A stretch of 64,000 bases of DNA from Eubacteriales bacterium (GTDB lineage Bacteria; Bacillota; Clostridia; Oscillospirales; Oscillospiraceae). The notes beneath the pieces were generated by a model that saw nothing but the letters and a program-made list of their open reading frames with translations, searched no databases and had not been told where the DNA came from. A program made the translations under genes and the position numbers. How positions within the stretch are numbered: the stretch's first letter is position 1; every line of letters begins with the position of its first letter. Shown here one piece after another: positions 1 to 64,000 of this stretch. The stretch spans positions 78,282 through 142,281 of the forward strand of contig JAUNPV010000003.1 of assembly GCA_030536515.1 (NCBI GenBank), read 5' to 3'.

Positions 1-105
1 CAAAAGCGGCCCCCTCGCCGGGGGCCGACGGAACGGATGAATCCGCTGCCTACGGGTGCGCCGGAATCGGTAAACAGAACAGCATTTGTTTTATGAGGAT
101 AACCA

Positions 106-705
106 ATGGACTTTTTGAAATTCTTCCGAAAAAAGCAGCCGGAGTTCCGGCCTGACCCTCAGGCGGCCACCTGGCTGAAAACCGCCCGGATGACCCGCCA
201 GCAGCGGCTGCGGCTGGGCAAATGGCTGCTGTACGCCGCCGCCATTCTGCTGGCCCTGGTGATTCAGGACGTGATTATGAGCAGGGTCCGCCTGTTTGGG
301 GCCACCACCGACCTGGCCGTCACGGTGATTCTGCTGATTGCCGTGCTGGAGGGCACGGAGGTGGGCAGCGTCTTTGTGCTCATCGCCTCCATTGTCTATT
401 ATTTCACCGGCACGGCCCCGGGGGCCTACTGCATTGGCCTTTTGACCTTCTTCGGCATCGGGGCGGCGCTGCTGCGGCAGATGTACCTCCACCGGAGCCG
501 GGGGGCCATCGTCCTGTGCGCCGGCCTTGCCCAGCTGGGCTATGAGCTGGGGCTGTACGGCCTGGGCATCTTCATGGGCCTGACCCGATGGGACCGGCTG
601 GGGGCCTTCGCCCTGACGGGGCTGCTGGGCCTGCTGGTGATGATACCCCTTTACCCCCTGATTGTGAAAATCGGCCTGATTGGAGGAAACACATGGAAAG
701 AATAA
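106..705 (+). CDS. mreD: Rod shape-determining membrane protein MreD
   Basis: 199-aa multi-TM protein (IQD..D.AVTVILLIA..EG pattern); stop overlaps the start of the PBP2 gene, as in mreD-mrdA. Confidence 0.75.
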   Translation: MDFLKFFRKKQPEFRPDPQAATWLKTARMTRQQRLRLGKWLLYAAAILLALVIQDVIMSRVRLFGATTDLAVTVILLIAVLEGTEVGSVFVLIASIVYYFTGTAPGAYCIGLLTFFGIGAALLRQMYLHRSRGAIVLCAGLAQLGYELGLYGLGIFMGLTRWDRLGAFALTGLLGLLVMIPLYPLIVKIGLIGGNTWKE

Positions 706-2855
706 GCCGCTTTCGGGCAATTTTGTTTTTTGTTCTCTTTGCCTTCGTGCTGATGCTGTTTGCCGGACGGCTGTTCGTCATGCAGATTATCGAAACCGAC
801 GGCAACAACGACAATACCCAGACCTACACCACCATCACCACCGTCCGTGCCGCCCGGGGCGACATTCTGGACCGCAATGGCAACGTCCTGGTGGGCAACC
901 GGGCCTCCTACGATTTGGTGTTCAACCACTACGTGGCCCGAAGCTACGGCGAGACCAACGAGGCGCTGTACCGCCTGATTCGCAAGTGCAACGAGCTGGG
1001 CATTGTCTATAACGACCACTTCCCCATCAGCAAAACCCGGCCCTTTGAGTACACCCTGGGGGAGTTCACCTCCTCCTGGCAGAGCCACTTCCAGAAGTTC
1101 ATGGTCAACCGGGAGCTGGACTCGGACATCACCGCCCCGCTGCTGCTGGACAAGCTCCGGGAGAGCTACAAAATCCCCGTCACCTGGTCCGAGGAGGATG
1201 CCCGGGCGGTGGTGGGCATCCGGTATGAGTTCGAGCTTCGGGGCATCACCAACCTGCCCACCTACACCTTCCTGGAGGACGTGTCCGACCAGGACCTGTC
1301 CACCCTGCTGGAGCTGAACATCCCCGGCCTGATGGTGGAATCCTCCACCGTCCGGGAGTACCACACCAAGTACGGCGCCCATATTCTGGGCTACTTAGGC
1401 GGCATGAGCGATGCCCAGTGGGCGGAGTTTAAGGAGCAGGGCTACTCCATGGATGCCATGGTGGGCCAGGCCGGCTTTGAGGAGGCCTTTGAGGACTACC
1501 TCCACGGCATCGACGGCCAGCGCGTGGACATTGTCTCCAAGGACGGCGCCATCATCAAGCAGTACTGGCGGGACAAGGTGGACGATACCGGCAAGAAAAT
1601 CGGCGTTTACTCCCCCATTGCCGGCAACAACGTGGAAACCACCATCGACATCACCCTCCAGGAGGTGACGGAGAAGGCCCTGGATGAGGTCCTGCGGAAC
1701 ATCCAGAGCACCGATGTCAACAAGGCCACCGGCGAAAAGCAGGGCCACGACGTTCAGGGCGGCGCAGCCGTGGTCATGGAGTGCAAAACCGGCAACATCC
1801 TGGCCTGCGCCTCCTGGCCCACCTACGACCTGGCCACCATGCGGGAGAACATGGTGGCCCTGTCCGAGGACCCTATGAAGCCCTTCTTCAACCGGGCCTT
1901 CGGCGCAGAGTACGCCCCCGGCTCTACCTACAAAATGTGCACCCTCATCGCCGCCATGGAAAACCGGAACAGTGCGGGAAATATCATCTTCTCCCCCGGC
2001 GAGGAAATCGTGGACACCGGTATCTTTGACAACGAGGACTACCCCGGCTTCCACCCCACCTGCCTGATTTGGACCTCCAACCCCGGCGTCACCCACGGCA
2101 CCCTGACGGCGGACAAGGCCCTGGCCTACTCCTGCAACGTCTTCTTCTACGAGCTGGGCGCACGGGTGAAATGGGAAATGCTGGACGAGACAGCCCAGAA
2201 GCTGGGCCTGGGCGAGCCCACCGGCATCGAGTTGGTGGAGAAAACCGGCCGGCGGAACAACCCCACCACCAAAAAGGAAGTCTATAAAACCGGCATCAAC
2301 GCCCAATTCTCCGGCGGCGACCGAATCTTAGGCGCCATCGGCCAGGCCGAGAACCGGTTCACCCCCCTGCAGCTGTGCGTTTACGCCTCCACCCTGGCCA
2401 ACAAGGGCACCCGGATGAAGGCCACCTTCTTAAGCCGGGTGGTGTCGTCAGACTACCGGAACCTCATTTTCGAAAACGCCCCCCAGATTGTCAGCCAGAT
2501 GGAGATGCAGTACACCACCATCGAGGCCTACTGGACGGGTATGCGGGAGGTCATCACCATCGTCGGCGGCACCGGCGCCAAGTTCTTCGGCGGCGCCCAG
2601 GACGTGATGAACGTCGACAGCAATAAATGGCCCATCGAGGACGGCGTCTGGCCCCTGAAGGACGAGGTCACCGTCTACGCCAAAACCGGCACCGCCCAGC
2701 ATTCCTCCGGCGGCTCCGACCACGGCGCTCTGCTCTGCTTCGCCCACCGCAAGGAGGAAACAGAGCCCGACATCGCCATCGCCGTCTTCGGCGAAAAAGC
2801 CGCCCACGGCAACTGGCTCACCCCCGTAGCCGAAAAAATCCTCATGGCCTACTAA
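693..2855 (+). CDS. mrdA: Class B penicillin-binding protein (PBP2/MrdA-like transpeptidase)
   Basis: N-terminal TM, RGDILDRNG dimerisation motif, SxxK (PGSTYK), SxN (SCN), KTG (AKTGT); start moved to ATG 693 after GGAGG. Confidence 0.9.
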   Translation: MERISRFRAILFFVLFAFVLMLFAGRLFVMQIIETDGNNDNTQTYTTITTVRAARGDILDRNGNVLVGNRASYDLVFNHYVARSYGETNEALYRLIRKCNELGIVYNDHFPISKTRPFEYTLGEFTSSWQSHFQKFMVNRELDSDITAPLLLDKLRESYKIPVTWSEEDARAVVGIRYEFELRGITNLPTYTFLEDVSDQDLSTLLELNIPGLMVESSTVREYHTKYGAHILGYLGGMSDAQWAEFKEQGYSMDAMVGQAGFEEAFEDYLHGIDGQRVDIVSKDGAIIKQYWRDKVDDTGKKIGVYSPIAGNNVETTIDITLQEVTEKALDEVLRNIQSTDVNKATGEKQGHDVQGGAAVVMECKTGNILACASWPTYDLATMRENMVALSEDPMKPFFNRAFGAEYAPGSTYKMCTLIAAMENRNSAGNIIFSPGEEIVDTGIFDNEDYPGFHPTCLIWTSNPGVTHGTLTADKALAYSCNVFFYELGARVKWEMLDETAQKLGLGEPTGIELVEKTGRRNNPTTKKEVYKTGINAQFSGGDRILGAIGQAENRFTPLQLCVYASTLANKGTRMKATFLSRVVSSDYRNLIFENAPQIVSQMEMQYTTIEAYWTGMREVITIVGGTGAKFFGGAQDVMNVDSNKWPIEDGVWPLKDEVTVYAKTGTAQHSSGGSDHGALLCFAHRKEETEPDIAIAVFGEKAAHGNWLTPVAEKILMAY

Positions 2856-2890
2856 TAATTGAACGCCGCCAGCGTGGTGACGGCTTTTGA

Positions 2891-2990
2891 GAAAAATATA
2901 GTATTTGCGAAAACCTGATAGGCTAAGCGAGTAGCTGATAGGGCGTTTGAGAACCAGATAGGATAAGCGAGAACCAAACCGGATAAGAAA
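2891..2990. repeat. Degenerate tandem repeat with 20-bp period (4-5 units, core GATAGG.TAAGCGAGAAC)
   Basis: Units 2911-2930, 2931-2950, 2951-2970, 2971-2990 align in register. Confidence 0.55.
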
Positions 2991-3018
2991 AATCGACCCC
3001 CACGGGGTCGATTTTTTT
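2989..3018 (+). terminator. Rho-independent terminator after mreD-PBP2
   Basis: AAAATCGACCCC-CAC-GGGGTCGATTTTTTT. Confidence 0.8.
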
Positions 3019-3025
3019 ACCCCCC

Positions 3026-3313
3026 CCCGTAGGGAACGGATTCATCCGTTCCGCAACCCACCCGCCCCGTAGGGAACGGATTCATCCGTTCCGCAACCCA
3101 CCAGCCCGTAGGGATCGGATTCATCCGTTCCAAAACCCACACCCCCCATGCGTAGGGACAGCCCTTGCGGCTGTCCGCGGAGCAAGGCCGTGCCCTACGG
3201 TTGCGGCCCCCTGGCGGGGGCCGACGGGAGGGTCAGTGACCCTCCCCTACATGGCTGGTCTGTAAGCGGCCCCCTGGCGGGGGCCGACGGGAGGGATAAT
3301 ATCCCTCCCCTAC
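3026..3313. repeat. Cluster of GTAG-tagged REP-like palindromes (BIME-like mosaic)
   Basis: Three tandem GTAGGGAACGGATTCATCCGTTCC units (3029, 3069, 3108), GTAGGGACAGCCCTTGCGGCTGTCC (3152), two inverted GGGAGGG..CCCTCCCCTAC units (about 3227, 3289). Confidence 0.85.
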
Positions 3314-3416
3314 GGTGGTGCGAACGGGTGGTTTCAAAAACCATCCGTTCTTTTTCTTGCTATCTCCCTGCAAATGGAGTATAATGGACCTATCCTGCGA
3401 AAGTGAGGGGCTTTTT

Positions 3417-4655
3417 ATGAAAAAAACCTTGAAAAACTACAGCTTTATCCTGTGTATGCTCCTGGGCATTGTGGGCGGCTGCGTTGTGGGCCTGGTCTGG
3501 CCGGACAGCGCCGGGGCCCTGGAGCCCCTGGGGACCATTTTCATCAACCTGATGTTCTGCCTGGTGGTGCCGATGGTGTTCAGTTCCATTGCCTCCGCCA
3601 TTGCCAATATGCCCAGCATGAAACGGGCGGGCCGGGTCATGGGCGTCACCGTGGCTACCTTCCTGGCCACCGCCGCCATTGCCTCCCTGGTGACGTATGT
3701 GGTGATTCGGGTGTTCCCCATCGTCACCGGCTCCTATGACGTGCCCGAGGCGGACCCCAGCGCCGTCATGGGTCTGGGGGATATGGTGGTCAGCTTCTTC
3801 ACCAAGCCGGACTTTGTGGAGCTGCTCAGCCGCCGGGCGGTGCTGCCCATGATTGTGTTTGCGGTAATTTTCGGCTTCGGCGTTCAGCTGTCCGGCGGGC
3901 CGGAGACCATGACCGCCAAGCTCCTGGCCGACGTGACCGCCTGCATTATGAACAGCGTGAAAATCGTCACCTACTATGCCCCCATCGGCTTTTTCGGCTT
4001 CTTCGCCTCCCTGGTTGCCACCCACGGCCGGGAGCTTATCGGCGACTACAGCCGGACCCTGATTCTCTACTACGTGCTGAGCTTTGTGTATATGTTCCTG
4101 TTCTTCCCCCTGTACGCCCGGTTCGGCGGCGGCAGGGGCGGCGCACGGGTGATGTTCAAGCACCTGTTTAAGCCCGCCGCCGTGTCCTTCGGCACCTGCT
4201 CCAGCGTGGCCACCATCCCCACCAACATGGAGGTTGCCCAGGAGACCGGCATCAGCAAGGATATCTCCAACATCGTCCTGCCCCTGGGGGCCACCATGCA
4301 TATGGACGGCTCCGCCATGGGCGCTATCATCAAGGTGGCCTTCCTGTTCGGAATGTTCGGCCAGGACTTCACCACCGGCCGGGCCCTGGCGGCCATTGCG
4401 GTGGCGGTGGTGTCCTCGGTGGCCATGTCCGGCATCCCCGGCGGCGGCGGCACCGGGGAGCTGGCCCTGTGCACCATCTTCTTCCCGGAGCACATGGCCG
4501 TGGCCTACCCCATGGCCCTGGCCCTGGGCAACCTCATCGACCCCCCCGCCACCATGGTCAACGCCGCCGGCGACTACGTAGTCAGCTTCATCGTGGAGCG
4601 CTTCGTAGACGGCAAGGACTGGCTGGAAAAGCAGCTGAAGAAGGAAAAAGTGTAA
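3417..4655 (+). CDS. Dicarboxylate/amino acid:cation symporter (DAACS family)
   Basis: Multi-TM; FGTCSSVATIP and GATMHMDGS motifs of the GltP/DctA family; start at ATG 3417. Confidence 0.88.
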   Translation: MKKTLKNYSFILCMLLGIVGGCVVGLVWPDSAGALEPLGTIFINLMFCLVVPMVFSSIASAIANMPSMKRAGRVMGVTVATFLATAAIASLVTYVVIRVFPIVTGSYDVPEADPSAVMGLGDMVVSFFTKPDFVELLSRRAVLPMIVFAVIFGFGVQLSGGPETMTAKLLADVTACIMNSVKIVTYYAPIGFFGFFASLVATHGRELIGDYSRTLILYYVLSFVYMFLFFPLYARFGGGRGGARVMFKHLFKPAAVSFGTCSSVATIPTNMEVAQETGISKDISNIVLPLGATMHMDGSAMGAIIKVAFLFGMFGQDFTTGRALAAIAVAVVSSVAMSGIPGGGGTGELALCTIFFPEHMAVAYPMALALGNLIDPPATMVNAAGDYVVSFIVERFVDGKDWLEKQLKKEKV

Positions 4656-4660
4656 ATTTG

Positions 4661-4693
4661 AACCGGCCGCTCCCAGAGAGCGGCCGGTTTTTT
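4661..4693 (+). terminator. Rho-independent terminator
   Basis: AACCGGCCGCTC-CCA-GAGAGCGGCCGGTT followed by a T run. Confidence 0.75.
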
Positions 4694-4715
4694 GTACAAT
4701 GTGGGTCTGCTGCCC

Positions 4716-4773
4716 AAAACCTTCCCCCGGGGGGAAGGTGCCCCAGTGTCGCAACACTGGGGCGGATGAGGAA
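4716..4773 (+). repeat. CCTTCCCCCGGGGGGAAGG-type double-hairpin repeat (family G, intact reference copy)
   Basis: AACCTTCCCCCGGGGGGAAGG + TGCCCCAGTGTCGCAACACTGGGGCGGATGAGG; related copies near 10120, 10267, 30344, 43269, 43535, 44786, 47580, 47736, 51808. Confidence 0.8.
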
Positions 4774-4959
4774 TGCGGGCAGTAACGTGATGTGCGGTAT
4801 AGGTACGTGCTTCCGCAAAGCTGTAAATATACCGTAGGGCGGCGTGCCCTCACGCCGCCGCTATGTTGGTCATCTGATGCGGCTGAATTTTACCCTTCAT
4901 GGCTCATAACTTCCCGGCGGCCTGAGGGCAGGCCGCCCTACGGGTGCAACAAAAAATTT

Positions 4960-5637
4960 TTAGCGGCGCAGTTTCCTTAGATATTCCTTCTGCTCCCCGG
5001 TAATCCGGTAGCTTTCCACTGCTTTTTGGATGGTTTTGTTATGGACCCAGGGTGCAAGGCGGTTCTGCTCCAAATAGGGAATGACAGCCTCCCACTGCTT
5101 GGCCAGGGCGGTGGCGAAGTACCAGGCGGCCATCATGTTTACATAATATTCTGAGCTTTCCACCGCCGCCACCCAATCGGGGTACGCCGGGGAAAAATCC
5201 CCGTCCAGGAAGTGGACCATCAGCATTTCCATGGCAAAGCGGACGGTGTAAGGCTCCCCGGCGGCGAGCCACCGCTGAATGTGGGGCAGCAACTCCTGCT
5301 TGTGCTTCCCAAAGCACTTGGGCCGCAGGGAATCGCAGGTGGCCCAGTTGTCAACGTAGGGCAGAAACCGCTCCACCTGGGCAAGGCAGGCTGAAAAATC
5401 CCGGAGTTCCCCAATCAGAAAGCCGTGGAGGTTGTTTTCCTCGTAGTATTCGTGGGGCAGGGCTTCCAGGAATGCCGCCGCCGGGGTCGTCCCCGCCAGT
5501 TCCTTCGCCATGCGCCGGAGGGAGGGAATTCGGACGCCGATGATGCGTTCCAAGTCGATGGTGGGCATCAGCCGGGCATGGAATTCCCGGTAGCCCGGGT
5601 CCCGGGCGGCAAACAGCAGGTTTTGAATTTCGGTCAT
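4960..5637 (-). CDS. alkD: DNA alkylation repair protein (AlkD-like)
   Basis: IIGVRIP, DNWATCD and YYVNMMAAWYFATAL motifs typical of AlkD HEAT-like repeats. Confidence 0.8.
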   Translation of the reverse strand: MTEIQNLLFAARDPGYREFHARLMPTIDLERIIGVRIPSLRRMAKELAGTTPAAAFLEALPHEYYEENNLHGFLIGELRDFSACLAQVERFLPYVDNWATCDSLRPKCFGKHKQELLPHIQRWLAAGEPYTVRFAMEMLMVHFLDGDFSPAYPDWVAAVESSEYYVNMMAAWYFATALAKQWEAVIPYLEQNRLAPWVHNKTIQKAVESYRITGEQKEYLRKLRR

Positions 5638-5692
5638 AATATAATCCCTTCACAAATCCGTAGGGCGGCCTGCCCCCAGGGGGGCATTATCG

Positions 5693-6820
5693 TCACAGGG
5701 TTTTCAAAAATGCTTCCATTCTGTCAAGTCCCTTCTCCAGCTCATCCATGGCGCAGCAGCAGGACAGGCGGATGTAGCCCTCGGCTCCAAAGCAGCTGCC
5801 GGGGACGGCGGCCACCCTGGCCTCTTGAATCATCCGGGTGCAGAACTCCGCCGAGGACAGGCCGAACCGCTCGATGCTGGGAAAGGCGTAAAAGGCTCCC
5901 TCGGGCCGGGGGAAATCAAGGCCCATGCCTTCCAGCCGGCGGCACAGATAGGCCCGGCGCTGGCGGTAGGCCTCCGCCATGGGGGTCGGGTCTTCCCGGA
6001 GGGCCGCCAGGGCGGCGTCCTGGATGAAGGTGGGCACGGCGGTGATGGTGGCGGCGCTGAGCAGCAGCAGCCGGTCCATGACATAGTCCGGGCAGGTGAG
6101 ATACCCCACCCGCCAGCCGGTCATGGCGTAGGGCTTGGAGAAGCTCTGGCAGAGAATCAGCCGGTCCGCCAGACCTTCATCCAGGGACAGGTCCGGGCAG
6201 TGGCCGTCGCACAGGGCGCTGTAGACGTTGTCCACCAGCAGGAAAATGGGCCGCCCGGCCACCGCCGCCTTGACGGCCGCCAGGCTGCTTTCGCTCAGCA
6301 CCACCCCGGTGGGGTTGTTGGGAGAATTCAGGATAATCGCCTTGGTTTTCGGGGTAATGGCGGCGTTCAGTGCCTCAAAGGTTATCTGAAAGCCGGTTTT
6401 CGTTAGGTCCAGAGGGACGGCCCGGCCTCCGGCGATGGTGGTGACGCTTTCGTAAAGACTGAAGCCGGGGGTGGGGATGATGACCTCCTCCCCGGGGTTC
6501 AGAATGCCCAGCAGCGCCGTGAACACCGCCTGACAGGCCCCCACGGTCACCAGCACCTGGCCCGGCTCTGTGTTGTGGCCCCGGGCGGTTTCGGCTTCCG
6601 CAATGGCCCGGCGGAGGGCCTCGTCGCCTTGGTTGGGGGCGTAGTGGGTCCGCCCGGCGGCCAGGGCCGCGGCGGCGGCATCCTTGACGGCCTGGGGGGT
6701 GTCAAAATCCGGCTCGCCGATGGTGAGCATGGCGCAGTCCGGGGTCTGCCTCGCCAGGTTGGTGTACACCCGGATGGCCGAGCGTTTTAAGGCTGTTAAG
6801 TTCTGATTTAACGGAATCAT
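5693..6820 (-). CDS. PLP-dependent class I/II aminotransferase, probably N-acetyl-L,L-diaminopimelate aminotransferase (DapX/PatA-like)
   Basis: GEPDF, NSPNNPTG, SFSKPYAMTGWRVG; co-oriented with an amidohydrolase, next to dapH. Confidence 0.8.
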   Translation of the reverse strand: MIPLNQNLTALKRSAIRVYTNLARQTPDCAMLTIGEPDFDTPQAVKDAAAAALAAGRTHYAPNQGDEALRRAIAEAETARGHNTEPGQVLVTVGACQAVFTALLGILNPGEEVIIPTPGFSLYESVTTIAGGRAVPLDLTKTGFQITFEALNAAITPKTKAIILNSPNNPTGVVLSESSLAAVKAAVAGRPIFLLVDNVYSALCDGHCPDLSLDEGLADRLILCQSFSKPYAMTGWRVGYLTCPDYVMDRLLLLSAATITAVPTFIQDAALAALREDPTPMAEAYRQRRAYLCRRLEGMGLDFPRPEGAFYAFPSIERFGLSSAEFCTRMIQEARVAAVPGSCFGAEGYIRLSCCCAMDELEKGLDRMEAFLKTL

Positions 6821-7905
6821 GGCAGCTTTTCCCCCAGTTCTTCAAAAAAATCTGCTCCCTTTTCCAGGACCCCCTCGTCAAAATCGAAGGTGTCCCCATG
6901 GAGCGCCGGGGTGTCCCCCACCCCCAGGAAGAAGAACATCCCGGGCAGATACCGCTGATACCAGGAAAAATCCTCGGCGGTCATGGCGGGCCTTTCCAAT
7001 TCCCGGAAGGCCATGACCTGCCGCACCCGGGCATAGAGTTCCGGGGGATTCATCACCGCCGGGTAGCCGCTGCTGAAGTGCAGGTCCATGGTGCAGCCGA
7101 ATTCCCGGCACACCCGGTCCCGGATGGACCGGAGGCCCTCCTGCAGACCCTCGAACACCTCGTCCTGGAAGGCCCGGAGGCTGCCCTCCAGATGGGCCTG
7201 GGCAGCCAGGGCGTTGCGGACGGTTCCGCTTTCGAACTTTCCGAATTTCAGCAGACGGAAGAATTTTTTCGGAAGCACCTGCTCCATGGTCATCGCTTCG
7301 GTGTAGAATTTCACCCCGGCGGCCAGGGCATCGATGCCCGCCTCCGCCCGGGCGATGTGGGCGGATTTCCCGAAAATATCCACGGTGACCTCGCAGGACC
7401 GGGCCATCAGCTCCCGGCACCGGCTGGCCATGACCCCGGCTTCCAGCCCCGGCCACAGGTGAAGGCCGAAAATGGCCCGGACGTTGTACTGCTCAAAAAC
7501 GCCGCTTTCGCAGATGTCCCTGGCCCCGCCGGTGGTCTCCTCGGCGCTCTGGAACACCAGCAGCACGTTGCGGGGGTAGGTTTTCTTTTCGCTGAGCCGC
7601 CGGGCCAGCTCCAAAAGGATGGCCATGTGGCCGTCGTGGCCGCAGGCGTGCATGGCCCCCGGGTGGAAAGATGCGTAGGCGGCCCCGGTCTGCTCGCAGA
7701 TGGGCAGGCCGTCGCAGTCCGCCCGGAAGGCCAGGGCCTCCGCCCGGCCAAAGTCAAACCAGGCGCACAGCCCCGTTTCCGCAGGGGAAAACACCCGGCA
7801 GTTCAGGGGTGCCAGGCTGCTTTTCAGATAGGCAAGGGTCTCGGGCAGGTCCCGGTCCAGCTCCGGGATTTGGTGAAGCGCCCGGCGGTCAGTTTTCAGC
7901 TGCAT
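6817..7905 (-). CDS. M20 amidohydrolase, probably N-acetyldiaminopimelate deacetylase (DapL/YkuR-like)
   Basis: FRADCD, MHACGHDGH, FQSAEE, AEDF motifs; start at ATG 7905 after GGAGG; divergent from dapH. Confidence 0.8.
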   Translation of the reverse strand: MQLKTDRRALHQIPELDRDLPETLAYLKSSLAPLNCRVFSPAETGLCAWFDFGRAEALAFRADCDGLPICEQTGAAYASFHPGAMHACGHDGHMAILLELARRLSEKKTYPRNVLLVFQSAEETTGGARDICESGVFEQYNVRAIFGLHLWPGLEAGVMASRCRELMARSCEVTVDIFGKSAHIARAEAGIDALAAGVKFYTEAMTMEQVLPKKFFRLLKFGKFESGTVRNALAAQAHLEGSLRAFQDEVFEGLQEGLRSIRDRVCREFGCTMDLHFSSGYPAVMNPPELYARVRQVMAFRELERPAMTAEDFSWYQRYLPGMFFFLGVGDTPALHGDTFDFDEGVLEKGADFFEELGEKLP

Positions 7906-8014
7906 CTTCTGCCCTCCTGATACAAATAATACTACATTATACGCTATTTCTGCCGGGCTGTCAATTTTCCGTCTTGAAATGGAGCGGAAAAAATGATACC
8001 ATAGCAGCAAACCG

Positions 8015-8101
8015 CAGGGCGGCCTGTGAATAATCGTATGATTGCCACCGGCAATCATTTTGATTTAGGATGTGCTGCGCACAGCACCACCTCAGGCCGC
8101 C
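8015..8101 (+). mobile_element. 62-bp cassette (8027-8088) inserted in the loop of a GGGCGGCCTG-ACCTCAGGCCGCC REP
   Basis: Removing 8027-8088 restores the REP seen intact at 41999-42024; related cassettes at 30498, 43287 and 49397. Confidence 0.7.
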
Positions 8102-8200
8102 GTCGGCGAAGCCGCATCATTTCGCCTGCCTCAATAGAGTGCAGATTTTGGCGGCCTGGGATCAGGCCGCCCTGCAATGTTGTAAAAAAAGGAGAAACCT

Positions 8201-8893
8201 ATGAACGCACAGGAAATCATTGAATACATCCGCACCTCGGAAAAAAAGACCCCGGTGAAGGTCTACGTCTGGGAAAAGACCCCGGTGGCCTTCCCCGGCT
8301 GCCGGGAGTTCCCCGCCGGACCGGGCTGCAAAATCGTCTTTGGCGACTGGGCCGACGTGGCCCCGGTGCTGGAGACGGGCGATTTTGACCACGTCGAAAT
8401 CGAAAACAGCTGCCGCAACTCCGCCATTCCCATGCTGGACATGAAAAACATCCCCGCCCGCATCGAGCCCGGCGCCATTATCCGGGAGCAGGTGGAGATT
8501 GGGAAAAACGCCGTGATTATGATGGGGGCCATTTTGAACATCGGCGCTGTGGTGGGCGAGGGCACCATGATTGACATGGGCGCCGTCCTGGGGGGCCGGG
8601 CCACCGTGGGCAAAAACTGCCACGTAGGCGCCGGAGCCGTGCTGGCCGGGGTCATCGAGCCTGCCTCCGCCACGCCGGTCATTGTGGAGGACGGGGTCCT
8701 CATCGGGGCCAACGCCGTGGTCATCGAGGGCTGCCGCATTGGCCGGGGGGCCGTGGTGGCCGCCGGAGCCGTGGTGGTGGAGGACGTTGCGCCGGACACC
8801 GTGGTAGCCGGCTGCCCCGCCCGGGTCATCAAGGTCAAGGACGAAAAAACCGCCGGAAAAACCGCCCTGGTGGATGCCCTGCGGGCATTATAA
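8201..8893 (+). CDS. dapH: 2,3,4,5-tetrahydropyridine-2,6-dicarboxylate N-acetyltransferase
   Basis: [21 protein letters not shown]-terminus, [20 protein letters not shown] and hexapeptide repeats. Confidence 0.92.
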
Positions 8894-8939
8894 GAACCAA
8901 CCATAGGTGAGGGATATCCGTTCCGAAAACCCACCAGCC

Positions 8940-9079
8940 CCCGTAGGGAACGGATTTATCCGTTCCGCAACCCACACCCCCATGCGTAGGGACAGCCCTT
9001 GCGGCTGTCCGCGGGGCGGGGCCTTTTGGGCGGTCACAATGGGGCAAACTGCCCGGACAGCCGCAAGGGCTGTCCCTAC
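8940..9079. repeat. GTAG REP cluster downstream of dapH
   Basis: GTAGGGAACGG unit (8943), GTAGGGACAGCC unit (8986) and its inverted copy ending at 9079. Confidence 0.85.
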
Positions 9080-9167
9080 GCGGGAATGATGCTGCACATT
9101 TTTTGCCCTCCGGAATACCATGGAATGAGCGGTGAATCGCTCAAGAAATTAACTCGGAGGTAATTTT

Positions 9168-9305
9168 ATGTGTAACAACAACGGTTTCTGCGGCTGCAAC
9201 ATCATCTGGATCATCATTCTGCTGCTCCTGTTCTGCGGCTGCGGCAACGGCATGGGCTTCTTTGGGGGCAACGGCTGCGACAACAACGGCTGCGGCTGCT
9301 GCTAA
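9168..9305 (+). CDS. 45-aa Cys/Gly/Asn-rich single-TM small protein (not in the ORF track)
   Basis: GGAGG RBS, ATG 9168, MCNNNGFCGCNIIWIIILLLLFCGCGNGMGFFGGNGCDNNGCGCC*, hairpin at 9312-9336. Confidence 0.75.
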   Translation: MCNNNGFCGCNIIWIIILLLLFCGCGNGMGFFGGNGCDNNGCGCC

Positions 9306-9347
9306 ATCAAGGCGGGCGTCCCGAAAGGGACGCCCAAGCTATTGCCT

Positions 9348-9797
9348 TTAATATTTCCGGCTGTAATAAATCTTAAAGCCAGCGGTGATGAGGCTGGAAA
9401 GAAAGACGCAGGCCAGGATGGTCAGGCTGACGGTGGGGTTAAAATATCCGGCGACAATGACGGCCACAATGCCCACAATCAAAATGGTCTGCAAGGCGGC
9501 CGCCTGGGCGCTGGAGATAATCTTGGCTTGGCGCTCGTCATTGGCCTTGGCGTAGAGCTTTTTCAGCCGCGTCTCACTGCGAAGGGCCAGAATGTTGATG
9601 ACGATGCCTGCAATAAACAGGGCCGTCACGCCGCCGGCAGCACCGGCAATGAAGCCGCTCCACATACTGTACCAGTGGCTGTCCTCCATGGCCGGGGCCA
9701 CCTGAATCACCACATACAGCTGCACGGCAATGAGTACCAGGGCCCCAATCAGCAGCAGGCCGGTTTCTCTTTTTAACTTTTCACGATACTTTTCCAC
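9348..9797 (-). CDS. Hypothetical four-TM membrane protein with a DER motif
   Basis: 149 aa, hydrophobic, directly downstream of an XRE regulator. Confidence 0.75.
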   Translation of the reverse strand: MEKYREKLKRETGLLLIGALVLIAVQLYVVIQVAPAMEDSHWYSMWSGFIAGAAGGVTALFIAGIVINILALRSETRLKKLYAKANDERQAKIISSAQAAALQTILIVGIVAVIVAGYFNPTVSLTILACVFLSSLITAGFKIYYSRKY

Positions 9798-9800
9798 GGT

Positions 9801-10004
9801 TTACTCCTCCAATTCAGAAAAATCAAACACTTCTTCAATGGTCAGCCCAAAATAATGGGCAATCTTCCAGGCCAGAGGCAGGGAGGCGGTGTACTTCCCC
9901 ACCTCAATGGAGGTGATGGTCTGCCGGGTGGTTCCCACCGCCTCCGCCAGCTCCTCCTGGGAGAGCTTGCGCCCCTTCCGAAGGGCACGGATGCTGTTGT
10001 TCAT
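9801..10004 (-). CDS. XRE/Cro-C1 helix-turn-helix transcriptional regulator
   Basis: LSQEELAEAVGTTRQTITSIEVGKYTASLPLAWKIA. Confidence 0.92.
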   Translation of the reverse strand: MNNSIRALRKGRKLSQEELAEAVGTTRQTITSIEVGKYTASLPLAWKIAHYFGLTIEEVFDFSELEE

Positions 10005-10028
10005 AGGGCTCGCTCCTTTGACTTTGCT

Positions 10029-10088
10029 AAGTTAACTTTGCATATTAAGTATAGTACACTTTGCAGAATATGTCAAGTAGGCTTTGCA
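10029..10088 (-). promoter_or_regulatory. SigA-type promoter (TTGACA-N17-TATACT) overlapped by three 14-bp operator-like repeats
   Basis: -35 at 10071-10076, -10 at 10048-10053; AAGTTAACTTTGCA, TAGTACACTTTGCA and AAGTAGGCTTTGCA at 10029, 10052, 10075 (23-bp period). Confidence 0.65.
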
Positions 10089-10530
10089 AAATTTTTGAAA
10101 AATGTTGAGCAGGAAAAAGCCTTCCCCCGGGGTGGTGCTCTGCGCAGCAGAGGGATGGCGTGCAGTTTAGGCAAGTACCATTTAACGGCAGTGCCAAAAA
10201 TCACCAACATATCGCCATCCCTCATCAGTCAAAAACACCCAGTCTGCGGACTGGGTGTTTTTGCCAGCTTCCCCCCGGGGGAAGCTATTTTGCGGCCCCG
10301 GGGGGAAGGCTTTGGTGGGGGGCTGCCGTTTTTTGGGCGGATTTGCTTCCTCAAGGGCGGGAAGGCACGGAACGGATAAATCCGTTCCCTACGGGATGCA
10401 AAAAAGGAGCGGCTTGCGCCGCTCCTTTCTTCTTTTTTGGCAACCGCACTGCGTTAGCGAGTGACCCACAGCGGTGTTGGTCCACCACCGAGGTTCGTAA
10501 CGAATTGTCTGCGGCGACTCGCCGCACGCC

Positions 10531-12663
10531 TTACATATCGAAGGGTTCCATGCTGAGGACGGGGTGGCCGACCTCGGTCAGGTAGTTCAGCAGGGCCTCG
10601 GGGTCCTCGGTGCAGATGGTCTCGTCGGCAATCATGTCGGTGAAGTTGTCCACGCCGTACATCTGCTTGGCAGTGGCATCCAGACGCTCACGCATCTGGT
10701 CCTTCAGCAGCTTGGGCAGCCAGACAATACGGCCGGGGCCGCCTTCGGCAGCGATGAACTTGTGAGAGGCGATGAAGTGCTTGCCGTGGCCCATGAAGCC
10801 GGGAGTCTGCACGCCGCCGCCGGTCATGGAGGCCATCTCGGAGAAGGTCATGCCCAGAGGAGTCATGCCGGCGTGCTCACGGCAGGTGATGACAACGCCC
10901 ATGGAGACAGGCTCCACGCCGCAGATACACTCGAAGCAGCCGCAGGAGGTCATGGGATCCTGGAACAGGGAGTACAGGGTCACGTGCTCCAGAGCGCCGT
11001 GGGAATACTTGGCAACGGCCTCGTCCACGGTCTCGTAACGGCCCAGCTTCTCGTCGATGCAGCCTTCCTTGACGATGGGCTGGCAGGGACCGGCGGGGTC
11101 CAGCTCCTTGGTGGCCTTGGCATCCAGCCAGGACACGGCGCCGCACAGGCCCAGACGCTCGGGGGTGACGATGCACACGTGGCTGGGGGAGAAGGCCTGG
11201 CACATGATGCAGGTGTAGTACTCGTTGACGGACTCGTCGGTCATGGAGGCCAGACGCTCGTCACGCTTGTCGAACACCTGGTTGGCGTGGGCACGCAGGA
11301 CCTTGTTCTGCTCGGCGTCCACAACAATCTTCACCTGGCACTTGTCCACAACGGCCTCGAACTCGTTCTTGACCTTGGCGTACAGCACCTCGCCCAGGTG
11401 ACGGAACTTGAAGCCGGCCTCGAAGTCGGCCTTGCTGATACGGACACGAATCATGTCACGCTGGCCGGTGTGCATCACGCCCTCGATGCAGTTAATCCAG
11501 GAGTGAATCTTACGCTCCATAACGGACTCGAAGTCGGGCTGCATGGCCTTGCCGGCCACCTCGACGGTGTAGCTGAGGGAAATCTTGGAGCCCACGGGGA
11601 TGTCGTCGATTTCGGGACCCACGACCTCAATCTTGTGGTCCTCGACCTCGCTGGCCTCCTTGGTCTGGACCAGCTCGAAGCAGTCCACACGGGAGCCGTC
11701 CACTTCCACCTGCATATCGCCACGGCGGATGATTTCGCCTTCGAAGGCGGAGGCGAAGGACACGGGAATGTCAATCTTGGTAATCTTCAGCTTGATGTTC
11801 CGGGCCTCCAGAGAGGTGGCGTTCCACTTGGAAACATCCAGCTGCTGAATCAGGGACTTGGGAACACGGAACATATTCTCCGTCTCGTTGGACACCACGG
11901 GGAAGCCCAGGGCGATGGCGCCTGCGCCGCAGGCCACAATCACGTCGTCCAGAGGCTTGAAGGCGTTGACGAAGGCGGGCACACGGTCCATGGTGTACTT
12001 CATCAGGGTGCCGGCGTCGCCGGGGGTCACGTTGCCGAAAATCAGAGCGGCACGCAGGGCGATGGACACCACGTGGATAACGGCGGTGACGTCATGGCCC
12101 AGGGGGACCACACGGACGTTGGCGCCGGTCTTGTAGTTCTTCTCAGCCAGCTGGTCGATGACGCCGCCCACCAGAGCGACAACCATGCCCTGACCCTGGT
12201 AGCTCTTAACCAGCTCCACGGCCTGGTCGGCGGACTCGGCAGCGCCCAGAATGACGGCCACGCCGGGAATATCGCCGGTGACCAGGGGCACGCCCAGGTT
12301 CCGGACGTAGGCATCGGGCACATGGCCGTAGCAGGGCTCCTCGTAGGGCGTTGCACCGTTCAGGTACTTCAGAGCCTCGATGAACTCAGCGCACAGAGCG
12401 GTGGCGACGCCGGACATGAAGGCGTCGTGCAGACGGTTTTCACGGGTCATCAGGCTCTTGACCACAGCCAGGGCGGCCTTCAGCTCACCCAGGTTGGTGA
12501 CCTTCACACCGGTGACGGCGTAGTAGCAGGGCAGGGCGTAGGCGGTGTCGGGGAAGGACACAGCCTGGCCCTCGCCGTACTGGGCAATGGCGTTATCAAT
12601 GGCAGCTTCGGTCAGGCCGTATACGGCATCGTTACCGCCAAAAACTCTTTCAAAAAGTGTCAC
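10531..12663 (-). CDS. acsB: Acetyl-CoA synthase subunit of CODH/ACS
   Basis: 710 aa; A-cluster ligand motifs CIMCQAFSPSHVC...LGLCGAVSW and TSCGCFE intact. Confidence 0.95.
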   Translation of the reverse strand: MTLFERVFGGNDAVYGLTEAAIDNAIAQYGEGQAVSFPDTAYALPCYYAVTGVKVTNLGELKAALAVVKSLMTRENRLHDAFMSGVATALCAEFIEALKYLNGATPYEEPCYGHVPDAYVRNLGVPLVTGDIPGVAVILGAAESADQAVELVKSYQGQGMVVALVGGVIDQLAEKNYKTGANVRVVPLGHDVTAVIHVVSIALRAALIFGNVTPGDAGTLMKYTMDRVPAFVNAFKPLDDVIVACGAGAIALGFPVVSNETENMFRVPKSLIQQLDVSKWNATSLEARNIKLKITKIDIPVSFASAFEGEIIRRGDMQVEVDGSRVDCFELVQTKEASEVEDHKIEVVGPEIDDIPVGSKISLSYTVEVAGKAMQPDFESVMERKIHSWINCIEGVMHTGQRDMIRVRISKADFEAGFKFRHLGEVLYAKVKNEFEAVVDKCQVKIVVDAEQNKVLRAHANQVFDKRDERLASMTDESVNEYYTCIMCQAFSPSHVCIVTPERLGLCGAVSWLDAKATKELDPAGPCQPIVKEGCIDEKLGRYETVDEAVAKYSHGALEHVTLYSLFQDPMTSCGCFECICGVEPVSMGVVITCREHAGMTPLGMTFSEMASMTGGGVQTPGFMGHGKHFIASHKFIAAEGGPGRIVWLPKLLKDQMRERLDATAKQMYGVDNFTDMIADETICTEDPEALLNYLTEVGHPVLSMEPFDM

Positions 12664-12674
12664 GGTATTTCCTC

Positions 12675-13445
12675 CTATTGTTCTTCACGATCCAGGATCG
12701 CTTTAATTTTCCGAATTTCTTCGATTGCCGTGGGGGAGCAGTCGTAGGGGGACATCCCCTGCCGGTCTGCGTCCATAATCTCCAGGTTGTAGTGCACCAT
12801 GCCAAGCAGGTCCTCGGCGGGAATGGAGCTGCGGACGAAGGCCTCGTCCTTTTCATCCCGGACCTTGTTGGCCACCACACGGACCCGCTGGACCCCCAGG
12901 TCGGCGGCCAGCCGCTTGACGTTGCGGTAGGTCTGGACGCTGCGGGCGCCGGGCTCGATGACCACGATGAACTCATCCATGTTGGCCGCCGTTCCCCGGC
13001 CCAGGTGCTCCAGGCCCGCCTCCATGTCCATAATCACCACATCATCCTTGCGGAAGGACAGGGCGGACAGGATGGACTTGAGCATCACGTGCTCGGGGCA
13101 GACGCAGCCGCTGCCGCCCACGTCCACGGTGCCCATGACCAGCAGCTTGACTCCGTTAATATCCTTGGAATATTTCTCGGGAATGTCGGCCACGTAGGGA
13201 TTGAGCTTGTAGAATCGGTTGGCGTCGGTGGCGCCGGTGCGCTCCTCCACCAGGGTGCGCATTTTGGAGATGGGGACAATCTGGTCCACCTCCTCCTGGG
13301 AAAGGCCGAGGGCCAGGCCCAGGTTGGCGTCGGGGTCCACGTCGGCGGCCAGGACGGTGCGTCCCTCGGCGGCGTAGAGCCGGGCCAGGGTGGACGACAG
13401 GGTGGTTTTACCCACGCCGCCCTTGCCGGTAATCGCTACTTTCAT
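12675..13445 (-). CDS. cooC: CODH nickel-insertion ATPase CooC/AcsF
   Basis: GKGGVGKT, DVDPD, GCVCPE, DMEAGLEHLGRGT. Confidence 0.93.
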   Translation of the reverse strand: MKVAITGKGGVGKTTLSSTLARLYAAEGRTVLAADVDPDANLGLALGLSQEEVDQIVPISKMRTLVEERTGATDANRFYKLNPYVADIPEKYSKDINGVKLLVMGTVDVGGSGCVCPEHVMLKSILSALSFRKDDVVIMDMEAGLEHLGRGTAANMDEFIVVIEPGARSVQTYRNVKRLAADLGVQRVRVVANKVRDEKDEAFVRSSIPAEDLLGMVHYNLEIMDADRQGMSPYDCSPTAIEEIRKIKAILDREEQ

Positions 13446-13507
13446 TGGAAAAGACCTCGTTTAAGTGATATATGTGCCAAATGACAGAAACGGTAAACGC
13501 TCCATAC

Positions 13508-13631
13508 TGTCATTGCGAGGAGCGAAGCGACGTGGCAATCCGTACTTTTGCAATGCTTTGCATTGCGTGGCGCTGTGCGCCACAAGAGAAGCGGATTGCC
13601 ACACCAGCTTGCCAGCTGGTTCGCAATGACA
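13508..13631. repeat. Inverted pair of TGTCATTGCG...GTGGCAATC repeats (family F) between cooS and cooC
   Basis: TGTCATTGCGAGGAGCGAAGCGACGTGGCAATC and an inverted partner ending TTCGCAATGACA; further copies at 27359, 27463 (inverted), 32298, 42063, 45723, 50374. Confidence 0.85.
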
Positions 13632-13682
13632 ATCTGTTTTTTTACTAAGTACCCTCTGTCAGAGCACTGGGGATTCTAAAAC

Positions 13683-15587
13683 TTAGATGCCCAGAGCGGC
13701 GCGCTTGGCCTCGATACGCTCGATCATCAGATCGCCCAGCTTCTCGATGTCCTGCTCCACGGTGTAGTTGGCTTCAACCCAATCCTTGACGCCGTGCTCG
13801 CCGGTCAGCCAGTCGCAGACCTCGGTGGAACCCTTGACGTAGGGGTCCACGCCCAGGAAGGTATCCAGGCCGGAGGCCACCACGTAGTTGCCGATGGAGA
13901 CAGCCTTCTCGGACATCCACTCGGGAGCGCAGCCCACAACAGGCAGCTGGGAGATGGGAATGCCGGAGTCCTTGGACAGCTCGGCGGCCAGAATCAGCAT
14001 ACGGGAGATATCCACGCAGGAGCCCATGTGCAGCACGGGAGGAATGTCAGCCAGCTCGCACACACGCTTCAGGCCGTCGCCGCAGTATTCCTTGGCCTTG
14101 ACGGGGTCCATGAGACCGGCCTTGGCGGCAGCCTGGGCGGAGCAGCCGGAGACAATCAGGATGATGTCGTTTTCCAGCAGCTTCTTCATCAGACCCACGT
14201 GAGCGGAGTCGGGACGGACCTTGGGGTTGTTGCAGCCGACCATGGCCACAGCGCCGCGGAGGACACCGGAGGTCACGCACTCCAGCAGAGGCTTGGTGGT
14301 GCCGAACTCGTCCACCTGAGAGTTGGCCACGCCGTCCAGGACCTTCACAATGGCCTCCACAGAGTAGCCCACACGGGCGTTCTGCTTCTGAGAGGGGATG
14401 TTGACCAGCTCGGGCTTGCGGTTCTTGAAGTTCTCAATGGCCATCTTGACGATTGCCTTGGCGTTCTCACCGGCGGTCTCGGCGTTGAAGCGGATGAACT
14501 CAGAGTCGGGCATCCGGGCGATGGGAGAGGTGGTGATGAACTTGGTGTGGAAGCACTTGCTGAGGGGGCCCAGTGCGGGGAAGATGCACTGCACGTCCAC
14601 AACAATGGCCTCGCAGGCGCCGGTGAGAACCACGTTCTCCTGGTTCAGGAAGTTACCGGCCATGGGGATGCCGTGACGCATGGCAACCTCGTTGGAGGTG
14701 CAGCACACGCCGGAAACGGTGATGCCCTTGGCACCCAGGCTCTTGGCGTAGGCGATCATCTCGGGGTCGTTTGCGTAGTGGACCACCATCTCGGACAGGG
14801 AGGGGTCATGGCCGTGGACGACGATGTTGACGTTGTCCTTCTCCATCACGCCGATGTTGGCGGTGGTGTCCAGGGGCTTGGGAGTGCCGAACAGGACGTC
14901 GGAGAACTCGGTGCCCATCATGGAGCCGCCCCAGCCGTCGGACAGGCCGCAGCGCAGAGCCTGGCGAATCAGAGCCTCAGGCAGAGAGGAGCAGCCCATG
15001 TGGGTCATGTGCAGAGCGGTGGCGACTTCACGGTCGATGGCCCGGGGCTCAATCTCAGCGTCATGCCACAGCTTCTGGGTGTGCTCGGGAGCACGCTTCA
15101 GGAAGCGCTGGGTGCCGAAGGGCTTGCCGTACTCCAGCAGGCCAATCTCAGCCATTTCGTGAGCCAGGTCGTAGATATCCTTGCCCTCGGTCTCCACGCC
15201 CCACTCGTGGGCAATGCGGATGAGCTTATCGGGGTCCTTGACGGTGTAGTTGCCGCCTTCCTTGGCCTGATGCAGGGTGTGCATAATCTCACGACCGTGG
15301 TCGGAGTGGGTTGCGGAACCGCCTGCGGTGAAGCGCAGGAAATTCCGGGCGACGATGCCGTGCACGTCGCAGCCGCAGATGCCGCGGGGAGATTTCTTGG
15401 TGATGCGGCAGGGTCCCATGGAGCAGATACGGCAGCAGGTGCCTGCCTCGCCGAAGCCGCAATGGGGGGTCTGGTTCTTGACCCGCTGCTGCCAGGTGTC
15501 AGCTCCAACCTTTTCTGCGTTTTCCAGCAGAGAGTTGGTGGCAGCTTCCATCTCCTCGATGGTGGTTAAAGATGCCCAATCCTTCAA
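13683..15587 (-). CDS. cooS: Anaerobic Ni,Fe carbon-monoxide dehydrogenase catalytic subunit
   Basis: CGFG..GTCCRICSMGPC..GICG (D/B clusters); C-cluster ligand motifs HGHDP, GVCCT, DVQC, GCNN, SGC, GSCVD and SEKA all present. Confidence 0.95.
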   Translation of the reverse strand: MKDWASLTTIEEMEAATNSLLENAEKVGADTWQQRVKNQTPHCGFGEAGTCCRICSMGPCRITKKSPRGICGCDVHGIVARNFLRFTAGGSATHSDHGREIMHTLHQAKEGGNYTVKDPDKLIRIAHEWGVETEGKDIYDLAHEMAEIGLLEYGKPFGTQRFLKRAPEHTQKLWHDAEIEPRAIDREVATALHMTHMGCSSLPEALIRQALRCGLSDGWGGSMMGTEFSDVLFGTPKPLDTTANIGVMEKDNVNIVVHGHDPSLSEMVVHYANDPEMIAYAKSLGAKGITVSGVCCTSNEVAMRHGIPMAGNFLNQENVVLTGACEAIVVDVQCIFPALGPLSKCFHTKFITTSPIARMPDSEFIRFNAETAGENAKAIVKMAIENFKNRKPELVNIPSQKQNARVGYSVEAIVKVLDGVANSQVDEFGTTKPLLECVTSGVLRGAVAMVGCNNPKVRPDSAHVGLMKKLLENDIILIVSGCSAQAAAKAGLMDPVKAKEYCGDGLKRVCELADIPPVLHMGSCVDISRMLILAAELSKDSGIPISQLPVVGCAPEWMSEKAVSIGNYVVASGLDTFLGVDPYVKGSTEVCDWLTGEHGVKDWVEANYTVEQDIEKLGDLMIERIEAKRAALGI

Positions 15588-15663
15588 AGTGATTTCCTCC
15601 TAATCAAATGATATTCAGACAAACCGATACGTGCACCATGTTTGTACACAATGTATCGATAAT

Positions 15664-15692
15664 ATTGTACTAATTTCGTGTAAAAATGTCAA
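15664..15692 (-). promoter_or_regulatory. SigA-type promoter of the cooS-cooC-acsB unit
   Basis: TTGACA (15687-15692) N17 TACAAT (15664-15669) on the minus strand. Confidence 0.65.
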
Positions 15693-15896
15693 CCGTAGAA
15701 TTAAACACATTTCCATGCTTTTTTCAATCCCCCAGGGGGGGATTTTTGGTGATTTTTATAAAGTGACTGAATATAGTGGCTTTTTGGACCAATAACCACA
15801 ATTTTTGCCAGCAAATAACGGGAGAAATTCCAGATTACTCCATCTTCTCACTTCGTATAAAATATACCAAACCTGTCGCTCCGCCCCCGCCGCCGG

Positions 15897-15925
15897 GCAT
15901 ATCCTTCCCCCGGCCGCCATAGGCT
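15897..15925 (+). promoter_or_regulatory. SigE-like sporulation promoter upstream of the D,D-carboxypeptidase gene
   Basis: GCATATC-N14-CATAGGCT resembles the B. subtilis SigE consensus (CATA..., CATAnnnT). Confidence 0.45.
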
Positions 15926-15951
15926 GTAGCACTTGAACGGGAGGGATGCGT

Positions 15952-17103
15952 ATGAAATGGATATCTTTGCTGGCGGTTGGCTTGCTGCTGCCGATGCTTG
16001 CGCTGCCGGTGCAGGCGGCGGGGCTGGAGGTGGCGGGGAAAAGCGCGGTGCTGATGGACGTGGCCACCGGGACGGTGCTGTATGAATCGAACCCCCATGA
16101 GCGCCTGGCCCCCGCCAGCGTCACCAAGGTTATGACCATGCTGCTGATTATGGAGGCCGTGGATTCCGGGAAAATCGGCTGGGAGGACACGGTCACCGCC
16201 TCCGAGGCCGCCGCGGCCAAGGGCGGCAGCCAAATCTACCTCAAGGCGGGGGAGCAGATGTCCGTCCGGGATATGCTCAAATCCATCGCCGTGTCCTCGG
16301 CCAACGACTGCGCCTGCGCCATGGCCGAGCACATCGCCGGGTCCGAGGGGGCCTTTGTGGCCATGATGAACGCCCGGGCCGGGGAGCTGGGGATGCAGGA
16401 CACCACCTTCGTCAACTGCACGGGCCTGGACGATGCCCCGGAGGCAGGGGAGCACAAAACCTCCGCCCACGACATCGCCCTCATGTCCCGGCAGCTTCTC
16501 AAATACCATCCGGACATCCAAAAATTCACCACCATCTGGATGGACACCGTGCGAAACGGGGCCTTCGGCCTGTCCAACACCAACAAGCTGGTCCGGTTTT
16601 ACCAGGGGGCCACGGGGCTGAAAACCGGCTTCACCGCCGCCGCCGGGTACTGCCTGTCCGCCTCGGCGGAGCGGGAGGGACTGGGACTCATCGCCGTGGT
16701 CATGGGTGCCCCCACCTCCAAGGAGCGAAACGCCGCCTGCAAGCAGCTGCTGGACTACGGCTTTGCCAACTTCGCCCTGGTGGCCCCGGAGCTGGAGGCG
16801 CTGCCGGAGGTGGCGGTGCGGCTGGGGCAGAGGCCGACGGTGGCCCTTCAAATGGGGGACAGCGCCGGGCTGCTGGTGGACAAGGCAAAGAAAAGCACGG
16901 TCTCCACCAGCCTCACCCTGGAGCCCGCCGTCACCGCCCCGGTGGCAAAGGGCCAGCGTCTGGGCACGGTCAAAATCCTGTCCGGCCAGGAGCTGCTGGC
17001 GGAAATCCCCCTGACCGCCGCCGAGGCCGTCCCCCGCCTGACCTGGGGAGAGCTGTACCGCAGCATCCTCCGCCGGACCTGCTGCGCCAAAGCAGACAGT
17101 TGA
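15952..17103 (+). CDS. dacF: D-alanyl-D-alanine carboxypeptidase (DacF-like, peptidase S11)
   Basis: Signal peptide, ASVTK, SAND, GLKTGFT, GGSQIYLK; start at ATG 15952. Confidence 0.85.
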   Translation: MKWISLLAVGLLLPMLALPVQAAGLEVAGKSAVLMDVATGTVLYESNPHERLAPASVTKVMTMLLIMEAVDSGKIGWEDTVTASEAAAAKGGSQIYLKAGEQMSVRDMLKSIAVSSANDCACAMAEHIAGSEGAFVAMMNARAGELGMQDTTFVNCTGLDDAPEAGEHKTSAHDIALMSRQLLKYHPDIQKFTTIWMDTVRNGAFGLSNTNKLVRFYQGATGLKTGFTAAAGYCLSASAEREGLGLIAVVMGAPTSKERNAACKQLLDYGFANFALVAPELEALPEVAVRLGQRPTVALQMGDSAGLLVDKAKKSTVSTSLTLEPAVTAPVAKGQRLGTVKILSGQELLAEIPLTAAEAVPRLTWGELYRSILRRTCCAKADS

Positions 17104-17162
17104 CTTTTTCCCCGGGAGCCGTATAATAGAAGAAAAAACGGCAAACAAAGGAGAAATGGACC

Positions 17163-18551
17163 ATGAAAAAGAACATCGCACCCTGGACCCCGGAAAAACT
17201 GCAATTCGGGTGCTTGATGGTGCTGGGGGTTATGGAGCTGGCGCTGGCGGCTTTTGGGCCGGGGCTGTCCTATCTTCCCTATTTTATTGTTGAAAAATTC
17301 AGCGCCGTTCCGGCCCTGGTATTTTTGGGATCGGTCCTGGTTTGTCGGCAGAGTCCGCTGGCAAAGCGGCATTTGCTGGCCGGAATCGGGGCGGTTGCCT
17401 GGATTTTGGCGGCACAGGTCATGCAGTATGTGGGCGGAGAAGCACCGGAAAACATCGGCATGAGCTGGGCGGCCTATCTCATGGTCTTTCCCTTTGCGGC
17501 GGTGGAGCAGGAGCGGGGCCGGGGTATGAAATGGATGGGCGGAGCCGCTGCGGCGGTGGGTGCACTGCTGACTCTTTATGCCGGTCTGCTGAAGCTGGGC
17601 GTCCTTGCGGATGGACCTGTCTATTGGGACGGTGCCCGTCTGAACGCCCTGTTCCACCCCAATATCACGGCCTGCCTGCTGATGATGGGACTTGCATTCT
17701 GCCTGATTTTTTGCTTCCGTGTACAGCAGCGCTGGCTCAAGGGCGTGCTGCTGGCAGCGGCGGCGCTGCAGTTTGCAGCCGTCGCACTGACCAACAGCCG
17801 CACCAATATTCTGATGACCTGCGCTCTGCTGGCGGGAATCGTGTTCTTCTGCATCTTCCGGGGCGGCTGGAAGCGGCTGCTTTTGGGCGGACTGGCAGCG
17901 GTGGTGGTCTTTGTCGGAGCGTTTGCCCTGACGGATGCGCTGTATGAGGCCCACTACAACCAGCTGGTGACCGAATATCTGGAAGAACAGGCCGCCGCAC
18001 AAGTGCCGGAGGCACTATCTCCCAGCAGCGCCAGCCAGGCCTCCGAGGCAGAGCCGGCAGTTAAGCTCCCGTCCCAAAGCGGCCAGGGGAGCCTTCTGAA
18101 TGACCTTCGGACCCTCAACGGCCGCACCGTCATCTGGGGCAGCGCCTTCCAGGCGGCACGGTGGAACTCCAACATCCTTCTGCGGGGAACAGCCTACGTA
18201 GGAACTGTCATTTCCACGGCCCAGGAAGCCAGGGGGTCCTTCCCGGTGGAGCACGCGCATAACTCCTGGGTTCAGATGCTGATGTCCTTCGGCCTTCCGG
18301 GGCTGATGATTGGCCTGTATTTTGGATTTCTGGCCCTTCGGGGGGCCCTGTGTCTGCTGCTTCGGCTGGATGTCCAGCTGTGGAAAAAAAGCGTCGCTCT
18401 GCTGGTGCTCTGTCTGCTGATGGCGGGCTTCCTGGAGCCGTCTTTGTTCACCGGCAGCGTTTTTTACCACTTCATCAACGTCATCTTCTTCCTCTGCACC
18501 GGCTATGTGGACCTGTGGCGGGAGGAGCTTCGGCACCCCGAAAGCCGATAA
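17163..18551 (+). CDS. O-antigen ligase/Wzy-like polytopic membrane protein
   Basis: HPN, TNSRT, GRTVIW and HAHNSWVQMLMSFGLPG motifs. Confidence 0.8.
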   Translation: MKKNIAPWTPEKLQFGCLMVLGVMELALAAFGPGLSYLPYFIVEKFSAVPALVFLGSVLVCRQSPLAKRHLLAGIGAVAWILAAQVMQYVGGEAPENIGMSWAAYLMVFPFAAVEQERGRGMKWMGGAAAAVGALLTLYAGLLKLGVLADGPVYWDGARLNALFHPNITACLLMMGLAFCLIFCFRVQQRWLKGVLLAAAALQFAAVALTNSRTNILMTCALLAGIVFFCIFRGGWKRLLLGGLAAVVVFVGAFALTDALYEAHYNQLVTEYLEEQAAAQVPEALSPSSASQASEAEPAVKLPSQSGQGSLLNDLRTLNGRTVIWGSAFQAARWNSNILLRGTAYVGTVISTAQEARGSFPVEHAHNSWVQMLMSFGLPGLMIGLYFGFLALRGALCLLLRLDVQLWKKSVALLVLCLLMAGFLEPSLFTGSVFYHFINVIFFLCTGYVDLWREELRHPESR

Positions 18552-18673
18552 CTGGATGCACCGGGAGGGCGTTTGCCCTTCCGGGCTTTTCTTTGGCGGG
18601 GCGGGGGAAGGGGGCTTCCGCAGAATTGCCATGAAAATTGTTGAAAATGGACTAATTTTTTAAGAAAACCCTC

Positions 18674-18756
18674 TTGCCAAACGAGGGAAAGGGTGGTATA
18701 CTAAGTACCGTAAGTAAGAATGTAGGCAAAGAGAGGGGCGCGCCCCTCTCTTTCTT
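18674..18756 (+). promoter_or_regulatory. SigA promoter and leader hairpin of the rimP-nusA-infB operon
   Basis: TTGCCA-N17-TATACT (18674-18702) with TG extension; AAAGAGAGGGGCGCGCCCCTCTCTTT hairpin before the RBS. Confidence 0.6.
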
Positions 18757-18778
18757 GTTAGCTTAGGAGGTTGAAACG

Positions 18779-19231
18779 ATGAAAGTGACCGATCTGGTTG
18801 CAGGGTTTGCAAAGCCCATTGTGGAAGCCCAGGGCTGTGAGCTTTGGGACGTGGAGTACGTCCGGGAGGGCAGCGAGTATTTCCTGCGGCTGTATCTGGA
18901 CAAGGAGGGCGGCGTGGACATTGCCGACTGCGAGGCCGTGTCCCGGGCCGTGGACCCCATCCTGGACGAAAAGGACCCCATTCCCGGCTCTTATCACTTC
19001 GAGGTCTGCTCGGCGGGCCTGGAGCGGCCCCTGAAGCGGCCCTCGGATTTTGAGCGGTTCCTGGGCAGCCTCATCACCGTCAAGCTCTACAGGCCCCGAA
19101 ACGGCCTGAAGGAGATTCCCTGCGTGCTGAAAGGCTACGATAACGGAAAGCTCACCGTGGAGGCGGGGAAGGAAACCATCACCTTCGAAAAATCCGAGGT
19201 CGCCCTGGTGCGGCTGCGGGTAGAGTTCTGA
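18779..19231 (+). CDS. rimP: Ribosome maturation factor RimP
   Basis: LRLYLDKEGGVDIADC, EVCSAGLERPLK. Confidence 0.95.
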   Translation: MKVTDLVAGFAKPIVEAQGCELWDVEYVREGSEYFLRLYLDKEGGVDIADCEAVSRAVDPILDEKDPIPGSYHFEVCSAGLERPLKRPSDFERFLGSLITVKLYRPRNGLKEIPCVLKGYDNGKLTVEAGKETITFEKSEVALVRLRVEF

Positions 19232-19386
19232 GTCCCCTGCGTAGGGGAGGGGCTTGCCCCCTCCCGGTCATTTCCTGGGGAAATGACGCCATTTTTCTCT
19301 GAAAAATGGCCGGACAGCCGCAAGGGCTGTCCCTACGCAATCAAATTATTATAAACACCATCTGAAACAGGAGGAAAATAAACATC

Positions 19387-20532
19387 ATGGCCAGAAATAC
19401 CAGAGCCAAGAAACAGACCGAGGCGCCGAAGGTTGACATCGGCGCGGAAATCTTCGCTTCCCTGCGGGAGCTGGAGAAGCTCAAGGGCATTCCCGTTGAT
19501 TACATGGTCGAGCGGCTGAAGCAGGCCCTGACCAACGCCTACCGGAAGGACCGGGAGGACCGCCGGGACGTCCCCGCCGACAATGTGGTGGTGGACCTGA
19601 GCGAGAAGGGCCTGGCAATGCACATTGTCAAGACCGCCGTGGAGGAGCTGGAGGACACCGCCCTGGAAATCCAGATTGACGCTGCCCGCCGCATCGTTCC
19701 CACCGCCCAGGTGGGCGACAGCATTTCCATCCCCGTGGACATCGCCAAGTTCGGCCGCATCGCCGCCCAGACCGCCAAGCAGGTGGTCATCCAGGGCATC
19801 CGGGAGGCTGAGCGGGGCGTGATGTACGAGTCCTATTCCAGCAAGGCCCAGGAGCTGCTCACCGGCACCGTTTTGCGCATCGACCCCGCCTCCGGCGATA
19901 TCTTCGTCCGCATCGGCCAGGGTAGCGATGCCTCCGACGCTGTGCTCCGGGCCTCTGAGCAGATTCCCGGCGAGCATTACACCGAGGGCGACCTGATCCG
20001 GGTCTATGTGCTGGAGGTCCATAAGGCCAACCGCGGACCCCTGGTCCACGTGTCCCGGACCCACCCCAACCTGGTGCGCCGGCTGTTCGAGCTGGAGACC
20101 CCAGAGATTGCCGAGGGCCAGGTGGAGGTCCGCAACATCGCAAGAGAGGCCGGCTCCCGGTCCAAGATGGCCGTCCGGGCCACCATGGAGGGCGTCGATC
20201 CTGTGGGCGCCTGCGTGGGTCCCCGGGGCGGCCGTGTGGGCGCTGTCGTGGAGGAGCTCCACGGCGAGAAGATTGACATTGTGGTCTGGAGCGAGGACCC
20301 CTGCGAGTATGTCCGGGCCGCCCTCAGCCCCGCCGATGTTGTCTCCGTCACCCTGATTCCCGGCCAGAAGGCCTGCCGGGTCATCGTGCCCGACGATCAG
20401 CTGTCCCTGGCCATTGGCAAGGAGGGCCAGAACGCCCGCCTGGCCGCCCGGCTCACCGGCTACAAAATCGACATCAAGCCCGCCTCCCAGGCCGCAGAGC
20501 TCCCCGCCCAGGCGGAGGCAGAGGAAGAATAA
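19387..20532 (+). CDS. nusA: Transcription termination factor NusA
   Basis: FGRIAAQTAKQV, SRTHPNLV, AREAGSRSK, AIGKEGQNARLAARLTG. Confidence 0.97.
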   Translation: MARNTRAKKQTEAPKVDIGAEIFASLRELEKLKGIPVDYMVERLKQALTNAYRKDREDRRDVPADNVVVDLSEKGLAMHIVKTAVEELEDTALEIQIDAARRIVPTAQVGDSISIPVDIAKFGRIAAQTAKQVVIQGIREAERGVMYESYSSKAQELLTGTVLRIDPASGDIFVRIGQGSDASDAVLRASEQIPGEHYTEGDLIRVYVLEVHKANRGPLVHVSRTHPNLVRRLFELETPEIAEGQVEVRNIAREAGSRSKMAVRATMEGVDPVGACVGPRGGRVGAVVEELHGEKIDIVVWSEDPCEYVRAALSPADVVSVTLIPGQKACRVIVPDDQLSLAIGKEGQNARLAARLTGYKIDIKPASQAAELPAQAEAEEE

Positions 20533-20547
20533 GCGGGAGGGGCGCTT

Positions 20548-20817
20548 ATGCAGAAGAAAATTCCCCAGAGGCAGTGCATGGGCTGCCGGGAGCGCAGGGA
20601 CAAGCGCAGTCTCATCCGGGTGGTCCGGGGGCCCGACGGGAACGTCACCCTGGATTTCAGCGGCAAGGCCCCCGGCCGGGGCGCTTACCTCTGCCCGGAC
20701 CCGGAATGCCTGAAAAAGGCCATCCGCTCCAAGGCGCTGGACCGGAGCCTGGAGGTAAGCATCCCCCAGGCGGTTTACGACCGGCTGGAAAAGGAAATGG
20801 AGGGGTCTCATGGATAA
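20548..20817 (+). CDS. ylxR: YlxR (RnpM) RNA-binding protein
   Basis: PQRQCMGCRE, GKAPGRGAYLC; position after nusA. Confidence 0.92.
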   Translation: MQKKIPQRQCMGCRERRDKRSLIRVVRGPDGNVTLDFSGKAPGRGAYLCPDPECLKKAIRSKALDRSLEVSIPQAVYDRLEKEMEGSHG

Positions 20818-21226
20818 GGCTCTGAATTATCTGGCCCTGGCCCGGAAGGGCGGGCTGTGCGAGCTGGGCGAGGAGCCTGTGGGTGCTGTGTCCCGGACCG
20901 GCAGGGCCTACGTGGTGCTGGTGGCGGGGGATGCCTCGGACCATACCTGGCGGCGGGCCAAGTCCTTCGTGTCCGGCTCGGAGCAGCAGTGCATCCGGCT
21001 GGAGGCCACCAAGGACCAGATGGGCCTGGCCGTGGGCCGGCAGTCCCTGGCCATCGCCGCCGTCACCGACGTGCAGCTGGCCCTGGCCCTGGTGAAGGCC
21101 CTGGAAAAGCCGGAGCGCTATAAGGACGCCCTGGAAATCCTGGAGGCCAAGGCCCAAAAGGCCAAAAAGCGCCAGGCCGAGGCCCGGGCCCACCAGAAAA
21201 ATGTCCGCAAAGGAAAGAAGCAGTAA
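20810..21226 (+). CDS. ylxQ: L7Ae-family protein YlxQ
   Basis: YLALARKGG, GEE, LVAGDAS; conserved position before infB. Confidence 0.8.
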   Translation: MDKALNYLALARKGGLCELGEEPVGAVSRTGRAYVVLVAGDASDHTWRRAKSFVSGSEQQCIRLEATKDQMGLAVGRQSLAIAAVTDVQLALALVKALEKPERYKDALEILEAKAQKAKKRQAEARAHQKNVRKGKKQ

Positions 21227-21260
21227 GCGGTTTGCGCTTTCCCCGAAGAAGGGAAGTCCC

Positions 21261-21343
21261 GTAGGGAACGGATTTATCCGTTCCGGAGGAAATGCTGTGA
21301 GCATATTCCATGTTCATGCGGAACGGATAAATCCGTTCCCTAC
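21261..21343. repeat. Inverted GTAG REP doublet between ylxQ and infB
   Basis: GTAGGGAACGGATTTATCCGTTCC at 21261-21284 and its reverse complement at 21320-21343. Confidence 0.9.
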
Positions 21344-21432
21344 AGGCCTGTCGGGAGAAAGCACAAATCAGAAATTGACCAAAATGAACGCCGGGAGCTT
21401 CTCGGCTACTACATTTGGAGGTGCGTTTATAG

Positions 21433-23817
21433 ATGAGTTTTGTTAAGTATCGTTTGAAAGAGGTGGCCGCCGACTTTGGCGTTGCGCCCAAGGATGTTGC
21501 GGAGATCATCTCCAAGTTTTATGAAAAGCCCAAGTCCAACACCCAGGTGCTCACCGATGCCGAGCTGAACGCCGTGTTTGACTACATGACCCAGAAGAAC
21601 CAGATTTCTTCCATGGAGCAGGTTTTCGCCGCCAAGCCCACCGCCCCCAAGGCCGAGGCTCCCAAGGCGGAGGCCCCCAAGGCCGATGGGCCCAGGGCGG
21701 AGGCAAAGCCCCGTCCCCAGAATCAGCAGAGCCGTCCTCAGGGCCAGCAGGCCCCCCGGCCCCAGAATCCCCAGAGCCGCCCCCAAGGCCAGAGCGCCCA
21801 GAAGCAGCCCAAGGCCGCCGAGCCGGAGCGCAAGCGGGAGCGCCGGGTGGTGGATACCTCCGCCGTCCAGGTCAACGCCGCCCGGTTTGACGACCATGCC
21901 GATTCCCTGATTTCTGAGCGTGCCCAGAATTACCAGGGCGGCAAGCAGCGCATCGGCAACAAGAACAAGAACCAGCAGAAGGGCGGCGGCAAGTTCAAGG
22001 GCAGCAAGGCCCGCAGCGAGGAGCAGGAGAAAATGCGCCGCCTCCAGATGGAGGTGGCCCGGAAGGCCCCCCTGACGGTTAAGATTCCCGAGGAGATTAC
22101 CGTAGGCGAGCTGGCCTCCCGGATGAAGAAAACCGCCGGTGAGGTCATCAAGACCCTGATGAAAAACGGCGTCATGGCCGCCATCAACCAGACCATCGAC
22201 TTCGACACCGCTGAATTTGTGGCCACCGAAATGGGCTGCAAGGTGGAGAAAGAGGTCACCGTCACCATCGAGGAGCAGATTATCGACGACCATGTGGACA
22301 CCGCCGAGGAGCTGGTGACCCGGGCCCCCGTGGTGGTGGTCATGGGCCACGTGGACCACGGCAAGACCTCTACCCTGGATGCCATCCGCAAGACCTCCGT
22401 CACCGCCGGAGAGGCCGGAGGCATCACCCAGCACATTGGCGCCTATACTGTGGATGTAAACGGCAATATGGTCACCTTCCTGGATACCCCCGGCCACGCC
22501 GCCTTTACCTCCATGCGTGCCCGTGGCGCCAAGTCCACCGACATCGCCATTCTGGTGGTGGCCGCCGACGACGGCATCATGCCCCAGACCATCGAGTCCA
22601 TCAACCACGCCAAGGCCGCCGAGGTGCCCATCATCGTGGCCATCAACAAGATGGACAAGCCCACCGCCAACCCCGATAAAATCAAGGAGCAGCTGACCAA
22701 GTATGACCTGGTGCCCGAGGAATGGGGCGGCGATACCATCATCGTGCCCATCTCCGCCAAGACCGGCATGGGCCTGGACGAGCTGCTGGAAATGGTCATC
22801 CTCACCGCTGAGGTCCAGGAGCTGAAGGCCAACCCCAACCGCCGGGCCAAGGGCACCGTTATCGAGGCCCGCCTGGACAAGACCCGTGGCCCCGTGGCCA
22901 CCCTGCTGGTCCAGAACGGCACCCTGAAGCAGGGCGATATCGTCATTGCCGGCACCGCCGTGGGCCGTGTCCGGGTGATGACCAACGACAAGGGCCGCAC
23001 CGTCAAAACCGCCGGACCCAGCGTGCCTGTGGAGATTACCGGCCTGGCTGAGGTCCCCACCCCCGGCGACGAGTTCAACGCCGTCACCGACGAGCGCATG
23101 GCCCGGGAGTTGGTGGAGCAGCGCCGTCAGGCCGCCAAGGATGCCGCCGCCAACGCCATGCAGAAGGTCACCCTGGATAACCTCTTTGCAAGAATGCAGG
23201 AGGGCGAGATGAAGGAGCTGCCCCTGATTGTCAAGGCCGACGTTCAGGGCTCCGCCGAGGCCATCAAGGCCTCCCTGGAGAAGATTTCCAACGAGGAGGT
23301 CCGGGTCCGGGTTATCCACGCCGGTGTAGGCGCTATCAACGAAAGCGACATTCTGCTGGCCTCCACCTCCGGCGCTATCGTCATCGGCTTCAACGTCCGC
23401 CCCGACGCCGCCGCCCAGGCCTCCGGCCAGCGGGCCAACGTGGATATGCGGTTCTACCGGGTTATCTACGATGCCATCGACGAAATTGAGGCCGCCATGA
23501 AGGGTATGCTGGCGCCCAAGTTCGAGGAAGTGGTCATCGGCCACGCCGAGGTCCGCATGACCTACAAGGTCTCCGCCATCGGCACCATCGCCGGCTGCAT
23601 GGTCAAGGACGGCAAGGTCACCCGGGACGGCCAGGTCCGTATCCTCCGGGACAACATCGTCATTCACGAGGGCGAAATCGGCTCCTTGCAGCGCTTCAAG
23701 GATGCCGTCAAGGAGGTCACCGCCGGCTACGAATGCGGCATGAGCATCTCCAAGTACAACGACATCAAGGAAGGCGACATCTTCGAGTGCTTCACCATGC
23801 AGGAAGTAAAGCGCTAA
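21433..23817 (+). CDS. infB: Translation initiation factor IF-2
   Basis: [27 protein letters not shown]; Pro/Gln-rich N-terminal linker. Confidence 0.98.
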
Positions 23818-23827
23818 CGCGCTGGTG

Positions 23828-24000
23828 AAAATCCCCTTCGGGGCTTTCCACCAAAGGGCTTGCAGCCTGCTTAGCGCATCATTTTTGCGGTGCAAAAATG
23901 ATACACACGCAGTCTGAGCGGAATTTTTGGCCAGGTACACGCCCCGGCCAAAAATGATTGAATTTTATTTCGCCGCTGCGGCGGCGAAACTCTGCGAGGC
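23828..24000 (+). repeat. Multi-hairpin element of about 175 bp (family H), copy 1
   Basis: Aligns with 29008-29182 and, more loosely, with 59318-59417; stems show compensatory changes. Confidence 0.7.
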
Positions 24001-24149
24001 CCTGCAGCGGTGAACTGTGACGATGATGGTTCCGTTTTCCAGTTATTCAAAATGTGCCGCAGGCACACCATACTTCTTCACGTTTCACTATTCACACAAA
24101 CTTGCCGCGCCGCCTGTGCGGCGCGGTAACTTGTTTTGGAGGATGCAAT

Positions 24150-24521
24150 ATGGCAACCAAACGAATCGTTCTCATTAACGAGGAAATCAAAAAGGAGCTT
24201 TCCAATCTCCTGCGGGCCGTCAAGGACCCCCGGGTCCAGGACACCATGATTTCCATTACCCGGGTGGAAACCACCCCGGACCTGCGCTATACCAAGGTAT
24301 ACGTCAGCTTTCTCCAGGAGGAGCGGGCGGCAAACGCCATGGCGGGCCTGAAATCCGCCGCCGGCTGGCTCCGCCGGGAGCTGGGCCGGAATTTGCAGCT
24401 GCGCTACAGCCCCCAGATTGTCTGGGCCCTGGACGACTCCATCACCTACGGCGCCAAAATGCTGGCGCTGATCAACTCCCTCGAGGTAAAGCATGATGAA
24501 GAAAAGCCTGACCAGAGCTGA
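24150..24521 (+). CDS. rbfA: Ribosome-binding factor A
   Basis: KDPRV, ITRVETTPDLRYTKVYVS; start at ATG 24150 after GGAGG. Confidence 0.95.
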   Translation: MATKRIVLINEEIKKELSNLLRAVKDPRVQDTMISITRVETTPDLRYTKVYVSFLQEERAANAMAGLKSAAGWLRRELGRNLQLRYSPQIVWALDDSITYGAKMLALINSLEVKHDEEKPDQS

Positions 24522-25449
24522 GGCCGCAGAATTTCTGCGCAGTCACGACAATTTTACCCTCCTGTCCCACCGCCGCCCGGACGGGGACACCGTGGGCTCC
24601 ACCGCCGCCCTGTGCTTAGGGCTGCGGCAACTGGGCAAAACCGCCCACGTGCTGCACAACGACGAGGTCACCGACCGCTTTGCCTGGCTCCATGAGGGCC
24701 TGACCAAGGCGGCGGCAGAGGAAGGGGACACCCTTGTGTCCGTGGACGTGGCCTCCCCATCCATGCTGCCCAAGGCCTTTGCCCCTCTGGCGGACAAAAT
24801 CGCCCTGCGCATCGACCACCACGGCTCGTCCACCTCCTTCACGCCGCTGGAGCTGGTGGACCCGATCAGCGCCTCCTGCGCCGAGCTCATCTGGGACCTG
24901 CTGGAGGCGCTGGAGGTCCGGCCCGACCGGGCCATTGCCCAGGCGGTGTACGTGGGAACCTCCACCGACACCGGGTGCTTCCGCTACTCCAACACCTCCG
25001 CCCACACCTTCGCCGTGGCCGCCAAGTGCGCCCAGGCCGGGGCCGGGGTGTATGAACTGAACCAGGAGCTGTTTGAAACCAACACCCTGGCCCGCTTAAA
25101 AATGCAGGCCTGGATGGTGGACCACATGAAGCTGCTGGGCGGCGGGAAGCTGGCCCTGTGCGCCATTCCCCGGGCCGTGGAGGAGGAGCTGGGAGTCACC
25201 CAGGACGATATGGACAACATTTCCTCCTTCCCCCGGACCGTGGCGGGGGTGTGCATGGCTGCCACCCTCCGGGAAAACGGGGAGGGGGACAGCAAGCTGT
25301 CCGTCCGGGCAATCCCGGGCTATGACGCTACCGCCGTCACCGAAAAATTCGGCGGCGGCGGCCACAAGGGGGCGGCGGGTGCCTTCCTGCACCTGCCCCT
25401 GGCGGAGGCGGCGGCGGCCGTGGAAAAGGCCCTGGTGGAGGAAGCATGA
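24493..25449 (+). CDS. nrnA: DHH/DHHA1 oligoribonuclease / pAp phosphatase
   Basis: HRRPDGD, VDVA, IDHH, TDTG, GGGGHKGAAG; start could be 24496. Confidence 0.88.
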   Translation: MMKKSLTRAEAAEFLRSHDNFTLLSHRRPDGDTVGSTAALCLGLRQLGKTAHVLHNDEVTDRFAWLHEGLTKAAAEEGDTLVSVDVASPSMLPKAFAPLADKIALRIDHHGSSTSFTPLELVDPISASCAELIWDLLEALEVRPDRAIAQAVYVGTSTDTGCFRYSNTSAHTFAVAAKCAQAGAGVYELNQELFETNTLARLKMQAWMVDHMKLLGGGKLALCAIPRAVEEELGVTQDDMDNISSFPRTVAGVCMAATLRENGEGDSKLSVRAIPGYDATAVTEKFGGGGHKGAAGAFLHLPLAEAAAAVEKALVEEA

Positions 25450-26312
25450 ACGGAATCGTCATTGTGGACAAGCCCCAGGACTGGACCAGCCAGGATGTGA
25501 CCGCAAGGCTGCGGCGGGTGTTCGCCACCCGCCGCATCGGCCACGGCGGCACATTGGACCCCATGGCCACCGGGGTGCTGCCGGTGTTCGTTGGCCGGGC
25601 CACCCGGGGTGTGGAATTTTTCGAGCACGCCGGGAAAACCTACGAGACCGTCCTGCGCTTAGGCCGCACCACCTCCACCGAGGACGTGTGGGGACAGACT
25701 CTGACCGAGTCTAAAGTGTCCGTCACCCGGGAACAGGCGGAGGCGGTTTTGGACCGCTTCCGGGGGGAGATTATGCAGATTCCGCCCATGTACTCGGCCC
25801 TGAAGGTAAACGGCCAGAAGCTCTGCGACCTGGCCCGGAAGGGCCGGGAGGTGGAGCGTCAGCCCCGGCCCATCACCATTTTTGAGCTGACCCTCCTGGA
25901 AATGGGGGAAAACACCCTCCGTCTCCGGGTCCGCTGCTCCAAGGGCACCTATATCCGGACCCTGTGCAAGGACATCGGGGCGGCCCTGGGCTGCGGCGGC
26001 TGCATGGAGGCCCTGCGCCGGGTCACGGCGGGGGAGTATACCATCGAGGAAGCCGTGCCCCTGGAGACCCTGCTGAATGCGGAGCATCCGGAGCAGTATC
26101 TCCGGGACGTGGACACCATGTTCCGCAATCACCCGGCCCTGACCCTGACGGCCAACCAGGAAAAGCGCTGCCGCAACGGCAACGCCTTCTCCCTGGACCG
26201 GCCCGACGGCACCTACCGGGCCTACAGCCAGACAGGAGAGTTTCTCATGCTGGCCAAGGTGGAGAGCGGAGTTATGTCAACCATTAAGAGCTTTTTTGAG
26301 GTTTCACCGTAG
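25446..26312 (+). CDS. truB: tRNA pseudouridine(55) synthase
   Basis: GHGGTLDPMATGVL, QIPPMYSALK, CSKGTYIRTL. Confidence 0.96.
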   Translation: MNGIVIVDKPQDWTSQDVTARLRRVFATRRIGHGGTLDPMATGVLPVFVGRATRGVEFFEHAGKTYETVLRLGRTTSTEDVWGQTLTESKVSVTREQAEAVLDRFRGEIMQIPPMYSALKVNGQKLCDLARKGREVERQPRPITIFELTLLEMGENTLRLRVRCSKGTYIRTLCKDIGAALGCGGCMEALRRVTAGEYTIEEAVPLETLLNAEHPEQYLRDVDTMFRNHPALTLTANQEKRCRNGNAFSLDRPDGTYRAYSQTGEFLMLAKVESGVMSTIKSFFEVSP

Positions 26313-26437
26313 GGAACGGATTTATCCGTTCCGTGGATTTGCATTGGTGCAAATCCGGCGGCGAAGCCCCGAAACCGCCATCCGGTTTTTCCGCTCATTG
26401 CCCATAACCGCCCGGAACGGATAAATCCGTTCCCTAC
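26309..26437. repeat. Inverted GTAG REP doublet between truB and ribF
   Basis: 26309-26332 and reverse complement 26414-26437; the truB stop TAG lies within the GTAG tag. Confidence 0.9.
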
Positions 26438-26465
26438 GGTGAATTTTTTGATTTTCGGTGAAACT

Positions 26466-27353
26466 ATGATACAAAAAACAATCTACGCCCTGGGGTTTTT
26501 TGACGGGGTGCATCTGGGCCATGCCGCTCTGCTGCGGACCTGTTTGTCTCTGGCCCGGGAGAATGGGTGCGATGCCGGGGTGGTGACCTTTGCGGCCCAC
26601 CCGGACACCCTGGTGCTGGGCAGCACCCCGGGGCTCATCAACACCGCCGCCGACCGGGAGCGGCTGCTGCGGCGGCTGTTCGCCATGGACACCGTGGTGA
26701 CCCTGCCCTTTGACGAGCACATGAAACATATGCCCTGGCAGGATTTTCTCCGGATGCTGCTGGACCGGTACGGCGCCGCCGGATTTGTCTGCGGCGAGGA
26801 TTTCCGCTTCGGCTTCCTTGGCCGGGGCGATGCCGGGTCCCTGGGGGCATTCTGCCGGGAAATGGGCCTTCCCTGGGCCGTTGTGCCGGAGCAGACCCTG
26901 GAGGGGGAGCGGATTTCCTCCACCCGGATTCGGGAGCGGCTGCAAAAGGGGGACATGGCCGGGGCCGTGCGGCTGCTGGGCCACCCCCACATCCTCACCG
27001 GCCCGGTGGTCCACGGCCACCAGCTGGGCCGGACCCTGGGCATTCCCACCGCCAATCTCCACCTGCCTGTGGAGCTGGCGGTGCCCAGATTCGGGGTCTA
27101 CGCCTGCCGGTGCAGCATCGATGGCCGGAGCTATCCCGCCGTCACCAACATTGGCACCCGGCCCACCGTTTCCGGCCGGGGCGTCACCGTGGAGCCCTGG
27201 ATTCTGGACTACGAGGGGGACCTCTACGGCCGGGAGCTGACTCTGGAATTCTTCGAATTTCTCCGCCCGGAGCAGAAATTCCCCTCTCTGGAGGCCATGA
27301 AAGAGGAAATCCACCGCAATGCGGCGCAGACCAGAAGAACTGTTCCCTGTTAA
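26466..27353 (+). CDS. ribF: Bifunctional riboflavin kinase/FAD synthetase
   Basis: GFFDGVHLGH, ISSTRIR, GRTLGIPTAN, TNIGTRPT; start at ATG 26466. Confidence 0.95.
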   Translation: MIQKTIYALGFFDGVHLGHAALLRTCLSLARENGCDAGVVTFAAHPDTLVLGSTPGLINTAADRERLLRRLFAMDTVVTLPFDEHMKHMPWQDFLRMLLDRYGAAGFVCGEDFRFGFLGRGDAGSLGAFCREMGLPWAVVPEQTLEGERISSTRIRERLQKGDMAGAVRLLGHPHILTGPVVHGHQLGRTLGIPTANLHLPVELAVPRFGVYACRCSIDGRSYPAVTNIGTRPTVSGRGVTVEPWILDYEGDLYGRELTLEFFEFLRPEQKFPSLEAMKEEIHRNAAQTRRTVPC

Positions 27354-27358
27354 AACCT

Positions 27359-27505
27359 TGTCATTGCGAACCAGTCCGCAGACTGGTGTGGCAATCCGTT
27401 TCCTTTTCATTTTTCCTTTGGAAAAATGAACTGGTTGGCCAAAGGCCAACCAGAGGGAATGCGGATTGCCACAGCCAGTGTTGCGACACTGGCTTCGCAA
27501 TGACA
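27359..27505. repeat. Inverted pair of TGTC-tagged repeats (family F)
   Basis: TGTCATTGCGAACCAGTCCGCAGACTGGTGTGGCAATC ... GATTGCCACAGCCAGTGTTGCGACACTGGCTTCGCAATGACA. Confidence 0.85.
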
Positions 27506-27599
27506 TGACGGGGAGCGTCCATAACGTTTACAATTCTCCACTTGTGTTGTGGGGAAAAATGCAGTATAATATTAAAAATTACGGAAGGGTGGGAACTCT

Positions 27600-28970
27600 A
27601 TGTCGCTTCACGACGAGGAAATGAAAAAGCGCCGTGAAAAACGGGAGGCCCAGCGCCGCCGCCAGGAGGCGGAGCGCAGAAGGCTCAGACGCAGGCTGAT
27701 GCTTGCAATTTTGCTGCTGGCGGCAGTGGGCGTAGGCATCTGGCTGCTCACCCGGAACGCCGGTGTCCGGGGCGTCAGCGCCGCCAGTCCGGAGCAGACG
27801 GCCCCGGTGGAGACCCAGGCCCCCACCGAAAGCGAGCACCCCCTGGTCCAGGACCCCATCACCACCGTCCACCTCAAGGCCGCCGGGGACCTGGTGGTCA
27901 CCGATGACGTGATCCAGGCAGGCGTGGCGGCGAACGGCTATGATTTTTCCAAGGTGTTCCAGGACGTGGTGCCCACCCTGGCCGATGCGGACCTGACGGT
28001 GATGAACTTCGAGGGCAACGTCTACGGGGAGAATTACGGCACGGCCACCTCCTGCGCCCCACCCAGGCTTTTGCAGGACCTCCGCTCTGCGGGCGTGGAT
28101 ATGCTGCAGATGGCCAACTCCTGCGTCATCAACAACGGCCTCATCGGCATGGAGTCCACGCTGAACGCCATCCGGGATGCCGGCATGGAGCCTCTGGGAG
28201 CCTTTGCCAATGAAAAGGAGTTCAAAACCTCCAAGGGCTACACCATCACCGATGTCCGGGGGGTGAAGATTGCCTTCGTGGCCTTCACCAAGGGCATGGG
28301 CGGCCGGGGTATGCCCGCCGGCAAGGAGAATCTGGTGAACCTTTTGTACACCGACTACGCCACCTCCTACCAGGAGCTGGACAAGACCCGCATTGAGACC
28401 ATTCTGAAAAACGTGGCGGCGGAAAAGCCGGACCTGACCGTTGCCATGGTCCACTGGGGCAGTGAGTACAACGAGACCATCAGCGAAACCCAGGAGGCTC
28501 TGGTGACCATCCTGAAAAAGCAGGGGGTGGACGTGATTCTGGGAACCCATCCCCACACCTTCCAGACCATCGACTATGACCAGGAGGCGGGGACGCTGGT
28601 GGTGTATTCCCTGGGGGACTTCTTCAGCGATGCCCAGCAGGGCGCTACCAACTACTCCATCATCCTGGATGTGGAGATTACCAAGGACGCCACCACCGGC
28701 ACCACCAAGGTGACGGGCTACGACTACACCCCCATCTACACCGTCAAGGACACGGAGTGCGGCGGCTTCCAGAAGGGCCAGCGGCGGGTGGTCCGGGTGG
28801 ACAAGACCATCGAGGCCTTCGACAAAAACTTCCTGGACAAGGTGACCCCGGCCTCCAAAAGCGCCATGGAGTACGCCCTGACCCGCATCGAGGAGCGAAA
28901 GCTGACCCAGGAGCAGAAGGACGAGCTGGCCAAGCAGCAGGAAGAGCAGGAAAAACAGGCCAAAGGCTAG
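27600..28970 (+). CDS. CapA/PGA_cap-family metallophosphoesterase-fold membrane-anchored protein
   Basis: N-terminal basic region plus TM; AAGD, NFEG, MAN, VHWGSEY, GTHPH, YSLGDF. Confidence 0.85.
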   Translation: MSLHDEEMKKRREKREAQRRRQEAERRRLRRRLMLAILLLAAVGVGIWLLTRNAGVRGVSAASPEQTAPVETQAPTESEHPLVQDPITTVHLKAAGDLVVTDDVIQAGVAANGYDFSKVFQDVVPTLADADLTVMNFEGNVYGENYGTATSCAPPRLLQDLRSAGVDMLQMANSCVINNGLIGMESTLNAIRDAGMEPLGAFANEKEFKTSKGYTITDVRGVKIAFVAFTKGMGGRGMPAGKENLVNLLYTDYATSYQELDKTRIETILKNVAAEKPDLTVAMVHWGSEYNETISETQEALVTILKKQGVDVILGTHPHTFQTIDYDQEAGTLVVYSLGDFFSDAQQGATNYSIILDVEITKDATTGTTKVTGYDYTPIYTVKDTECGGFQKGQRRVVRVDKTIEAFDKNFLDKVTPASKSAMEYALTRIEERKLTQEQKDELAKQQEEQEKQAKG

Positions 28971-29007
28971 CAAAAAAGGAGGGCGAAGCCCTCCTTTTTA
29001 TCCGTCT

Positions 29008-29182
29008 AAAATCCCCTGCGGGGCTTTTAGACGGTGGGGTTGCAGTCTGATTTGCGCACGCCTTGTGCGCCGCAGGCGCACAAAGCGCACACAATCAGCC
29101 TGAGAGGTATTTTCGGCCAGGTACACGCCCTGGCCGAAAATTTTGAATTTTTTTGCCGCTGCGGCGGCAAACTCTGCGAGGC
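29008..29182 (+). repeat. Multi-hairpin element (family H), copy 2
   Basis: Shares GGCCAGGTACACGCCC and GCCGCTGCGGCGGC..AAACTCTGCGAGG with 23828-24000. Confidence 0.7.
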
Positions 29183-29349
29183 TTATTGGGCACGCTGTGG
29201 TTGGCCTGCCGCCAAGAGGTTCTTTTGCAGAATAAAGGAAAACGGCCCCCAATGACAGGACGGATTTCTTTCGATTTATCTTGCTATTTGCGAGGCAAAC
29301 GGCTATAATATAGTTTGTATTACTGGCTATGAACCGGGAGGAAGTCTCC

Positions 29350-30342
29350 GTGGAGAAAAAGAAGATACTGCTGCTGACCACCGGCGGCACCATTGCATCC
29401 GTCCCCGGCGGGGAGGGGCTGGAGCCCCATCGCTCCGGGGTGATGGAGCGGGAGCTGGAGCAGCTGCGAACCTATTATGAAATCACCGTCCGGGACGTGA
29501 TGTGCCTGGACTCCTCCAACATCCGGCCGGAGGAATGGCAGCAGATTGCCGCCTGCGCCTTTGAAAACCGGGCCGGGTACGACGGCATCGTCATCTCCCA
29601 TGGCACCGACACCATGGCCTACACCGCCTCCGCCGTCACCTATATGCTGCCGGACATCGACCTGCCGGTGGTGTTCACCGGGTCCCAGCTGCCGCTGGCG
29701 GACGTGCTCAGCGACGGGCCGGACAATCTGCGCACCGCCTTTGCCATGGCGGCCTCGGGGTATCCGGGGGTGTTTCTGGCCTTTGACCGGAAGGTGATGC
29801 TGGGCTGCCGGGCGGTGAAGGTCCGGGCCTCGGGCTTTTCCGCCTTTGAAAGCGTCAACGCCCGCTATGCGGCCCGGGTCAGCAACCGGGGGCTGGAGGT
29901 GGACGAGACCGTCCTGCCCCGGCGGACCGGCCTGCCCCGGCTGTGCAATCACATCAGCAAGGAGGTTTTCCTGCTGAAGCTGACCCCGGGGCTGAACCCG
30001 GCGGTGTTTGATATGCTGGCGGCCATGGGCTACCGGGGCATCGTCATCGAGGCCTTCGGCCTGGGTGGGGTCAATGTGCTCCACAAGGGCCTGCGGGGCA
30101 TCCACCGGGCGGTGGAGGACGGCATCAGCGTGGTCATCACCACCCAGTGCCTTTACGACAGCGCCAATTTGCAGGTCTACCAGGTGGGCAACAAGCTGCT
30201 GGAGCTGGGGGTCATCCAGGGAAAGGACATGACCAGCGAGGCCGCCATGACCAAGCTCATGTGGGCCCTGGGCCAGGGCCTCAGCCAGGAGGAAATTGCA
30301 AGGCTCTTTGAAAAAAGCATTGCAGGTGAGATCACTGCGTAA
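29350..30342 (+). CDS. ansA: Type I (cytoplasmic) L-asparaginase
   Basis: TTGGTIAS, HGTDTM, TGSQ; GTG start at 29350 after GGAGG (ORF track start 29329). Confidence 0.9.
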   Translation: MEKKKILLLTTGGTIASVPGGEGLEPHRSGVMERELEQLRTYYEITVRDVMCLDSSNIRPEEWQQIAACAFENRAGYDGIVISHGTDTMAYTASAVTYMLPDIDLPVVFTGSQLPLADVLSDGPDNLRTAFAMAASGYPGVFLAFDRKVMLGCRAVKVRASGFSAFESVNARYAARVSNRGLEVDETVLPRRTGLPRLCNHISKEVFLLKLTPGLNPAVFDMLAAMGYRGIVIEAFGLGGVNVLHKGLRGIHRAVEDGISVVITTQCLYDSANLQVYQVGNKLLELGVIQGKDMTSEAAMTKLMWALGQGLSQEEIARLFEKSIAGEITA

Positions 30343-30497
30343 AGCCTTCCCCCTTGGGGGAAGGTGCCCCAGTTCGCAAACTGGGGCGGATGAGGGGCGT
30401 TACGTCTTTTGAGCTGCGGCACAGACGGACGCCGCCCCTTTTGCGTTCCTCAAGAAACGCACGCCCCTCATCCGTCACGGCTTGCGCCGTGCCACCT

Positions 30498-30560
30498 AGT
30501 AAATTAAGGAGCGATTGCCACTGGCAATCGACCTATTTTCATCTGCTGCGCAAAGCACAA
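30498..30560 (+). mobile_element. Cassette of about 62 bp inside a family-G hairpin
   Basis: GCCACCT|cassette|CCCCCGGGGGAAGG versus intact GCCACCTTCCCCCCGGGGGAAGG at about 47732. Confidence 0.7.
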
Positions 30561-30641
30561 CCCCCGGGGGAAGGCTGTACGGCTTCGCCGTCGGCACGGA
30601 TAAATCCGTGCCCTACGATTGAATAAAAGAGGAGGTAATCC

Positions 30642-32255
30642 ATGAACACCATTTACGTTACCGGCCACCGGAATCCGGATACGGACTCCATTGTGGCGGC
30701 CATTGCCTATGCCGCCCTGCGCAACGCCTGCGGCGACTGGGAATATGAGGCCGCCTGCCTGGGCCAGGTCTCCGACGAGACCCAGATTGTGCTGGACAAG
30801 TTCGGCTTCCAGGCACCCCAGCGGATTCACGATATGTACACCCAGGTCCGGGACCTGGATTTTGATGCCCCGCCGGTGCTGAACGCCGGGGTCACCGTGG
30901 GCCGGGCCTGGGCGGAGCTTCAGGACTTCTCCACCGTGGCCGCCGTGCCCGTGGCCCGGGAGGACGGCACCCTTCACGGCATTCTGTCCCGGACGGACGT
31001 GGCCAATTACAACATGGCCAGCATCAACGCCTGCATTCTGGAGGAGGTGCCCCTGTTCAATATGCTCTCCGTGCTGGAGGGCAAGGTCCTCAACGAGGCC
31101 GGGGAGTGCACCGACATGATTTCCGGCGAGGTCACCATCGCCCTGCCCCAGAGCCGGGAGAATCTGCTGTTTGGCAAGAAGGAGTCCGTGGTCCTGTGCG
31201 GCCACCAGCCGGATATGATTCGCCGGGCTCTGGAGCTGAACGTCAACTGCGTGGTGCTGTGCCAGGCGGAGCTGCCGGCGGAGCTGCGGGACTTCCCCAC
31301 GGAAACCTGCATTGTCTCCACCCCCTTTGATGCCTACCGGGCCGCAAGGCTCATTTTCCAGTCCACCCCCGTCAGCCGCATCTGCAACACCCAGGGTCTG
31401 GTGTGCTTCCACTTAGACGACCGGGTGGACGACGTCCGGGAGGCCATGCTGAACCACCGCCACCCCAGCTATCCCATTCTGGATGCCCAGGAGCGGGTGG
31501 TGGGCGTGCTGACCCGGTATCATCTGCTGCGTCCCCGCCGGAAGCGGGTGGTGCTGGTGGACCACAACGAGGCCTCCCAGTCCGTGCCCGGCCTGGAGGA
31601 GGCGGAGATTTTGGAGATTATCGACCACCACCGCCTGGCGGACATCCAGACCAACAACCCCATTTTCGTCCGCAACGAGCCGGTGGGCTCCACCAATACC
31701 ATCATCGCCGGAATGTTCCAGGACCGGGGCCTCATGCCCTCGACGAAGCTGGCGGGCCTCATGGCGGCGGCCATTGTGTCCGACACCGTCATGTTCAAAT
31801 CCCCCACCTGCACCATGCGGGATATCCGCACCGCCGAGCGGATGGCCCGGATTGCCAACATCTCCCTGGAGGACCTGGGCCGGGAGATTTTCTCCGCCGC
31901 CATTGTCCAGAAATCCCCGGAGGAAATCCTGTTCACCGACTACAAGGAGTTCCATATCGCCGGCCACGAGCTGGCCATTTCCCAGGTGACCTGTATGGAC
32001 AGCCCCACCGCCCTGCAGCGCAAGCCCGAGCTGATGAAGCTCATGCGCCAGCAGGCCAAGAAGCAGGGCTTCGATCTGGTGATGCTGATGCTCACCGACG
32101 TGCTGCGGGAGGGCACCCAAATCCTCTACGTAGGCGAGGACGAAACCATCCAGCAGGCCTTCGGCGTCACCCCCCGGGAAAACACAGCCTTCCTGCCGAA
32201 AATCATGAGCAGAAAAAAGCAGGTCATCCCCATGCTGTCCGCTCTGTGGGGCTAA
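30642..32255 (+). CDS. ppaC: Mn-dependent family II inorganic pyrophosphatase with CBS/DRTGG insert
   Basis: GHRNPDTDS, LVDHNE, IDHH, EPVGST, SDT; internal CBS-DRTGG region. Confidence 0.92.
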   Translation: MNTIYVTGHRNPDTDSIVAAIAYAALRNACGDWEYEAACLGQVSDETQIVLDKFGFQAPQRIHDMYTQVRDLDFDAPPVLNAGVTVGRAWAELQDFSTVAAVPVAREDGTLHGILSRTDVANYNMASINACILEEVPLFNMLSVLEGKVLNEAGECTDMISGEVTIALPQSRENLLFGKKESVVLCGHQPDMIRRALELNVNCVVLCQAELPAELRDFPTETCIVSTPFDAYRAARLIFQSTPVSRICNTQGLVCFHLDDRVDDVREAMLNHRHPSYPILDAQERVVGVLTRYHLLRPRRKRVVLVDHNEASQSVPGLEEAEILEIIDHHRLADIQTNNPIFVRNEPVGSTNTIIAGMFQDRGLMPSTKLAGLMAAAIVSDTVMFKSPTCTMRDIRTAERMARIANISLEDLGREIFSAAIVQKSPEEILFTDYKEFHIAGHELAISQVTCMDSPTALQRKPELMKLMRQQAKKQGFDLVMLMLTDVLREGTQILYVGEDETIQQAFGVTPRENTAFLPKIMSRKKQVIPMLSALWG

Positions 32256-32365
32256 TTTGAGGTAAGAAGTAAGAGTGAATAGTGAAGAGGTGGTCCCTGT
32301 CATTGCGAGGAGCGCAGCGACGTGGCAATCCGTTTCTCTATTCACATGGGAAAGGAAGTGGAAAT

Positions 32366-33319
32366 GTGAGTTTTTCCGCATTGCTTGGCAATGACCAATT
32401 AAAACGAAACCTGGAAGCCAGTTTGGGGAAAAACCATATTTCCCACTTCTATCTGATTTCCGGGCCGGTTGGGTCGGGGAAGCACACCCTGGCACGGCTG
32501 CTGGGGGCGGCGATTTTGTGCCAGGGGCGGGGCAAGCCCTGCCTTGGCTGCGGGCCCTGCCGGAAGGTGATGGACGGGAGCCACCCGGACTTCATCACCG
32601 TGGACGACCCGGAGAAGAAAACCGTCACCGTGGACCTGATTCGGGATGCCCGGGCGGATATTTACATCCAGCCCAACGAGTCCGACCACAAAATCTACCT
32701 CTTTCCCCGGGCCCAGGACATGGGCCTGCCGGGGCAGAACGCCCTGCTGAAGGTGCTGGAGGAGCCGCCGAAATACGGGGTGTTTCTTCTCCTGACGGAC
32801 AATCCTGACAAGCTCCTGCCAACTGTCCGCTCCCGGTGTACAGAGCTGAAGCTGCTGCCCCTGTCCGAAGATGTGCTTTCCCGGCAGCTCCGGGCGGATT
32901 TCCCCCAGGCGGCCGAGGCGGACATTTCCGCCGCCGTCGAGCGCAGCGGCGGCTTCCTGGGCCAGGCCCGGCAGCTTTTGGAGGGCGGCGGGGCCGTGCC
33001 GCCCCAGACCGAGGCCTTCGTCCGGGCCTTTGCCGCCCGGGATGCTCTGGCGCTGGTGCAGACCCTGGTGCCCATGGAAAAATGGAAGCGGGACGCTTTG
33101 CAGGAGATACTGGCCGCCTGGCTGGAGCTGACGGAAAGCGCCCTGGTCAGCCGGTCCGGCCTTCATGCGGCCTCGCCCCTGGCCCGGGAGCTGTCCCGGA
33201 TGAGAAGCGGCCCGGAGCTTCACGCCGCCGCCCAGGCCCTGCGCAAGGCCCGGGACTACACCGCCGCCAACGTCTCCCCCGCCGCTGTGTGCGGGTATCT
33301 TGCCTGGGCTTTACGGTAG
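32366..33319 (+). CDS. holB: DNA polymerase III delta' subunit
   Basis: GPVGSGKH, Cys4 zinc motif (C..C..C..C), HPD, QNALLKVLEEPP, TVRSRC; GTG start at 32366. Confidence 0.9.
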   Translation: MSFSALLGNDQLKRNLEASLGKNHISHFYLISGPVGSGKHTLARLLGAAILCQGRGKPCLGCGPCRKVMDGSHPDFITVDDPEKKTVTVDLIRDARADIYIQPNESDHKIYLFPRAQDMGLPGQNALLKVLEEPPKYGVFLLLTDNPDKLLPTVRSRCTELKLLPLSEDVLSRQLRADFPQAAEADISAAVERSGGFLGQARQLLEGGGAVPPQTEAFVRAFAARDALALVQTLVPMEKWKRDALQEILAAWLELTESALVSRSGLHAASPLARELSRMRSGPELHAAAQALRKARDYTAANVSPAAVCGYLAWALR

Positions 33320-33323
33320 CGCC

Positions 33324-33442
33324 GTAGGGAACGGATTTATCCGTTCCGTCGGCAAAGCCGCAGGTCCGCCCATCCCCCGTTGGGGACCAATTTTCTGATT
33401 TGCGAAGCGCAAATCAGCGGAACGGATAAATCCGTTCCCTAC
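33324..33442. repeat. Inverted GTAG REP doublet between holB and ricT
   Basis: 33324-33347 and reverse complement 33419-33442. Confidence 0.9.
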
Positions 33443-33500
33443 GTGATATGTGTCATTGTGAATGAAACGGCCCTGTGGCCGAGGATATAAGGAGAAATTC

Positions 33501-34748
33501 ATGGAAGAAACAAAAAGCCTGCCTGAGGCTGTTGAGGTGGTGGACATCCAGTTCCGCCCCGGGCAGAAGATTTATTTTTTTGACCCCGACGGGGCCAGCT
33601 TTCAAACCGGCGACCATGTGATCATCGACACCGCCCGGGGGGCGGAGTTCGGCACCTGCGCCGGGGGAAACCACAAAATTCCCCCCAAGGAGGTGGTGGC
33701 CCCCCTGCGGAAGGTCCTGCGCCGGGCCAACGCCCAGGACGAGCGGATCATCGCCGAAAACCGGGCCAGGGAAAAGCGGGCCTACGAGGTCTGTATGCAG
33801 AAAATTGGGGACCATGGCCTGGATATGCAGCTGGTGTCCGCCGAGTGCGCCTTTGACGGCAGCAAAATCCTGTTCTACTTCACCGCCGACGAGCGGGTGG
33901 ACTTCCGGGAGCTGGTGAAAAATCTGGCCTCGGTGTTCCACACCCGCATCGAGCTGCGGCAGATTGGCGTGCGGGACAAGGCCAAGATGGTGGGAGGCCT
34001 GGGCATCTGCGGCCGGCCCTTCTGCTGCGCCAGCTTCCTGGACGATTTCCAGCCGGTGTCCATCAAAATGGCCAAGACCCAGAATCTCAGCCTGAACCCC
34101 ACCAAAATTTCCGGCACCTGCGGCCGCCTCATGTGCTGCCTGAAATACGAGCAGGATGCCTACGAGGACCTGATTCGCTCCTCCCCCAAGGCCGACTCCT
34201 TCGTGGACACCCCCGAGGGCCGGGGCACCGTGGTGGACCTGGACCTGCTGCGCCAGCGGGTGAAGGTGCGCATGGAGGAGAACCCGGAGACCATCTCCGT
34301 CTTTGCCAACACCGACATTGCGGTGCTGCGAAACGGCAAGGCCAGGAAGAACGATCTCCCCATCCCGGCGGACCTGGCCCCCATTTCCGGCTCCGGCAAG
34401 CGGCCGGCCAAGCCTGTCCAGGAGGAGGCTATGCACCTGGAGCCCATCCGCTTCCGCTACAGCACCGAGCAGATTGTAGAGGAGGTCCCCGCCCCCGTGC
34501 AGCCGGAGCCGGAGGAGGAAAAGACCCCCGCCCGCCGCTCCCGCCGCCGCCGGGGAGACAGCCGCCCCCGCCAGGACAAGCCCAAGGCCCCCAAGCAGGA
34601 GGCCCCCAAGCAGGAACCGCCCCGGACCGACGCACCCAAGACCGATGCCGCCCCCCGGACCGAGGGCGACGCCCCGTCCAAGCCCCGCCGCCGCCCCAAC
34701 TACCGCCGCAGAAAGCCCAAGGCCCCCGGCGGCGGAGACACCCAGTAA
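33501..34748 (+). CDS. ricT: PSP1-domain protein RicT/YaaT with a long Pro/Arg-rich C-terminal tail
   Basis: FYFTADERVDFRELVK, RQIGVRD, GICGRPFCC, KISGTCGRLMCCLKYE; follows holB. Confidence 0.93.
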   Translation: MEETKSLPEAVEVVDIQFRPGQKIYFFDPDGASFQTGDHVIIDTARGAEFGTCAGGNHKIPPKEVVAPLRKVLRRANAQDERIIAENRAREKRAYEVCMQKIGDHGLDMQLVSAECAFDGSKILFYFTADERVDFRELVKNLASVFHTRIELRQIGVRDKAKMVGGLGICGRPFCCASFLDDFQPVSIKMAKTQNLSLNPTKISGTCGRLMCCLKYEQDAYEDLIRSSPKADSFVDTPEGRGTVVDLDLLRQRVKVRMEENPETISVFANTDIAVLRNGKARKNDLPIPADLAPISGSGKRPAKPVQEEAMHLEPIRFRYSTEQIVEEVPAPVQPEPEEEKTPARRSRRRRGDSRPRQDKPKAPKQEAPKQEPPRTDAPKTDAAPRTEGDAPSKPRRRPNYRRRKPKAPGGGDTQ

Positions 34749-34891
34749 AACGGGTTTCTCCCGGCAGAGAATCGCAAATTCAGAAACAACTAAGTTATTT
34801 GCGATGCTTGGCATCGCCCGATTTGCCTGCTGCAAATCGGCGGGAGGGTCACTGACCCTCCCCTACAGAGACTGCGAAAAAGGAACCTTAT

Positions 34892-36922
34892 ATGAGAAAA
34901 AAACTTCCCAAATTTCCCATCCCCGGGTGGCTGGCTGCCGTTGTGACGGCGGTGCTCTGCGAGGGGCTGCTGCACCTGTGGACGGCGGAGGCCCTGCTTC
35001 CGGCCAGATTCCTGACGGTGCTGGTGCTGGCGCTGGGCTTTGGCTGCCTGCTGGGCCAGGTGGTCAGCTTCCTGGGCCGAGGGGCCTGGGGCAAGGCGGT
35101 CACGGTGGTGCTGCTGGTGGCGGTTGCCGCCTGCTACCTGGTGTCCTTCTTTGTCTGGCAGTTTTTCCAGACCTTCATGTCCCCCATTACCATCCTCCGG
35201 GGGGCAGGCGGTGTGGCCACCGGCTTTGCCGGGGACGCTCTGACGCTGGTCGTCCGGGGGCTGTGGCGCATTGCGCTGATGCTTTTGCCTGCGCTGAGCT
35301 ATGCCCTGCTGGCCCGGCCGGTCCGGACCCAATGGCGGACAAGGTGGCTGACGCTGGTGCTGGCGCTGGCCGCCTATGGCCTGGGCTTTACCATGGTCCA
35401 GGCCCGGCCTGCCGACGCCGCCCGGCTGGGGGAGACCTATCAGTATGAAAGCGCTGTCAACGCCTTCGGCCTTCATGTGGCTGCGGTTTTGGACCTGGGC
35501 GGCGGCCAGCAGCAGGAGGACCCGGGTCCCCTGCTGCCGCCTGCGCCGCCGGCAGAGCCCACCGAGGCGGAGACCACCCCGCCCAGCGGCGAAACGGAGC
35601 CTGCGGTCATCGACTACGGCGAAAACAAGCTCTACGACTTTGACGCTCTGGCGGCCGCCGAATCCAACAGCCTCATCGCCCAGATTCACCAGGGGGTGGG
35701 TGCAGTGGAGCCCACCAAAAAGAACGAATACACCGGGCTTTTCCAGGGGAAAAACCTGATTTTCATTACCGCCGAGGCCTTCGCCAAGGAGGTCATCGAC
35801 CCGGAGCTGACCCCCACGCTGTACCGCCTGGCCAATCAGGGAGTCCGCTTTGACGACTTCTACCAGCCCAAGTGGGGGGCCGGAACCACCTCCGGGGAGT
35901 TTTCCAACCTGGTGGGGCTGGTGCCCACCAACGGCGGCTCGTGTATGCTGGAGGCCCACCAGCAGGACCTGTTCCTGACCATGGGCAAGCAGCTGCAAAA
36001 GCAGGGCTATTCCTCGGCGGCCTACCACAACAACGACTACAAATACTACGACCGGAACAAAAACCATCCCTTCCTGGGCTATGACTATTTCATGGGCTAC
36101 GGCAACGGCATGGAGGAGGGCGTGACCGGAGTCTGGCCCCAGAGCGATTTGGAGATGATTGACTTCACCATCCCCAAGCACCTGGACCACACCCCCTTCA
36201 ACCTGTACTATATGAGCGTCAGCGGCCACTCCACCTACTCCCAGAAAACCAACGCCATGGCCCGGAAGAACTACGATGAGGTGGCGGCCTTCTGCGAGAA
36301 AACCGGCAAGACCTGGTCTGAGCCCCTGAAATGCTACATGGCCGCCAACCTGGAGCTGGAAAAGGCCATGGCCTCCATGGTGCGCCAGCTGGAGGAGGCG
36401 GGGATTCTGGAGGATACGGTCATCGTCATCTCCCCGGACCACTTCCCCTACGGCCTGGAAAACACCAAGAGCCCCTCGGGCCAGGGCAACTGCCTGGACG
36501 AGCTGTACGGCTACAAGAGCACCAACTCCATGGAGCATGAGCACAACGCCCTGATTCTGTGGAGCCCCTGCCTGGAGGGCCGGGACATTGTGGTGTCCGA
36601 GCCCACCTACAGCCTGGACATTCTGCCCACCCTCTTAAACCTCTTTGGCCTGGACTACGACTCCCGGCTGCTGGTGGGCCGGGACGTGTTCTCCGGCGCA
36701 GAGCCTCTGGTGCTGTGGCCCAATTTCAGCTGGAAAACAGACCTGGGCTACTTCAACGCCTCCACCGGAGAGTTCCTCCCCACCGACGGCGCCCCCGCCG
36801 CCACTCAGGACTATATCAGCTGGGTCAGCCAGCTGGTCCAGTACAAAATCCGCTACTCCTCCCAGGTCCTGGACCGGGACTATTTCAATTATTTGTCCGC
36901 TGCTGTGAATGAAAGCCAATAA
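34892..36922 (+). CDS. LTA synthase-family (sulfatase-fold) membrane protein
   Basis: Five N-terminal TMs; NLIFITAEAF, TTSGEF, SGH, SPDHFPY. Confidence 0.85.
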   Translation: MRKKLPKFPIPGWLAAVVTAVLCEGLLHLWTAEALLPARFLTVLVLALGFGCLLGQVVSFLGRGAWGKAVTVVLLVAVAACYLVSFFVWQFFQTFMSPITILRGAGGVATGFAGDALTLVVRGLWRIALMLLPALSYALLARPVRTQWRTRWLTLVLALAAYGLGFTMVQARPADAARLGETYQYESAVNAFGLHVAAVLDLGGGQQQEDPGPLLPPAPPAEPTEAETTPPSGETEPAVIDYGENKLYDFDALAAAESNSLIAQIHQGVGAVEPTKKNEYTGLFQGKNLIFITAEAFAKEVIDPELTPTLYRLANQGVRFDDFYQPKWGAGTTSGEFSNLVGLVPTNGGSCMLEAHQQDLFLTMGKQLQKQGYSSAAYHNNDYKYYDRNKNHPFLGYDYFMGYGNGMEEGVTGVWPQSDLEMIDFTIPKHLDHTPFNLYYMSVSGHSTYSQKTNAMARKNYDEVAAFCEKTGKTWSEPLKCYMAANLELEKAMASMVRQLEEAGILEDTVIVISPDHFPYGLENTKSPSGQGNCLDELYGYKSTNSMEHEHNALILWSPCLEGRDIVVSEPTYSLDILPTLLNLFGLDYDSRLLVGRDVFSGAEPLVLWPNFSWKTDLGYFNASTGEFLPTDGAPAATQDYISWVSQLVQYKIRYSSQVLDRDYFNYLSAAVNESQ

Positions 36923-36970
36923 AAAATGCCCCGGAAGATCAATTCTTCCGGGGATTTTTTGGATATGCTG

Positions 36971-38128
36971 TTATTCTGAGTCGCCGAAGGGGGACAGGAA
37001 AAACCACGCCCCGCACCCCAGCAGCATCAGGCCTACGGCGGGGAAGCACAGCTCCGGGCCGGCGGCGGTGAGGGCGGCGGAGGCGAAAAGGGCCAGGATT
37101 TCCACCAGGTCTGCGCCCATGCTCAGAGTGGACAGGGCGGCGGCCCGGCTGTCCCCCAGGCCAAGGCGGTCCACAAAGGCGTTTTCCAGAGCACCGGCCC
37201 AGCAGCCGGGCACATCCAGCAGCAGGGGAAGCACCAGCATCACAGCGGCAGCGGGCAGAATGCGGTTGACAAAGCCCAGGACCCCCATGGCCGCCGCTGC
37301 CAGAGCGCAGAAAATGCCCACCATCCGGCCCCGGGGGAACCGGTCCAGAGCGGCGAGGACCCACTTTGCCAGCATCCCCACCAGGGAGTAGCCCAGAATG
37401 AGGGGGGACATCCACCCGGCGTCCACGCCGCAGTCCAGCAGCTTGTGGACATAAAAGAAGTTTATCAGCAGCCCGGCCACGGAAAACACCGCACCCAAGG
37501 CCACAAAATGCCGCCCCCGGCCCAGCAGCCGGACCATTTCGGGCAGCCTGGGAACCGGGCAGTGGGCGGACCGCCGCTCATCTGGCCGCAGCCCCAGGGC
37601 AAAGACCAGGGCGGCGGCGGAGGAGCAAAGGGTCCCCACCAGCAGCCCGGGGATGCCGAAGAAGCGGTAGATACCGGCGTAGGCCAGGGTGCTGGCAAGA
37701 AACCCAGCGGTCCCCCAGTTGGCGGAGTGGGCGGTTTTGGGGAGATAGGCCGCCTCGCCAAAGGCCTCATACAGGTAGGCATCGGCGGTGCCGGAGGAAA
37801 AGCAGAAGCACAGCCCCTCCAGCAGGGCTTCCGGAACAAACAGCCAGGGCTTTCTCAGCAGAAAGGCCGCCAGCAGCAGTCCCCGCGCCAGCAGCATCGC
37901 CCCCTGGGCCAGCACCAGGGTCCGCCGGTAGCCAATCCGGTCGGTGAGAATGCCCGTGGGGACCTCCCCCAAGAAGGTGGCAGCGGACAAAAGCCCCTGC
38001 AACAGGAAAAACTGGGACAGGGTCAGCCCCGCCTGGGTCCGCACCAGCAGAGCCGCCGGGGCGTAGAAAACAAGTCCCTGGCAGAGGCAGAGACCGTCAT
38101 AGCAGTCGAATTTTTTGATTTTTTGCAT
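36971..38128 (-). CDS. MFS transporter
   Basis: EVPTGILTDRIGYRRT motif A, SSGTADAYLYE; about 12 TM; start at ATG 38128. Confidence 0.88.
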   Translation of the reverse strand: MQKIKKFDCYDGLCLCQGLVFYAPAALLVRTQAGLTLSQFFLLQGLLSAATFLGEVPTGILTDRIGYRRTLVLAQGAMLLARGLLLAAFLLRKPWLFVPEALLEGLCFCFSSGTADAYLYEAFGEAAYLPKTAHSANWGTAGFLASTLAYAGIYRFFGIPGLLVGTLCSSAAALVFALGLRPDERRSAHCPVPRLPEMVRLLGRGRHFVALGAVFSVAGLLINFFYVHKLLDCGVDAGWMSPLILGYSLVGMLAKWVLAALDRFPRGRMVGIFCALAAAAMGVLGFVNRILPAAAVMLVLPLLLDVPGCWAGALENAFVDRLGLGDSRAAALSTLSMGADLVEILALFASAALTAAGPELCFPAVGLMLLGCGAWFFLSPFGDSE

Positions 38129-38365
38129 AAAAATACCCTTTCTCATCGTTGCATCAAAACAAAGCCGTCAGCGGCGGCTTGCTTTTCGGAACATGAGAAG
38201 GGTATTAACGGGTCACAGCGTCTGTCCTCCGGGGATGATTGATAAAGTTATTATAATGGGCCGGGGGTGAAAAGTCAAGCGCAGTCGGGCGGCCTGCCCT
38301 CAGGCCGCCCGACGGAGGATTTTTTGTGCTTATCGACTCTACTCGGCAAGCAAGCATGGCACGGG

Positions 38366-38533
38366 CCAAAGGCTCCCCTGTGTAAGGGGAGCTGTCACGG
38401 CACAGCCGTGACTGAGGGGTTGAAAAACTTCCCAATATTGAGCAGCCGGTAACACGGTACTATGGGGAAGTGCGGCAGAACAACCCCTCCGAGCGGCTTC
38501 GCCGCCCACCTCCCCTTACACAGGGGAGGCTTT
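38366..38533. repeat. Inverted pair of CTCCCCTGTGTAAGGGGAG double-hairpin repeats (architecture like family G)
   Basis: GGCTCCCCTGTGTAAGGGGAGCTGTC...GAGGGGTT and inverted AACCCCTC...CCTCCCCTTACACAGGGGAGGC. Confidence 0.7.
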
Positions 38534-38557
38534 GCTGCGTTAGCCCGATAAGCATAT

Positions 38558-39421
38558 TTATTTTTTCTCTTCCTCTTTTACTTCCTCCACCTTCCGGTTG
38601 ACGAACAGGTTTGCCGGGTTGTGGGGCTGGAAGCTCTGGTAGATCAGGATGGCGGTGGCGGTGAGGCAGCTGAGGGCGGCCAGGACCTGGCTGACCCGGA
38701 AGGGGCCCCAGTACAGGCTGTCCATCCGCAGGCCCTCGATGATGGCCCTGCCCAGGCCGTACCAGGCGGCGTAGCCCAGGGCAATCTGGCCGTCGTACCG
38801 GCGGTGCTTGGACAGGAAGTGCAGGCCGAAAAAGCCCACGGCGTTCCACAGGCTTTCATACAGGAAGGTGGGGTGGTAGTATTCGGTCAGGCCGGTTTCG
38901 GTGTTCAGCAGGCCCATGCGCATGAAGCACTCTGTGGGCGCGCCGAAGGCCTCCCGGTTGAAGAAGTTGCCCCACCGGCCGATGGACTGGCCGATGAGAA
39001 AGCCCAGCAGCACAATGTCCAGCACGGCGGCCACCTTCAGCTTTTTCACCCGGCACAGCACCAGAATGCCCACAATGGCCCCCAGAACGCCGCCGTAAAT
39101 GGCCAGGCCTCCCTCCCAGATGTACAGGGCGGTGATGGGCTCCTTGGCATAGTCCGCCCAGGAGAAGATGACATAGTAGGCCCGGGCGCAGACGATGGCA
39201 AAGGGGGTGACCCACAGGACCCCGTCCAGAATGTCGTCCTGCTTCAGGCCGAAGGACTTGCAGCGAATCATGGCGTAAATCACCGCCAGGAACAGGCCGA
39301 AGGCGATGACCACCCCGTAGTAGTACACGTGGAAGCCCCCCACCTCCATCAGCACCCGGCCGGGGTTTACGTCGATGCCGAAGGTGGGAAAGGTGATGTT
39401 GGCAAAATAGGCGTTGCTCAT
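38558..39421 (-). CDS. lgt: Prolipoprotein diacylglyceryl transferase
   Basis: YYYG, ARAYYV, WEGGLAIYGG, GQSIGRWGNFFNRE, HPTFLYES; start at ATG 39421. Confidence 0.96.
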   Translation of the reverse strand: MSNAYFANITFPTFGIDVNPGRVLMEVGGFHVYYYGVVIAFGLFLAVIYAMIRCKSFGLKQDDILDGVLWVTPFAIVCARAYYVIFSWADYAKEPITALYIWEGGLAIYGGVLGAIVGILVLCRVKKLKVAAVLDIVLLGFLIGQSIGRWGNFFNREAFGAPTECFMRMGLLNTETGLTEYYHPTFLYESLWNAVGFFGLHFLSKHRRYDGQIALGYAAWYGLGRAIIEGLRMDSLYWGPFRVSQVLAALSCLTATAILIYQSFQPHNPANLFVNRKVEEVKEEEKK

Positions 39422-40707
39422 AAAATCTCCTCTTTTTTCACAGGATAGATGATGGACAGGCTGGCGGCCTCGGCCCGGACCACCTGGGCCAGAAAGCACC
39501 GCAGCTCCTCCGCCTGGATGCTGCGGTACAGCTCCGGGAAGCGGAAGTAGTCGAATTTGGAAAAGTGGTAGGCGCAGATGCGAAAGCAGGTGGCGTCGAA
39601 GCTGTCAAGGCTGCGAATCCGGCGGCCCAGGGCGCTGCGCTTGAGCCGGAGAAACGCCTCCTCCGGGATGCCCTCCCGGACAAGCTCCCCGGCCCGGGCG
39701 ATAACCGCCTCCCGGACGGCCTCAGGCTCGTCACTGTCGCCGGAGCACATGAGCATGGCGCAGCCGTCGATGGTCTCAAAGCCGCCGCCGAAGGAGGAGT
39801 CGATGATTCCTTCCTCGTAAAGATGCAGATACAGGGCCGAGGACTCGCCGAACAGGGCCTCGGCGGCCAGGTCCGCCACCAGCTCCCGGCGGATGGCCTC
39901 GTCGCCGCTGTCCAGAGGCTGGGCCTTGAAGGCCAGGCTGAACATGGGCATGGCAACTTCCAAGCTGGCGGTGACCAGGGGCTGCCCGGCGGTCATGGCC
40001 TCGGCCTCCATGGGCAGCTTCTTCCCCACAGGCCGGGGCTGGGGGCCCAGAATTTCCAGGGCCGCCCGGGCCACCGCCGCCGGGTCCACGTCCCCCACCA
40101 CGCACAGCATCATGTTGCCCGGGGTGTAAAAGGCCCGGTGGCAGGCGTTCAGCACCTCCGGGGTGATTTCCCGGATGGTTTCGCTGGTGCCGAGAATGGG
40201 CAGGCGGACCTTGTGGGTCCGGTACAGGGCCTCCATCAGATTTTCAAACACCACCGTGTCCGGGGCATCCAGGTTCATGCCAATCTCCTGGTCGATGATG
40301 CCCTGCTCCTTTTGGACGCTTTCCTCTGTAAAATAGGGGGTGGACACAAATTCCAGCAGCAGCCGCAGGCACTGGTCAAAATGCTCGGTGCAGGAAAAAT
40401 AGTAGGCGGTGAGGTCGTAGCTGGTGAAGGCGTTGACCATGGCCCCCAGAGCCGCAAACTCCGCCGACACGTCCCGGTCCCCGGGCAGGTCGAACATTTT
40501 ATGCTCCAAAAAGTGGGCCACACCGGCGGGCACGTGATATTCCGCCCCATCCAGGGTAAAATCCAGGTGGATGGAGCCAAAGTCGGTGACGAAATAGGCT
40601 AGCTTCTTGCTGAAGCCGGTCCGGGGGACCACCGCCACCGTCAGGCCGTTGGAAAGCCGGTCCAGGTAAACGGTTTCGTCCAGCTCGGGGTAATCGGTCG
40701 GGTTCAT
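39418..40707 (-). CDS. ymfH: M16 zinc peptidase (YmfH-like)
   Basis: GVAHFLEHKMF (HXXEH), NAFTS, KEQGIIDQEI. Confidence 0.88.
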   Translation of the reverse strand: MNPTDYPELDETVYLDRLSNGLTVAVVPRTGFSKKLAYFVTDFGSIHLDFTLDGAEYHVPAGVAHFLEHKMFDLPGDRDVSAEFAALGAMVNAFTSYDLTAYYFSCTEHFDQCLRLLLEFVSTPYFTEESVQKEQGIIDQEIGMNLDAPDTVVFENLMEALYRTHKVRLPILGTSETIREITPEVLNACHRAFYTPGNMMLCVVGDVDPAAVARAALEILGPQPRPVGKKLPMEAEAMTAGQPLVTASLEVAMPMFSLAFKAQPLDSGDEAIRRELVADLAAEALFGESSALYLHLYEEGIIDSSFGGGFETIDGCAMLMCSGDSDEPEAVREAVIARAGELVREGIPEEAFLRLKRSALGRRIRSLDSFDATCFRICAYHFSKFDYFRFPELYRSIQAEELRCFLAQVVRAEAASLSIIYPVKKEEIL

Positions 40708-41969
40708 TGGCTCTCTCCTTTCAGAAAATAGGTGGTGTCCAGGCTCAGTGTGCTGGCGGCGGCCACCACCTGGTCCTTGGTCACGGCCTCCACTGCCGCC
40801 ATGTACTGCTGGGGACTCAGGTCCAAGCCGCTTAAGGCGGCGGTGGCGTAGTAGCCCTCGATGGAGCCCGGGGAATCGTGGGTGGAGCGCAGGGAGGAGA
40901 CAATGGCGGCCTTGGCAGCCTCCAGCTCCCGGTCCGTGATGTCCCCGGCCTGGCAGGCGGCCAGCTGGCGCAGGCTCTCCTCCCGGGTCAGGGCCTCCTT
41001 GTCAAAGTCGATGCCGGCGGACAGGACCACAATTCCCTTGGAGCTGTGGTAGCTGGAGCCGATGGAGTAGCACAGGGACAGCTTCTCCCGGAGGTTCATA
41101 AACAGCTTGGAGGTCATTCCGGCACCGAGCACGGTGTTCATCACCTGCATGGCGGGGAACCGGGGGTCCCGGCAGGTGATGGGAGTGGTGAAGCCCATGC
41201 ACAGCTTCCCCTGGGACACGTCCAGCCGTTCGCTGACGTACCCGCCCCGGCAGGGCCGGAAGGCGGACTGGGGCGCAAGGGGGGCAGCGTTCCGGTCCAG
41301 CCGGGACAGCAGGGGCATCAGCAGCTCCGCCACCGCCTGGGGCTGGGCGGGGCCGACGTAGAAAAGCTGGATGGGGCTGGCGGTGAGGCTGAGGCTGTAG
41401 TGGGAAAGCAGGTCCTCCGGGGTGATGGCCGCCACCTGGGCAGGCTCCCCCAGCCGGGGAATGCCGAAGCTGTCCTCCCGGCACATGGTTTTCAGCATCC
41501 GGTTCATGGCGTAGATGCGCTTGTCGTTGCGCTCGGATTCGATGGTGGAAATCAGGTTTTTCTTCTCGCTTTCCACGAAGGCAGGGAGAAAGCCGCCGTT
41601 TTCCTGGGGAAAATCCAGGAGCAGCTCCTGCAAAAAGGCAATCATAGGCCCCAGCACCCGGTCCCCGGGCAGGGCAAACCGGTCGTCCATGAAGCCGCAG
41701 TACAGCCCGGTGGTCTGGTAGTCCCCCACCCGGCGGACCAGGGGGGAGACGGAGGCACCGTACAGCTCGTCTAAGCGCTGGGTGATGGCCCGCAGGTCCG
41801 GGTGGGCCCGGGTGCCCCGGAGCAGCACCGTGGGCAGCAGGGCATTCCGGGGGGCGGCAGCGCCGGACATGGGCTGCACCAGCTGAAAGCTGAGACACCC
41901 CTGCTTGAACCGGCTGTCCCGGAAGCACCGCAGGGTAACCCCGGGCAGAAGGGAAATGGTTTGCATCAT
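40704..41969 (-). CDS. ymfF: M16 peptidase, non-catalytic partner (YmfF-like)
   Basis: SKLFMNLREKLSLCY, no HXXEH; paired with ymfH. Confidence 0.85.
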   Translation of the reverse strand: MMQTISLLPGVTLRCFRDSRFKQGCLSFQLVQPMSGAAAPRNALLPTVLLRGTRAHPDLRAITQRLDELYGASVSPLVRRVGDYQTTGLYCGFMDDRFALPGDRVLGPMIAFLQELLLDFPQENGGFLPAFVESEKKNLISTIESERNDKRIYAMNRMLKTMCREDSFGIPRLGEPAQVAAITPEDLLSHYSLSLTASPIQLFYVGPAQPQAVAELLMPLLSRLDRNAAPLAPQSAFRPCRGGYVSERLDVSQGKLCMGFTTPITCRDPRFPAMQVMNTVLGAGMTSKLFMNLREKLSLCYSIGSSYHSSKGIVVLSAGIDFDKEALTREESLRQLAACQAGDITDRELEAAKAAIVSSLRSTHDSPGSIEGYYATAALSGLDLSPQQYMAAVEAVTKDQVVAAASTLSLDTTYFLKGESQ

Positions 41970-41998
41970 AATCTTCTCCTTAAACATATCACAGCACC

Positions 41999-42165
41999 GT
42001 AGGGCGGCCTGACCTCAGGCCGCCACAACGTTGGATGACTGAGTGCTAAACGTATGGAATCATGTCATTGCGAAGCCAGTGCCGGGCGCTGGCTGTAGCA
42101 ATCCGTTTCCCATTCGCATTTCCCATATGGGAAATGCGTGGCGGCCTGCGGTCAGGCCGCCCTAC
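41999..42165. repeat. Inverted GTAG REP doublet (GGCGGCCTG family) enclosing a TGTC-type unit
   Basis: 41999-42024, 42063-42105 and 42140-42165. Confidence 0.85.
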
Positions 42166-42328
42166 GGGTGCGTCAAAACTGGAAATCAGCACACGTAATT
42201 AGTATTATATACCAAATTTCCGAAAATAGGAAGTGGTACACAAAAAATTTAGACTTTTTCTGTTGCCATTTTTCTTGTTTTACGATAATATATAAGGTAG
42301 GAATTTTGAAATCAGGAGGCTGACCGCC

Positions 42329-43255
42329 ATGGCATGGCTGGAAATCACCGTTGAAACCACGCCCAGGCAGATTGGCGCCGCTGTGGCGGGGCTGACCGCC
42401 CGGGGCTTTTCCGACCTGGTCATCGAGGACCAGGGGGAGTTTGAGACCTTTTTGGAGGAAAACCGGGCCTATTGGGATTACATTGACGAAAACCTGCAGC
42501 AGCAGCTCCAGGGCCTGTCCCGGGTGAAGCTGTATCTGGAGGACGACGACCGGGCGGGCATGGAGCGGCTGGAGGCGGCGGTCAAAGAGCTGGGCCTGCC
42601 CATGACCGTCCAGCCCCTGCCGGACACCGACTGGTCCGAGAGCTGGAAGGACAGCTATCCCCCCCAGGAGGTGGGGAAAAACCTGGTGGTGCTGCCCTGC
42701 TGGCTGGCCCAGGAGCCCACGGACCGGACAAGGGTGATTCTGGACCCGGGCCTGACCTTCGGCACCGGGGCCCATCCCTCCACCCAGATGGTCATGGAGA
42801 CCATGGAGGAGGTGGTCCGGCCCGGCTACCGCTGCCTGGACTTAGGCAGCGGCAGCGGCATTCTGTCCATCACCGCCCTGGCCCTGGGGGCCGGGAGCGC
42901 CGTGGGCGTGGACATCGACCCCAAGGCCGAGGACATCGCCCGGGAAAACGCCGCCTACAACGGCATCACCGATGCCTTCACCGCCCTGACCGGCAACGTC
43001 ACCGAGGATAAGGCCCTGATGGAATCCCTGTCCGCCGGAAGCTACGATTTGGTGCTGGTGAACATCGTGGCCGATGTGATTATCGGCCTGGCTCCCATTC
43101 TGCCGGACTTTTTGGGGGAGAATACCACCCTTATCTGCTCCGGCATTCTGGACACCCGGCTGGAGGACGTAAAAAAAACCCTCACCGAAGCGGGCCTGCG
43201 CATTACCCAGGTCAAGGCCAAAGAGGACTGGCGCTGCGTGGTGGCAGGCTGGTAA
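42329..43255 (+). CDS. prmA: Ribosomal protein L11 methyltransferase
   Basis: LDPGLTFGTGAHPST, LDLGSGSGILS, NIVADVI. Confidence 0.95.
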   Translation: MAWLEITVETTPRQIGAAVAGLTARGFSDLVIEDQGEFETFLEENRAYWDYIDENLQQQLQGLSRVKLYLEDDDRAGMERLEAAVKELGLPMTVQPLPDTDWSESWKDSYPPQEVGKNLVVLPCWLAQEPTDRTRVILDPGLTFGTGAHPSTQMVMETMEEVVRPGYRCLDLGSGSGILSITALALGAGSAVGVDIDPKAEDIARENAAYNGITDAFTALTGNVTEDKALMESLSAGSYDLVLVNIVADVIIGLAPILPDFLGENTTLICSGILDTRLEDVKKTLTEAGLRITQVKAKEDWRCVVAGW

Positions 43256-43286
43256 ACGAATGCACCCCAAAACCTTCCCCCGGGGG

Positions 43287-43350
43287 TGGTGCTCTGCGCA
43301 GCAGATAAAAATACCAATGGTTGCCGGTGGCAACCATACCTTAATTTAAT
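43287..43350 (-). mobile_element. Cassette of about 62 bp inside a family-G hairpin (minus orientation)
   Basis: CCTTCCCCCGGGGG|64 bp|AGGTGCCCCAGT versus intact CCTTCCCCCGGGGGGAAGGTGCCCCAGT at about 4721. Confidence 0.75.
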
Positions 43351-43614
43351 AGGTGCCCCAGTGTCGCTACACTGGGGCGGATGAGGAATGCGGGCGGTAA
43401 CGTTATGTGTTGAATACGTAAGTGCCTGCTGAATCTTAACATATTCTACGCACGAACGCATCTGTCAACGTAGGTTCCTTCCCGCATTCCTCATCCGTCA
43501 TCCTGTCCCAGTGTGCGCACTGGAACAGGATGCCACCTTCCCCCCGGGGGAAGGTATTCGCCCTACCGCACCGCTCATAATGAGCGTCGCCCTCATCTGC
43601 ACTCGGCCACCTTC

Positions 43615-43670
43615 TCTCCGCAAGGGGGACGCCGCATCTGTAAGCCGCTGAAGCGGCAACAGCTGCGCAG
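43615..43670 (+). mobile_element. 56-bp second-type cassette inside a family-G hairpin
   Basis: CCACCTTC|56 bp|CCCCGGGGGAAGG; near-identical copy at 52043-52098. Confidence 0.7.
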
Positions 43671-43729
43671 CCCCGGGGGAAGGTTTGGATGCTCTGTCTT
43701 ACATTAAATAAAATCATAAGGAGAAACCT

Positions 43730-44779
43730 ATGTCTATCCCTTATCGTACCCGGCGGGTACTGAAACGAATCGGGACCGTTCTCGGCGTGCTGGTGCTGGT
43801 GACGGTGGTGTTTTGGCTGTGTTGGGTCATCTGGCTCCAGCGGTATGTGGTCTACAGTGACGAGGGCGTGAGCCTGGACTTTGAGCAGTCCTCCTACGGC
43901 CTCACCGGTCAGGTGGCCGTGCCCCCTCAGGCGGAGGAGAATATTTCCATCTTCTTCAACGAGGGCGCCGATGCCATCAACACCGGCAACGAAATGGAGC
44001 AGCTGAACGGCTACTATATCACCAGCGAAATGTTCCAGAAGGACATGGCAACGGTGCTGACCAACATCGAGCGGCTCCCGGCGGGGACCGCTGTGATGAT
44101 TGATATGAAGGGCCCCTTCGGCTCGTTCTTCTACGAGTCCAACCTCAACGACTCCCTGACCTCCGCCAGCACCGACATTGCGGCGGTGGCCAAGCTGGTG
44201 GAGCGGCTGAAAACCAAGGGCTTTTACACCATCGCCCGAATCAGCGCCTTCCGGGACCGGACCTTCGGCGAAAACCACGTCACCAGCGGCCTGTATATGC
44301 TCAGCCGGGCGGGACTGTGGATGGACGAGGACGGTATGTACTGGCTGGACCCCACCAACTCCTCCACCACCAACTGGATCAGCTCCGTCGCCCTGGAGCT
44401 GAAGGATTTGGGCTTCAACGAGGTGATGCTGGCGGACTTCCGGTTCCCCACCTCCGACAAGTATATCTTCGAGGGGGACAAGGATGCCGCCCTCCAGACG
44501 GCGGCCACCAAGCTGATGGAGGCCTGCGCCGCCGAGGACTTTGTGCTGACCTTCTGCGTGGATTCCCCCTCCTTCCAGCTGCCCGAGGGCCGGTGCCGGA
44601 TGTGCCTGCTGGATGTGGACCCCAACAGCGTGGAGTCCAAGGCCAACATGACGGAGCTGGAGGAAAAGGAAATCCGCCTGGTATTCCTCTCCGACTCCGC
44701 CGACACCCGCTACGATGCCTACGGAATCCTGCGCTCCATCATGGTGTCCGAGGAAGTGGAGGCCAGAAAAGGCAACTAA
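43730..44779 (+). CDS. Membrane-anchored putative glycoside hydrolase (DUF4015-like)
   Basis: N-terminal TM; DMKGPFG, IARISAFRD, WLDP, GFNEVMLADFRFP. Confidence 0.65.
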   Translation: MSIPYRTRRVLKRIGTVLGVLVLVTVVFWLCWVIWLQRYVVYSDEGVSLDFEQSSYGLTGQVAVPPQAEENISIFFNEGADAINTGNEMEQLNGYYITSEMFQKDMATVLTNIERLPAGTAVMIDMKGPFGSFFYESNLNDSLTSASTDIAAVAKLVERLKTKGFYTIARISAFRDRTFGENHVTSGLYMLSRAGLWMDEDGMYWLDPTNSSTTNWISSVALELKDLGFNEVMLADFRFPTSDKYIFEGDKDAALQTAATKLMEACAAEDFVLTFCVDSPSFQLPEGRCRMCLLDVDPNSVESKANMTELEEKEIRLVFLSDSADTRYDAYGILRSIMVSEEVEARKGN

Positions 44780-44946
44780 AAAAGGCTTCCCCCTGGGGGG
44801 AAGCTGTCATGGCCTGGGGCCATGACGGATGAAGGGTGTCTGCCTGCGGAACAGCGCAAACAGGGGGATGCCCTTCTTCATCTCGACTTCCCCCAAGGGG
44901 GGAGCGCAGCAGAGAAAATTTGAAAAAGAAGTCATTCAGGAGTTTT

Positions 44947-45654
44947 ATGATTTACGACAATGAAACATTCTTTGGCGAATACGCCAAAATGTCCCGCAGT
45001 ACCCAGGGGCTGGCAGGGGCGGGAGAGTGGCACCAGCTGGAAGGGCTGATGCCGGACATGGCAGGGAAGGCCGTCCTGGACCTGGGCTGCGGCTACGGCT
45101 GGCACTGCGGCTATGCCCTGGACCATGGGGCGGTCCGGGTGCTGGGCATTGATGCCAGCGAAAAAATGCTGGCAGCGGCTGAGCAGCGGAACCCCGGCCC
45201 CACCTACCGGCTCTGCGGCCTGGAGGAATACGAATACCCGGCGGAGCAGTGGGACGCTGTGGTGTCCAACCTGGTGCTGCACTATGTGGCGGACCTGGCG
45301 GATATTTTCCATAAAATCCACCGAACCTTAAAGCCCGGCGGGGTGCTGGTGTTCAACATTGAGCATCCGGTGTTCACCGCCGGGGTCCGGGAGGACTGGA
45401 TTTACGACCGGGAGGGCCGCCCCCAGTGCTGGCCGGTGGACGATTACTACATCGAGGGCCCCCGCCAGACTGTGTTTCTGGGCTGCCAGGTGGAAAAGCA
45501 GCACCACACCCTGCAAACCATCGTCATGGGTCTGCTGAAGGCAGGCTTCACGTTGGAGGCCCTGGAGGAGGCCCGCCCCTCGGCGGAAATGCTCCCCCTC
45601 ATGCCCGAGGAGCAAAAGCGGCCCATGATGCTGCTGATTCGTGGAAGAAAATGA
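44947..45654 (+). CDS. Class I SAM-dependent methyltransferase
   Basis: VLDLGCGYGWHC, SNLVLHYV, LKPGG; start at ATG 44947. Confidence 0.9.
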   Translation: MIYDNETFFGEYAKMSRSTQGLAGAGEWHQLEGLMPDMAGKAVLDLGCGYGWHCGYALDHGAVRVLGIDASEKMLAAAEQRNPGPTYRLCGLEEYEYPAEQWDAVVSNLVLHYVADLADIFHKIHRTLKPGGVLVFNIEHPVFTAGVREDWIYDREGRPQCWPVDDYYIEGPRQTVFLGCQVEKQHHTLQTIVMGLLKAGFTLEALEEARPSAEMLPLMPEEQKRPMMLLIRGRK

Positions 45655-45872
45655 AGAATCCCCTTCAATCCACGCTTTTGTGCCGGTCGAAGGGGATTTT
45701 CATAGCATCAAAAAATTTAGAATGTCATTGCGAGCCAGTCCTCAGACTGGCGTGGCAATCCGCCTCCCTCTGCTTGGTGCATAGCACCAAGCAGTTCATT
45801 TTTCCTTCTATAGCTATAGTCAATACAAACCAATGGGGGAGGGTCAGTGACCCTCCCCTACAGTATTCAATT

Positions 45873-46667
45873 TTATTCTGCGCTGAACAGCACCCGGTCG
45901 GAGCTCATGCCCTGGCTGTGGAAGGCCTTCAGCAGGTCCTCGGCGGTGGCCTTTTGCCTGGCCTCGCCGGACAGCTCGAACACCACCCGGCCGTCCTTCA
46001 TCATCATGGTCCGGTTGCCCAAGGCCAGGGCCGAGGGGATGTTGTGGGTAATCATCAGACAGGTGATGCGGTTTTCGGCTACGATTTTCTGGGTGAGGGA
46101 CAGCACCTTCGCCGCTGTGGCCGGGTCCAGGGCGGCGGTGTGCTCGTCCAGCAGCAGCAGCTTGGGGGTCACCAGGGTGGCCATCAGCAGGGTCAGGGCC
46201 TGGCGCTGGCCGCCGGAGAGCAGACCCACGGGATGGTTCATCCGGTCCTCCAGCCCCAGCTCCAGCAGGGACAGCCGGTCCCGGAAGTTCCGCCGGTCGG
46301 CACCCGTGACCATGGAGAAGGGGGACCGGCGCTCCGATGCCCGGAGGTAGGCCAGGGCCAGATTTTCCTCGATGGTCATGTTGGGGGCGGTGCCCTTCAG
46401 GGGGTCCTGGAACAGGCGGCCGATGTATTTGCTGCGCCGGTAGTCCGGCTGGCCGGTGATGTCCTCCCCGTCCAGAAGAATGCGGCCCTCGTCCACCGGG
46501 AAGGCCCCGGCGATGGAGGCAAACAGGGTGGACTTGCCCGCCCCGTTGGAGCCGAGAATGGTGACAAAATCCCCGGCCTCCAGGTGGAGGCTTACGTTGT
46601 TCAGCGCCCGCTTTTCATTGACGGTGCCGGGGTTGAAGGTTTTGCAGATGCCTTGCAGAGTCAGCAT
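45873..46667 (-). CDS. ABC transporter ATP-binding protein
   Basis: GSNGAGKS, FQDP, LSGGQRQAL, LLLLDEHTAALDP; true start at ATG 46667 (C-terminal part of ORF 45873..47687). Confidence 0.93.
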   Translation of the reverse strand: MLTLQGICKTFNPGTVNEKRALNNVSLHLEAGDFVTILGSNGAGKSTLFASIAGAFPVDEGRILLDGEDITGQPDYRRSKYIGRLFQDPLKGTAPNMTIEENLALAYLRASERRSPFSMVTGADRRNFRDRLSLLELGLEDRMNHPVGLLSGGQRQALTLLMATLVTPKLLLLDEHTAALDPATAAKVLSLTQKIVAENRITCLMITHNIPSALALGNRTMMMKDGRVVFELSGEARQKATAEDLLKAFHSQGMSSDRVLFSAE

Positions 46668-47542
46668 TGGGCGCCTCCTTTCACTTTGGGCCGGCGGATG
46701 GCAGGCAGGCCGATGGCCAGAGCCACAATGGCGGCGGAAATCAGCTTCAGACATTCGCTGGGCAGGTCCAGCCGCAGGGCCAGGGCCATGATGAACCGGT
46801 AGAGGATGGAGCCCAGCACGGCCCCCAGGGCCCTGCGCCACAGCTTCCCGTGGGGCAGAATGGTCTCGCCGATGATGAGGGAGGCCAGGCCGATAATCAC
46901 CATGCCGGAGCCCAGGCTGATGTCGGCGGTTTTCTGGTACTGGGCCAGCACCGCCCCGCTGAGGGCCGTCAGGGCGTTGGCAACGGACAGGCCCACGGTG
47001 ATGGTGAAGCCGGTGTTGATGGAGGAGGCCCGGACCATATCCGGATTGTCCCCGGTGGCCCGGATGGACAGCCCCAGCCGGGTGTTCAGAAATACCACCA
47101 GCAGGGCAGCCGCCAGGGCGGTGACCAGGGCGGTGGGCAGCAGCTTGTAAAGCTGGCCCAGCAGCGGCTGCATGGCGGTAAAGACGGTGGGGTTTTTCAT
47201 CATGTTGACGTTGGAGGAAAAGCCCATCACCGCCAGATTCACGGTGTAAAGGCCGGTGTTGGTGATGATACCGGCGAGGATGGAGGGAATTTTCAGCTTG
47301 GTCTGCAAAGCGGCGGTGACGGCCCCGGCGCAGGCCCCGGCGGCCATGGCGGCAGGCAGGGCCAGAAAGGGGTGCCCCGCCACCGCCACAGTGGCGGACA
47401 CGGCGCAGCCCAGGGTGAAGGACCCGTCGGTGGTCATGTCGGCGATGTTCAGCACCCGAAAGCTGAGAAACAGCGCCAGGGCCACCAGGGCGTAAATGCA
47501 CCCCAGCTCCAGGGCGCTGAAAAGAACGGCGGATGAAATCAT
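46661..47542 (-). CDS. ABC transporter permease (probable tryptophan transporter)
   Basis: DMTTDGSFTLG, GLSIRATGDN, GSGMVIIGLAS. Confidence 0.9.
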   Translation of the reverse strand: MISSAVLFSALELGCIYALVALALFLSFRVLNIADMTTDGSFTLGCAVSATVAVAGHPFLALPAAMAAGACAGAVTAALQTKLKIPSILAGIITNTGLYTVNLAVMGFSSNVNMMKNPTVFTAMQPLLGQLYKLLPTALVTALAAALLVVFLNTRLGLSIRATGDNPDMVRASSINTGFTITVGLSVANALTALSGAVLAQYQKTADISLGSGMVIIGLASLIIGETILPHGKLWRRALGAVLGSILYRFIMALALRLDLPSECLKLISAAIVALAIGLPAIRRPKVKGGAQC

Positions 47543-47782
47543 GGTTGTTTGCTCCTTGTCTTACGTCTTGCGCCGTCCAAAACCTTCCCCCGGGGGGAAG
47601 GTGGCAAAGGCCGACGCAAGGCGGACTTTGACGGAAGAGGAACGGCGAAATCTTATCATTTGTACGCACAAATGGCGGTATATGCAATGTTTAACATATC
47701 GCCGTTCCTCTTCCGACCTCGCTTACGCTCGGCCACCTTCCCCCCGGGGGAAGGTTTTGAGGGTGCGATGCTTTCTTTTACA

Positions 47783-48757
47783 TTATTCCCCCGTGACGAC
47801 CTCCTTGACGGTGTTTGCCATGGCGGCGAAGGGGGCGTAGTCCAGGGCAAGGGCCTGGGCGGTTTCGGTGTTGACGGTGATGATGCCGCCCTCCATCACG
47901 TGGAAGGGGGTGATTTCCCCGCCCTGGAGGATGTCGAAGGCCATGTCGGCGGTTTTATAGCCCAGCTCCGTGTAGTTGACGCCGCATGTGGCGAAGGCCC
48001 CGGAGAGGACGAAGGAGTCGGCGCCGGTGTAGTGGGGGATGCCGGCGGCGTTCAGAATTTCGGCCACGGCGCTTTCGGCGGCCATAATCTTGTTGTCGGT
48101 GGGGGTGAACACGGCGTCCACCCGATCCACCATGGCGGAGGCGGCGGCGATGACCTCGTCGGCGGTGGTGCCGGTTTTTTCAAGGTATGCGATGCCCTTG
48201 CTGTCCAGATATTCCTTGGCCTGGGCAATGGGGGTGGCGGAGTTGTCCTCAGAGTTGCTGTAGAGCAGGCCCACGGTCTGGATGTCCGGCTGGACGGCGA
48301 GCATCATGTCCAGAATGAAGGGGGTGTTCAGCGCGTCGGACACGCCGGTGACGTTGGAAAGGCCGGTGAGACCGGCGGTCTCCGGGTCGGAAATGGCGGC
48401 GTAGACAATGGGAATGTTCTTGCCCTCGGCGGCGGTGACCATATACTGGGCGGCGGTGGTGGCAATGGGAATCAGCAGGTCGCAGCCGTCGCCTACGGCC
48501 TGGGCGCCGATCTGGCCCAGCACGGCGGTGTCGCCCTGGCCGTTAAAGACCTGGATTTCCACGGAGTCGGTCATGCCGGCCTCGGCAATGCGCTCGGTTA
48601 GACGGGTCTGAATGGCGGCGCAGATTTCATCCAGGGAGGAGTGCTCCACCTGCTGGACAATGGCGATTTTCTTGACCCCGCCGTCCTTGGCGGCGCAGCC
48701 GGTGAGCATCGAGAGGGCCATTACGAGAGTTAACATAACACAAATCATCTTTTTCAT
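47783..48757 (-). CDS. ABC transporter substrate-binding lipoprotein (probable tryptophan-binding)
   Basis: Lipobox LTGC; QQVEHSSLD, IATTAAQ, TPTDN. Confidence 0.9.
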   Translation of the reverse strand: MKKMICVMLTLVMALSMLTGCAAKDGGVKKIAIVQQVEHSSLDEICAAIQTRLTERIAEAGMTDSVEIQVFNGQGDTAVLGQIGAQAVGDGCDLLIPIATTAAQYMVTAAEGKNIPIVYAAISDPETAGLTGLSNVTGVSDALNTPFILDMMLAVQPDIQTVGLLYSNSEDNSATPIAQAKEYLDSKGIAYLEKTGTTADEVIAAASAMVDRVDAVFTPTDNKIMAAESAVAEILNAAGIPHYTGADSFVLSGAFATCGVNYTELGYKTADMAFDILQGGEITPFHVMEGGIITVNTETAQALALDYAPFAAMANTVKEVVTGE

Positions 48758-48961
48758 AACAAATTCTCCTTTTCAGATGTTGGTTGGTCGGACGGTCGGA
48801 CGGTCAGCCCCGCCATCGCCTGCCGGGTGCTTTTGTCATAACAATTTCCCCTTTCCAAAGTTTGACCCATCTGTAGGGCGGCCTGCCCCCAGGCCGCCGT
48901 CGGCGTCAGCCGAAGCGGTTTTCGACGTTCCAGTTGGAGGCTGCCCTGCGAGTGTGTTAAA

Positions 48962-49225
48962 ATGAAAAAAGCCCTTGTTCCCCGAAGGGAACAAGGACAG
49001 AAAATGCTTCTGCGGTACCACCTTGTTTGCCGATGAATCGGCCGCCTCATCACGGCGCAAGCACGCCGTCTGCCCGTAACGCTGGCAATGCGTCAGAGGA
49101 TACTTGGGCGAACCCGTTCTCCCTGCCCTCAGCGGCCCATTTGCCAGATCGCCTTTCGCTCCGCTCTCAGCCCCCGGAGCTCTCTGTGGATGCGCACCCT
49201 GGTTTTACTCCCGCTTCACTGGTTT
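48962..49225 (-). ncRNA. T-box riboswitch with probable Trp (UGG) specifier
   Basis: Minus strand: AGUA, AGAGA, GGCUGAGA apical motif, specifier loop CAAAUGGG, T-box AAGGUGGUACCGC, terminator CCUUGUUCCC-UUCG-GGGAACAAGG plus U run; TTGACA-N17-TTTAAT promoter at 49244-49272. Confidence 0.88.
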
Positions 49226-49314
49226 CAAAACTATGTTATGCCTATTAAACAACAAAAGTGTCCGTTTGTCAAGTACTTTTTTTCACAGCCTGCGGACAAA
49301 ATGTAAAATATCCG

Positions 49315-49690
49315 TAGGGGAGGGATAATATCCCTCCCGTCGGCCCCCGGCGAGGGGGCCGCTTACAGAGCGACCATCCTGTAGGGGAGGGTCACTATAA
49401 ATTAAGGAGCGATTGCCACTGGCAATCGTTCTATTTTCATCTGCTGCGCAGAGCACCGCCCACCCGTCGGCCCCCGCCAGGGGGCCGCAACCGGCTTTCC
49501 TTATTGGAAAGTCGGTTCATTGTCCACGGCATTACTTTGTTAAATGCTCAGTCCCATTAGATTTATTCGAAAATCCTCGCCGGATTTTCGGCGGGAGGGT
49601 CAGTGACCCTCCCCTACTGGCATGGCAATCTGTTGTTTCCCCGAAAATCCCATTGGATTTTCGGCGGGAGGGATAATATCCCTCCCCTAC
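49315..49690. repeat. GTAG REP cluster (GGGAGGGTCACTGACCCTCCC family) downstream of lexA; one unit is interrupted by the 62-bp-type cassette at 49397-49457
   Basis: Units near 49315, 49381 (interrupted), 49593 and 49666. Confidence 0.8.
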
Positions 49691-49698
49691 AAAGGAAC

Positions 49699-50274
49699 TC
49701 AATATTCCCGGACAACGCCCTTGACGATGCCGATGATTTTGGCAAAGGTGCCGTCGATGGGGCAATAGCTGTCGTTTTCCGGCATGAGCCAGATTTCGCC
49801 GCCCCGGCGGCGCAGGCGCTTGACGGTGGCCTCGTCCTCGATGCGTGCCACCACAATCTGGCCGTCGTCGGCGGTGTCCTGGGGGCGCACCACCACCAGG
49901 TCGCCGCTGAGAATGCCGGCGTTGATCATGCTGTCCCCCCGGACCCGGAGGGCGAAGCAGCGGGGGTCGCTCCAGGGCATGGTGCCCTCCTGGTTTTCCA
50001 CCGCCAGAATGGGCAGGCCCGCCGTGACCACGCCCACAATGGGAATCTGCCCGGGCCGGACGCCGGTGACCAGGGCCCGCTTGCGGCCCTTGGCCCCGGG
50101 GGCCTGGAGGAAGCCCTTGTCCTGAAGGGCCTGCAGATGATAGCTGACAGAGGCAGTGGACTTGAGGCCCACTGCGGCGCCAATCTCCCGGACGGAGGGG
50201 GAGAAGCCGTTTTCGGCGATGAATTGGTTTACATAATCCATAATTTCCTGGGCCTTATTGCTGGTTCTGGGCAT
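49699..50274 (-). CDS. lexA: SOS repressor LexA
   Basis: PSVREIGAAVGLKST, VTAGLP cleavage site, VRGDSM (Ser), ATVK (Lys). Confidence 0.96.
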   Translation of the reverse strand: MPRTSNKAQEIMDYVNQFIAENGFSPSVREIGAAVGLKSTASVSYHLQALQDKGFLQAPGAKGRKRALVTGVRPGQIPIVGVVTAGLPILAVENQEGTMPWSDPRCFALRVRGDSMINAGILSGDLVVVRPQDTADDGQIVVARIEDEATVKRLRRRGGEIWLMPENDSYCPIDGTFAKIIGIVKGVVREY

Positions 50275-50538
50275 AATGGCGCCTCCTTACGTTCGTTTTT
50301 TTAATTATAGCACAAATGAACGAAAAAGGAAAGCCCCAATATTAGGAAATGTGTTTATCGAAATAAAGCAGCCTGTCATTGCGATGCAATCCGCTTTCCC
50401 ATGTTTTCCAAAGGAAAACATGGGCGGCGGCCTGAGGGCAGGCCGCCCTACAGTTTTTTGAGCAAACCTGAGAAGCATTTTCGGAAAAATCAGGCGCCCG
50501 GGGGACTATACTGTAGGGGAGGGATGCGTGTGGAGAAA

Positions 50539-50976
50539 ATGGATGCAAGCCTGGAGCGCCGGGTCTGGCAGCGGGTGAGCCGGGGGCCCCAGCCCCAGCG
50601 GGAGGACCTGCGGCCTCTGGTCCAGGCCGCCCGGGAGGCGGCGGGGGACTACCGGTTTCTGGCGGCCCACCTCACCGGCGCTGCCGGGGACCAGGCCAAG
50701 CGCCTGTACGAGCTGGCCCAAGACACGGCGGCGTGCCTGCGGGGGGTCCAGCTGCTCCGGGGGGCGGCCCCGGGAAAGCAGGGGCCTGTGCCGGGAGGCC
50801 AGAGCGGCCTGCGGCCGGTGCTGGAGCGCAGCTGCCGCCGGGCCAGGACCATGGCCGGGGAGTACATGGCCAGGTCCGCCGACCCGGAATGTGGCCCGGT
50901 GTTCATGGCCCTGGCCCAGCGGGAGCAGGATGCCTTCGGCAGGTTGGTGAGCCTGCTGGGGCAGACGGGGGGATAG
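50539..50976 (+). CDS. Hypothetical helical protein, ferritin-like/spore-associated pattern
   Basis: GGAG RBS; GC3-biased; repeated Y..LA / E..H-like helices (ERRVWQRV, DYRFLA, EYMARS). Confidence 0.6.
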   Translation: MDASLERRVWQRVSRGPQPQREDLRPLVQAAREAAGDYRFLAAHLTGAAGDQAKRLYELAQDTAACLRGVQLLRGAAPGKQGPVPGGQSGLRPVLERSCRRARTMAGEYMARSADPECGPVFMALAQREQDAFGRLVSLLGQTGG

Positions 50977-51091
50977 GGGCTGGGGAAAAAATACTGGGGC
51001 GCAGCCAACAGTCCTACGGACTGCCGTCTGCGCCCCAGGGAAATCTCCCACGGCCTAAAAACGTGCCACTGGCACGTTTTCTTAACGGCCT

Positions 51092-51177
51092 TTCGATTCC
51101 CGTACGGGACCATGCAAAAAAAGACGGCTGCTTTAGCAGCCGCCTTTTTTTGCATGGTGACCCGTACGGGAATCGAA
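51092..51177. other. Long hairpin made of an inverted copy of the tRNA-Glu 3' end, the terminator, and the tRNA 3' end itself
   Basis: TTCGATTCCCGTACGGG-ACCATGCAAAAAAAG pairs with CTTTTTTTGCATGGT-GA-CCCGTACGGGAATCGAA. Confidence 0.85.
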
Positions 51178-51229
51178 CCCATGTTACCGCCGTGAAAGGG
51201 CGGTGTCTTAACCGCTTGACCAACGGGCC
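51155..51229 (-). tRNA. tRNA-Glu (TTC), CCA encoded
   Basis: GGCCCGTTGGTCAAGCGGTTAAGACACCGCCCTTTCACGGCGGTAACATGGGTTCGATTCCCGTACGGGTCACCA. Confidence 0.97.
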
Positions 51230-51305
51230 TGGTAGCGGCAATCTGATTCGAACAGATGACATACCGGGTATGAACCGGCTACTCTACCAACTGAGTTATG
51301 CCGCC
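51230..51305 (-). tRNA. tRNA-Met (CAT), elongator type, CCA encoded
   Basis: GGCGGCATAACTCAGTTGGTAGAGTAGCCGGTTCATACCCGGTATGTCATCTGTTCGAATCAGATTGCCGCTACCA. Confidence 0.93.
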
Positions 51306-51348
51306 ATGTGGTCAAGATGATCTCGGCACCGCCGAAACCAGCTTCATT

Positions 51349-51377
51349 ATTATAGCGGCAGGAAGCCCGTTTGTCAA
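51349..51377 (-). promoter_or_regulatory. Consensus SigA promoter of the tRNA pair
   Basis: TTGACA (51372-51377) N17 TATAAT (51349-51354). Confidence 0.85.
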
Positions 51378-51436
51378 GTGTTATTTTATGGTTTTTCCAA
51401 GAAAAAACTGGGAATCCTTCTTTTGAGGTGATTTCT

Positions 51437-51805
51437 TTGAAAATATGGAAAAAGCTGGGGCTTTTCACCCTGGGCGGCGGGGCCTATGTTGGGCTGGAGC
51501 TGCTCTGGCGGGGCCGGAGCCATGGCAGTATGTTCGCCGCCGGGGGCCTGTGCTTCCTGCTGCTGGGAAAAATCGGGAAGCGGGAGCTGCCTTTGGCGGC
51601 CCGGCTGCTGCTGGGGGCGGCGGCCATCACGGCGGTGGAGCTGGCGGCGGGGCTGCTGGTGAACCGGGACTTCGCCGTCTGGGACTACCGAAGCCTCCCG
51701 GGCAATTTCCTGGGGCAGATATGCCCGCTGTATTCGTGCTTGTGGCTCCCGGTGGCCTGGGCGGGGATGGAGCTGTACCGGGCGGCGGAAAAACGGATGC
51801 ACTGA
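51437..51805 (+). CDS. Small membrane protein (putative ABC-permease-like family)
   Basis: TTG start after GAGG; GG.AYVGLELLWRGRSH, E...G..VN....WDY....NFLGQIC. Confidence 0.75.
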   Translation: MKIWKKLGLFTLGGGAYVGLELLWRGRSHGSMFAAGGLCFLLLGKIGKRELPLAARLLLGAAAITAVELAAGLLVNRDFAVWDYRSLPGNFLGQICPLYSCLWLPVAWAGMELYRAAEKRMH

Positions 51806-51874
51806 TAAAAACCTTCCCCCGGGGGGAAGGTGCCCCCGAAGGGGGCGGATGAGGGATGGCGATACTTAGAAATG

Positions 51875-51988
51875 AGTGAAGAAGTAATCGTGAATAGTGA
51901 AGATGTAAGGTGTGGCTTCGCCACTTATTTTAATTCATCGGCGAAGCCGATACCTCACCTCTTACTTCTTCACTATTCACTCTTCACT
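51875..51988. repeat. Inverted pair of purine-rich AGTGAA(G/T) heptamer-like runs inside a family-G doublet
   Basis: AGTGAAGAAGTAATCGTGAATAGTGAAG ... CTTACTTCTTCACTATTCACTCTTCACT; a related run at 32259-32291. Confidence 0.65.
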
Positions 51989-52344
51989 AAAAACCAGGTG
52001 CACGCCATCCCTCATCCGTCTTGCCTTCGGCAATCCACCTTCTCCCCGCAAGGGGGACGCCGCATCCGTAAGCCGCTGAAGCGGCAACGGCTGCGCGGCC
52101 CCCGGGGGAAGGTATTGGGGGTGCGGCGCAAAAATTGGCCCCCACTTTCCGTGGGGGCCGTTGGTTTATGCTTCTTTCAGGGGCAGGGGGGAGATGACGG
52201 GGGTGCCGTCCCGGTTCAGCAGGGGCGTCAGGCCGCCTCTGTTGCCGTTGAATTGGAACAGGTAATTGACGCCGGTCTGCTTATCCACCCAGATTTCCAT
52301 GCCGCTCACGATGCCCTGGGAATAAACTTTGACGAAGCGGTCCA

Positions 52345-53262
52345 TTACTCCTTGACACCTTCCACAATGCCGTTGGCGAGACCCACCAGGCCCTGCATTT
52401 CGCTGGGAATGATAATCTTGGTGGCCTTGCCGTCGGCCACCTTCTGCATGGCCTCAATGGCCTTCAGGCGCAGCACGGAGTCGTTGGGTGCCTTCTCGTT
52501 CAGCAGGGCCAGGGAATCGGCGGTGGCCTTCTGGACGGCCAGAATGGCCTGGGCCTGGCCGTCGGCCCGGAGGATGGCGGCCTGTTTTTCGGCCTCGGCC
52601 TTCAAAATGGCGGCTTCCTTTTCGGCGGTGGCCCGGAGAATGGCGGATTCCTTCTCGCCCTCGGCCACCAGAATGGCGGACTTCTTCTGGCCCTCGGCCT
52701 GGAGGATAGCCTGCCGGCGGTCGCGCTCGGCCTTCATCTGCTTTTCCATGGAGCTCTGGATGTCGGCGGGGGGCAGGATGTTTTTCAGCTCCACCCGGTT
52801 GACCTTGATGCCCCAGGGGTCGGTGGCCTCGTCCAGGATGGCCCGCATTTTGGTGTTGACCACGTCCCGGCTGGTGAGGGTCTGGTCCAGCTCCAGCTCG
52901 CCGATGATGTTACGCAGGGTGGTGGCCGTCAGGGTCTCCATGGCGGCCATGGGCTGCTCCACGCCGTAGGCGTACAGCTTGGGGTCGGTAATCTGGAAGT
53001 AGACAACGGTGTCAATCTGCATGGTCACGTTGTCCTTGGTGATGACGGGCTGGGGGGGATAGTCCAGGACCTGCTCTTTCAGGGATACCTTCCGGGAGAT
53101 GCGGTCAAAGAAGGGGACCTTGAAGTGCAGGCCCACGCCCCAGACGGTGTGGAAGCCGCCCAGACGCTCGATGACATAGGCCCGGGACTGCTGGACCACG
53201 TGGATGCTGCGAACGGCAATGAGAAATGCAATGATAACCAGTGCGATGATAACAAATGCCAT
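52345..53262 (-). CDS. SPFH/band-7 (stomatin-like) protein
   Basis: VIERLG, VITKDNV, TLRNIIG, WGIKVNRVELK, AER..R..IL.AEG. Confidence 0.95.
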   Translation of the reverse strand: MAFVIIALVIIAFLIAVRSIHVVQQSRAYVIERLGGFHTVWGVGLHFKVPFFDRISRKVSLKEQVLDYPPQPVITKDNVTMQIDTVVYFQITDPKLYAYGVEQPMAAMETLTATTLRNIIGELELDQTLTSRDVVNTKMRAILDEATDPWGIKVNRVELKNILPPADIQSSMEKQMKAERDRRQAILQAEGQKKSAILVAEGEKESAILRATAEKEAAILKAEAEKQAAILRADGQAQAILAVQKATADSLALLNEKAPNDSVLRLKAIEAMQKVADGKATKIIIPSEMQGLVGLANGIVEGVKE

Positions 53263-53283
53263 ATTCTTACCTCCTGTATGTTG

Positions 53284-53730
53284 TTAAACGACGGACACTT
53301 CTGCGGGACTGACGTAAACCTTCACGCCTTCGACACGGTCTGCCTTGATGCGCTGGCCCACGGGGATGGGGTCTCCGGAGGTGCTGCGGGCGGACCAGAC
53401 CATGGCCCCCAGCTTTACCTGACCCTGGGCGGTGACGTTGTCGATGGCCTCGGTGACCAGGCCCTCGGCGCCGATGACGGCGTCCACATTGGTCTTGACG
53501 GCCCTGGGGGCCACAAGCCGCCGGGACAGCGGCCGCAGAGCAGCCAGCAGCACCGCAGACACCACCACAAACACGGCAATCTGGAGCCACAGCGCCCCGT
53601 GGAACAGGGCCACCACCAGCGCAGCCAGGGCGCCTGCGGCGAACCACAGGGAGATCATGGTCACGGTTGCGGCCTCCGCCGCCAGAAACACCACCAGCAG
53701 CACCAGCCAAATAATGACAGCCAAATCCAT
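53284..53730 (-). CDS. NfeD-family protein
   Basis: TM N-terminus, C-terminal OB fold (G.V....WSARS); upstream of SPFH. Confidence 0.9.
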   Translation of the reverse strand: MDLAVIIWLVLLVVFLAAEAATVTMISLWFAAGALAALVVALFHGALWLQIAVFVVVSAVLLAALRPLSRRLVAPRAVKTNVDAVIGAEGLVTEAIDNVTAQGQVKLGAMVWSARSTSGDPIPVGQRIKADRVEGVKVYVSPAEVSVV

Positions 53731-54091
53731 ATTGGTTCCTCCCTTCTGATTTGGGTGGTTATATCATAACAGAAACGTTGGCGGCAGTCAACTGAACAAA
53801 AGCAGAAAATTCGGTAAAATTTGGATAAAATACACAAACAAACGGGACAAACCGGGGCCAAACCGGCGGCGGGGCAAGTTATGGCCTTAAATCAGTAAAA
53901 GTTTATCGAAACGACGGATTTTTTTGCATCCTCCGGGCCCTTTGGGGTTGGGGCGTAAACGATATCGCCTTTTGGCGGAACGCCCCGGGAATTTTGGCGG
54001 AAAAAGTTCGAAATCGTGGTCAATTCCGTCTTTTTGTATCGATAAAAACGGCTCGATGAGAAATTTTTTGTGGATTCTGCTTGAAACGGGG

Positions 54092-54120
54092 TGGACAAAG
54101 GGGAGAAAATGCGGTATGAT
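54092..54120 (+). promoter_or_regulatory. Putative SigA promoter of the rnf operon
   Basis: TGGACA-N17-TATGAT. Confidence 0.5.
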
Positions 54121-54174
54121 GTATCTTGTGAAAAGTGCGGACTTGTCCGCGAAATTTGAAAGAGGTGAAGAACT

Positions 54175-55497
54175 ATGGCGTTTTCTTTTTTCGGCGGGGT
54201 CCATCCCAAAGAAAATAAGTGGTACGCTTGCGACAAGGAAACTGCGGTATTCCCGGAGCCTGACATCGTGGTGATTCCCATGTCCCAGCATATCGGCGCC
54301 CCCTGCAAGCCGTTGGTGAAAAAGGGCGATCTTGTGACCGTTGGCCAGAAGATCGGCGACAATCAGGGCCTTTGCGTTCCGGTCCACGCTTCCGTGTCCG
54401 GTAAGGTCAAGGCCGTGGAGTCCCGGCCCCACACCAGCGGCACCAATGTTTTGAGCGTGGTCATTGAAAATGACCACCAGCATACCCTGTGCGAGGATGT
54501 AAAGCCCCGTTCTCAGGAGGATGTGGAAAAGCTGACCAACGACGAGCTGATCGGCATCATCCGGGAGGGCGGCATCGTGGGCATGGGCGGCGCAACCTTC
54601 CCCACCCACGTCAAGCTCTCCGGCGGCGTGGGCAAGGTGGACACCGTCATTGTCAATGCCGGCGAGTGCGAGCCCTACATAACCTCCGACGACCGGCTGT
54701 GCCGGGAGCAGCCGGAGAAGCTGATTGCCGGACTGAAGATTATCATGCGCATCTTCGGCCTGAAGGAGGGCCACATCGGCATCGAGGACAACAAGCCCGA
54801 GGCCATCGCCGCCCTGCAAAGGGCCTCCCAGGGGGACGACAGCATCATCCTGGATGTGCTGCCTGCCAAGTACCCCCAGGGCGCTGAAAAGCAACTGATT
54901 TACGCCGTCACCGGCCGGGAGGTCCCCTCCGGCGGCCTGCCTGCCGCCGTTGGCTGCGCCGTGTTCAATGCGGCCACCTGCAAGGCCATTCACGACGTGG
55001 TCTACGACGGCCTGCCCCTGATTCACCGGATTGTCACCGTTTCCGGCGACATCATCATGGAGCCGAAAAACCTGCTGGTGCCCATCGGCACCTCCTTTAA
55101 CGCCCTGCTGGAGGCCTGCGGCCACTCCGAGAACCCCTACAAGGTCCTCTCCGGCGGCCCCATGATGGGCGTGGCCCAGTACGACCTCAGCGTGCCCACC
55201 ATCAAGGGTGTCAACGCCGTCACCGTTCTGGGCAGGCGCAACGACTACGCCGTGGCCGCCCCCCACTGCCTGCGCTGCGGCAAGTGCATCGACGTGTGTC
55301 CCATGAAGCTGATGCCCGTGATGATGTACAAGGCCTTCCAGAGCCAGGATGTGGAGGACATGAAGGCCAACAACATCATGGACTGCATCGAGTGCGGCAG
55401 CTGTGCTTACAACTGTCCCGCCAGCGTGCCGCTGGTGCTGGGCTTCCGGGTGGCCAAGCAGGTCATCCGCAATGCCAGCGCCAAGGCGAAGAAATAA
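54175..55497 (+). CDS. rnfC: Rnf complex subunit C
   Basis: GGVHP, GIVGMGGATFPTH, NAGECEPY, YPQGAEK, two CxxCxxCxxxCP. Confidence 0.96.
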   Translation: MAFSFFGGVHPKENKWYACDKETAVFPEPDIVVIPMSQHIGAPCKPLVKKGDLVTVGQKIGDNQGLCVPVHASVSGKVKAVESRPHTSGTNVLSVVIENDHQHTLCEDVKPRSQEDVEKLTNDELIGIIREGGIVGMGGATFPTHVKLSGGVGKVDTVIVNAGECEPYITSDDRLCREQPEKLIAGLKIIMRIFGLKEGHIGIEDNKPEAIAALQRASQGDDSIILDVLPAKYPQGAEKQLIYAVTGREVPSGGLPAAVGCAVFNAATCKAIHDVVYDGLPLIHRIVTVSGDIIMEPKNLLVPIGTSFNALLEACGHSENPYKVLSGGPMMGVAQYDLSVPTIKGVNAVTVLGRRNDYAVAAPHCLRCGKCIDVCPMKLMPVMMYKAFQSQDVEDMKANNIMDCIECGSCAYNCPASVPLVLGFRVAKQVIRNASAKAKK

Positions 55498-55511
55498 GGA
55501 GGTGGAGCGAT

Positions 55512-56510
55512 ATGGCACAGATGAAATATTTTTATGAGCTGACCATTTCCAGCTCTCCCCACGCCCATTCCAGCGTGACGACTCAGACCATCATGCGGGA
55601 TGTGCTCATTGCCCTGACCCCGGCCCTGATTGGCTCAATTTACTTCTTTGGCTTCCGGGCGCTGCTGGTGACCCTGGTGTCCGCCGCCGCCTGCGTGTTT
55701 TTCGAGTGGGGCTACTGCCGCCTGATGAAGAAGCCTGTGATGGTTTACGACCTGTCCGCCGTGGTTACCGGCGTGCTGCTGGCCTTTGTCTGCCCGGTCA
55801 CCATTCCCTACTGGACCATTATCCTGGGGGACCTGTTCGCCATTGTGCTGGTCAAGCAGCTTTTCGGCGGCCTGGGCCAGAACTTTGTCAACCCCGCCCT
55901 GGCGGGCCGGGCCTTTATGTTCAGCTGGCCCGTGCTGATGAACACCTGGGTGAAGGTGGGCTATGAGAACGCCGCCGGGCTTCTGTCCTCCGCCGACGCC
56001 GTCACCGCCGCCACCCCCATGGCCGCCATGCACCAGGGCGTGATGCCCGAGGCCGGTGTTATGGACCTGCTGCTGGGCAGCGTGGGCGGCTCTCTGGGCG
56101 AGACCTCCGCACTGCTGCTGCTCATCGGCTTTGCCTATCTTCTGTACCGGCAGGTCATTACCGCCCGGATTCCCCTGGCCTTCATCGGCACCGTGGCGGT
56201 GCTGACCTTCCTGTTCCCCCAGGGCAATCCCCGCATCGACTGGATGCTCTGCCAGGTCCTGGGCGGCGGCCTCATGCTGGGCGCTGTTTTCATGGCCACC
56301 GACTACGTCACCTCCCCCGTCACCAAGCTGGGCCAGATTGTCTTTGGCGTGGGCTGCGGTGTCATTACGGTGCTCATCCGCTACTTCGGCGGCTACAGCG
56401 AGGGCGTGTCCTACGCCATTTTGGTGATGAATGCCTGTGTGGTGCTGCTGGATAAGCTGGGCCGTCCTGTGAAGTTCGGCGCACCGAAAAAGGAGGCGGC
56501 TAAGAAATGA
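55512..56510 (+). CDS. rnfD: Rnf complex subunit D
   Basis: SSSPH, GGLGQNFVNPAL, TAATP (FMN-Thr), ATDYVTSP; start at ATG 55512. Confidence 0.95.
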   Translation: MAQMKYFYELTISSSPHAHSSVTTQTIMRDVLIALTPALIGSIYFFGFRALLVTLVSAAACVFFEWGYCRLMKKPVMVYDLSAVVTGVLLAFVCPVTIPYWTIILGDLFAIVLVKQLFGGLGQNFVNPALAGRAFMFSWPVLMNTWVKVGYENAAGLLSSADAVTAATPMAAMHQGVMPEAGVMDLLLGSVGGSLGETSALLLLIGFAYLLYRQVITARIPLAFIGTVAVLTFLFPQGNPRIDWMLCQVLGGGLMLGAVFMATDYVTSPVTKLGQIVFGVGCGVITVLIRYFGGYSEGVSYAILVMNACVVLLDKLGRPVKFGAPKKEAAKK

Positions 56511-57058
56511 AAACGGAATCCACTGTGAAATTTGTGCTCCGGCTGGCTCTGACCCTGTTCGCCATCACCGCTGTGGTGGCCGGGTGCCTGGCCGGTGTCA
56601 ACGCCATTACAGAGCCCAGAATTGCGGCGCTGAATGAAGAAAAGACCCAGGCCGCCATCGAGGCGGTGCTCCCCGGCGGCGGCACGCTGGCCGGAACCTG
56701 GAGTGATTCCACGGGCTTTGTGTCCAAGGTCTACGAGTCCGACACCGGCTACGCCGTGGAGGTCAAGCCCAACGGCTTTGACAACACCATCACCATGATG
56801 GTGGGCGTGGACAAGGCTGGCAAGGTCCTGGGCATTTCCGTCATCTCCCACACCGAGACTGCGGGCTTGGGCGCGACCTGCGCCGCCAAGACCGCCGCAG
56901 GCGAGGCCTTCCGGGACCAGTTTGCGGGCATGAGCGGCCAGGTGGCCGTCACCAAGGACGGAGGCAGCGTGGATGCCATCACCGGCGCCACCATTACCTC
57001 CCGGGCCGTCTGCGCAGGCGTCAATGCGGCTCTGGAATGCGTCGCCAACATGGGCTAA
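56507..57058 (+). CDS. rnfG: Rnf complex subunit G
   Basis: ETAGLG, DAITGATITS (FMN-Thr). Confidence 0.93.
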   Translation: MKTESTVKFVLRLALTLFAITAVVAGCLAGVNAITEPRIAALNEEKTQAAIEAVLPGGGTLAGTWSDSTGFVSKVYESDTGYAVEVKPNGFDNTITMMVGVDKAGKVLGISVISHTETAGLGATCAAKTAAGEAFRDQFAGMSGQVAVTKDGGSVDAITGATITSRAVCAGVNAALECVANMG

Positions 57059-57071
57059 GGAGGTGCTCTGA

Positions 57072-57716
57072 ATGAATTTTAAGAAACAGTTCAAGGAGGG
57101 CCTGCTGACCAAGAACCCGGTCACCGTCCAGCTGCTGGGTATGTGCTCTACCCTGGCCATTACCACCAGCCTGTTCAACGGCATCGGCATGGGCCTGTCG
57201 GTCCTGGTGATTCTCACCTGCTCCAATATCCTCATTTCCGCTCTGCGCAAGGTCATTCCCAACCAAATCCGGATCGCCGCCTACATTGTCATCATTGCAG
57301 GCTTCGTCACCATTGTGGATTTGCTGCTGAAGGCCTTTATCCCCGCCCTGTCGGAAAACCTGGGCGTGTTCATCCCCCTGATTGTGGTCAACTGCATCGT
57401 CCTGGGCCGGGCCGAGGCCTTTGCCTCCAAGAATACGGTCCTGGCCTCCGCCGTGGACGGCATTACCCAGGGCATCGGCTACACCGTGGCTCTGGTGATT
57501 ATGTGCGTCATCCGGGAGCTGCTGGGCTCCGGCACCTTCGGCGGCGGGCTCTTAAACGGCGGCGAGGGCATCCGCATCATCCCTGCCCAGTTCCCCGCCA
57601 TGCAGATGGTCATGCCTGTGGGCGGTTTCCTGGTGCTGGGCTGCGTTATCGCCGGGTCCCAGTGGCTGATGAAGCATCTGGAAAAAACAAGTAAGAAGAA
57701 GGAGGCTGTGAAATAA
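57072..57716 (+). CDS. rnfE: Rnf complex subunit E
   Basis: NPV..QLLGMCSTLA, FIPLIVVNCIVLGRAEAFA. Confidence 0.95.
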   Translation: MNFKKQFKEGLLTKNPVTVQLLGMCSTLAITTSLFNGIGMGLSVLVILTCSNILISALRKVIPNQIRIAAYIVIIAGFVTIVDLLLKAFIPALSENLGVFIPLIVVNCIVLGRAEAFASKNTVLASAVDGITQGIGYTVALVIMCVIRELLGSGTFGGGLLNGGEGIRIIPAQFPAMQMVMPVGGFLVLGCVIAGSQWLMKHLEKTSKKKEAVK

Positions 57717-58294
57717 TGGAAGCGATTTTCGGAATTATTCTCAGCGCCATTCTCAGCCAGAACTTCATTCTGGTGAAATTCTACGGCATCTGTCCCTTCA
57801 TGGGCGTGTCCAAGAAGATTGACACCGCCCTGGGCATGGGCATGGCCGTCACCTTCGTCATGGCCCTGGCCTCCGCCGCCTGCTATGCAGTGAATCTGCT
57901 GCTGGTGGCCCTGGATTTGGCCTACTTGCAGACCGTCACCTTCATTCTGGTGATTGCCGCCATCGTCCAGGTGGTGGAGATGTTCCTGAAAAAGAGCGTC
58001 CCCGCCCTTTACAAGGCTCTGGGCGTGTTCCTGCCCCTGATTACCACCAACTGCGCCGTGCTGGGCGTGGTGCTGGTGAACGTGCAGAACGGCTACAACT
58101 TCCTGCTGAGCGTGATTAACGGCGCCGCCGGCGGCCTGGGCTTCACCCTGGCCATCGTCCTGTTCGCCTCCGTCCGGGAGCGGGTGAACCGCTCTGAGTG
58201 CCCCGAGTGCTTCAAGGGCTTCCCCATTGCCCTGATCACCGCCGGCCTGCTGGCCCTGGGCTTCATGGGCTTCTCCGGCCTGAAAATTTTCTAA
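57716..58294 (+). CDS. rnfA: Rnf complex subunit A
   Basis: FYGICPFMGVS, FLPLITTNCAVLG. Confidence 0.95.
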   Translation: MEAIFGIILSAILSQNFILVKFYGICPFMGVSKKIDTALGMGMAVTFVMALASAACYAVNLLLVALDLAYLQTVTFILVIAAIVQVVEMFLKKSVPALYKALGVFLPLITTNCAVLGVVLVNVQNGYNFLLSVINGAAGGLGFTLAIVLFASVRERVNRSECPECFKGFPIALITAGLLALGFMGFSGLKIF

Positions 58295-58310
58295 AGGGGA
58301 GGAAGTAGTT

Positions 58311-59180
58311 ATGGATATTATCATTGCAATTGCCATTCTGGGCGGCCTGGCCCTGATTTTCGGCCTGGTGCTGGCCGCCGCATCCAAGGTCTTCTATGTG
58401 GAGACCGACCCCCGGCTGGACCAGCTCAACGAGTGCCTCCCCGGCGCCAACTGCGGCGGCTGCGGCTATGCCGGCTGCTCCGCCTATGCCGAGGCCGTGT
58501 TCAACGGCGAGGCGGAAATCGGCAAGTGCGCCTCCGGCGGCAACGCCTGCGCCCAGGCCATGGCGGCCATTATGGGCGTGAAGGCGGAAACCGTCACCCG
58601 GCGGGTGGCCATGGTCCGCTGCTCCGGCGAGAAGATTTTCGACAAGGACGGCAGCCAGATTAAGGGCGCCAAGGTCAAGGGCAACTACCAGGGCTTCCAC
58701 GACTGCCTGGCCGCCTCCAAGGTGGGCGGCAACGGCCCCCTGTCCTGCAAGTACGGCTGCCTGGGCTTCGGCACCTGCACCAAGGTGTGCAAGTACGGGG
58801 CCATCAAGGTGGTCAACGGCGTGGCCAAGGTGGACGAGAGCCTGTGCGTGGGCTGCATGGCCTGCGCCAACGTGTGCCCCCGTCACCTGATTGTGCCGGT
58901 GGAGCCTGACCGGAACGTGGTCATCGCCTGCGCCTCCCTGGCCAAGGGCGCTGTTACCACCCGGGGCTGCACCGTGGGCTGCATCGGCTGCGGCCTGTGC
59001 AAGAAGGTCTGCCCCGAGGGAGCCATCACCGTGGAAAACAACCTGGCGGTCATCGACTACACCAAGTGCACCAACTGCGGCAAATGCGCCACCGTCTGCC
59101 CCAAGCACCTGATTCAGGATTCCAACGTGGAAAACCTGGGCGAGCCCATCGCCCAGCCCCTGAACGGACCCAGCGTATAA
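58311..59180 (+). CDS. rnfB: Rnf complex subunit B (polyferredoxin)
   Basis: LPGANCGGCGYAGC and multiple CxxCxxCxxxCP motifs. Confidence 0.95.
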   Translation: MDIIIAIAILGGLALIFGLVLAAASKVFYVETDPRLDQLNECLPGANCGGCGYAGCSAYAEAVFNGEAEIGKCASGGNACAQAMAAIMGVKAETVTRRVAMVRCSGEKIFDKDGSQIKGAKVKGNYQGFHDCLAASKVGGNGPLSCKYGCLGFGTCTKVCKYGAIKVVNGVAKVDESLCVGCMACANVCPRHLIVPVEPDRNVVIACASLAKGAVTTRGCTVGCIGCGLCKKVCPEGAITVENNLAVIDYTKCTNCGKCATVCPKHLIQDSNVENLGEPIAQPLNGPSV

Positions 59181-59189
59181 TCCTTTTGG

Positions 59190-59222
59190 AGAGGACCTGC
59201 CAGGGGCAGGTCCTCTTTTTTT
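59190..59222 (+). terminator. rnf operon terminator
   Basis: AGAGGACCTGCC-AG-GGGCAGGTCCTCT followed by a T run. Confidence 0.85.
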
Positions 59223-59435
59223 ATGCTCCGCTGTGGAAAAATTCCTTACCCTATGGTATAATACTATTTCTTAATAAAAATCTTTAAGAAGATTTTTATT
59301 AGCCAGCCTGGCGGCTGGGGGGCTTTCCGCCGGAATCAGAAAAACAAGTTTTTCTGATTCCCACGCAACGCCCCAAAGAAATGTATTGACTTCATTTTTA
59401 ATCGCCTGCGGCGATTAGGCGGCTAAAAGCCGCCC

Positions 59436-59459
59436 AATAAAACGATAAATCGTTTTATT
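59436..59459. promoter_or_regulatory. Perfect 11-bp-arm palindrome just upstream of a TATAAT (59469-59474)
   Basis: AATAAAACGAT-AA-ATCGTTTTATT. Confidence 0.55.
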
Positions 59460-59508
59460 AAAAATTCGTATAATGACAGAAAAATTCTGAAAGGGGGCGC
59501 TGTCTGGG

Positions 59509-62025
59509 ATGAAAAGCAGCCTGATTCTGGGCATTTTGGCCCATGTGGATGCCGGGAAGACCACGCTTTCTGAGGCGCTGCTGTATGTCGGCGGGGCGCG
59601 GCGGACGCTGGGGCGGGTGGACCATGGGGATGCCTGCCTGGACACTCACCAGCTGGAACGGGCCCGGGGCATTACCATTTTCTCCAAGCAGGCGAGGCTG
59701 GAGACCGCCACCCGGGAGATTACCCTGGTGGACACCCCGGGTCATGTGGATTTTTCCGCCGAGGCCGAGCGGACCCTGGGGGTGCTGGACTGCGCCGTGC
59801 TGGTCATCAGCGGCACCGATTCCGTCCAGGCCCACACCCTGACCCTCTGGCGGCTGCTGGAGCGATACCGGGTGCCCACCTTCCTGTTCGTCAGCAAAAT
59901 GGACCTGGCCGGGGCGGACCGGGGGCGGGTCCTGGGGGATTTGCAGCGGCAGCTGAGCCCGGGCTGTGTGGATTTTTCGGCCAGTCCGGAGGAAATTGCC
60001 GAAAACGCCGCCCTGCTGGACGAGGCGTTGCTGGAAAACTATCTGGAAACCGGCACGGTCACCCCCGGCAACCTCCGGGGGCTGATTGCCCGGCGGCGGC
60101 TGTTTCCCTGCTGCTTTGGCTCGGGGCTGCGGCTGGACGGGGTGGCGGATTTTCTCGCCGTGCTGGACCGGTTCGCCCCGGAACAGACCTATGGGGAGGC
60201 CTTCGCCGCCCGGGTGTATAAAATCTCCCGGGACCCCCAGGGCAGCCGCCTGACCTGGCTGAAGGTCACCGGCGGCAGCCTGAAGGTCCGGTCTGCAATT
60301 TGTTATGTAAACCCAAAGGGGGAGCAAAAGGAGGAGAAGGCCCTTCAGCTGCGGCTGTACACCGCCGACAAATTCACCGCCCCCGAGGAGATTTTCGCCG
60401 GTCAGACCGCCGCCGTCACCGGCCTTTCCGAGACCTTCGCCGGCCAGGCCCTGGGGGCGGAGCCGAACCCTCTGGCCCCGGCGCTGGAGCCGGTGATGAC
60501 CTACCGGGTGAACCTGCCCCAGGGGGCGGACCCGGCCACCGTCATGCCAAAGCTGCGGCAGCTGGAAGAGGAGGACCCCCAGCTCCACCTGCTCTGGGAA
60601 AACGGCCAGATTCACGTGCAGATGATGGGCAAGGTCCAGCTGGAAATTTTCCGCTCTCTGGTTTCCCAGCGGTTCGGCCTGGATATCCAGCTGGACGACC
60701 GGCGGATTTTCTACAAGGAGACCATTTTGGACACCGTGGAGGGCGTGGGCCACTTTGAGCCTCTGCGCCACTATGCCGAGTGCCACCTGCTTTTGGAGCC
60801 CCTGCCCCGGGGCCGGGGGATGGAATTTGCCACGGTCTGCCCCACGGACGTGCTGGATGCGGGGTATCAGCGGCTGATTCTGACCCATCTGGAGGAAAAG
60901 GTCCACCGTGGGGTCCTCACCGGGGCCCCCATCACCGACATGAAAATCACATTGCTGGTGGGCAAGGCCCATTTGAAGCACACCGAGGGCGGCGACTTCC
61001 GCCAGGCCACCTACCGGGCGGTCCGCCAGGGGCTGATGCAGGCAAAATCCCAGCTTTTGGAGCCCTGGTACGACTTTGCCCTGACCCTGCCGACGGAGCA
61101 GGTGGGCCGGGCCATCACCGACATCCGGACCATGGGCGGCGAATTTGACCCGCCGGAGACCCAGGGGGGCCTCTCCACCCTGAGAGGCCAGGTCCCCGCC
61201 GCCGAGGTCCGGGACTATGCCGACACCGTGGCCGCCTACACCCAGGGCCGAGGGCGGCTCCAGCTGAGCCTCCACGGCTACGCCCCCTGCCACAACCAGC
61301 AGGCGGTGGTGGAGGCCCTGGGCTACGACCCCTGCGCCGACCTTGACAACACCCCGGACTCGGTGTTCTGCGCCCACGGGGCGGGCTTCACCGTGAAGTG
61401 GGACCGGGTGAAGGAGTATATGCACCTGGAAAGCGGCCTGAAGCAGGCCCGGCCGCCCCAGCTGCTCTCCCGGAACCTGGCCCTGGACGAGAAGGAGCTG
61501 GAAAAAATCATGGAGCGGGAGTTCGGCCCCGTGAAAACCATCCTCTACCGGCCTGTCACCCAGCCCGCCACCGAGGAGGTGACCATCCGGCCGCCCAAGG
61601 ACCGCTACATCATCGTGGACGGCTACAACATCATCTTCGCCTGGGAGGACTTGGCCCGGACCGCAAAAAGCGACCTGGATGCCGCCCGGCGGCAGCTGTG
61701 CGACGCTCTGGCGAGCTACGCTGGCTTCACCAAAACCCGGCTGGTGGTGGTATTTGACGGCTACAAACAGAAGGGAAATCCCGGCGAAAAGTCCCGTTTT
61801 CACAACATTCAGGTGGTGTACACCAGAGAGGGCGAGACCGCCGATGCCTACATCGAGGCCCTGGCGGACACCATCGGCCCCAGCTTTGCGGTGCGGGTGG
61901 CCACCTCCGACGCGCTGGTCCAGCTGTCCTCCTTCCGAAGCGGCGTGCTCAGAATGTCCGCCCGGGAGCTGCGGGAGGACGTGGACCGGGCCAGGGAGGA
62001 AATGAAAGAACATTTTTTGAAATAA
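59509..62025 (+). CDS. EF-G/Tet-like translational GTPase fused to a C-terminal YacP/Rae1-type NYN domain
   Basis: AHVDAGKT, RGITI, DTPGH, SKMD; GHFEPLRHYAE; C-terminal IVDGYN..VVFDG..ETADAYIE..VATSD. Confidence 0.88.
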   Translation: MKSSLILGILAHVDAGKTTLSEALLYVGGARRTLGRVDHGDACLDTHQLERARGITIFSKQARLETATREITLVDTPGHVDFSAEAERTLGVLDCAVLVISGTDSVQAHTLTLWRLLERYRVPTFLFVSKMDLAGADRGRVLGDLQRQLSPGCVDFSASPEEIAENAALLDEALLENYLETGTVTPGNLRGLIARRRLFPCCFGSGLRLDGVADFLAVLDRFAPEQTYGEAFAARVYKISRDPQGSRLTWLKVTGGSLKVRSAICYVNPKGEQKEEKALQLRLYTADKFTAPEEIFAGQTAAVTGLSETFAGQALGAEPNPLAPALEPVMTYRVNLPQGADPATVMPKLRQLEEEDPQLHLLWENGQIHVQMMGKVQLEIFRSLVSQRFGLDIQLDDRRIFYKETILDTVEGVGHFEPLRHYAECHLLLEPLPRGRGMEFATVCPTDVLDAGYQRLILTHLEEKVHRGVLTGAPITDMKITLLVGKAHLKHTEGGDFRQATYRAVRQGLMQAKSQLLEPWYDFALTLPTEQVGRAITDIRTMGGEFDPPETQGGLSTLRGQVPAAEVRDYADTVAAYTQGRGRLQLSLHGYAPCHNQQAVVEALGYDPCADLDNTPDSVFCAHGAGFTVKWDRVKEYMHLESGLKQARPPQLLSRNLALDEKELEKIMEREFGPVKTILYRPVTQPATEEVTIRPPKDRYIIVDGYNIIFAWEDLARTAKSDLDAARRQLCDALASYAGFTKTRLVVVFDGYKQKGNPGEKSRFHNIQVVYTREGETADAYIEALADTIGPSFAVRVATSDALVQLSSFRSGVLRMSARELREDVDRAREEMKEHFLK

Positions 62026-62178
62026 TTCTTCCCTTTTCTGCCCCAATCCGTTACAATAGTAGGGAACGGATTCATCCGTTCCGCCGGAACGGCCATCCGG
62101 TTTTCCCGCAGACGGCGGCCTGAGGGCAGGCCGCCCCGCAGGATGTCGATAAAATTACGTAAAAACAGGAGGTATCCC

Positions 62179-62631
62179 ATGAGCGTACCATATCAGCCAG
62201 ACCCCAAGCTGGAGCAGCGGGAGGCCAAGCAGGCCCGGCAGGACCGCTGGACCGACCACTTTTTCCGCCGCACCCTGCACATCATCGAGCGCTTCATCGC
62301 CCTGCTGACCATTCTGGCATTGCTGGCGGCCCTGTGCCTGGAGGTTGTCAGCATGGTCACCGAGCCGGGGTACTTCTCCGATGTCAGCCATGTGCTGCAC
62401 AATCTGCTGGGCATTGTGGTGGGCCTGGAATTTGTCCGGATGCTCATCGACACCACCCCTGCCAACATTTTGGAGGTCCTCACCGTGGCCATCACCCGCC
62501 ACGTGATTCTCAGCCACGACGACCCCCTAAGCAACATCGCCTCCATCGCCTGCATCGCCGGCCTGTTCGCCATCCGCCGCTTCCTGGTCCGCCGCAGCGA
62601 GCTGCAGGAGGAAATGGTGGAGGTGGAGTAG
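62179..62631 (+). CDS. PsiE-like small membrane protein
   Basis: GGAGG RBS; TMs with LEFVRML ... AITRHVI pattern. Confidence 0.6.
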   Translation: MSVPYQPDPKLEQREAKQARQDRWTDHFFRRTLHIIERFIALLTILALLAALCLEVVSMVTEPGYFSDVSHVLHNLLGIVVGLEFVRMLIDTTPANILEVLTVAITRHVILSHDDPLSNIASIACIAGLFAIRRFLVRRSELQEEMVEVE

Positions 62632-62703
62632 CACCTGCTGCCGGAACGCAACACACCCCAAAGCCAAAGGGCTTTGGGGTGTGTTGCGGTTATACCAGAA
62701 TGT

Positions 62704-63732
62704 TCATCCCAGGCAGCCGCCGCAGGGCTTGTAGCCTGCTTCGACTGCCTCCTCGTAGGTGCCGAAGGTGACCTGGTTTTTTTCGGCGGGGAGGCTGGCG
62801 CAGTCCGGGGCGTGGAAGACCTTGGAGTTTTTGTTGCCGATGTAGACCGTGGGGGCGGCGGGCTCGGCGTTGTCCGGGTTGGCGCTCTGGTCGTCCCAGG
62901 TGAAGCTGACCTCCCGGCCGTCAGACCGGGCCACGATGGTGCCCAGCCTGTCGGTCCGCAGAACGGTGACCCCCGCCTGGTTCAGCCGGGACAGGGGCTC
63001 GTCGTGGGGGTGGCCGTAGGTGTTGCCGGTGCCCACGGAGATGACCGCATATTCGGGGTCCACCTCGTAGAGGAAGCGGTAGCCGGTGGAGGAATTGGAG
63101 CCGTGGTGGCCCACCTTCAGCACGTCGGCCCGGACGCTGGCCCCGCTGTCCAGAATGTCGGTCTCCGACTGGGTCTCGGCATCGCCGGTGAACAGGAAGG
63201 CGGTGTCCCCATAGACCGCCCGGAGGACGATGGAGGTGTCGTTGGTCTCGGCATAGGATTTCACCGGCCCCAGTACCGTCAGGGAGGCCTCCCCCAGGGT
63301 CAGCTGGTCGCCGGGGCTGGGAATGGTGATTTCCAGGCCCTGCTGGTCGGTATAGTAGACAAATTTGTCGAAAATGTTGGAGGAATAGGTGCGGGTGGGG
63401 GCGTAGACCCCGGCGGTGGGGTACACCGCCAGCACGGCGGGCAGACCGCCTACGTGGTCCTCGTGGGCGTGGGTGCAGACCAGGGCCTTCAGCTCCCGGA
63501 CCCCCTGCTGCTCCAGGTAGGTCACCACCAGGTCGCTGTCCTCCCGGTTGCCGCCGTCGATGAGCATAAATTCCCCGCCGCATTCCAGCAAAATGGAATC
63601 CGCCTGGCCCACGTCGATGTAGTGAACGGTAAGCCCATCCCCGGAAACCGGCGACGGAGCCGGGGCCTCCAGCCGGCAGCCGGAAAGGGTCAGGGCCAGA
63701 AGCAGAAGAAGGGCAAAGAGTTTCTTTTTCAT
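62704..63732 (-). CDS. ComEC/Rec2-like metallo-beta-lactamase-fold lipoprotein with a C-terminal Ada-like zinc domain
   Basis: Lipobox LSGC; DVGQAD, THAHEDHVGG, TGD, LKVGHHGS; FH..DC...GYKPCGGC. Confidence 0.88.
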   Translation of the reverse strand: MKKKLFALLLLLALTLSGCRLEAPAPSPVSGDGLTVHYIDVGQADSILLECGGEFMLIDGGNREDSDLVVTYLEQQGVRELKALVCTHAHEDHVGGLPAVLAVYPTAGVYAPTRTYSSNIFDKFVYYTDQQGLEITIPSPGDQLTLGEASLTVLGPVKSYAETNDTSIVLRAVYGDTAFLFTGDAETQSETDILDSGASVRADVLKVGHHGSNSSTGYRFLYEVDPEYAVISVGTGNTYGHPHDEPLSRLNQAGVTVLRTDRLGTIVARSDGREVSFTWDDQSANPDNAEPAAPTVYIGNKNSKVFHAPDCASLPAEKNQVTFGTYEEAVEAGYKPCGGCLG

Positions 63733-63758
63733 AATAGGTTCCTTCCTGTGACAGCACC

Positions 63759-63867
63759 GTAGGGCGGCCTGCCCCCAGGCCGCCGCAGCGTGACGAAATA
63801 GAATCGTTACAGATGTGGCTGCGTCCCAAAACGAGCTGCCCGGCGGCCTGAGGGCAGGCCGCCCTAC
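63759..63867. repeat. Inverted GTAG REP doublet (GGCGGCCTG family)
   Basis: 63759-63784 and reverse complement 63842-63867. Confidence 0.88.
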
Positions 63868-63888
63868 GGATGGGCAGTGTATTGGGCG

Positions 63889-64000
63889 TCAGTCCGGATA
63901 GTTCAGCAAAGCGTCCCTTTCGTTGGGGAGCGTTTCATCCATGACCAGCTCCAGCAGGCGGTTCAGGCGCTGGCCGATGGCCCGGCCCTCATAGCCCTGC
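63889..64000 (-). CDS. cca: 3' end of a gene running off the window, probably CCA tRNA nucleotidyltransferase
   Basis: Translates as ..QGYEGRAIGQRLNRLLELVMDETLPNERDALLNYPD*, which fits the CCA-enzyme C-terminal pattern; only 36 aa visible. Confidence 0.55.
   Translation of the reverse strand, partial: QGYEGRAIGQRLNRLLELVMDETLPNERDALLNYPD

Follow-up and report, generated by a model that had tools for sequence, protein, structure and literature searches.

To our knowledge, the repeats that follow tRNA genes in E. coli, known since the late 1970s, have never been explained. In E. coli K-12, each 178-bp unit at tyrV (the tyrT-tyrV distal repeats, RtT or rttR, Rfam RF00391) has two copies of the tRNA 3' end: an inverted one of 10 nt, GGGGAAGGAT, some 60 nt past the CCA, and a direct one of 19 nt that includes CCA, AATCCTTCCCCCACCACCA. 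The two arms are predicted to close a folded core. tRNA and tmRNA genes are also the places where tyrosine-integrase elements reside, reportedly with the T-loop as one sublocation, as Williams is said to have described in 2002. The attC sites of integrons and the attP site of the CTX phage are folded single-strand recombination sites. Finally, template switching has been documented both to create hairpins and to perfect them (PMC8794818, PMC7202029).

Here we describe an inverted copy of a tRNA 3' end in Faecousia (Oscillospiraceae), a genus represented by gut MAGs from humans and ruminants. The window, to which all coordinates without a contig name refer, is a stretch of 64,000 nt from one contig of a Faecousia genome. 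In a literature search we came upon no account of cassettes like these, whether from Clostridia or from other organisms.

Results

A palindrome runs from the tRNA-Glu T-loop through its terminator

The tRNA-Met/tRNA-Glu operon has a perfect sigma-70 promoter (51349–51377, minus strand; TTGACA-17-TATAAT, 12/12), followed by tRNA-Met(CAT) (51230–51305, minus strand) and tRNA-Glu(TTC) (51155–51229, minus strand), the latter with an encoded CCA. The segment that is copied, which we call X, is the last 23 nt of tRNA-Glu (51155–51177, minus strand) and takes in the T-loop, the 3' strand of the T-stem, the 3' strand of the acceptor and the CCA. Behind the gene stands a bidirectional intrinsic terminator, term1 (51114–51154, assigned to neither strand), in which a GC-rich hairpin sits between an A run and a T run: TGCA, A7, the stem GGCGGCTGC/GCAGCCGTC, T7 and TGCA. 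Terminator prediction placed it at 51125–51142 plus the T run. The inverted copy, X' (51092–51113, minus strand), comes next; its plus strand reads TTCGATTCCCGTACGGG--ACCA, and it forms the tRNA-proximal arm of a non-coding cassette of about 160 nt that is placed behind the tRNA's bidirectional terminator.

The complementarity falls into two blocks. The first (51092–51108 with 51161–51177) is 17 nt long, 100% complementary, and covers the T-loop, the T-stem 3' strand and the start of the acceptor 3' strand; the second (51109–51132 with 51135–51158) is 24 nt long at 96% and runs through ACCA, TGCA, the A and T runs and the terminator stem. A 2-nt gap offsets the blocks, the TC of GGGTCACCA being absent from the copy. 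Together, X, the terminator and X' make up a palindrome centred on term1 with arms of about 41 nt, which leads from the tRNA T-loop through ACCA, TGCA, the A run and the GGCGGCTGC stem and back again. The last 30 nt of tRNA-Glu with 110 nt of downstream sequence have a predicted fold of −93.6 kcal/mol that includes this long stem. A first-pass annotation, made by reading the sequence alone, had described an inverted tRNA-Glu 3' end with a 2-nt gap and a stem of about 40 bp around the terminator hairpin, and our analysis confirmed both. An assembly artefact is an unlikely source of the palindrome, because it lies inside a contig longer than 145 kb and has unique flanks, because its two arms differ by 2 nt, and because many independent MAG assemblies show this architecture.

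X' stops at the T-loop, where further tRNA body is absent, and abuts a conserved core that is common to other loci. This B-type core ('rod 1', 51038–51101, minus strand) has three helices. In P1, 51095–51101 pairs with 51038–51045, the latter being, on the tRNA strand, the vestigial direct copy GATTTCCC, which is all that is left of the direct copy (X2) at this locus. In P2, GGCC at 51087–51090 pairs with 51052–51055, and P3 is a hairpin (51057–51080) with a CCAGTGG centre, formed by an 11-nt inverted repeat at 100% (51058–51068 with 51070–51080). Beyond the core lies a second hairpin, 'rod 2' (50994–51038, minus strand), formed by a 21-nt inverted repeat at 86% (50994–51014 with 51018–51038); its lower stem is variable and its apex, GGCAGTCCGTAGGACTGTTGGC, is conserved and common to the His and other B cassettes. 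Both neighbouring hairpins had been picked out in the first reading, and both are present as inverted repeats. X', the B core and the second hairpin span 50994–51113, and promoter prediction showed no promoter inside the cassette. On the far side is a convergent protein gene of 191 aa (50401–50976, plus strand) with no Pfam family, whose 3' UTR would cross the cassette to the shared terminator. The first reading had also raised an antisense or processing device and a tRNA-like 3' end from convergent transcription; a real convergent gene does point into the cassette.

The same layout recurs behind other tRNA genes and tmRNA

We scanned the whole Faecousia genome (Oscillospiraceae; 2.63 Mb in 48 contigs, 58.5% GC, 47 tRNA genes, 98% complete) and found the same layout behind at least 18 tRNA or tmRNA genes. 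A tRNA ending in X is followed by a symmetric, bidirectional terminator, then by X' (the inverted T-arm and 3' end of the host), then by a conserved core folded into hairpins and, at most loci, by X2, a direct copy of the last ~22 nt, often with a second terminator behind it. At about 20 of the 47 tRNAs, 11–25 nt of the gene's own 3' end recur exactly, in inverted form, 33–55 nt downstream, and conserved hairpins and direct copies follow these inverted copies. The exact copy is 25 nt long at tRNA-Gln(CTG), 23 nt at His and at Ala, 20 nt at Ser(TGA) and 17 nt at Glu. In a chance test that used only the tRNA-specific last 16 nt and left out the T-loop, a cognate inverted copy scored ≥10 within 120 nt downstream for 8 of the 47 tRNAs, compared with 7 of 2144 non-cognate pairings; the tRNA-Glu copy scored 11 in this test, against a best non-cognate score of 8. 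The first-pass annotation had placed the copy at the edge of a repeated palindromic element, which is borne out, and had reasoned that a copy confined to this one tRNA would speak against its reading; a scan of all tRNA loci, as it proposed, revealed similar elements at many other tRNAs.

Two main core types were found. The A core consists of a CCRGTGG-centred hairpin, an invariant CCAGTTCAAAAACTGG hairpin with a covarying lower stem, and a third hairpin that is variable. The B core, about 60 nt long and 90–97% conserved, is a module of TCGAAAGGCCGTTAAGAAAA, a hairpin and TTTTTAGGCCGTGGGAGAnTCC; behind this module stands a second hairpin whose apex is conserved. In this genome, B cassettes stand behind tRNA-Glu, His, Tyr and Lys, and the tmRNA gene has an A cassette. 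Units are stacked in tandem, all in one orientation, behind tRNA-Pro(TGG) and tRNA-Arg(CCG). Neither core type belongs to a known family in an Rfam search, which matched only tRNA and, for a separate GTGAAAT hairpin array, Gut-1.

Such arrays make up a second repeat family behind many tRNA terminators, consisting of palindromic runs of 'GTGAAAT + short hairpin' units that start right after TTC|AG. They match Gut-1 (RF01706) with 48–74 bits and are found behind tRNA-Gln (L001:22-202, contig C41) and also behind tRNA-Leu, Gly, Cys, Lys and Thr of this genome. They insert independently, since at two loci they lie inside A-type cassettes.

Apparent orphan cassettes match the 3' ends of tRNA-Leu(GAG) and tRNA-Asn, which are several kb off, and seem to have been displaced from their tRNAs by other insertions: tRNA-Leu(GAG) has an integrase match beside it, and the tRNA-Asn-type cassette has a group II intron directly at its border. 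This last cassette, on contig C38 (C38:8250-8700), is of type B, has tRNA-Asn-matching arms and lies 7.8 kb from tRNA-Asn. Since the 3' end of the intron (domains V–VI; RT gene C38:7268-7897) abuts the left end of this cassette, the intron appears to have inserted next to the cassette terminator.

The first-pass annotation had also noticed that the loop motif of the core hairpin recurs, and GCCACTGGC-type centres are indeed found 81 times genome-wide. These hairpins, with a CC[AG][CG]TGG centre, occur in the window near 30511, 43317 and 49409, for example, and most are REP-like units of the type GCGATTGCC-ACT/GGT-GGCAATCG that lie at a distance from tRNAs. Another hairpin family, CCTTCCCCCGGGGGGAAGGTGCC-CCAGTTCGCAAACTGG, shares its stem with the cassette's invariant hairpin.

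Cassettes differ between related species

A pattern search with the A core matched 109 stretches of contig, every one of them in a Faecousia, Oscillospiraceae or Clostridia MAG. Same-strand tRNA or tmRNA ends lie within 400 nt upstream in 52 of 83 instances, mostly 91–106 nt before the invariant hairpin, and the remaining instances are mostly cut off by contig ends. BLAST with the A core gave no match in 200 genomes from other genera of the order. The B core matched 114 of 250 other Faecousia genomes, the best matches reaching 90–97% identity over ~58 nt. In the genus it follows tRNAs for Glu, His, Leu(GAG), Gly(CCC), Arg(CCG), Ala, Pro(CGG) and Ser(TGA) and forms tandem arrays with a period of ~164 nt. 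B-like modules are present in 37 of 400 other Oscillospirales genomes, from several families. There, too, they carry arms and are linked to tRNAs, among them those for Arg, Thr, Leu, Met and Asp. Not every genome of the order has this architecture: behind 62 tRNAs of five other Oscillospirales genomes we found no inverted copies.

At tRNA-Glu itself, related species vary: some lack a cassette, some have one of type A or of type B, and some have both types. In one related genome (G021) the convergent gene beside tRNA-Glu is an ortholog of the 50401–50976 ORF (41% identity, E 3e-30), so that this small protein is kept beside tRNA-Glu in one related species, and the intergenic site has an A-like cassette in place of B. 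A search of metagenome contigs with an exact 26-mer of the tRNA promoter region yielded no strain-level pair of filled and empty sites.

Other arrangements were seen farther afield. Behind tRNA-Met of a genome from another family (G169; L228:700-1000), a 12-nt inverted copy, TGGTGGGCCTTC, stands right after the terminator together with a 10-nt direct copy, GAAGGCCCAC, and the B-like hairpin is reversed in orientation relative to the tRNA. tRNA-Thr(GGT) of G067, from another genus of the family (L208), is followed by a GC-rich insert of ~190 nt and then by 24 nt that repeat the 3' part of the tRNA in direct orientation, GGCAGTTCGAATCTGCCTAGATGC; this insert has no recognisable inverted copy and may be a different kind of small tRNA-end insertion. 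Behind tRNA-Glu of G017 (L026:637-700), a 31-nt inverted segment follows the terminator and continues past the T-arm into the variable region, with no core after it. It is only ~70% like the local tRNA-Glu and looks like the inverted 3' half of a diverged tRNA-Glu. In genus g96, of another family (L231, L238), a B-like module and a direct copy of the tRNA-Asp 3' end sit inside an operon, between tRNA-Asp and the next tRNA, which indicates that cassettes are not confined to the last gene of an operon.

The arms track the host gene, and the direct repeat starts in the T-loop

Across the genus, we compared the arms of 43 loci with 29 distinct 3' ends. X2 best matched its own tRNA in 37 of the 43 loci and X' in 18, although the loci come from related genomes and are not independent, so that statistics and p-values from such relatives are overstated. 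Counted from the tRNA end, the direct repeat begins at −22 or −21, which is T-loop position 55/56, in 36 of 43 loci. On the right its boundary is diffuse, and in 16 of 43 it runs on through the terminator. X' usually spans the whole T-arm.

The cassettes behind tRNA-Gln and tmRNA have terminators that are 94% identical and cores that are 86% identical, whereas the X' between them matches each host gene instead. Because about a dozen coordinated differences lie within these otherwise near-identical units, we infer that the arm was re-copied from the host and not adjusted by point mutation under selection, which points to templating at the level of DNA. The two tRNA-Arg cassettes have one X' in common, a poor fit to either tRNA, together with direct copies that are host-derived; this looks like a state before arm correction.

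Comparison with relatives, which the first-pass annotation had also suggested, showed the same B cassette behind tRNA-Glu in eight other Faecousia species, in which X' is only about CCGTACGGGAATCGAA. In the present genome, X' has extra bases, mirrored by the TGCA after the CCA, that take the palindrome to the tRNA end. At tRNA-Glu this extension to the CCA is specific to this genome, and full-length arms are found at other loci and in other species. Arm geometry also varies between species: the CCA is in X' here and in X2 elsewhere. The first reading had suggested a hairpin-templated copy made when a REP-like element inserted. A templated origin fits best, since the CCGTACGGGAATCGAA-type arms are all that the eight relatives have and the extra bases here carry the palindrome across the terminator to the CCA; the element, however, belongs to a tRNA-linked cassette family and is not a generic REP. 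The accompanying argument that integrases leave direct, not inverted, repeats overlooked that most family members hold both an inverted and a direct copy.

The B core is a conserved, covarying structure

All three helices of the B core are supported, with 99.8% of cells paired. Six pairs have changed on both sides, including GGCC:GGCC to GGGC:GCCC, and the covariation score was reached by none of 500 shuffles. The unpaired internal loops are almost invariant, and the core is 90–97% conserved across species with flanks that are only ~75% identical. The cassette stems are almost all Watson-Crick on both strands (G-U ~1.3%); the functional strand is therefore not callable from G-U versus A-C asymmetry, and palindromes at the level of DNA are plausible.

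Two other readings were rejected. In a kink-turn reading of the conserved internal loop, the sequence proved by inspection to be off consensus. Against a tRNA-like gene on the opposite strand, the anticodon-like loop CCAGTTTTTGAACTGG stays the same from one host tRNA to the next, and both a D-arm and a 5' acceptor strand are missing.

Discussion

A proposed tRNA-linked DNA cassette with arms re-copied from its host

We observed a family of units with A and B cores, host-specific arms, a direct repeat that starts sharply in the T-loop, tandem arrays, differences between species and covarying core helices. Our preferred reading, to which we give a probability of roughly 0.55, is that X' at tRNA-Glu is the tRNA-proximal arm of a tRNA-linked DNA cassette that moved at the T-loop junction, with its arms re-copied by template switching. 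On this account, cassettes would be gained, lost, swapped and amplified as DNA at the T-loop junction by a trans-acting factor. After arrival, the arms would be re-copied from the host gene through intrastrand template switching across the X-terminator-X' and X'-core-X2 inverted repeats, which would be the same process that corrects quasipalindromes. In this genome, such re-copying would have extended X' through the terminator to the CCA and so produced the palindrome with ~41-nt arms. Most tRNA transcripts would end at the terminator before X', and the cassette would be present only in read-through RNA or in the 3' UTR of the convergent gene.

We found no recombinase, transposase or other mobilising factor tied to the cassettes. 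The genome has 10 matches to tyrosine recombinases, none of which adjoins a cassette, and the reverse transcriptases found are of the group II intron type only and are unlinked to cassettes. Y1/RAYT transposases (PF01797) were found in control genomes and not in this 98%-complete assembly, a result that falls short of proving absence.

We also considered whether the architecture could arise as a spontaneous inverted triplication between the T-arm and terminator palindromes. This predicted core-less X'-X2 hairpins, which were found at 0 of 85 loci, and the idea is kept only as the arm-copying step. Because no such intermediate was seen among the 85 loci, spontaneous template switching alone does not make the architecture, and the core or its partner must be part of the cause. 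A purely selfish DNA reading does not account for a B core that is conserved, unpaired loops included, while the flanks diverge. This conservation looks like selection on a functional RNA or on a protein-binding site.

Alternatives to the mobile cassette

The next best explanation, which we hold to be possible and clearly less probable than a mobile DNA cassette, is a functional RNA module like RtT. The cassette would be excised by tRNA-processing enzymes through arms that mimic or pair with the tRNA 3' end, giving a small RNA or a processing or quality-control element, and selection for pairing would keep the arms matched to the tRNA. The E. coli tyrT/tyrV repeats have this very design, with an inverted copy, a direct copy with CCA and an arm-closed core, and P1 of the B core likewise pairs the inverted with the direct copy to close the core. 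The rtT RNA is reported as a product of the tyrT/tyrV operon in 10.1101/2024.07.17.603846, which cites earlier work and describes its mode of action as still unknown; that the E. coli counterpart is known as a processed RNA counts against the DNA-element reading. The strong conservation of the B core, internal loops included, and the covariation of its helices also point towards RNA. Most family members end with a direct copy of ~19–22 nt (only GATTTCCC at the tRNA-Glu locus), and many units end in X2-CCA and then a second terminator, like the small RNAs between the dual terminators of E. coli rrn operons (PMC8144298). However, a strong terminator separates the tRNA from the cassette, no promoter is seen within it, arm geometry differs between species, and the stems are nearly devoid of G-U pairs. 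Host-specific arms between near-identical cassette parts need templated copying rather than selection on point mutations. No Rfam family matched, RF00391 included: its covariance model matched nothing in this region of the window with the E cutoff set at 10, and nothing in six other loci with a cutoff of 0.01.

We regard it as rather doubtful that the cassettes are miniature integrative elements served by a recombinase in trans, with the folded X-terminator-X' hairpin mimicking the T-arm and 3' end as an attachment site and exchange in the T-loop leaving X ... X' ... X2. If a folded hairpin site were integrated as a single strand, the expected order would be X - loop - X' - core - X2, as is seen here, and the sharp T-loop junction, the coverage of the full T-arm by most X' and the tandem units in one orientation are consistent with such an element; integrases classically target tRNA and tmRNA genes, and tyrosine recombinases do occur in the genome. 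Yet no recombinase is linked to the cassettes, which are non-coding, and the integrase matches lie elsewhere. Integrase elements use one or very few tRNA targets, whereas one core family is found here behind at least 18 different isoacceptor types plus tmRNA. Moreover, T-loop exchange with a foreign element would give the tRNA the wrong acceptor strand, and the tRNA-Arg loci, which combine a host-type tRNA and X2 with a foreign X', fit target duplication better than crossover.

We hold about as little confidence in a self-addressing form of mobile DNA, in which the inverted and direct arms would guide pairing with both strands of the tRNA 3' end for insertion at the T-loop and would then be rewritten for each host. 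Were this true, one protein-less cassette family could colonise any tRNA gene, from Clostridia to E. coli (as RtT).

A one-off local event, whether a duplication by fold-back, what is left of a tRNA-Glu pseudogene in convergent orientation, or an error of assembly, could account for an arm to the CCA that at tRNA-Glu is specific to this genome, and assemblers can produce palindromes, but it is highly improbable given the same architecture at many tRNAs here and in independent assemblies, a copy that abuts a conserved core common to other loci, and an end at the T-loop with no further tRNA body.

The genus Faecousia provides hundreds of naturally occurring variants, which fall into two core types, stand behind many host tRNAs and differ in how complete their arms are. 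These variants show arms copied from the host gene and a junction at one point of the T-loop. They make it testable whether such repeats are mobile elements that carry their own address or RNA devices within tRNA operons, and by what means long perfect palindromes arise and are maintained beside essential genes. The cassettes also account for many contig breaks and odd 'partial tRNA' matches in gut metagenome assemblies.

Comparison with known systems

Of general mutational processes, quasipalindrome correction by template switching (PMC7202029, PMC8794818) explains the near-perfect arms, the one-step multi-nucleotide changes and a terminator palindrome that extends into its flanks, but neither the conserved core nor the spread between tRNA loci. 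REP and BIME sequences are likewise short, structured intergenic repeats, and the loop motif CCRGTGG is common to ~60 REP-like hairpins elsewhere in this genome; the cassettes differ in being strictly tRNA-linked, in one orientation and armed with copies of the host gene, and no Y1/RAYT was found. Retroviral primer-binding sites share a stretch complementary to the tRNA 3' end, including TGG for CCA, whereas the cassettes have no retroelement context.

Integrase elements and the cassettes both have a direct repeat of the tRNA 3' part from the T-loop and keep the tRNA intact, both use tmRNA, and units can stack. The cassettes, however, are 160–190 bp long, without a gene or an integrase; one family serves many isoacceptors, and an inverted copy is added. 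With attC and the CTX attP, in a comparison of topology alone, they share an imperfect palindrome that could mimic a duplex target and the matching product order X - loop - X' - element - X, while the cassettes give no evidence for single-stranded intermediates, Xer/IntI sites or a recombinase.

The closest likeness is to RtT. In both, the unit follows immediately on the 3' side of a tRNA gene and is oriented like it, contains inverted and direct copies of the tRNA's own 3' end whose arms close a folded core, and occurs in tandem. The Faecousia cassettes have no sequence similarity to RtT, and unlike RtT they are separated from the tRNA by a strong bidirectional terminator, can have a full-length inverted arm fused with the terminator palindrome, use the same cores for many tRNAs and, at tRNA-Glu, have a vestigial direct copy. 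To the RtT-type repeat design known from E. coli, the Faecousia units add a terminator-centred palindrome and service to many tRNAs.

Follow-up and report, generated by a model that had tools for sequence, protein, structure and literature searches.

The bacterial nuclease Rae1 (YacP; PF05991) acts on stalled and collided ribosomes and feeds trans-translation; the free B. subtilis protein cuts mRNA between the stalled ribosome and the collided one (PMC12407103; PMC13622287; 10.64898/2026.10.09.757949). Collision-sensing mRNA endonucleases are also represented by SmrB of E. coli and Cue2/NONU-1 of eukaryotes (cited in PMC13622287 and 10.64898/2026.10.09.757949). These resemble the protein described here in its proposed role, which is to make rescue substrates by cutting mRNA on ribosomes that have stalled or collided, but they have an unrelated Smr-domain fold and no NTPase module. 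To our knowledge, a covalent link to a translational GTPase is absent from SmrB, Cue2 and NONU-1 alike.

Among translational GTPases, the nearest characterised sister group is formed by Tet(M), Tet(O), Tet(S) and Tet(W) (NF012153; PDB 3J25, 3J9Y, 4V6V), which share with the present protein a five-domain body and a short G' region and are collinear with it over residues 5-594. EF-G and EF-G2 (TIGR00484; PDB 2BM0, 6N0I) share its fold (TM-score up to 0.75, target-normalised), its canonical G1-G4 motifs and the catalytic His. The union of such a GTPase with a NYN_YacP domain was described earlier, by Atkinson 2015 (PMC4342817), where a tetracycline-resistance role was suggested for the fusion, and by Matelska 2017 (PMC5499597). 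A preliminary description of the DNA analysed here knew of no functional characterisation, and we likewise found no functional study of the fusion in the literature searched.

The fusion gene and its flanks

The window analysed is a stretch of 64,000 nt from Eubacteriales bacterium (assembly GCA_030536515.1, contig JAUNPV010000003.1, positions 78,282-142,281 of the forward strand). The preliminary description had placed a fusion of a translational GTPase and a NYN domain at 59509-62025, and both the ORF, which is exact, and its composition were confirmed, five trGTPase domains and NYN_YacP being recognised by Pfam. The Pfam and AlphaFold domain check it had proposed recovered all domains, with a mean pLDDT of 85.7 in the AF2 model. 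Features are collected in Table 1.

Table 1. Features of the fusion gene and its surroundings (window coordinates)
Feature	Residues	Coordinates	Strand	Basis
Intrinsic terminator of the upstream rnfCDGEAB operon		59188..59218	+	14-bp stem (8 G-C pairs), then T-run
Likely -10 element TATAAT, proximal promoter of the fusion gene		59469..59474	+	Read from sequence, inferred
Shine-Dalgarno-like AAGGGGG, 11 nt 5' of ATG		59491..59497	+	Sequence; conserved in L012
CDS, trGTPase-tether-NYN fusion	1-838	59509..62025	+	ORF, 838 aa plus stop
G domain, short Tet-type G' region	4-224	59518..60180	+	Pfam GTP_EFTU, E 2.6e-46
Domains II and III	232-313, 327-395	60202..60693	+	Pfam EF-G_D2 and EFG_III, both just below cutoffs
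Domain IV	400-513	60706..61047	+	Pfam EFG_IV, 9.3e-18
Domain V	515-598	61051..61302	+	Pfam EFG_C, 4.2e-18
C-terminal extension of the GTPase	599-640	61303..61428	+	Small helix-hairpin-helix module, pLDDT about 90
Flexible tether	641-700	61429..61608	+	AF2, pLDDT below 50 at 647-659 and 675-695
Tether helix	658-673	61480-61527	+	Motif [DE]xEL..I[FM]ER[TE][YF]G; AF2 helix 658-672
NYN_YacP (Rae1-type) domain, short C-terminal tail	701-835	61609..62013	+	Pfam, 3e-43
PsiE-like membrane protein gene, downstream		62143..62631	+	Pfam PsiE, 23.3 bits, just under cutoff

The terminator lies directly 3' to the rnfB stop codon and, judged from its sequence, is the 5' boundary of a separate transcription unit for the fusion gene. 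Within the intergenic region, the block TATAAT...GAAAAATTC...GAAGGGGGCG is common to this gene and its nearest relative, L012, while the remaining sequence differs; its TATAAT is likely to be the -10 element of a proximal promoter. A long leader of ~245 nt, starting from a distal promoter-like site at 59234-59262, was considered and dropped because only the proximal TATAAT and ribosome-binding block is conserved in L012; an Rfam search of this putative leader gave no credible match. On the 3' side, no terminator-like site was found between the fusion gene and the PsiE-like gene, which is the only neighbour in common with L012 (66% identical and in the same position there). We claim no functional link between the two.

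When neighbours were clustered at 77 fusion loci, no recurrent operon partner emerged. A MATE-like transporter gene occurs nearby at 11 loci, though not in a fixed position, and at only two loci does a YlmH-like gene overlap the fusion's stop codon. In the present genome ylmH is on a different contig from the fusion. At the loci clustered, no pathway is indicated by a conserved operon partner, which counts against the role proposed below.

Two conserved halves and their tether

The N-terminal 640 residues carry G1-G4, the catalytic His of DxPGH and domains II-V of the EF-G/EF2-like trGTPase superfamily, as identified with Pfam and Foldseek; the structural match to EF-G extends over about 680 columns (E about 1e-53). 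The G motifs are AHVDAGKT in the P-loop (11-18), RGIT (53-56), DTPGH (75-79) and SKMD (129-132), and the GTPase motifs are invariant across the family in alignments of 72 and 123 homologues. The preliminary description had remarked on SKMD rather than NKxD as G4, and S129-K-M-D132 is indeed what the protein has. However, the first residue of this motif is N in 112 of the 123 fused representatives, S in 6 and T in 5; the family consensus is NKMD, as found in L012, and SKMD is by this alignment a minor lineage variant and no family-wide feature. The G domain aligns with TetO and TetM in one continuous stretch, but with EF-G in two: relative to EF-G, some 70 residues of the G' insertion are missing, residues 155-230 replacing EF-G 161-307. 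The TIGR00484 score is 265.6 bits against a cutoff of 659.4.

The tip loops of domain IV, GVGHFEPLRHYAE (412-424) and AHLKHTEGGDFR (487-498), are family-specific and differ from those of both Tet proteins and EF-G. All 151 aligned sequences agree at residues G414, H415, E417, P418 and L419. The YSPVST-type loop of TetM, which had been called unrecognisable, is accounted for by the second of these loops: 'YYSPVSTPADFR' is replaced by 'AHLKHTEGGDFR'. Domain V is followed by an extension with the motif PCHN..YDP..D..NTPDSVFCAHGAG..V.W..V..YMH, beginning at C594, in which Y606, D611, S618, F620, G624 and W631 are near-invariant in the family. It is present in fused and unfused family GTPases and absent from Tet proteins and EF-G. 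An obligatory zinc site in the extension (C594/C621/H623/H639) was considered and rejected; the full quartet occurs in only 72 of 123 fused representatives, so that the site is facultative at most. Taken on its sequence, this part of the protein belongs to a distinct Tet/EF-G-like subfamily of translational GTPases and has its GTP-binding and catalytic residues intact.

The tether varies in length from 59 to 125 aa across the family, and the AF2 model leaves the relative position of the domains that it joins unfixed. Its helix is nevertheless strongly conserved in the fused forms, to which this conservation is limited: E663 is found in 71 of 72 members and I667 in 70. Nuclease action at the position of domain IV seems unlikely, and the tether would matter for where the nuclease can act.

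The C-terminal domain scores 148.1 bits with the NYN_YacP model (152.6 bits in the search of its own genome) against a Pfam gathering cutoff of 24.6, and residues 701-831 match residues 4-134 of B. subtilis Rae1 (PDB 5MQ8/5MQ9) with E 6e-23. The acidic motifs that the preliminary description reported as kept, VD704GYN, VVFD750G, ETAD779 and ATSD801, match YacP/Rae1 5MQ8 column for column, including the DGYN signature, and the four catalytic Asp residues are retained in 122-123 of 123 fused representatives. By these features the C-terminal 138 residues are recognisable as a Rae1/YacP NYN endoribonuclease domain with its four catalytic Asp intact. Whereas Rae1 is a free protein of ~170 aa, the domain here is the C-terminal fifth of 838 aa, behind a GTPase and a helix-bearing tether. 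Of the 166 profile positions it matches 1-137, and its end lies 22 residues beyond S817; the two C-terminal helices of Rae1 with their conserved basic residues (profile ~138-166, the last ~30 residues) are absent, which counts against a function equivalent to that of Rae1. About half of the fused proteins have a longer C-terminal tail.

Distribution and descent of the fusion

At least 592 species-level genomes have the fusion, among them those of cultured Intestinimonas, Flavonifractor, Faecalibacterium and Anaerovorax, and it is common in gut Clostridia, in keeping with the earlier statement that the architecture occurs in gut Firmicutes. Compared with 71 full-length members from named genomes, the present protein is 47-74% identical. 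Like them it has, in one ORF, a Tet-like trGTPase and a C-terminal NYN_YacP domain, the family loops GHFEPLRHYAE/KHTEGGDFR, the C-terminal extension and the tether helix. In its own genome (98% complete) the fusion is the single NYN_YacP match, just as Rae1 is the sole family member in B. subtilis. The genome has two ordinary EF-G paralogues besides the fusion, its own EF-G and a second one, and encodes SmpB, a MutS2-like protein, RqcH and YlmH.

In a sample of 300 genomes of the class, NYN_YacP was found in 198, with more than one match in only four. The fused form is present as a single copy in about 113 genomes and a stand-alone NYN_YacP in about 85. Fused forms account for 94 of the 150 matches listed and stand-alone forms for 55, and in none of the listed genomes do the two occur together. 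This mutual exclusion among the listed genomes suggests that the fusion substitutes for Rae1. The family GTPase occurs unfused in 12 of the 300 genomes, 7 of which are without any NYN domain, which points to a nuclease-independent function of the GTPase and counts against reading the fusion as a Rae1 equivalent.

Fused forms make up one clade in the GTPase tree and one in the NYN tree, with matching sub-clades; these observations indicate one fusion event followed by co-evolution of the halves. In the NYN tree the fused domains nest among stand-alone Clostridial Rae1 proteins. Secondary fission has hardly occurred, G240, G109 and P0229 being the candidates. The idea of a split-gene ("Rosetta stone") adjacency was rejected, the unfused GTPase and the stand-alone Rae1 being >1 Mb apart in G149 and G294.

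Proposed role and the alternatives

We favour, with a probability of roughly 0.6, the view that the fusion is a ribosome-surveillance nuclease in one polypeptide, a GTPase-delivered equivalent of Rae1 that would cut mRNA on stalled or collided ribosomes and feed tmRNA rescue. The GTP-bound GTPase would dock at the factor-binding site of the ribosome, where the family-specific loops of domain IV would read the state of the A site, and the tethered NYN domain could then reach the mRNA at that ribosome's edge. Its target would most likely be the stretch of mRNA that separates a stalled ribosome from the collided one behind it. Cleavage would leave a truncated mRNA to be resolved by tmRNA-SmpB, which is present in the genome, and GTP hydrolysis would release the factor. 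The GTPase would thus supply recruitment and state-checking, which free Rae1 achieves differently. Of the readings, GTP-driven delivery to stalled ribosomes remains the strongest because the active sites are invariant and the fusion is the sole Rae1 homologue in the genome. Against it stands the fact that free Rae1 works in B. subtilis without any GTPase.

A bolder version, which we regard as possible but hold only tentatively, is that the GTPase belongs to an unrecognised family of autonomous ribosome-state sensors and that, in the fusion, GTP hydrolysis gates a licence for mRNA cleavage. The nuclease would then fire only with the GTPase locked on a stalled or collided ribosome. This version draws on the invariant domain IV loops, on the C-terminal module peculiar to the family, and on the occurrence of the GTPase unfused, even in genomes without Rae1.

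It is unlikely, in our estimate, that the tethered nuclease is directed at rRNA or tRNA instead of mRNA, either in maturation or in inactivating or dismantling defective ribosomes on which the GTPase is docked. Maturation of rRNA and tRNA is a pre-2017 idea for YacP; the processing role was inferred from operon context (Matelska 2017, PMC5499597), and the fused gene has left that context, cysS-mrnC-yacO. Carried by the GTPase, the nuclease would indeed have rRNA of the factor-binding site and of the 30S shoulder and head within the span of its tether, and NYN enzymes accept a broad range of RNA substrates. However, B. subtilis Rae1, the only characterised PF05991 member, cuts mRNA in a way that depends on translation, and since the fusion replaces Rae1 genome by genome, a conserved function is the simpler assumption.

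We consider it quite unlikely that the halves lack any mechanistic coupling, an autonomous GTPase and a Rae1 having been joined for co-expression or co-localisation near ribosomes while each works alone. The unfused GTPases, the activity of free Rae1 without a GTPase partner, and a tether that apart from one helix is disordered and variable in length would all fit such an arrangement. On the other hand, the near-invariant helix is confined to fused tethers, the halves have co-evolved as one clade kept across many families with almost no fission, and about 113 of the 125 family GTPases in the 300-genome sample are fused.

Very improbable is a tetracycline ribosomal-protection protein in which the nuclease contributes something new to resistance. 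The preliminary description noted that a tetracycline-resistance label is often given to such proteins, and our sources bear this out, naming homologues "TetM/TetW/TetO/TetS family..."; the label is what many databases give. The best NCBIfam model is in fact tet_protect (NF012153), but its 381.7 bits are half of the cutoff of 775, and the scores with the Tet(M), Tet(Q), TetM/W/O/S and Otr(A) models are likewise under their cutoffs. Its short, Tet-like G' region and its single-stretch alignment with TetO/TetM are offset by an identity to Tet(M/O/S/W/B(P)) of 26-29%, no higher than that to EF-G. In a quick IQ-TREE analysis with one EF-G as root, the fusion family is the sister of the Tet clade but separate from it, with an SH-aLRT of 100. 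Domain IV loops 1 and 3 differ from those of Tet proteins; other sequence stands in place of the drug-dislodging loop YSPVSTPADFR, and the Cys/His-containing extension in place of the Tet C-terminal helix; beyond this extension the fusion adds a nuclease. In contrast to Tet genes, the fusion is chromosomal, vertically inherited and not carried by mobile elements: it is single-copy, its distribution follows family lines, and its neighbours are housekeeping genes with no mobile-element genes among them. Only one of 1,459 plasmid records with a match is from the fusion family, on a 518-kb Monoglobus replicon. By sequence and descent, then, the fusion protein is not a Tet protein, and mRNA cutting at stalled ribosomes is its most likely role over tetracycline resistance. 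A role in anti-phage defence was rejected, PADLOC giving only a marginal match to LeoA, a GTPase.

The comparison argues that the tetracycline-resistance label is wrong for these genes, thousands of which are annotated as resistance determinants and so inflate resistome counts in gut metagenomes. Papers of 2025-2026 have put Rae1 at the centre of the rescue of collided ribosomes in bacteria, and in about 38% of the genomes sampled from the class the sole Rae1 is joined covalently to a GTPase predicted to dock on the ribosome. Major human-gut genera have the fusion (Faecalibacterium, Flavonifractor, Intestinimonas, Ruminococcus, Blautia and Dorea), and surveys that treat "Rae1" as a single gene family overlook it. 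The fusion offers a testable recruitment mechanism and a handle for cryo-EM, as a non-hydrolysable GTP analogue may serve to lock the GTPase on the ribosome. If cleavage is licensed by GTP hydrolysis, the fusion would be the first case in bacteria of an mRNA-surveillance nuclease that an NTPase controls directly, and a natural "trapped" complex would reveal how a Rae1-type nuclease is placed on ribosomes.

Architecture and conserved residues

The preliminary description had placed a translational GTPase fused to a Rae1/YacP-type NYN domain at 59509-62025 on the forward strand, and an ORF of 838 codons was found with exactly these coordinates. Both the Pfam domain search and an AlphaFold2 model recovered the full translational GTPase domains and the NYN domain. 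The model drew on 72 family members and is a confident one, with a mean pLDDT of 85.7. It shows folded structure for the five GTPase domains, for a small C-terminal extension (residues 594-640) and for the NYN domain, and disordered segments (647-659 and 675-695) lie on either side of a lone helix, 658-672. The body of the fusion matched EF-G/EF-G2 structures in a Foldseek search (E about 1e-53), and the NYN part aligned with the crystal structure of B. subtilis YacP/Rae1 (5MQ8/5MQ9, residues 4-134, E 6e-23). The acidic motifs that had been noticed in this domain, VD704GYN, VVFD750, ETAD779 and ATSD801, share columns with the Rae1 motifs.

Features of the fusion protein (residues) and of its locus (nucleotide positions in the window)
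Feature	Position	Strand	Remarks
GTP_EFTU	residues 4-224		Pfam, E 2.6e-46
EF-G_D2	residues 232-313		Pfam
EFG_III	residues 327-395		Pfam
EFG_IV	residues 400-513		Pfam
EFG_C	residues 515-598		Pfam
NYN_YacP	residues 701-835		Pfam, E 3e-43, 148 bits vs cutoff 24.6
rnfCDGEAB operon, complete	54175-59180		directly upstream of fusion
Strong terminator, 14-bp stem	59188-59218		end of rnfCDGEAB operon
Proximal TATAAT, predicted promoter element	59469-59474		kept in nearest relative
Lipoprotein-like MBL-fold (metallo-beta-lactamase) protein, C-terminal Ada-type zinc-binding domain	62704-63732	-	convergent with fusion/PsiE-like pair

The G domain motifs are AHVDAGKT, RGIT, DTPGH and SKMD, so that G4 does begin with Ser in the window protein, as first read. 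Among 123 fused representatives (clusters at 50% identity), the GTPase residues D14, K17, T56, D75, H79, K130 and D132 and the nuclease residues D704, Y706, N707 and D750 are present in all, and D779 and D801 in 122; an alignment of 72 proteins from named genomes agrees. At the first position of G4, 112 representatives have N, 6 have S and 5 have T. Since N dominates family-wide and is also found in the closest relative (74% identical), SKMD is a tolerated lineage variant and not a family trait. In domain IV, residues G414, H415, E417, P418 and L419 are identical in 151 of 151 sequences.

Across the family, the tether leading from the extension to the NYN domain spans 59-125 residues (median 78; 60 in the window protein), with mixed charge (11 K+R and 10 D+E in the window protein). 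Every tether examined holds the motif [DE]xEL..I[FM]ER[TE][YF]G, in which 71 of 72 members keep E663 and 70 keep I667; unfused proteins have no such motif and end a few residues past the extension. The motif looks like a docking element more than a mere spacer. The NYN tail is bimodal, running about 20 or 40-50 residues past S817; the window protein has the short form (22 residues), and thus the final ~30 residues of the C-terminal helices of Rae1 are missing from it.

Distribution and origin of the fusion

The single NYN_YacP domain of the window's own genome (98% complete) is the one in the fusion. When 300 genomes drawn evenly from its class were searched, NYN_YacP was found in 198, with more than one match in only four of these. 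The 150 matches listed comprised 94 in frames of at least 600 aa and 55 in frames shorter than 260 aa; among them no genome had both a fused and a stand-alone form, and the division fell mostly along family lines. On this distribution, the fusion replaces Rae1, genome by genome. A search with the GTPase part found the family GTPase, as a single copy, in 125 of the 300 genomes, about 113 fused and 12 unfused (633-729-aa frames); these counts describe the sample and carry no statistical test, because the sampled genomes are related and not independent. Five of the 12 unfused-GTPase genomes have a stand-alone Rae1 elsewhere, never adjacent and more than 1 Mb away in G149 and G294; the other seven (G016, G032, G045, G064, G094, G135 and G211) gave no NYN_YacP match.

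A pattern scan of species-representative genomes found at least 592 carriers, and the architecture recurs in at least 8,000 clusters formed at 90% identity. Cultured carriers include Flavonifractor hominis, Intestinimonas butyriciproducens, Faecalibacterium prausnitzii, Anaerovorax odorimutans DSM 5092, Fusibacter sp. 3D3 and Lachnospiraceae bacterium NC2004. Among the matches listed, a Faecousia sp. MAG supplies the nearest relative (74% identity).

The fused proteins make up a single sub-clade of the GTPase tree (SH-aLRT 99), inside the unfused forms; in the NYN tree, one clade (SH-aLRT 97) inside the stand-alone Rae1 proteins of the class takes in 25 of 25 fused domains. Rooting is provisional, because each tree comes from a quick search with one outgroup. 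Sub-clades common to both trees join the window protein with its nearest relative (L012) and, among the other loci, L014 with L019, L016 with L022, L028 with L040, and L073, L082 and L091. These trees are most simply read as a single event that joined a resident rae1 to a GTPase already in existence, after which the two halves co-evolved by vertical descent.

Possible secondary fissions are rare, the candidates being G240, G109 and P0229. The genome G240 (C25:31212-31700 and C26:32120-34096; loci L103 and L009) has an unfused family GTPase and a stand-alone Rae1, the NYN domain of which (DGYNVIFAW) clusters with the fused clade; this arrangement may be a secondary fission. At G109:C2:126183-128749 the GTPase part (588-aa frame) and the NYN part (351-aa frame) adjoin on the same strand, probably as a copy of the fusion that has been frameshifted or split.

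Genomic context

The rnf operon is not kept beside the fusion in relatives. The predicted ribosome-binding site, AAGGGGG, is shared with the nearest relative, as is a downstream gene for a PsiE-like membrane protein; apart from this site and the proximal promoter element, the intergenic region 5' to the fusion is not kept there. Four or five short perfect hairpins cluster at 59270-59460, between the rnfB terminator and the proximal promoter (arms such as aataaaaatctt/aagatttttatt, atcagaaaaac/gtttttctgat, ggcggct/agccgcc and aataaaacga/tcgttttatt); the cluster is not kept in the nearest relative and matched no Rfam family. No mobile-element genes were found near the fusion, no defence signature at its locus, and no recurring partner gene across 77 fusion-family loci.

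The window's own genome also encodes SmpB, a MutS2-like Smr protein and RqcH; RqcH (NFACT_N, E 5.9e-121) lies on the fusion's contig at G000:C27:26530-27870, about 50 kb ahead of the window. Together with YlmH, the gene for which sits on a different contig and so does not overlap the fusion, these make up a full Bacillus-type ribosome-rescue kit.

Predicted action on the ribosome

B. subtilis Rae1 acts on the mRNA of a stalled ribosome, cutting 12 nt upstream of the A-site codon; the cut lies at the ribosome's tail end instead of in the A site (PMC12407103). Collisions favour its cleavage (10.64898/2026.10.09.757949), which feeds trans-translation (PMC13622287). We infer, with a probability of roughly 0.6, that the fusion is a ribosome-docked Rae1 equivalent that cuts mRNA on stalled or collided ribosomes; confidence in the geometry is far lower. 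The GTP form of the GTPase part would dock at the factor-binding site, with the invariant domain IV loops probing the A site and the NYN domain held, on a tether leaving domain V, at the mRNA-entry side. Were the GTPase on the trailing collided ribosome, the NYN domain would lie near mRNA just outside the entry channel of that ribosome, which would be the stretch that leaves the stalled ribosome at its tail and the region cut by free Rae1. Alternatively, docking on the stalled ribosome itself would give a cut 3' of it. Either docking would leave a truncated mRNA fit for tmRNA-SmpB rescue, and GTP hydrolysis may time or license cleavage and release the factor.

That the fusion cleaves rRNA or tRNA, in processing or in ribosome inactivation, seems unlikely. 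Slightly less likely still is a joining of GTPase and Rae1 without mechanistic coupling. Unfused GTPases exist in genomes without any Rae1, which means that the GTPase also has an independent function; the GTPase with its C-terminal extension is, as predicted from sequence, a stand-alone ribosomal factor.

Judged by similarity, the fusion is neither a Tet protein nor EF-G. It passed no curated model; the best, tet_protect, gave 381.7 bits against a cutoff of 775, and the EF-G model 265.6 against 659. Identity to genuine plasmid Tet(M), Tet(O), Tet(S), Tet(W) and TetB(P) is 26-29%, equal to that with EF-G. In a quick IQ-TREE run on the GTPase part (LG+G4, rooted on the EF-G of the window's own genome, which has separate EF-G and EF-G2-like genes), the fusion family forms its own clade (SH-aLRT 100), apart from Tet(M/S/W). 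The TetM loop was indeed not recognizable, YYSPVSTPADFR being replaced by AHLKHTEGGDFR. Unlike Tet and EF-G, the family has its own domain IV loop 1 (GVGHFEPLRHYAE), loop 3 (AH.KHTEGGDFR) and C-terminal extension (PCHN..YDP..D..NTPDSVFC.HGAG..V.W..V..YMH). A tetracycline ribosomal protection protein is very improbable, every membership feature tested having come out negative.

No experimental study of the fusion was found in the literature, and it is unmentioned in the 2025-2026 Rae1 papers. The fusion is real, as a variant of the known Rae1 system, and its architecture is not newly discovered. The present analysis adds the substitution of the fusion for Rae1 genome by genome, an autonomous family of unfused GTPases, congruent single-origin trees for both halves, family-specific invariant loops with a C-terminal extension, and a conserved tether helix.
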